7,787 nt of DNA from Paraspadella gotoi (Eukaryota > Animalia > Chaetognatha). The translations under genes were made by a program, and so were the position numbers. This document shows, piece after piece, positions 1-7,787 of the stretch (positions are counted from its first letter, which is position 1; each line of letters begins with the position of its first letter). The stretch is from contig JBJCIZ010001083.1 of the NCBI GenBank assembly GCA_051294375.1, forward strand, positions 1 through 7,787. The letters are read 5' to 3'. Under the pieces are notes generated by a model that saw nothing but the letters and a program-made list of their open reading frames with translations, was not told where the DNA came from and searched no databases.

Positions 1-2419
1 CTCCTCGAGAAGAGAGCCTTATATTGAAAAAACTACCGCTATGCCAGGAAGAGCACGATTCTATTGCAAGAAAAACAACTAATTCACGGATCTTTTCCTC
101 TATATCTAGAATCTACTACTCTCTCTTATATCTCTGAAAAGATAGACATTATGTGTAACGATCGTCTCGTGTCTAGAGTTTCTAATTCTGGCAAAAGTTG
201 GTTGATAACTAGTATTTTATCCTATAAATCTGTCATATACGAATAGAAACTATCCAAAAAACGCAGTAAATGCAACACAAAGAGGATATATATTAGAAAA
301 AGATACCAGTGGCAAATAACTATAGGAGTTAATATCAAGTGTGATCTTCATCAAGTTGCGGGCATGGAACATGTGGATAGTCGTTAGTATGAGAAGTGCA
401 ATAACGTCGTATATATATATATTAGAGAGATCAGTGGGAGTTAGATACGGTAATGAGTATGACGGAACGTAGCTCGAGACGCACGTGGTAAAGTACATCA
501 AACATAAAAAGGCAAATAAACGAAATCAAGCCACAAACAAAGACGCTAAAGATATGACAATCACACCACAAAATCAATTGGTTTGGTTCAAATAGATATA
601 AGAAAATCCATAATTATTATTTTATAAATAACTGGACACAAGAAAATCGAGGAAAAAAAAATGCAGTAAAAATTTAAAGTATGGAAACGGCAAAAAAAGA
701 AAATTTACACGAACGCGAGATGTTTGTTTTAAAATATGGGGCTTGGGAAATGACCAATAGATTTATATTAGAGATAGATTATACTCTCTCGCCTTCGCTC
801 AACGGTAGATTCTCGCTAATTTGTGCAGAACGACTGTGATCGTTGCGATACACGATATGTACCATGCAAATTCAAAACGCAAATAATACAAAGACATAAC
901 AACAAATTAATTACCATATAATACAATTACTATTAGTTAAAAAATTACTCATCTGACACTACATACTCACTTCCACTTCGATCACTGTTACTACCCGAGT
1001 TCTCGAGCGCATACGTCAACAATCTGCTCGCTCGTTGCTCAGCCAGCAGAACGCAGAGAAGGAAAGAGAAAGTACAGAGTGACGAGAACGTGATCTCGCA
1101 GAGAGAAAAGCTGACACGCATGGCTCGCTCACGGCTGGAGGCGGAACTCTGTCTCTGACACTCTCTGGCTGCTGCCAGTTACTCCATGCGCTTCCGACTT
1201 GCGAATTGTCCTGAGATGAGGATTGAAAAAAAAGAAGATTCGAAAAAAAAGAGAGTATCAGAGTAGAGATGCAGGATAAGGGCAGTGCGCACTCGCTACT
1301 GTCAGAGTAGCACATCTACTCTGACGATGCTCGACGCATCAAGATATTGCAGATGTCAAGAGAGGAGAGAGAGATACGAGATGACGCAGGACGAGAGGAG
1401 AAAGGCTATGGAAGCCTGGAATGAACAGACGACTTGCAGACGGGGTGCGGGAGTAGTAAAGCAGAATATATGAGAAAAACAAGGCATACCTAAATAATAT
1501 AATTGCGGCGTTGTTTCATAAACACATTGAATAGATGTCTCCACCGATAATAGAAAATCTCGGATGTTTATGAAATTAGTCAGCTTGAAGTCTTTGTAGT
1601 GAAGAAGAAAAGCCGTCGCATATATATAGAAAGTAGTGGCGATAAGTAAAAGTTTTAGAAAGGATATACAACCAGATACACTTCAGCACGCCTTAATTTC
1701 TTCTTCTCTATAAAGAGACGGAAATCGCACTACATGATAAGAATGAAATATTGGTAAAATAGAGGATTTGTCTCACACAGTCATAGTCAAATCACAGACG
1801 CAGAATAAGAGAGAAAGGAACAAAGCTGGACCAGTCATGACTGGAAAGGCCGCTGCAGGTCACTGGCAGAGCTGAACTCGTCGCTTTCTAAAAATTTTAT
1901 TTTTGTTTTAAAAAGAGAGCAAAGAAAATATATTATAATTTAAAGAAATAAAGAAAGGCAAAAATGATGTTACAATTGTTTACAATTGGAATTTTTCCAA
2001 TTTTTTCCAATCGCAGCTTGTAAAGAGATTTAATTATATATTTGTATTAAAATTAAGATATAGCTTCTCATTAAAAAAATCCTTTGAGTTCCGCTTTTTA
2101 TTAAAAATTTTATAATAAATTTTTTGAATTTCATCTTCAATATTATATATGTGCAATATGTAATTAGATTAAAAGCATTTATATACTAATTTGGATAGTT
2201 ATACATGAGTACTTTTAATCTTGCATTTGCATATCTGCAGTATGATCATAATGAAGTGGAAATTCAAACAAAAAATACTTAAATCCAAATGTAATATGAA
2301 AAATATCACACTATTTCAAGATGAAAAGCCATATCTAAATTTTTAACTTACTATGATCGCACACTTTTGTAAAAACTTTATCATAATTCATAATAATTTT
2401 TTATTTAAAAAAAAACGGT

Positions 2420-2575
2420 AAGTCACAGCCAACCTATAAAAGCGTAGTAGTTTTTATATATGAAAACAGCGTGACGGACGACGACGACGACGACGAACGA
2501 CTACGTCACAAGAGAAGCAACCCTAAAACATTATAAGAGCCTGACCCGGCTTCGCCGGTCAAGGCTCGATAAAAA
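2420..2575 (-). mobile_element. 5' end of a Helentron-associated/DINE-1-like (HINE) element, truncated
   Basis: Minus strand reads TTTTT-ATCGAGCC, then hairpin GAGCCT..CGGCGAAGCCG..AGGCTC (2537-2567), then a (GTC)n/GTCCGTC microsatellite (2473-2496). This is the DINE-1/HINE layout. Left boundary is uncertain. Confidence 0.65.
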
Positions 2576-2793
2576 TCGTTGTTCCATCCAAAACTGTCTT
2601 TCCTAATTCAGAATTAATATTATTTCATTATTAGTTGTTGAAGAGACATCATATGCACACGCACAGGAGTTAATGATTTAGTATTAACCATATAAACTTT
2701 TTTTTTGAAAAGAAAAAAAAATATTTAGTATTAGGCAATTCGTGGTGGGATTTATAAGTATAATTTTCTTACTTTTTTGCCAACATTTTGATT

Positions 2794-2931
2794 CTTATGA
2801 ACTAATCATTTTTAAAGGCAGTCCAGAGTAAAAGTAAATTGTTCCAGAAAAAGTCAGGTAGAGAGAGAGAGAGAGAAAGAGAGAGAAACAAAATACAAAA
2901 GAACTGCCTTGAAAAATGATTTGTTCATAAG
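2794..2931. mobile_element. MITE-like element, 31-bp terminal inverted repeats with internal (GA)n
   Basis: CTTATGAACTAATCATTTTTAAAGGCAGTCC (2794-2824) versus the reverse complement of 2901-2931: 28/31 identical. TA on the right and TT on the left, so the TSD is unclear. Confidence 0.75.
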
Positions 2932-3039
2932 TAGAAACCCACTATGAAATTAATTTCAATAGGGGCGGGGGTTCAAAACTTTAGTCTTGAAGTCTACTTT
3001 TAGGTAAAAAAAAATTTATTCAAAAAGTTCGATTTTAAT

Positions 3040-3081
3040 GTCTCTCTGGAGGCGTGGGTTCGAATCCCACCACTGTCACCA
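3040..3081 (+). pseudogene. 3' half of tRNA-Leu including encoded CCA
   Basis: GTCTC-TCTG-GAGGC long variable arm, GTGGG-TTCGAAT-CCCAC T arm, CACTGTC-A-CCA acceptor 3' strand. Nearly identical to animal tRNA-Leu 3' halves as recalled. No D or anticodon arm upstream. Confidence 0.9.
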
Positions 3082-3084
3082 CAT

Positions 3085-3420
3085 TTAAGGAAAAACTCAT
3101 GGATTTCTATGGACGAAATCAAGAAGAAGTTTTATTCTGAGAATAAAGGTGACGGTGAGACGCGCGCAGGAGTCTTGATCAATTCTACTGAAACTAGAAC
3201 AAGCTAAGTCTATTTATATCTTGGGAAGAGGATCGGCAACGTGGGTAAAATTTACAATTCAATGATTCTGCAAGCTGATTGGTCGATTCCGTTCGTGCTT
3301 GACCAATCAAGATTCGGCGATTCCATTTCGCCCGAGCCTCCGATCCGATTCGATTTTGGTGGCTTGATACTCCTGCGATGATGCTTTTATTGTTGCTATT
3401 AAAATTACAATATTACTATA
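3085..3420 (-). mobile_element. Probable LTR of a tRNA-Leu-primed retroelement (decayed termini)
   Basis: Minus-strand order is inverted CCAAT pair (3301-3309, 3276-3284), TATAAATA (3211-3218), AATAAA (3131-3136), then TGGTGACAGTGGTGGGAT (Leu PBS). The region is GC-richer than its flanks. Termini are not canonical TG/CA, so boundaries are approximate. Confidence 0.6.
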
Positions 3421-4113
3421 TAATGATAAAAATTTTTTTTAATCAATCTTAACTTTTTTGATGGATTCTGATAGAGCATAAAAAGTTAAATGAAAAATTT
3501 AACTACAACTTTCAAAAATATTTATGTTTTCTTGGTCAAAATTAAAAAAAAGTAATAAAATTATCGAAAAATGATGATGATGATGATTATAAATAGTTTT
3601 TCATATTTTTTACATACTTATGATCAAAATATCGAAAAAAGAATTATACTTTGTGTAGCCTTTCCTATTTATAAATAAATATTAAAAAATTAATATATGG
3701 AGTATGGAATAATATAAAAAACTTGTCTATTCAATTTTTTTTAAAAATGTCTAAATTTTCGTTTGAGCAGGTGCTTAATTCAATTTCTTAACCACCTTAC
3801 AGAGTTAGTCTCCCCCTATCATAAGAATCAAAATATTAGCATGAAAGTAATAAAAATGAACTTGTAAATTCTATTATGAATTGCTTAATACTAAATATTT
3901 GTTATTCCTTGTCAAAACCAAAAAATATTTAATAATTTTATATTGCTATATTATTTATTATAATGAAACTTGATATGATATACTCAAGGTTTGAATAAGA
4001 GTCGTCTTACTTCTAAAACCCTTGGGACTAAAGTTAAATGAAACTAAATAGAAAAAAACTAATTAATAAAGTTTATACAGCTTATTAAAACTGATCTTAA
4101 ATTTGTATCAGAT

Positions 4114-4390
4114 TTTAAACAGTGAACATGTTTCAACTTTTAATTCAAGTCTTCATACGCATTTATGAATTGTCAACAGTTTTTTACTTCACAAGAAATA
4201 TTTGGGAGAGAGAGGAGAGAAAGGAAGAGAGAGTGAGAATTAGGTGAGAGTAATGGAAGAGTGAGAGAGAGAAAGAGAGAGAGAAAAATTTTCAACAGAG
4301 ATTTGAGAAAAGGTCGAGGTGAAGATAGGTTAGGTTTAGGCCAGAAAGAGAGAGATAGATATTGAAAAAAAAACATTTTCACTGTTTAAA
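4114..4390. mobile_element. MITE-like element with CAGTG...CACTG ends flanked by TTTAAA, internal GA-rich sequence
   Basis: TTTAAACAGTGAACATGTTT (4114-4133) versus AAACATTTTCACTGTTTAAA (4371-4390): 19/20 inverted match. Confidence 0.7.
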
Positions 4391-5137
4391 GAAAAATCGT
4401 TGCTTGAACTACTTCAAACTCTTTCTAATTCAAAAACGCGATGAAAGAAAGGATTTCACATAATGGTATAAATGATGATATTGCTGGATTAAAGGTTTTT
4501 TTTAAGGAAAAGAAAAGAAAATTATAAATCTGATTAACTTTTTGATGCATGTTTCTCTTCTCCTTCACCTGGAAAAACTTAAAAATAGGGTATTCCCTCT
4601 AAAGATTTACATAAAACTTTATGAAAAAAGGGTCTAACTTCCGACTATGGTTTTTGAGCAAAAAAATGGTATGCCAGTAAAAAAATTACTGATGAAAAAA
4701 ATTAATTTAGTAAAAGGTATAAAAAATTAAAACCAGGAATTGTTAAAATTAGCAAAGTCTCATTAATTAAATTTAATTGAAATGAAATTTTGAATATTTA
4801 CATTTAAAGTTAAAAGTCCTTTGGCTATTAAAAATAATTGATAAATATGATAGGATTTTTTTATGATATGGATGATAATCCTTTGTGATAAAGCTGTCAT
4901 ATAACAGTAAAAAACCATTAGCAGTCAGAATAGATCAAAAACCTTTAATAATACATATTTAATTGATTATCGAGCACTATTTCCGGTTTGGGACACGCCC
5001 ACTATTGATGAAAACCATTTTTTGAACATTTTTTGTCTAAGTACTACTTATTAAATAATTGTACTAATTGCAGGATAAGTAAAAAACAACTGACTAACTT
5101 TTCATTTGTAGTAAACAGAAAAAATTCATATTGTAGT

Positions 5138-5356
5138 TGCAGGGGTACATAATTATATTTCATTGACAGTAAACAGATACAAGGAGATGTGTACATGAAG
5201 AGATCGAATATTGCGACTGTAACCAGAGAATGGGACACCGGCTAAGAAAGAGAGAGGGAGAGAGAGAGAGAGAGAGTCAGTAACCGGCTTTCCTTTCCAC
5301 TAAACATAGTGGCCAGCTGGGGTCAACCCCGTGGCGACGAAACCGTCGTCGCCACA
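5138..5356 (-). repeat. 3' LTR (219 bp)
   Basis: Minus strand reads TGTGGCGACG...TACCCCTGCA. It is preceded on the minus strand by the PPT and contains a (GA)n tract and a terminal 10-bp hairpin GTGGCGACGA/TCGTCGCCAC. Confidence 0.93.
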
Positions 5357-5370
5357 TCCCCGCCCCCCGC
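5357..5370 (-). other. Polypurine tract
   Basis: Minus strand GCGGGGGGCGGGGA lies directly before the TG of the 3' LTR. Confidence 0.85.
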
Positions 5371-5630
5371 GAAAAGTCAGAATGACTTTCTTCTTTTGGT
5401 GGATGGCGTGACTGTTTGGGGGCGTAGGCTGGAGGGTGACTACTTGAAAAAGTCCGCGCATACTTGTGACGAGGCGCTGCTGGCCGAGAAAAAGGCGGAG
5501 CTGCGCAAACAGCGGCGTAGGTTCGTGGAGGCGGTGCTGACTTTAAAGGCGCGGAAAAGGAAGTCGGCTGTGATGACCATGGAGGTGGCGGATCCCACCA
5601 AGGAAGTCGCGGAGCCTGCGGAGATGTTGG

Positions 5631-5684
5631 AGCCGGCCGAGATGGCGGAAATGGCCGAGATGGCGGAGCCGGCCGAGAGGGTGG
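5631..5684 (-). repeat. 3 x 18-bp coding tandem repeat (PPSRPA/PPSRPF/PPSRPA)
   Basis: Visible in both the DNA (GGCCGAGATGGCGG units) and the translation. Confidence 0.9.
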
Positions 5685-5885
5685 AATCTGCCGACATTGC
5701 AGAGCCGTCCTGGAAGGCGTTGGATGCGTTGGTATAACTCCAAGGTCGCGACGGACGGCGCGTATAGCTGAAATAGCCACGCCAATGAGACGGTGAAAGT
5801 CCTTGCTCAGAGACGAAGCCGACAGCCGCGCTGCATTGAGGACATCGATAGCGGCCGTCATGGCGTCGGCGGCATTTACTTTGCC

Positions 5886-6101
5886 GTCGAATTTTGTCTG
5901 TGTTGCAGCATCAACTGATGTCTGGTCTTCTGTTGCAACTTCGGCGTTGACCATGAGTTTGTCTTCTGTCGTACAAGCGGCGTCTTTGCACTTGATAGCA
6001 TTAGTGAGAGTGGAGGCGTTTTTGTAGATAATGGAATTAGTTGCGGTAGAGGCGTGAACTGTTGTAAAAGCATTTGTGGAGGTTGAGACTTCTCTTGTAT
6101 T
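5886..6101 (-). repeat. Six degenerate 36-bp/12-aa coding repeats ending in T-x-T-like motifs
   Basis: NTREVSTSTNAF / TTVHASTATNSI / IYKNASTLTNAI / KCKDAACTTEDK / LMVNAEVATEDQ / TSVDAATQTKFD. Confidence 0.75.
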
Positions 6102-6386
6102 TGACGGGCGCCAACCAGGAGGGGGTGCTTTCACCAGGGACTTGAATGATGCTGGTGCTGATACGAGAGGCGCCGCATTTCTTATTTATTTTTGCAAGAA
6201 GATGACGTCATAAAAGTTATTCATTTCTTCCTCCGAATTGAATGCAAAAACGAAGTTTATAGTCCCAGCGTCGTCGATGATTTTTATATCCGTCATTTGG
6301 GAAGTAAACCTTAATTTGTTCGAGATTTCGACGTTGCGCTCGCATTTTCCGTTACGTAACCCATCGCTGATGAAATAAATATATTT

Positions 6387-6620
6387 TGAAGAGACAGTAA
6401 TTATTTTTATGTGTTAGTGACAGAACCGTTCAATATAAGCAGTCCCTGAGCTTCGGATCAGGCTGTAACACCGTGTTAGAGGCGGGTTAAGCGCTCCGTC
6501 CCTCTTAACTGCTAGGCGGCCACCGGGCTAGAACCCCGGACCTTTGGGTTGGCAGGTGAATGACTTGCCTCCGGCACCAATGGCCGCTGATGAACGATGG
6601 GTGGATTTTAGTCCACCATA
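6387..6620 (-). mobile_element. Nested 234-bp solo-LTR-like insertion containing a tRNA-derived sequence (Helenus/Pol III-TRIM-like)
   Basis: Absent from paralogous ORF copy 1. Flanked by a 4-bp ATTT duplication (6383-6386, 6621-6624). Minus-strand ends are TATGGTGG...TCTCTTCA (TG>TA...CA). No poly-A tail. Confidence 0.85.
6515..6587 (-). pseudogene. tRNA-like module (possibly Gly-GCC derived), degenerate; A/B-box-like Pol III promoter
   Basis: 73 nt with a perfect 7-bp acceptor stem GCGGCCA/TGGCCGC, A-box-like TGGTGCCGGAGG, loop CTGCCAA, variable region AGGTC and T arm CCGGG-GTTCTAG-CCCGG. The anticodon stem does not pair, so it is not a functional tRNA. Confidence 0.75.
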
Positions 6621-6723
6621 ATTTATTACCGGTCAGGCTTTTGACAATTCTTAGTAGACCGGTGAATAAGGCTTTATCGTTTCCCACTTTGAACATAAGA
6701 ATGCCGTCGACCAAGTGAACATG

Positions 6724-6733
6724 NNNNNNNNNN
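6724..6733. other. Assembly gap (10 N, true size unknown)
   Basis: Run of n between the two ORF copies. Confidence 1.
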
Positions 6734-7291
6734 ATTAGTCACTAATTTAGTGAGAGTGGAGGCGTTTTTGTAGACAATGGAATTAGTTGTAGTAGAGGCA
6801 TGAACTGTTGTAAAAGCGATAGTGGAGGTTGAGCCTTCTCTTGTATTTGATGGCCGCCAACCAGGAGGGGGTTCTTTCACAAGGGACGCGAGTGATGCTG
6901 GTGCAGGTACAGTTCCTGGTATGAGAGGCACTGCCATCGTTGATTTTGCCGTATTTGTTATTGTTTTTTGCAAGAAGATGACGTCGTAAAAGTTTTTCAT
7001 TTCACTCTCAGAATTGAATGCGAAAACAAAGTTTATAGTCTTTGCGTCGTCGATGATTTTCATATCCGTCATTTGGGAAGAAAACCTTAAGTTTTTAGAG
7101 ATTTTGACTTTACGCTCGCATTTTCCGTTCTGAAGCCCATCGCTGATGAAATTAATGTATTTATTACCAGAGAAATCTTTGACGACTCTTAACAGACCGG
7201 TGAATACGGCTTTGTTGTTTCCCACTTTGGTCATGAGAATTCCGTCGACAAAATGTACATGTGCCACAAAAAGTTCGGTCGTATTTTCCAT
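6734..7291 (-). CDS. Element ORF copy 1 (5' part, runs into the assembly gap): divergent WH1/EVH1-like (PH-fold) domain at aa ~1-109, then Pro-rich linker and start of the TxT repeat array
   Basis: ATG at 7291 in AAAAATGG context, ~30 nt after the PBS; open to the gap. TGLLRVVKD..KY....GLQNG...FAFNSESEMKNFYDVI aligns by eye with WASP WH1 (CGAVCFVKD..SY...GLQAG...LNFADEDEAQAFRALV). Comparison with copy 2 shows many synonymous changes and in-frame indels. Confidence 0.8.
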
Positions 7292-7322
7292 TTTTAATTT
7301 GTTTCAGAAGGGTTTCCACGGA

Positions 7323-7340
7323 TTCTCGTCGGGCTCACCA
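7323..7340 (-). other. Primer-binding site, best resembling the 3' end of tRNA-Trp
   Basis: Minus strand TGGTGAGCCCGACGAGAA starts with TGG (complement of CCA), 4 nt after the LTR's CA. Plus strand TTCTCGTCGGGCTCACCA resembles the animal tRNA-Trp 3' end (ATCACGTCGGGGTCACCA, from memory). The isoacceptor call is less certain than the PBS call. Confidence 0.85.
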
Positions 7341-7344
7341 GTTA

Positions 7345-7455
7345 TGTAGGGGTGCATAATTATATTTCATTGACAGTAAACAGATTCAAGGAGATGTGTA
7401 CATGAAGAGATCGAATATTGCGACTGTAACCAGAGAACGGGACACCGGCTAAGAA

Positions 7456-7493
<38 letters not shown>

Positions 7494-7576
7494 TCAGTAG
7501 CCGGCTTTCCTTGCGACCACTAAACATAGTGGCCAGCTGGGGTCAACCCCGTGGCGACGAAACCGGCGTCGCCACA
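7345..7576 (-). repeat. 5' LTR (232 bp)
   Basis: Minus strand reads TGTGGCGACG...CACCCCTACA. It matches 5138-5356 apart from about 6 substitutions, one small indel and (GA)n length. It is followed by the PBS. Confidence 0.93.
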
Positions 7577-7669
7577 TAGTCCACGCCAACTTCCGGTAAA
7601 TTGTGCGTAGGTCTAATGCAAAATCTGATTGACGACACCTTGTTAATCGTTTTAAGCACTTAAAATTAT

Positions 7670-7787
7670 ACTAGAAACTGTACAGGATTGTGAAAATTTT
7701 CGACTGCATGGTTAAAAAATCTTAAAAGCAATAGGGATCGAGCCTAATTTTGATGATAACCAAATATTGATGCGATGATAACCAAAT
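7670..7787 (-). mobile_element. Probable 3' end of another copy of the same HINE-like family, running off the window
   Basis: ACTAG terminus, imperfect hairpin at ~7676-7713, ATCGAGCC (7737-7744, inverse of GGCTCGAT at 2563-2570), then 22-bp-period repeat GATGATAACCAAAT x2. Confidence 0.5.

What the first reader, a model, noticed from the sequence alone, without database searches (positions are those of the whole stretch)
5138..7576. LTR element with all cis signals that carries a WH1/EVH1-like cytoskeletal-adaptor ORF where gag should be
Seen: LTRs, TSD, PBS and PPT are all present. A single ORF type starts ~30 nt after the PBS and ends inside the 3' LTR (reconstructed ~420 aa, intronless). 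No zinc knuckle, protease, RT or integrase motif is visible. Known: TRIM/LARD non-autonomous elements are usually non-coding, and I know of no LTR family encoding a WH1 domain. Inference: this is a protein-coding non-autonomous LTR family whose product (WH1-like + TQT array + Pro-rich) could couple retroelement particles to the host actin/dynein machinery or act as an accessory or decoy factor. An alternative is an LTR-mediated retrocopy of a host gene.
Basis: partly seen in the sequence, partly recalled or inferred. Interest (0 to 1): 0.9.

Follow-up and report, generated by a model that had tools for sequence, protein, structure and literature searches.

The report
Gag-less LTR element carrying orphan gene
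A real retrotransposon-type insertion, with intact ends and no replication genes in its sequenced part, carries two broken, related copies of an orphan protein gene that evolved under purifying selection and likely has a PH/EVH1-type fold; a link to actin or dynein was not shown.

Summary
The LTR element is real: LTRs 5138-5356 and 7345-7576 (about 97% identical), TG..CA ends, a 4-bp TSD, and a PBS and PPT on the minus strand. Contigs of 4 of 4 public runs hold the uninterrupted target. No gag/pol motif lies in the sequenced part.

The '420-aa single ORF' is not there. The element holds two paralogous partial copies, 79-90% identical, one on each side of a 10-N gap. Copy B is broken by a 234-bp high-copy repeat and a stop. 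The ORF is genuine: dN/dS between copies is 0.19-0.42 (p about 2e-5), and at least four versions occur in one run.

It has no homolog in any protein search. A PH/EVH1-type fold rests on weak, concordant leads; the models were too poor to test it. The domain lacks the tryptophan EVH1 uses to bind polyproline, there is one TQT rather than an array, and the Pro-rich end may be an antisense shadow.

Verdict: a likely helper-mobilised Gypsy (CsRn1-like) element carrying captured cargo. New variant of a known kind; cytoskeletal role unsupported; A+B tandem versus assembly chimera unresolved.

The parts
5134..5137 (+). target-site duplication TAGT, left copy
   Evidence: uninterrupted target in 4 of 4 runs
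5138..5356 (-). 3' LTR (219 bp, TG..CA, GA/TC microsatellite)
5357..5370 (-). polypurine tract (12 of 14 purines) abutting the 3' LTR
5277..6185 (-). ORF copy B, part after the stop (P0002, 302 codons): S/T-rich linker, one TQT (5903-5895), a segment that reads as helical by eye (about 5873-5748), Pro-rich end (about 5723-5406, 29% Pro), stop inside the 3' LTR
   Evidence: first 52 compared codons dN/dS 0.42
5246..5737 (+). antisense ORF P0004 (163 codons, first Met late) overlapping the Pro-rich end; it is unclear which strand is the coding one here
6186..6188 (-). in-frame stop in copy B
6189..6386 (-). ORF copy B, second half of the beta-rich domain (83% aa identity to A)
6387..6620 (.). 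secondary insertion: 234-bp very high-copy repeat with 4-bp TSD ATTT (6383-6386, 6621-6624) and a tRNA-like hairpin
   Evidence: (depth 1e6 against 1e2-1e3 beside it in X1; sharp loose ends at 6386/6387 and 6620/6621)
6621..6723 (-). ORF copy B, first half of the domain (76% aa identity to A); its start lies in the gap
   Evidence: loose end behind 6723 in X1
6724..6733 (.). assembly gap (10 N, true size unknown)
6734..6746 (.). 13-nt hairpin (6-nt inverted repeat) at the contig edge, likely an assembly artefact
   Evidence: listed contigs leave the window sequence at 6734-6750
6747..7291 (-). ORF copy A (P0001): open from ATG 7291 to the gap; residues 1-109 form the beta-rich domain (likely PH/EVH1-type, no Trp), then an S/T/P-rich linker
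7323..7340 (-). primer-binding site starting TGG, 4 nt from the 5' LTR; likely tRNA-Trp type
   Evidence: similar LTR end and PBS start in CsRn1_Cv1
7345..7576 (-). 5' LTR (232 bp, TG..CA)
7577..7580 (+). target-site duplication TAGT, right copy

Best explanation
This is a genuine LTR-element insertion with no gag or pol motif in its sequenced part, likely copied and integrated in trans by an autonomous Gypsy element (likely CsRn1-type), and it carries as likely captured cargo an orphan gene that evolved under purifying selection and is predicted, weakly, to have a PH/EVH1-type fold. SHOWN: LTRs, TSD, PBS, PPT, several diverged versions of the ORF, dN/dS below 1, decay of copy B. INFERRED: transcription from the 5' LTR (7576 leftwards), priming by a host tRNA (Trp-like), and packaging, reverse transcription and integration by a helper. 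INFERRED: the ORF entered a short element with these ends by template switching from a cellular mRNA, as in LTR-mediated retroposition, and then spread as a small family. The protein would be a binding module (beta-sandwich plus C-terminal helix) on a disordered linker with one possible LC8-type dimerising motif and a short helical segment. It would not bind polyproline in the EVH1 way, and it is likely dispensable for movement. My odds: PH superfold 0.7, descent from EVH1/WH1 proper 0.45, working polyproline site 0.15.
For: Cis signals and TSD; uninterrupted target in 4 of 4 runs. CsRn1 is characterised by a Trp PBS and a typical 4-bp TSD, and CsRn1_Cv1 has 180-bp LTRs (PMC3630058 passages). 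Its LTR ends in CTACA and its PBS starts TGGTGA, as here (supplement passage). No gag/pol motif. A vs B: dN/dS 0.19, 0.32 and 0.42 in three blocks; Fisher p 2.8e-5 for the domain, 2.4e-5 overall. Of 36 listed differences in other contigs over copy A, 16 are synonymous and none makes a stop; 10 of 20 are synonymous in the domain, against about 20% synonymous sites. At 7184 three X1 contigs differ from the window and one matches exactly, so at least 4 versions. A joint 5395-7323 in 2 of 4 runs implies a TRIM-sized sister; loose ends at 7301-7323 show the same LTR end and PBS in front of other internal sequences. Fold leads: Atlas top hits WH1 0.85/0.84 and EVH1_PP4R3 0.84, with 10 of the 10 best family hits in one clan; Pfam PH E 0.19 and ISP1_C E 0.042 (that ISP1_C is PH-fold is recalled); strands plus a C-terminal helix in model 1. 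Precedent for capture: PMC5131818 (abstract).
Against: No parent gene and no helper were found, and no host genome was available. No homolog; the single hit is a low-complexity tandem-repeat match outside the domain. The Atlas score is under 0.9 with 151 shared features, which the tool calls a lead only; a third of shuffled proteins reach 0.8, and a third also give ten of ten hits in one clan. Both models are unusable (pLDDT 31 and 40), model 2 lacks the long C-terminal helix, and no fold search gave a significant match. The short-form joint has only 25-26 letters on one side at 80% likeness, which the tool warns can come from repeats. Purifying selection among mobile copies fits an ORF that helps the element just as well. 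The variant counts use 36 of the 40 rows shown (of 95) and may not be independent of the A-B comparison. Some copies carry frame-breaking deletions (5 nt at 7177; 31 nt at 7071-7103).
Confidence: 0.5

Rival explanations
1. Satellite element with its own accessory protein: the ORF is kept because its product helps this LTR family or its helper (RNA trafficking, particle assembly, escape from silencing), not the host.
For: The ORF sits where gag would, 31 nt after the PBS. dN/dS 0.19-0.42 between two LTR-associated copies. In one search the 8 listed indel rows inside the ORF group into 6 events that are multiples of three, if rows of equal depth are read as one contig. No cellular homolog was found. 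LTR elements do capture extra ORFs (PMC5408684 abstract).
Against: A sister without the ORF seems to exist. A protein made by a non-autonomous copy acts in trans, which weakens selection on each copy (general reasoning). The missing homologs may reflect a poorly sampled host taxon. In X8 the +2 at 5465 is listed without its +1 partner, and 12 of 24 indel rows were not shown.
Confidence: 0.25
2. One reading: an EVH1 adaptor with an LC8-binding TQT array and a Pro-rich arm that couples particles to actin or dynein.
For: WH1/EVH1 clusters head the Atlas list; one D-x-x-TQT motif; 29% Pro in residues 155-260 of P0002.
Against: No Trp in residues 1-144 of A or in the compared parts of B, while the EVH1 groove is built on one. 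One TQT, not an array. The Pro-rich frame is easier to explain as a shadow of the + strand ORF (P 0.02-0.04) than the reverse (P 0.003-0.006); this test was post hoc and the region is partly repetitive.
Confidence: 0.1
3. The gap hides gag-pol, so the element is autonomous and the ORF is a duplicated accessory gene at both ends.
For: The gap size is unknown (10 N); no listed contig spans it.
Against: Contigs leaving the A side of the gap run into sequence like B's tail, and one leaving the B side runs into sequence like A's start, so both edges lead into more of the same ORF. A unit with the ORF running from PBS to PPT would be only about 1.24 kb internally.
Confidence: 0.1
4. About structure only, compatible with any mechanism above: the A+B arrangement is an assembly chimera, and the locus really holds one ORF copy (element about 1.7 kb), one contig having walked into a paralog. 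The alternative is a true tandem hiding about 950 nt in the gap if a middle LTR is present.
For: The junction falls exactly on a scaffold gap with a hairpin artefact at its edge; both flanks are repeats; several paralogs exist.
Against: Same TSD on both sides and 97% identical LTRs tie the two ends to one insertion. Exact pieces of A (7139-7295) and B (6078-6275) both occur in run X1 at similar contig depth, 234 and 231, which fits either reading. Tandem TRIM arrays are known (abstract start of PMC4528315 in listing).
Confidence: 0.45

Closest known systems
LTR-mediated retrocopies of animals (PMC5131818; abstract seen)
   Same: A non-retroelement ORF flanked by LTR-element ends, intronless in the sequenced part, on the element's sense strand.
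   Different: There the parent gene is known and the copies described are young; here no parent is found, and there are several copies 10-20% apart with dN/dS below 1.
CsRn1 lineage of Ty3/Gypsy (PMC3630058; passages and supplement passage seen)
   Same: 4-bp TSD, short LTRs (219-232 vs about 180 bp), LTR ending CTACA, PBS starting TGGTGA.
   Different: No CHCC gag, no pol, no GPY integrase in the sequenced part; at most a non-autonomous dependant.
Animal TRIMs: PbTRIM (PMC3532108, passages), Helenus (PMC10886601, parts 1-3 of 6)
   Same: Short LTRs, PBS, PPT, 4-bp TSD, Gypsy helper inferred; a TRIM-sized sister of this element seems to exist.
   Different: TRIMs are under 1 kb and non-coding; this element is at least 1.7 kb and carries a selected ORF. 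Its own LTR shows no tRNA-like part.
Single-ORF non-autonomous LTR elements such as zebrafish BHIKHARI (PMC12067270, passages)
   Same: One ORF between LTRs, no pol.
   Different: BHIKHARI's ORF is a Gag with a capsid domain; this domain is predicted to be beta-rich and has no Gag motif.
WH1/EVH1 (PF00568), EVH1_PP4R3 (PF22972) and the PH-like clan
   Same: About 110 residues; nearest Atlas clusters; strands followed by a C-terminal helix in one low-confidence model.
   Different: No Pfam match to WH1 at E up to 10; no tryptophan in the domain; fold unconfirmed.

Membership tests
LTR retroelement insertion | two direct terminal repeats with TG..CA ends | tested here: met
LTR retroelement insertion | target-site duplication | tested here: met
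   TAGT on both sides; uninterrupted target in 4 of 4 runs
LTR retroelement insertion | PBS and PPT next to the LTRs on one strand | tested here: met
CsRn1 lineage (Gypsy) | PBS complementary to tRNA-Trp | tested here: inconclusive
   resembles the CsRn1_Cv1 PBS start; no host tRNA set; pattern scans gave only chance matches
CsRn1 lineage (Gypsy) | 4-bp TSD | tested here: met
   feature from PMC3630058
CsRn1 lineage (Gypsy) | CHCC gag motif, RT and GPY integrase | tested here: not met
   absent from the sequenced part; gap content unknown
TRIM | under 1 kb, non-coding internal region | tested here: not met
   2439 bp as assembled, ORF under selection; a short sister form may meet it
Non-autonomous LTR element | no gag-pol anywhere in the element | tested here: inconclusive
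   none in sequenced part; both gap edges lead into the same ORF; gap not bridged
Non-autonomous LTR element | autonomous helper sharing LTR ends and PBS | not testable with these tools
   no genome held; other internal sequences follow the same PBS (loose ends) but cannot be fetched
WH1/EVH1 domain | match to PF00568 above cut-off | tested here: not met
   no WH1 hit at E up to 1 or up to 10
WH1/EVH1 domain | PH-like beta-sandwich with C-terminal helix | tested here: inconclusive
   Atlas 0.85; models pLDDT 31 and 40; fold searches not significant
WH1/EVH1 domain | conserved tryptophan of the polyproline groove | tested here: not met
   no Trp in residues 1-144 of A; feature
LC8-binding TQT array | several TQT-type motifs in a disordered region | tested here: not met
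   one TQT, no [KR]xTQT (pattern recalled)
LTR-mediated retrocopy | intron-containing parent gene and microsimilarity at the junctions | not testable with these tools
   no genome; no homolog found
Gag-only element (BHIKHARI-like) | helical capsid domain | tested here: inconclusive
   no Gag Pfam hit; both models beta-rich but low confidence; the tail (P0002) was not folded

The most novel reading that the evidence does not exclude
A satellite LTR family that has replaced gag with a PH/EVH1-fold protein of its own, keeps it under purifying selection across transposing copies, and uses it (with an LC8-type dimerising motif) to steer its RNA or its helper's particles through the host cell: an accessory-protein-coding satellite of a Gypsy element.
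Probability: 0.22. Interest if true: 0.8.

Novelty: new variant of a known kind. Interest (0 to 1): 0.5.

Why it matters
Non-autonomous LTR elements of animals are described as non-coding (TRIMs) or Gag-only. A family that carries a non-Gag orphan gene under purifying selection would be either a live case of a new gene family spreading on LTR ends, or a satellite element with its own accessory protein. I found no report of an EVH1/WH1/PH-like ORF in an LTR element among the papers listed by three searches (20 of 68, 15 of 415 and 15 of 60 listed); Repbase and Dfam could not be searched, so this is weak. The score is held down because the fold, the helper, the parent and expression are all unshown, and the copy here is broken and cut by a gap.

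Full report
1. What is there. The window is AT-rich eukaryotic DNA (flank GC 0.26); no whole genome is held. Direct repeats at 5138-5356 and 7345-7576 differ by 6 substitutions in 184 bases outside a GA microsatellite and one 3-nt indel. Both run TG..CA and are flanked by TAGT. On the minus strand an 18-nt PBS starting TGG lies 4 nt inside the right LTR, and a 14-nt purine tract abuts the left LTR. The element therefore reads right to left. Contigs joining 5133 to 7577 with four shared letters occur in 4 of 4 public runs, which proves the TSD. The flanks are repeats, so these contigs may be uninterrupted paralogs of the target rather than an empty allele.

2. The ORF. There is no single 420-aa frame. 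Copy A opens at ATG 7291, 31 nt after the PBS, and runs 186 codons into a 10-N gap. Left of the gap lies a second copy, B, 79.4, 87.2 and 89.6% identical to A over three blocks. B is broken by a 234-bp high-copy insertion with its own 4-bp TSD and by a stop at 6188-6186, after which 302 codons run into the 3' LTR. In other runs, contigs leaving the A edge of the gap continue into sequence like B's tail, and one leaving the B edge continues into sequence like A's start. Each copy thus has its own head and tail. Either the locus is a true tandem with up to about 950 hidden nt, or one contig walked into a paralog and the real element is about 1.7 kb with one ORF. No listed contig bridges the gap; I put the chimera at 0.45.

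3. The ORF is a real gene. Between A and B, dN/dS is 0.19 (34 codons), 0.32 (65) and 0.42 (52), with Fisher p 2.8e-5 for the domain and 2.4e-5 overall. Of the 40 difference rows shown (of 95), 36 fall in copy A: 16 are synonymous, 20 non-synonymous, none a stop; 10 of 20 are synonymous in the domain, where about 20% of sites are. These rows may include B-like copies and are not independent. Eight indel rows inside the ORF group into six events that are multiples of three if rows of equal depth are one contig (12 of 24 rows shown; one X8 row lacks its partner). Against this, a 5-nt and a 31-nt deletion occur in other copies, so part of the family is decaying. At 7184, run X1 holds three differing contigs and one exact one: at least four versions, plus B. 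It is a small family, not a single copy; depth was not used as a count.

4. What the protein is. No sequence homolog was found in Pfam, the PDB, the 5.8-billion and 1.84-billion protein sets, or viral and metagenome contigs; the one hit, P0006, is a low-complexity artefact. Three weak leads agree on the PH superfold: Atlas neighbours are WH1 (0.85, 0.84), EVH1_PP4R3 (0.84) and other PH-like families; Pfam gives PH at E 0.19 and ISP1_C at E 0.042 (ISP1_C as PH-fold is recalled); model 1 shows six strands and a C-terminal helix. None passes a threshold. The Atlas warns that a third of shuffled proteins reach 0.8. The models have pLDDT 31 and 40 and disagree on the helix, and six fold searches were not significant. 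I put the PH superfold at 0.7. No capsid or Gag signal appeared, and no protease, RT or integrase motif beyond one chance pattern in an off frame.

5. The cytoskeletal reading. EVH1/WH1 domains bind polyproline over a characteristic tryptophan (PMC7407642 and PMC3362030, passages). Copy A has no Trp in residues 1-144, and the compared parts of B have none. There is one TQT, not an array. The Pro-rich end overlaps a 163-codon + strand ORF. An analytic null makes the + frame hard to explain as a shadow of the Pro-rich frame (P 0.003-0.006) and the Pro-rich frame easier to explain as a shadow or by composition (P 0.02-0.04) (post hoc, partly repetitive). The three-part 'WH1 + TQT array + Pro-rich' architecture is therefore not established.

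6. How it most likely works. Shown: cis signals, TSD, multi-copy ORF, purifying selection, decay. Inferred: RNA from the 5' LTR is primed by a host tRNA, then copied and integrated by an autonomous Gypsy. CsRn1 is the best candidate: it is characterised by a Trp PBS and a typical 4-bp TSD (PMC3630058, passages), and CsRn1_Cv1 shares the LTR end CTACA and the PBS start TGGTGA (supplement passage). The isotype was not verified. A joint 5395-7323 in 2 of 4 runs (short side, weak) and loose ends at 7301-7323 suggest the same ends carry very short or different internal regions. The ends then look like a general vehicle and the ORF like cargo that is not needed to move. I favour capture of a cellular gene by template switching (mechanism from PMC5131818, abstract), at 0.5. 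The rival, a satellite element keeping its own accessory protein, gets 0.25 (0.22 in its boldest form); the actin/dynein version 0.1; hidden gag-pol 0.1.

7. Comparison and novelty. It works like a TRIM or other non-autonomous LTR element but fails TRIM membership (size, coding; PMC3532108 passages, PMC10886601 parts 1-3 of 6). It is not a CsRn1 member on the sequenced part. It differs from BHIKHARI, whose single ORF is a Gag (PMC12067270, passages), and from rotifer elements, whose extra ORFs accompany gag-pol (PMC5408684, abstract). No EVH1/WH1/PH-like LTR cargo appeared in the papers listed (20 of 68, 15 of 415, 15 of 60 listed); repeat databases were not available. The scan's earlier findings held nothing on it.

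8. Verdict. Observation partly confirmed; interpretation partly supported. New variant of a known kind; interest 0.5. The boldest open reading, a satellite LTR family with its own PH/EVH1-fold accessory protein, has probability 0.22 and would deserve 0.8.

Noticed in passing
window 6387-6620: Very high-copy 234-bp repeat (depth 1e6 against 1e2-1e3 beside it in X1) with sharp ends, a 4-bp TSD and, on the minus strand, a tRNA-like stem with a GGTTC box-B-like motif (z -2.05; no fitting Rfam hit). Could be a solo LTR of a Helenus-type TRIM (PMC10886601: animal Helenus make 4-bp TSDs) or a SINE; its ends are TG..TA on the + strand, not TG..CA.
   Followed up: partly
window 5246-5737 (+): 163-codon antisense ORF with GC 0.63/0.43/0.76 by codon position over 5541-5744 (derived) and a 9/18/36-nt repeat; a third frame (5440-5910, minus) is open too. 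No Pfam hit.
   Followed up: partly
window 5395/7323 joint in runs X1, X2: A TRIM-sized sister with about 60 nt between the LTRs may exist (short side of 25-26 letters, so weak).
   Followed up: no
window 7301-7323 and 7360, loose ends: Other internal sequences and other LTR bodies share this LTR end and PBS; two of them, read by eye, start with a similar leader and an ATG but a different N-terminus. One of the others may be the helper.
   Followed up: no
window 6987-7105, contigs X1 record 3 and X3 record 12: A 1.4-kb contig matches only 119 nt of the domain (21 differences) and is unlike the stretch elsewhere: a candidate for a diverged or LTR-free relative (parent?). It could not be fetched.
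   Followed up: no
window 3039-3081 (+): 3' half of a tRNA-like sequence ending in CCA (tmRNA model E 0.0011, 16.9 bits): a reverse-transcribed tRNA fragment or an orphan PBS.
   Followed up: no
window 4900-5133 and 7577-7787: Both flanks are repeats; 7748-7787 begins a high-copy short tandem satellite.
   Followed up: no
window 2698-2931 and 3819-3924: Inverted repeats: 29-nt arms 2794-2822/2903-2931 (93%) around a GA tract, and about 100-nt arms 2702-2800/3819-3917 (79%); MITE-like remnants.
   Followed up: no

Follow-up and report, generated by a model that had tools for sequence, protein, structure and literature searches.

The beta-rich domain that opens a minus-strand reading frame in the 7,787-nucleotide stretch of Paraspadella gotoi DNA analysed here (the window) is cargo carried by an LTR retroelement and not the stand-alone gene as which the initial annotation had treated it, a setting that changes the likely function of the domain. 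We give about an even chance to the reading that a non-autonomous CsRn1-type retroelement carries, in place of gag-pol, an adaptor gene that was captured in the distant past and has since diverged.

The boundaries of the element are defined by its LTRs, target-site duplication, primer-binding site and polypurine tract (Table 1). Aligned with each other, the two LTRs give 212 matches, 7 mismatches and 13 gap columns (97% alike, 3.2% apart). The first 12 nucleotides of the primer-binding site are an exact copy of the tRNA-Trp consensus of the CsRn1 clade and the sole match to it in the window, where 0.0008 would be expected, and 12 of the 15 nucleotides in the polypurine tract are purines, compared with 7-9 of 15 at the three remaining LTR junctions. 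A tRNA-Trp primer-binding consensus, a 4-bp target duplication and a polypurine tract are among the features of this clade given in excerpts of PMC2582038. Contigs from three of the four runs compared (X2, X6 and X9, from two studies) join position 5133 directly to 7577, skipping 2443 nucleotides, which is the length of the element plus one 4-bp duplication. Because the flanks of the element are themselves a repeat, these empty-site contigs probably come from further copies of that repeat that lack the insertion.

Table 1. Features of the LTR element and its cargo, in window coordinates.
Feature	Position	Strand	Basis
LTR element, whole (2,439 bp)	5138-7576	-	LTRs, target-site duplication, primer-binding site, polypurine tract
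5' LTR, 232 bp, TGT...ACA, contains a GA/TC microsatellite	7345..7576	-	alignment with 3' LTR
3' LTR, 219 bp, TGT...GCA	5138..5356	-	alignment with 5' LTR
Primer-binding site, 4 nt past 5' LTR	7323..7340	-	CsRn1-clade tRNA-Trp consensus
Polypurine tract, abuts 3' LTR	5357..5371	-	purine count
Target-site duplication TAGT, left	5134..5137		flank comparison and empty-site joint
Target-site duplication TAGT, right	7577..7580		chance of a 4-nt match 0.005
Copy A, 110-aa beta-rich domain without Trp, likely PH-like/EVH1 fold	6962..7291	-	ORF, motifs, models
Copy A linker, Ser/Thr/Pro/Ala-rich, in frame into gap	6734..6961	-	translation
Assembly gap, 10 N, true length not fixed by the N count	6724..6733		
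Copy B of the domain	6186..6723	-	76% and 83% identical to copy A in two pieces
234-bp very high-copy repeat within copy B	6387..6620		depth, loose contig ends
Open frame after copy B, 302 codons, ends inside 3' LTR	5277..6185	-	translation, shuffles
Antisense open frame, 142 codons from GTG, first ATG only late	5309..5737	+	ORF list

The reading frame of the flagged domain starts 53 nucleotides inward of the 5' LTR, at the position where gag would be expected. A six-frame scan of the sequenced part of 5138-7576, which leaves the N gap unread, detected no CHCC, CCHC, YxDD or GPY motif; two loose matches to gag/pol motif patterns both lay on the antisense strand. Neither the Gag signature of autonomous members (CX2HX9CX3C) nor their Pol domains were found in the same sequenced part, and Pfam and NCBIfam gave no gag or pol match for the ORFs scanned. 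Since gag and pol motifs are absent from all frames that could be read, the element is likely to be non-autonomous as far as it has been sequenced, although the N gap, which none of the contigs listed bridges, could hide gag-pol. The cis signals are of the CsRn1 type of Ty3/Gypsy elements, yet judged by its sequence the element is not an autonomous member of that clade.

Several further observations were made on the element and its surroundings. In runs X1 and X2 a joint between 5395 and 7323 skips 1,927 nucleotides and would leave a miniature element of 512 bp with the order LTR-PBS-PPT-LTR; the sides of this joint are short (23-26 nucleotides), making it weak. The segment 5279-5371, which combines the LTR start and the polypurine tract, reaches in X1 and X2 about 70 times the depth of locus-specific contigs and far exceeds the internal region, and many more elements or solo LTRs, perhaps including the helper, may share this end. 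A pattern scan for an LTR end followed by the primer-binding site returned four loci, none of which is related by blastn or tblastn. In one of these unrelated loci (L004, 1-9908) a bacterial-looking surface-protein ORF (3-3851) is joined to AT/GT-repeat DNA holding decayed gag- and protease-like frames, and the record looks chimeric or contaminated. The window is AT-rich and microsatellite-rich and has no other recognisable gene, a composition that seems typical of an animal genome. On its plus strand, 3039-3081 resembles the 3' arm of a tRNA with a CCA end; it matched only the tRNA-like end of a tmRNA model, and ARAGORN found no whole tRNA there. Two 99-bp inverted arms (2702-2800 and 3819-3917), 79% complementary and 1,018 nucleotides apart, are possibly an old miniature inverted-repeat element, and 7697-7787 is the beginning of another very high-copy repeat, which contains short tandem units.

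The frame of copy A begins with the ATG at 7291 and runs for 186 codons into the assembly gap. Contigs identical to the window cover parts of the domain in X1 (7136-7295), X2 (7139-7295), X4 (7001-7091) and X6 (7007-7091), and with identical pieces in independent runs the copy A sequence is not an assembly error. The final 13 nucleotides of its linker do not agree with copy B, and the contig may simply end raggedly there. The initial annotation had described a beta-rich segment of 109 residues at 6965..7291 with the motif spacing of a WASP WH1 domain. The domain is real, one residue longer and coding beyond chance, and every motif cited is present: GLLRVVKD at residue 32, Tyr45, GLQNG at 52 and FNSESEMKNF at 92, together with NNKAVFTG at 25 and MKII at 77. 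The 110 residues include no Trp and no Pro, Tyr occurs at 45 and 102 only, and the interval from 71 to 87 is free of aromatic residues.

Copy B spans 6723-6186 and its linker continues to about 6001, with 80-82% nucleotide identity to copy A. This copy is broken, both by an insert (6387-6620) and by a stop at 6188-6186, and because one X1 contig (6078-6432) covers the junction of the insert and the stop with no difference, the breaks are real. The insert is a repeat whose depth exceeds that of locus-specific contigs by a factor of 1.7-3.2 x 10^4; it has loose contig ends at 6386/6387 and 6620/6622, ATTT duplicated at both sides and, by eye, a middle part that resembles a tRNA on the minus strand. 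Ahead of this part lies a terminal hairpin (about 6598-6620), an arrangement that is SINE-like with an unusual head; an Rfam search returned no match for the repeat. Reading this segment as an intron was rejected, since it belongs to a very high-copy repeat and copy A runs on without interruption at the corresponding place. In run X9, which we guess to be RNA, the ratio of repeat depth to locus depth equals that of the DNA runs, so that the run is silent on transcription.

Downstream of copy B the frame stays open into the 3' LTR; a fully open frame arose in 2 of 5000 shuffles of 5357-6185. Its 302 codons begin with a linker of Ser, Thr, Ala and Pro, pass through an Ala/Thr-rich part and a short stretch of amphipathic appearance, and close with a tail that is 28% Pro. 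They have no family match in Pfam (one AraC row at E 0.2) or NCBIfam, and residues 55-175 gave no usable match in the ESM Atlas. By count, an intact one-domain member would encode roughly 410 residues. The antisense frame that overlaps this region, likewise without a family match in Pfam or NCBIfam, would encode a Lys/Arg/Glu-rich stretch and contains a 9-nucleotide repeat (Ala-Glu-x) that varies mainly at the third positions of its first two codons. This pattern leaves it uncertain whether the tail is translated as Pro-rich protein, and the Pro-rich frame may be a by-product of the overlapping GC-rich antisense frame. Among the differences in 5357-5740, two of eight are synonymous in the plus frame and likewise in the long minus frame, counts that favour neither as the frame under selection.

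Sequence searches returned no relative of the domain. Queries of 110 and 186 residues matched no Pfam family at E up to 10, including WH1 (PF00568), DCP1 and Ran_BP1; NCBIfam gave one row at E 0.025, with 14.6 bits against a cut-off of 221; and PDB sequences held no relative either: one search yielded designed Kelch repeats and BREX proteins, which we discarded because their scores were weak or summed over repeats, and a second yielded a single row at E 2. No relative emerged from word-seeded searches of 5.8 billion proteins or from searches of viral and metagenome contigs, and HMMER over 1.84 billion protein representatives, a library whose eukaryotic share is unspecified, produced 0 matches. 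A diverged Gag was also considered and rejected, the domain being beta-rich and devoid of the Cys-His signature. A recent copy of a conserved EVH1 or RanBD gene would match Pfam, and therefore either the capture is old or the donor was already divergent.

Comparison of the two copies indicates that the domain has been under purifying selection. Over 98 domain codons dN/dS is 0.24 (Fisher p 1e-5), from 20.7 synonymous changes in 57.8 sites and 25.3 non-synonymous changes in 236.2 sites; in the linker the value is 0.40 over 54 codons (p 0.08). The pN/pS ratio is 0.30 in the coding frame and 0.48-1.70 in the five alternative frames. Among copies of the family, 16 of the 35 listed differences that fall in the domain are synonymous (p 4e-4), a count that is drawn from 40 of 77 difference rows and that overlaps the A/B comparison, so that it is not independent of it. 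The seven listed rows of insertions and deletions inside the element, from a table with four further rows, sum to multiples of three at each of five places. Other copies have losses of 5 and 31 nucleotides, and each run holds several distinct sequence variants, in which alleles are indistinguishable from copies and depth is not copy number. Such a pattern is what a mobile family would show if its members carry a coding gene and some of them are decaying. The synonymous divergence of the two copies (dS 0.49), set against LTRs that are 3.2% apart, makes the A/B divergence much older than the present insertion, from which it follows that the two copies arose by an old internal duplication or that the gap holds an internal LTR between two elements.

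Purifying selection is silent on its beneficiary, and selection at the level of the host gives the same signal. The copies could accordingly be host-selected retrogenes, members of a fast-evolving, lineage-specific EVH1-like host family that spread by LTR-mediated retroposition, with the element merely ferrying them; the constraint between A and B would then reflect host function, or the two would be host paralogues that diverged before capture. The dN/dS of the domain fits this account equally, as does a dS far above the LTR divergence, and in animals and maize LTR-flanked retrocopies that respread non-autonomously are sometimes constrained (PMC5131818, excerpts). A non-retroelement ORF between LTRs, a feature of such retrocopies, is present in several distinct contig variants. 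Against it, the primer-binding site, polypurine tract and both LTRs are intact, the site lies in a repeat and not at a fixed, gene-like position, several copies are broken, and no parent or orthologue appeared among the 1.84 billion representatives, with the same proviso on eukaryotic coverage. We regard host-selected retrogenes as unlikely, though the strongest of the alternatives.

A further question is which fold the domain adopts. The top match in the ESM Atlas was a cluster of EVH1_PP4R3 (0.86, 137 shared features, the family being annotated on 46% of members), followed by WH1 clusters at ranks 2, 3 and 12. Of the best ten rows, seven belong to EVH1_PP4R3, WH1 or Ran_BP1, two to VID27 families and one to none, so that nine of ten carry PH-like families; scores below 0.9 are leads only, and a third of shuffled proteins also yield ten matches of one clan. 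An AlphaFold model from the single sequence (pLDDT 44) was all-beta with a C-terminal strand, and it and its fold search were set aside as unreliable. When the two pieces of copy B were supplied as extra rows, the model (pLDDT 41) placed strands at 8-15, 18-23, 26-29, 33-38, 44-52, 56-63, 69-71 and 85-92, followed by a helix at 95-106. Strands followed by a C-terminal helix are the order expected of a PH-like domain.

Foldseek returned nothing at E up to 0.001, its best row being a ribosomal protein at E 0.1. Thirty-three of the best 48 rows are ribosomal chains; ten of the other fifteen are PH-like and align end to end over 111-134 columns, at non-significant E values of 0.12-0.43 and an rmsd of 12-16 A. 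They comprise two PH domains from OCRL entries, PP4R3A, the EVH1 domains of ENAH and Homer2, the RanBD of Nup2, the PRU domain of RPN13 and three chains that, from their lengths, we take to be Dcp1 and RanBP1. Scores are similar for the PP4R3, Ena, Homer, RanBD, OCRL and RPN13 domains. With VIA-align, ribosomal L9 came first (Z 5.1, rmsd 3.0, 78 aligned residues) and PH-like chains scored Z 3.0-3.6, and a viral fold library gave nothing at E up to 0.001. The check for a significant profile or structure match to a PH-like fold, which the initial annotation had named as decisive, thus gave none; formally this counts against its inference of a PH superfold, but the power of the test is weak because no deep alignment exists. 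Taking the Atlas, the pLDDT-41 model and Foldseek together as leads, we consider a PH-like (EVH1/RanBD) fold probable, with no significant profile or structure match behind it.

It is quite improbable that the domain instead has a different beta-rich fold under constraint, perhaps one taken from a virus, and resembles EVH1 through a chance agreement of hydrophobic residues. For this reading, both models have pLDDT values of 41-44, with the first similar to beta-barrel proteins of viruses and the second to ribosomal uL6 (each at Z about 5), and no search gave a significant match. Nevertheless the Atlas, the model and Foldseek lean to one superfold, although all start from the same sequence; the length and the terminal helix suit a PH-like domain; and neither viral contigs nor the viral fold library contained a relative.

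Within the PH-like fold, the designation 'WASP-type' has no advantage over PP4R3, RanBD or Dcp1, and an origin in the WASP lineage is improbable. The RanBD and Dcp1-like alternatives that the initial annotation also raised survive as non-significant Foldseek rows, set against the absence of a Pfam Ran_BP1 or DCP1 match. No WASP WH1 chain was named among the best 48 Foldseek rows or those of VIA-align, which excludes nothing. The least probable account is that of a true WASP-lineage WH1 domain with a changed ligand, or of a Dcp1-like EVH1 domain that targets P-bodies: the motif spacing, the WH1 clusters in the Atlas, a Dcp2:Dcp1 complex chain among the Foldseek rows listed and the Pro-rich region later in the copy B frame, like that of WASP-type architecture (PMC3362030, excerpts), are outweighed by the lack of a Pfam WH1, DCP1 or Ran_BP1 match at E up to 10, by PP4R3 EVH1 standing first in the Atlas with six PH-like domain types at similar scores in Foldseek, and by a remainder of the frame that matches no family and whose Pro-rich part may be a by-product of the overlapping frame.

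The binding groove was considered separately. Canonical EVH1 domains use Tyr16, Trp23 and Phe77 (Mena numbering; PMC7776573, excerpts), and WASP binds WIP across its Trp (PMC3362030, excerpts). Trp is absent from copy A and from the readable pieces of copy B, so the counterpart of Trp23 is missing; for Tyr16 and Phe77, there is no Tyr before residue 45 in copy A and Phe8 and Phe14 could substitute, no reliable alignment being available. The earlier proposal that the conserved Trp and the aromatics of the FHTF strand have been replaced agrees with the lack of Trp and of any aromatic at 71-87, while the exact register is not fixed by any reliable alignment. As the domain has no Trp, canonical polyproline binding appears unlikely from its sequence, and whatever the alignment, the predicted protein fails every Trp-keeping class of EVH1 domain on the defining residue. 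It may still work as a small protein-binding module.

The reading of a non-autonomous element with an anciently captured adaptor gene suggests the following mechanism. As in established retroelement biology, the LTR would drive a single RNA serving as both mRNA and template, which the Gag and Pol of an autonomous CsRn1-type helper would package and reverse-transcribe in trans; host tRNA-Trp would prime the reaction, and integration would leave the 4-bp duplication. The gene would stem from an ancient capture in which template switching to a cellular mRNA brought in a eukaryotic gene of EVH1/RanBD type; it would then have spread onward as a non-autonomous element and diverged beyond recognition by sequence. 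LTR-mediated capture with secondary spread is documented in animals (PMC5131818, excerpts). Instead of the canonical Tyr-Trp-Phe polyproline groove, the domain would use a different surface to bind a partner protein, with the low-complexity tail providing a second contact, and as an adaptor of PH/EVH1 fold the protein would probably aid packaging of the element's own RNA or escape from silencing. An accessory adaptor that benefits the element is favoured because the family in which the constraint persists has retained the structure of a transposon, purpose being the least certain step of the proposal. A more specific version, which we hold only tentatively, is a satellite retrotransposon family in which gag-pol was replaced by a captured PH/EVH1 adaptor that was duplicated, had its groove rewired and is under selection as an accessory to hijack the particles of a helper or a host factor of silencing or RNA decay. 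Such a satellite would make the domain gene the LTR-element counterpart of viral accessory genes.

Among the closest known systems is the CsRn1 clade (CsRn1, PwRn1 and AgCR-1 to -14; PMC2582038, excerpts), with which the element shares the tRNA-Trp primer-binding site, the 4-bp target-site duplication, the polypurine tract and LTRs that start with TGT. In contrast to that clade, the sequenced part has no helical CHCC Gag and no PR, RT, RH or IN motifs, and a beta-rich orphan ORF occupies the gag start. Excerpts of PMC3286476 contained no Trp-PBS data. LTR-mediated retrocopies in animals and maize Bs1 (excerpts of PMC5131818 and PMC7264820) resemble the element in that a coding sequence foreign to retroelements lies between LTRs and respreads non-autonomously; they are young and have a recognisable parent, whereas here no parent is detectable and the ORF is old (dS 0.49) and clearly constrained. 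Plant non-autonomous LTR elements with additional ORFs (PMC7264820, excerpts) have the same helper-dependent layout, LTR-PBS-single ORF-PPT-LTR, and likewise an overlapping antisense frame near the 3' LTR. Searches of the open-access literature returned no description of EVH1, WH1 or PH-like cargo in an LTR element.

TR-GAG and the mammalian MaLR likewise belong to the non-autonomous LTR elements in which a single ORF was kept or added. In elements of this group the ORF is gag-derived or lies beside gag-pol; here, by contrast, it looks like a captured signalling-adaptor fold that replaces gag-pol. Non-autonomous LTR elements are usually seen as passive RNA passengers, and the capture of host fragments as accidental and neutral. 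Clear purifying selection on a putatively captured gene of adaptor fold inside such an element suggests that parasites of retrotransposons can evolve accessory proteins of their own, and a single domain of 110 residues offers a small handle on the role of additional ORFs, a question left open in PMC7264820 (excerpts).

With the EVH1/WH1 domains of Ena/VASP, WASP, Homer, Spred and PP4R3 (PMC7776573 and PMC3362030, excerpts) the domain shares a length of about 110 residues, an N-terminal position, the spacing of motifs and, in the pLDDT-41 model, predicted strands followed by one C-terminal helix; it differs from them in having zero Trp, no Tyr before residue 45, no aromatic between 71 and 87 and no Pfam match. 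PP4R3 makes the difference clear: its EVH1 domain has exchanged Phe77 for Leu and kept Tyr and Trp (Tyr12, Trp20 and Leu70) and is followed by Smk-1 and Armadillo regions (PMC7776573, excerpts), whereas the domain described here has no Trp and is followed by a low-complexity tail that matches no family. It would thus be a natural EVH1-like variant without the Trp that all characterised classes keep.
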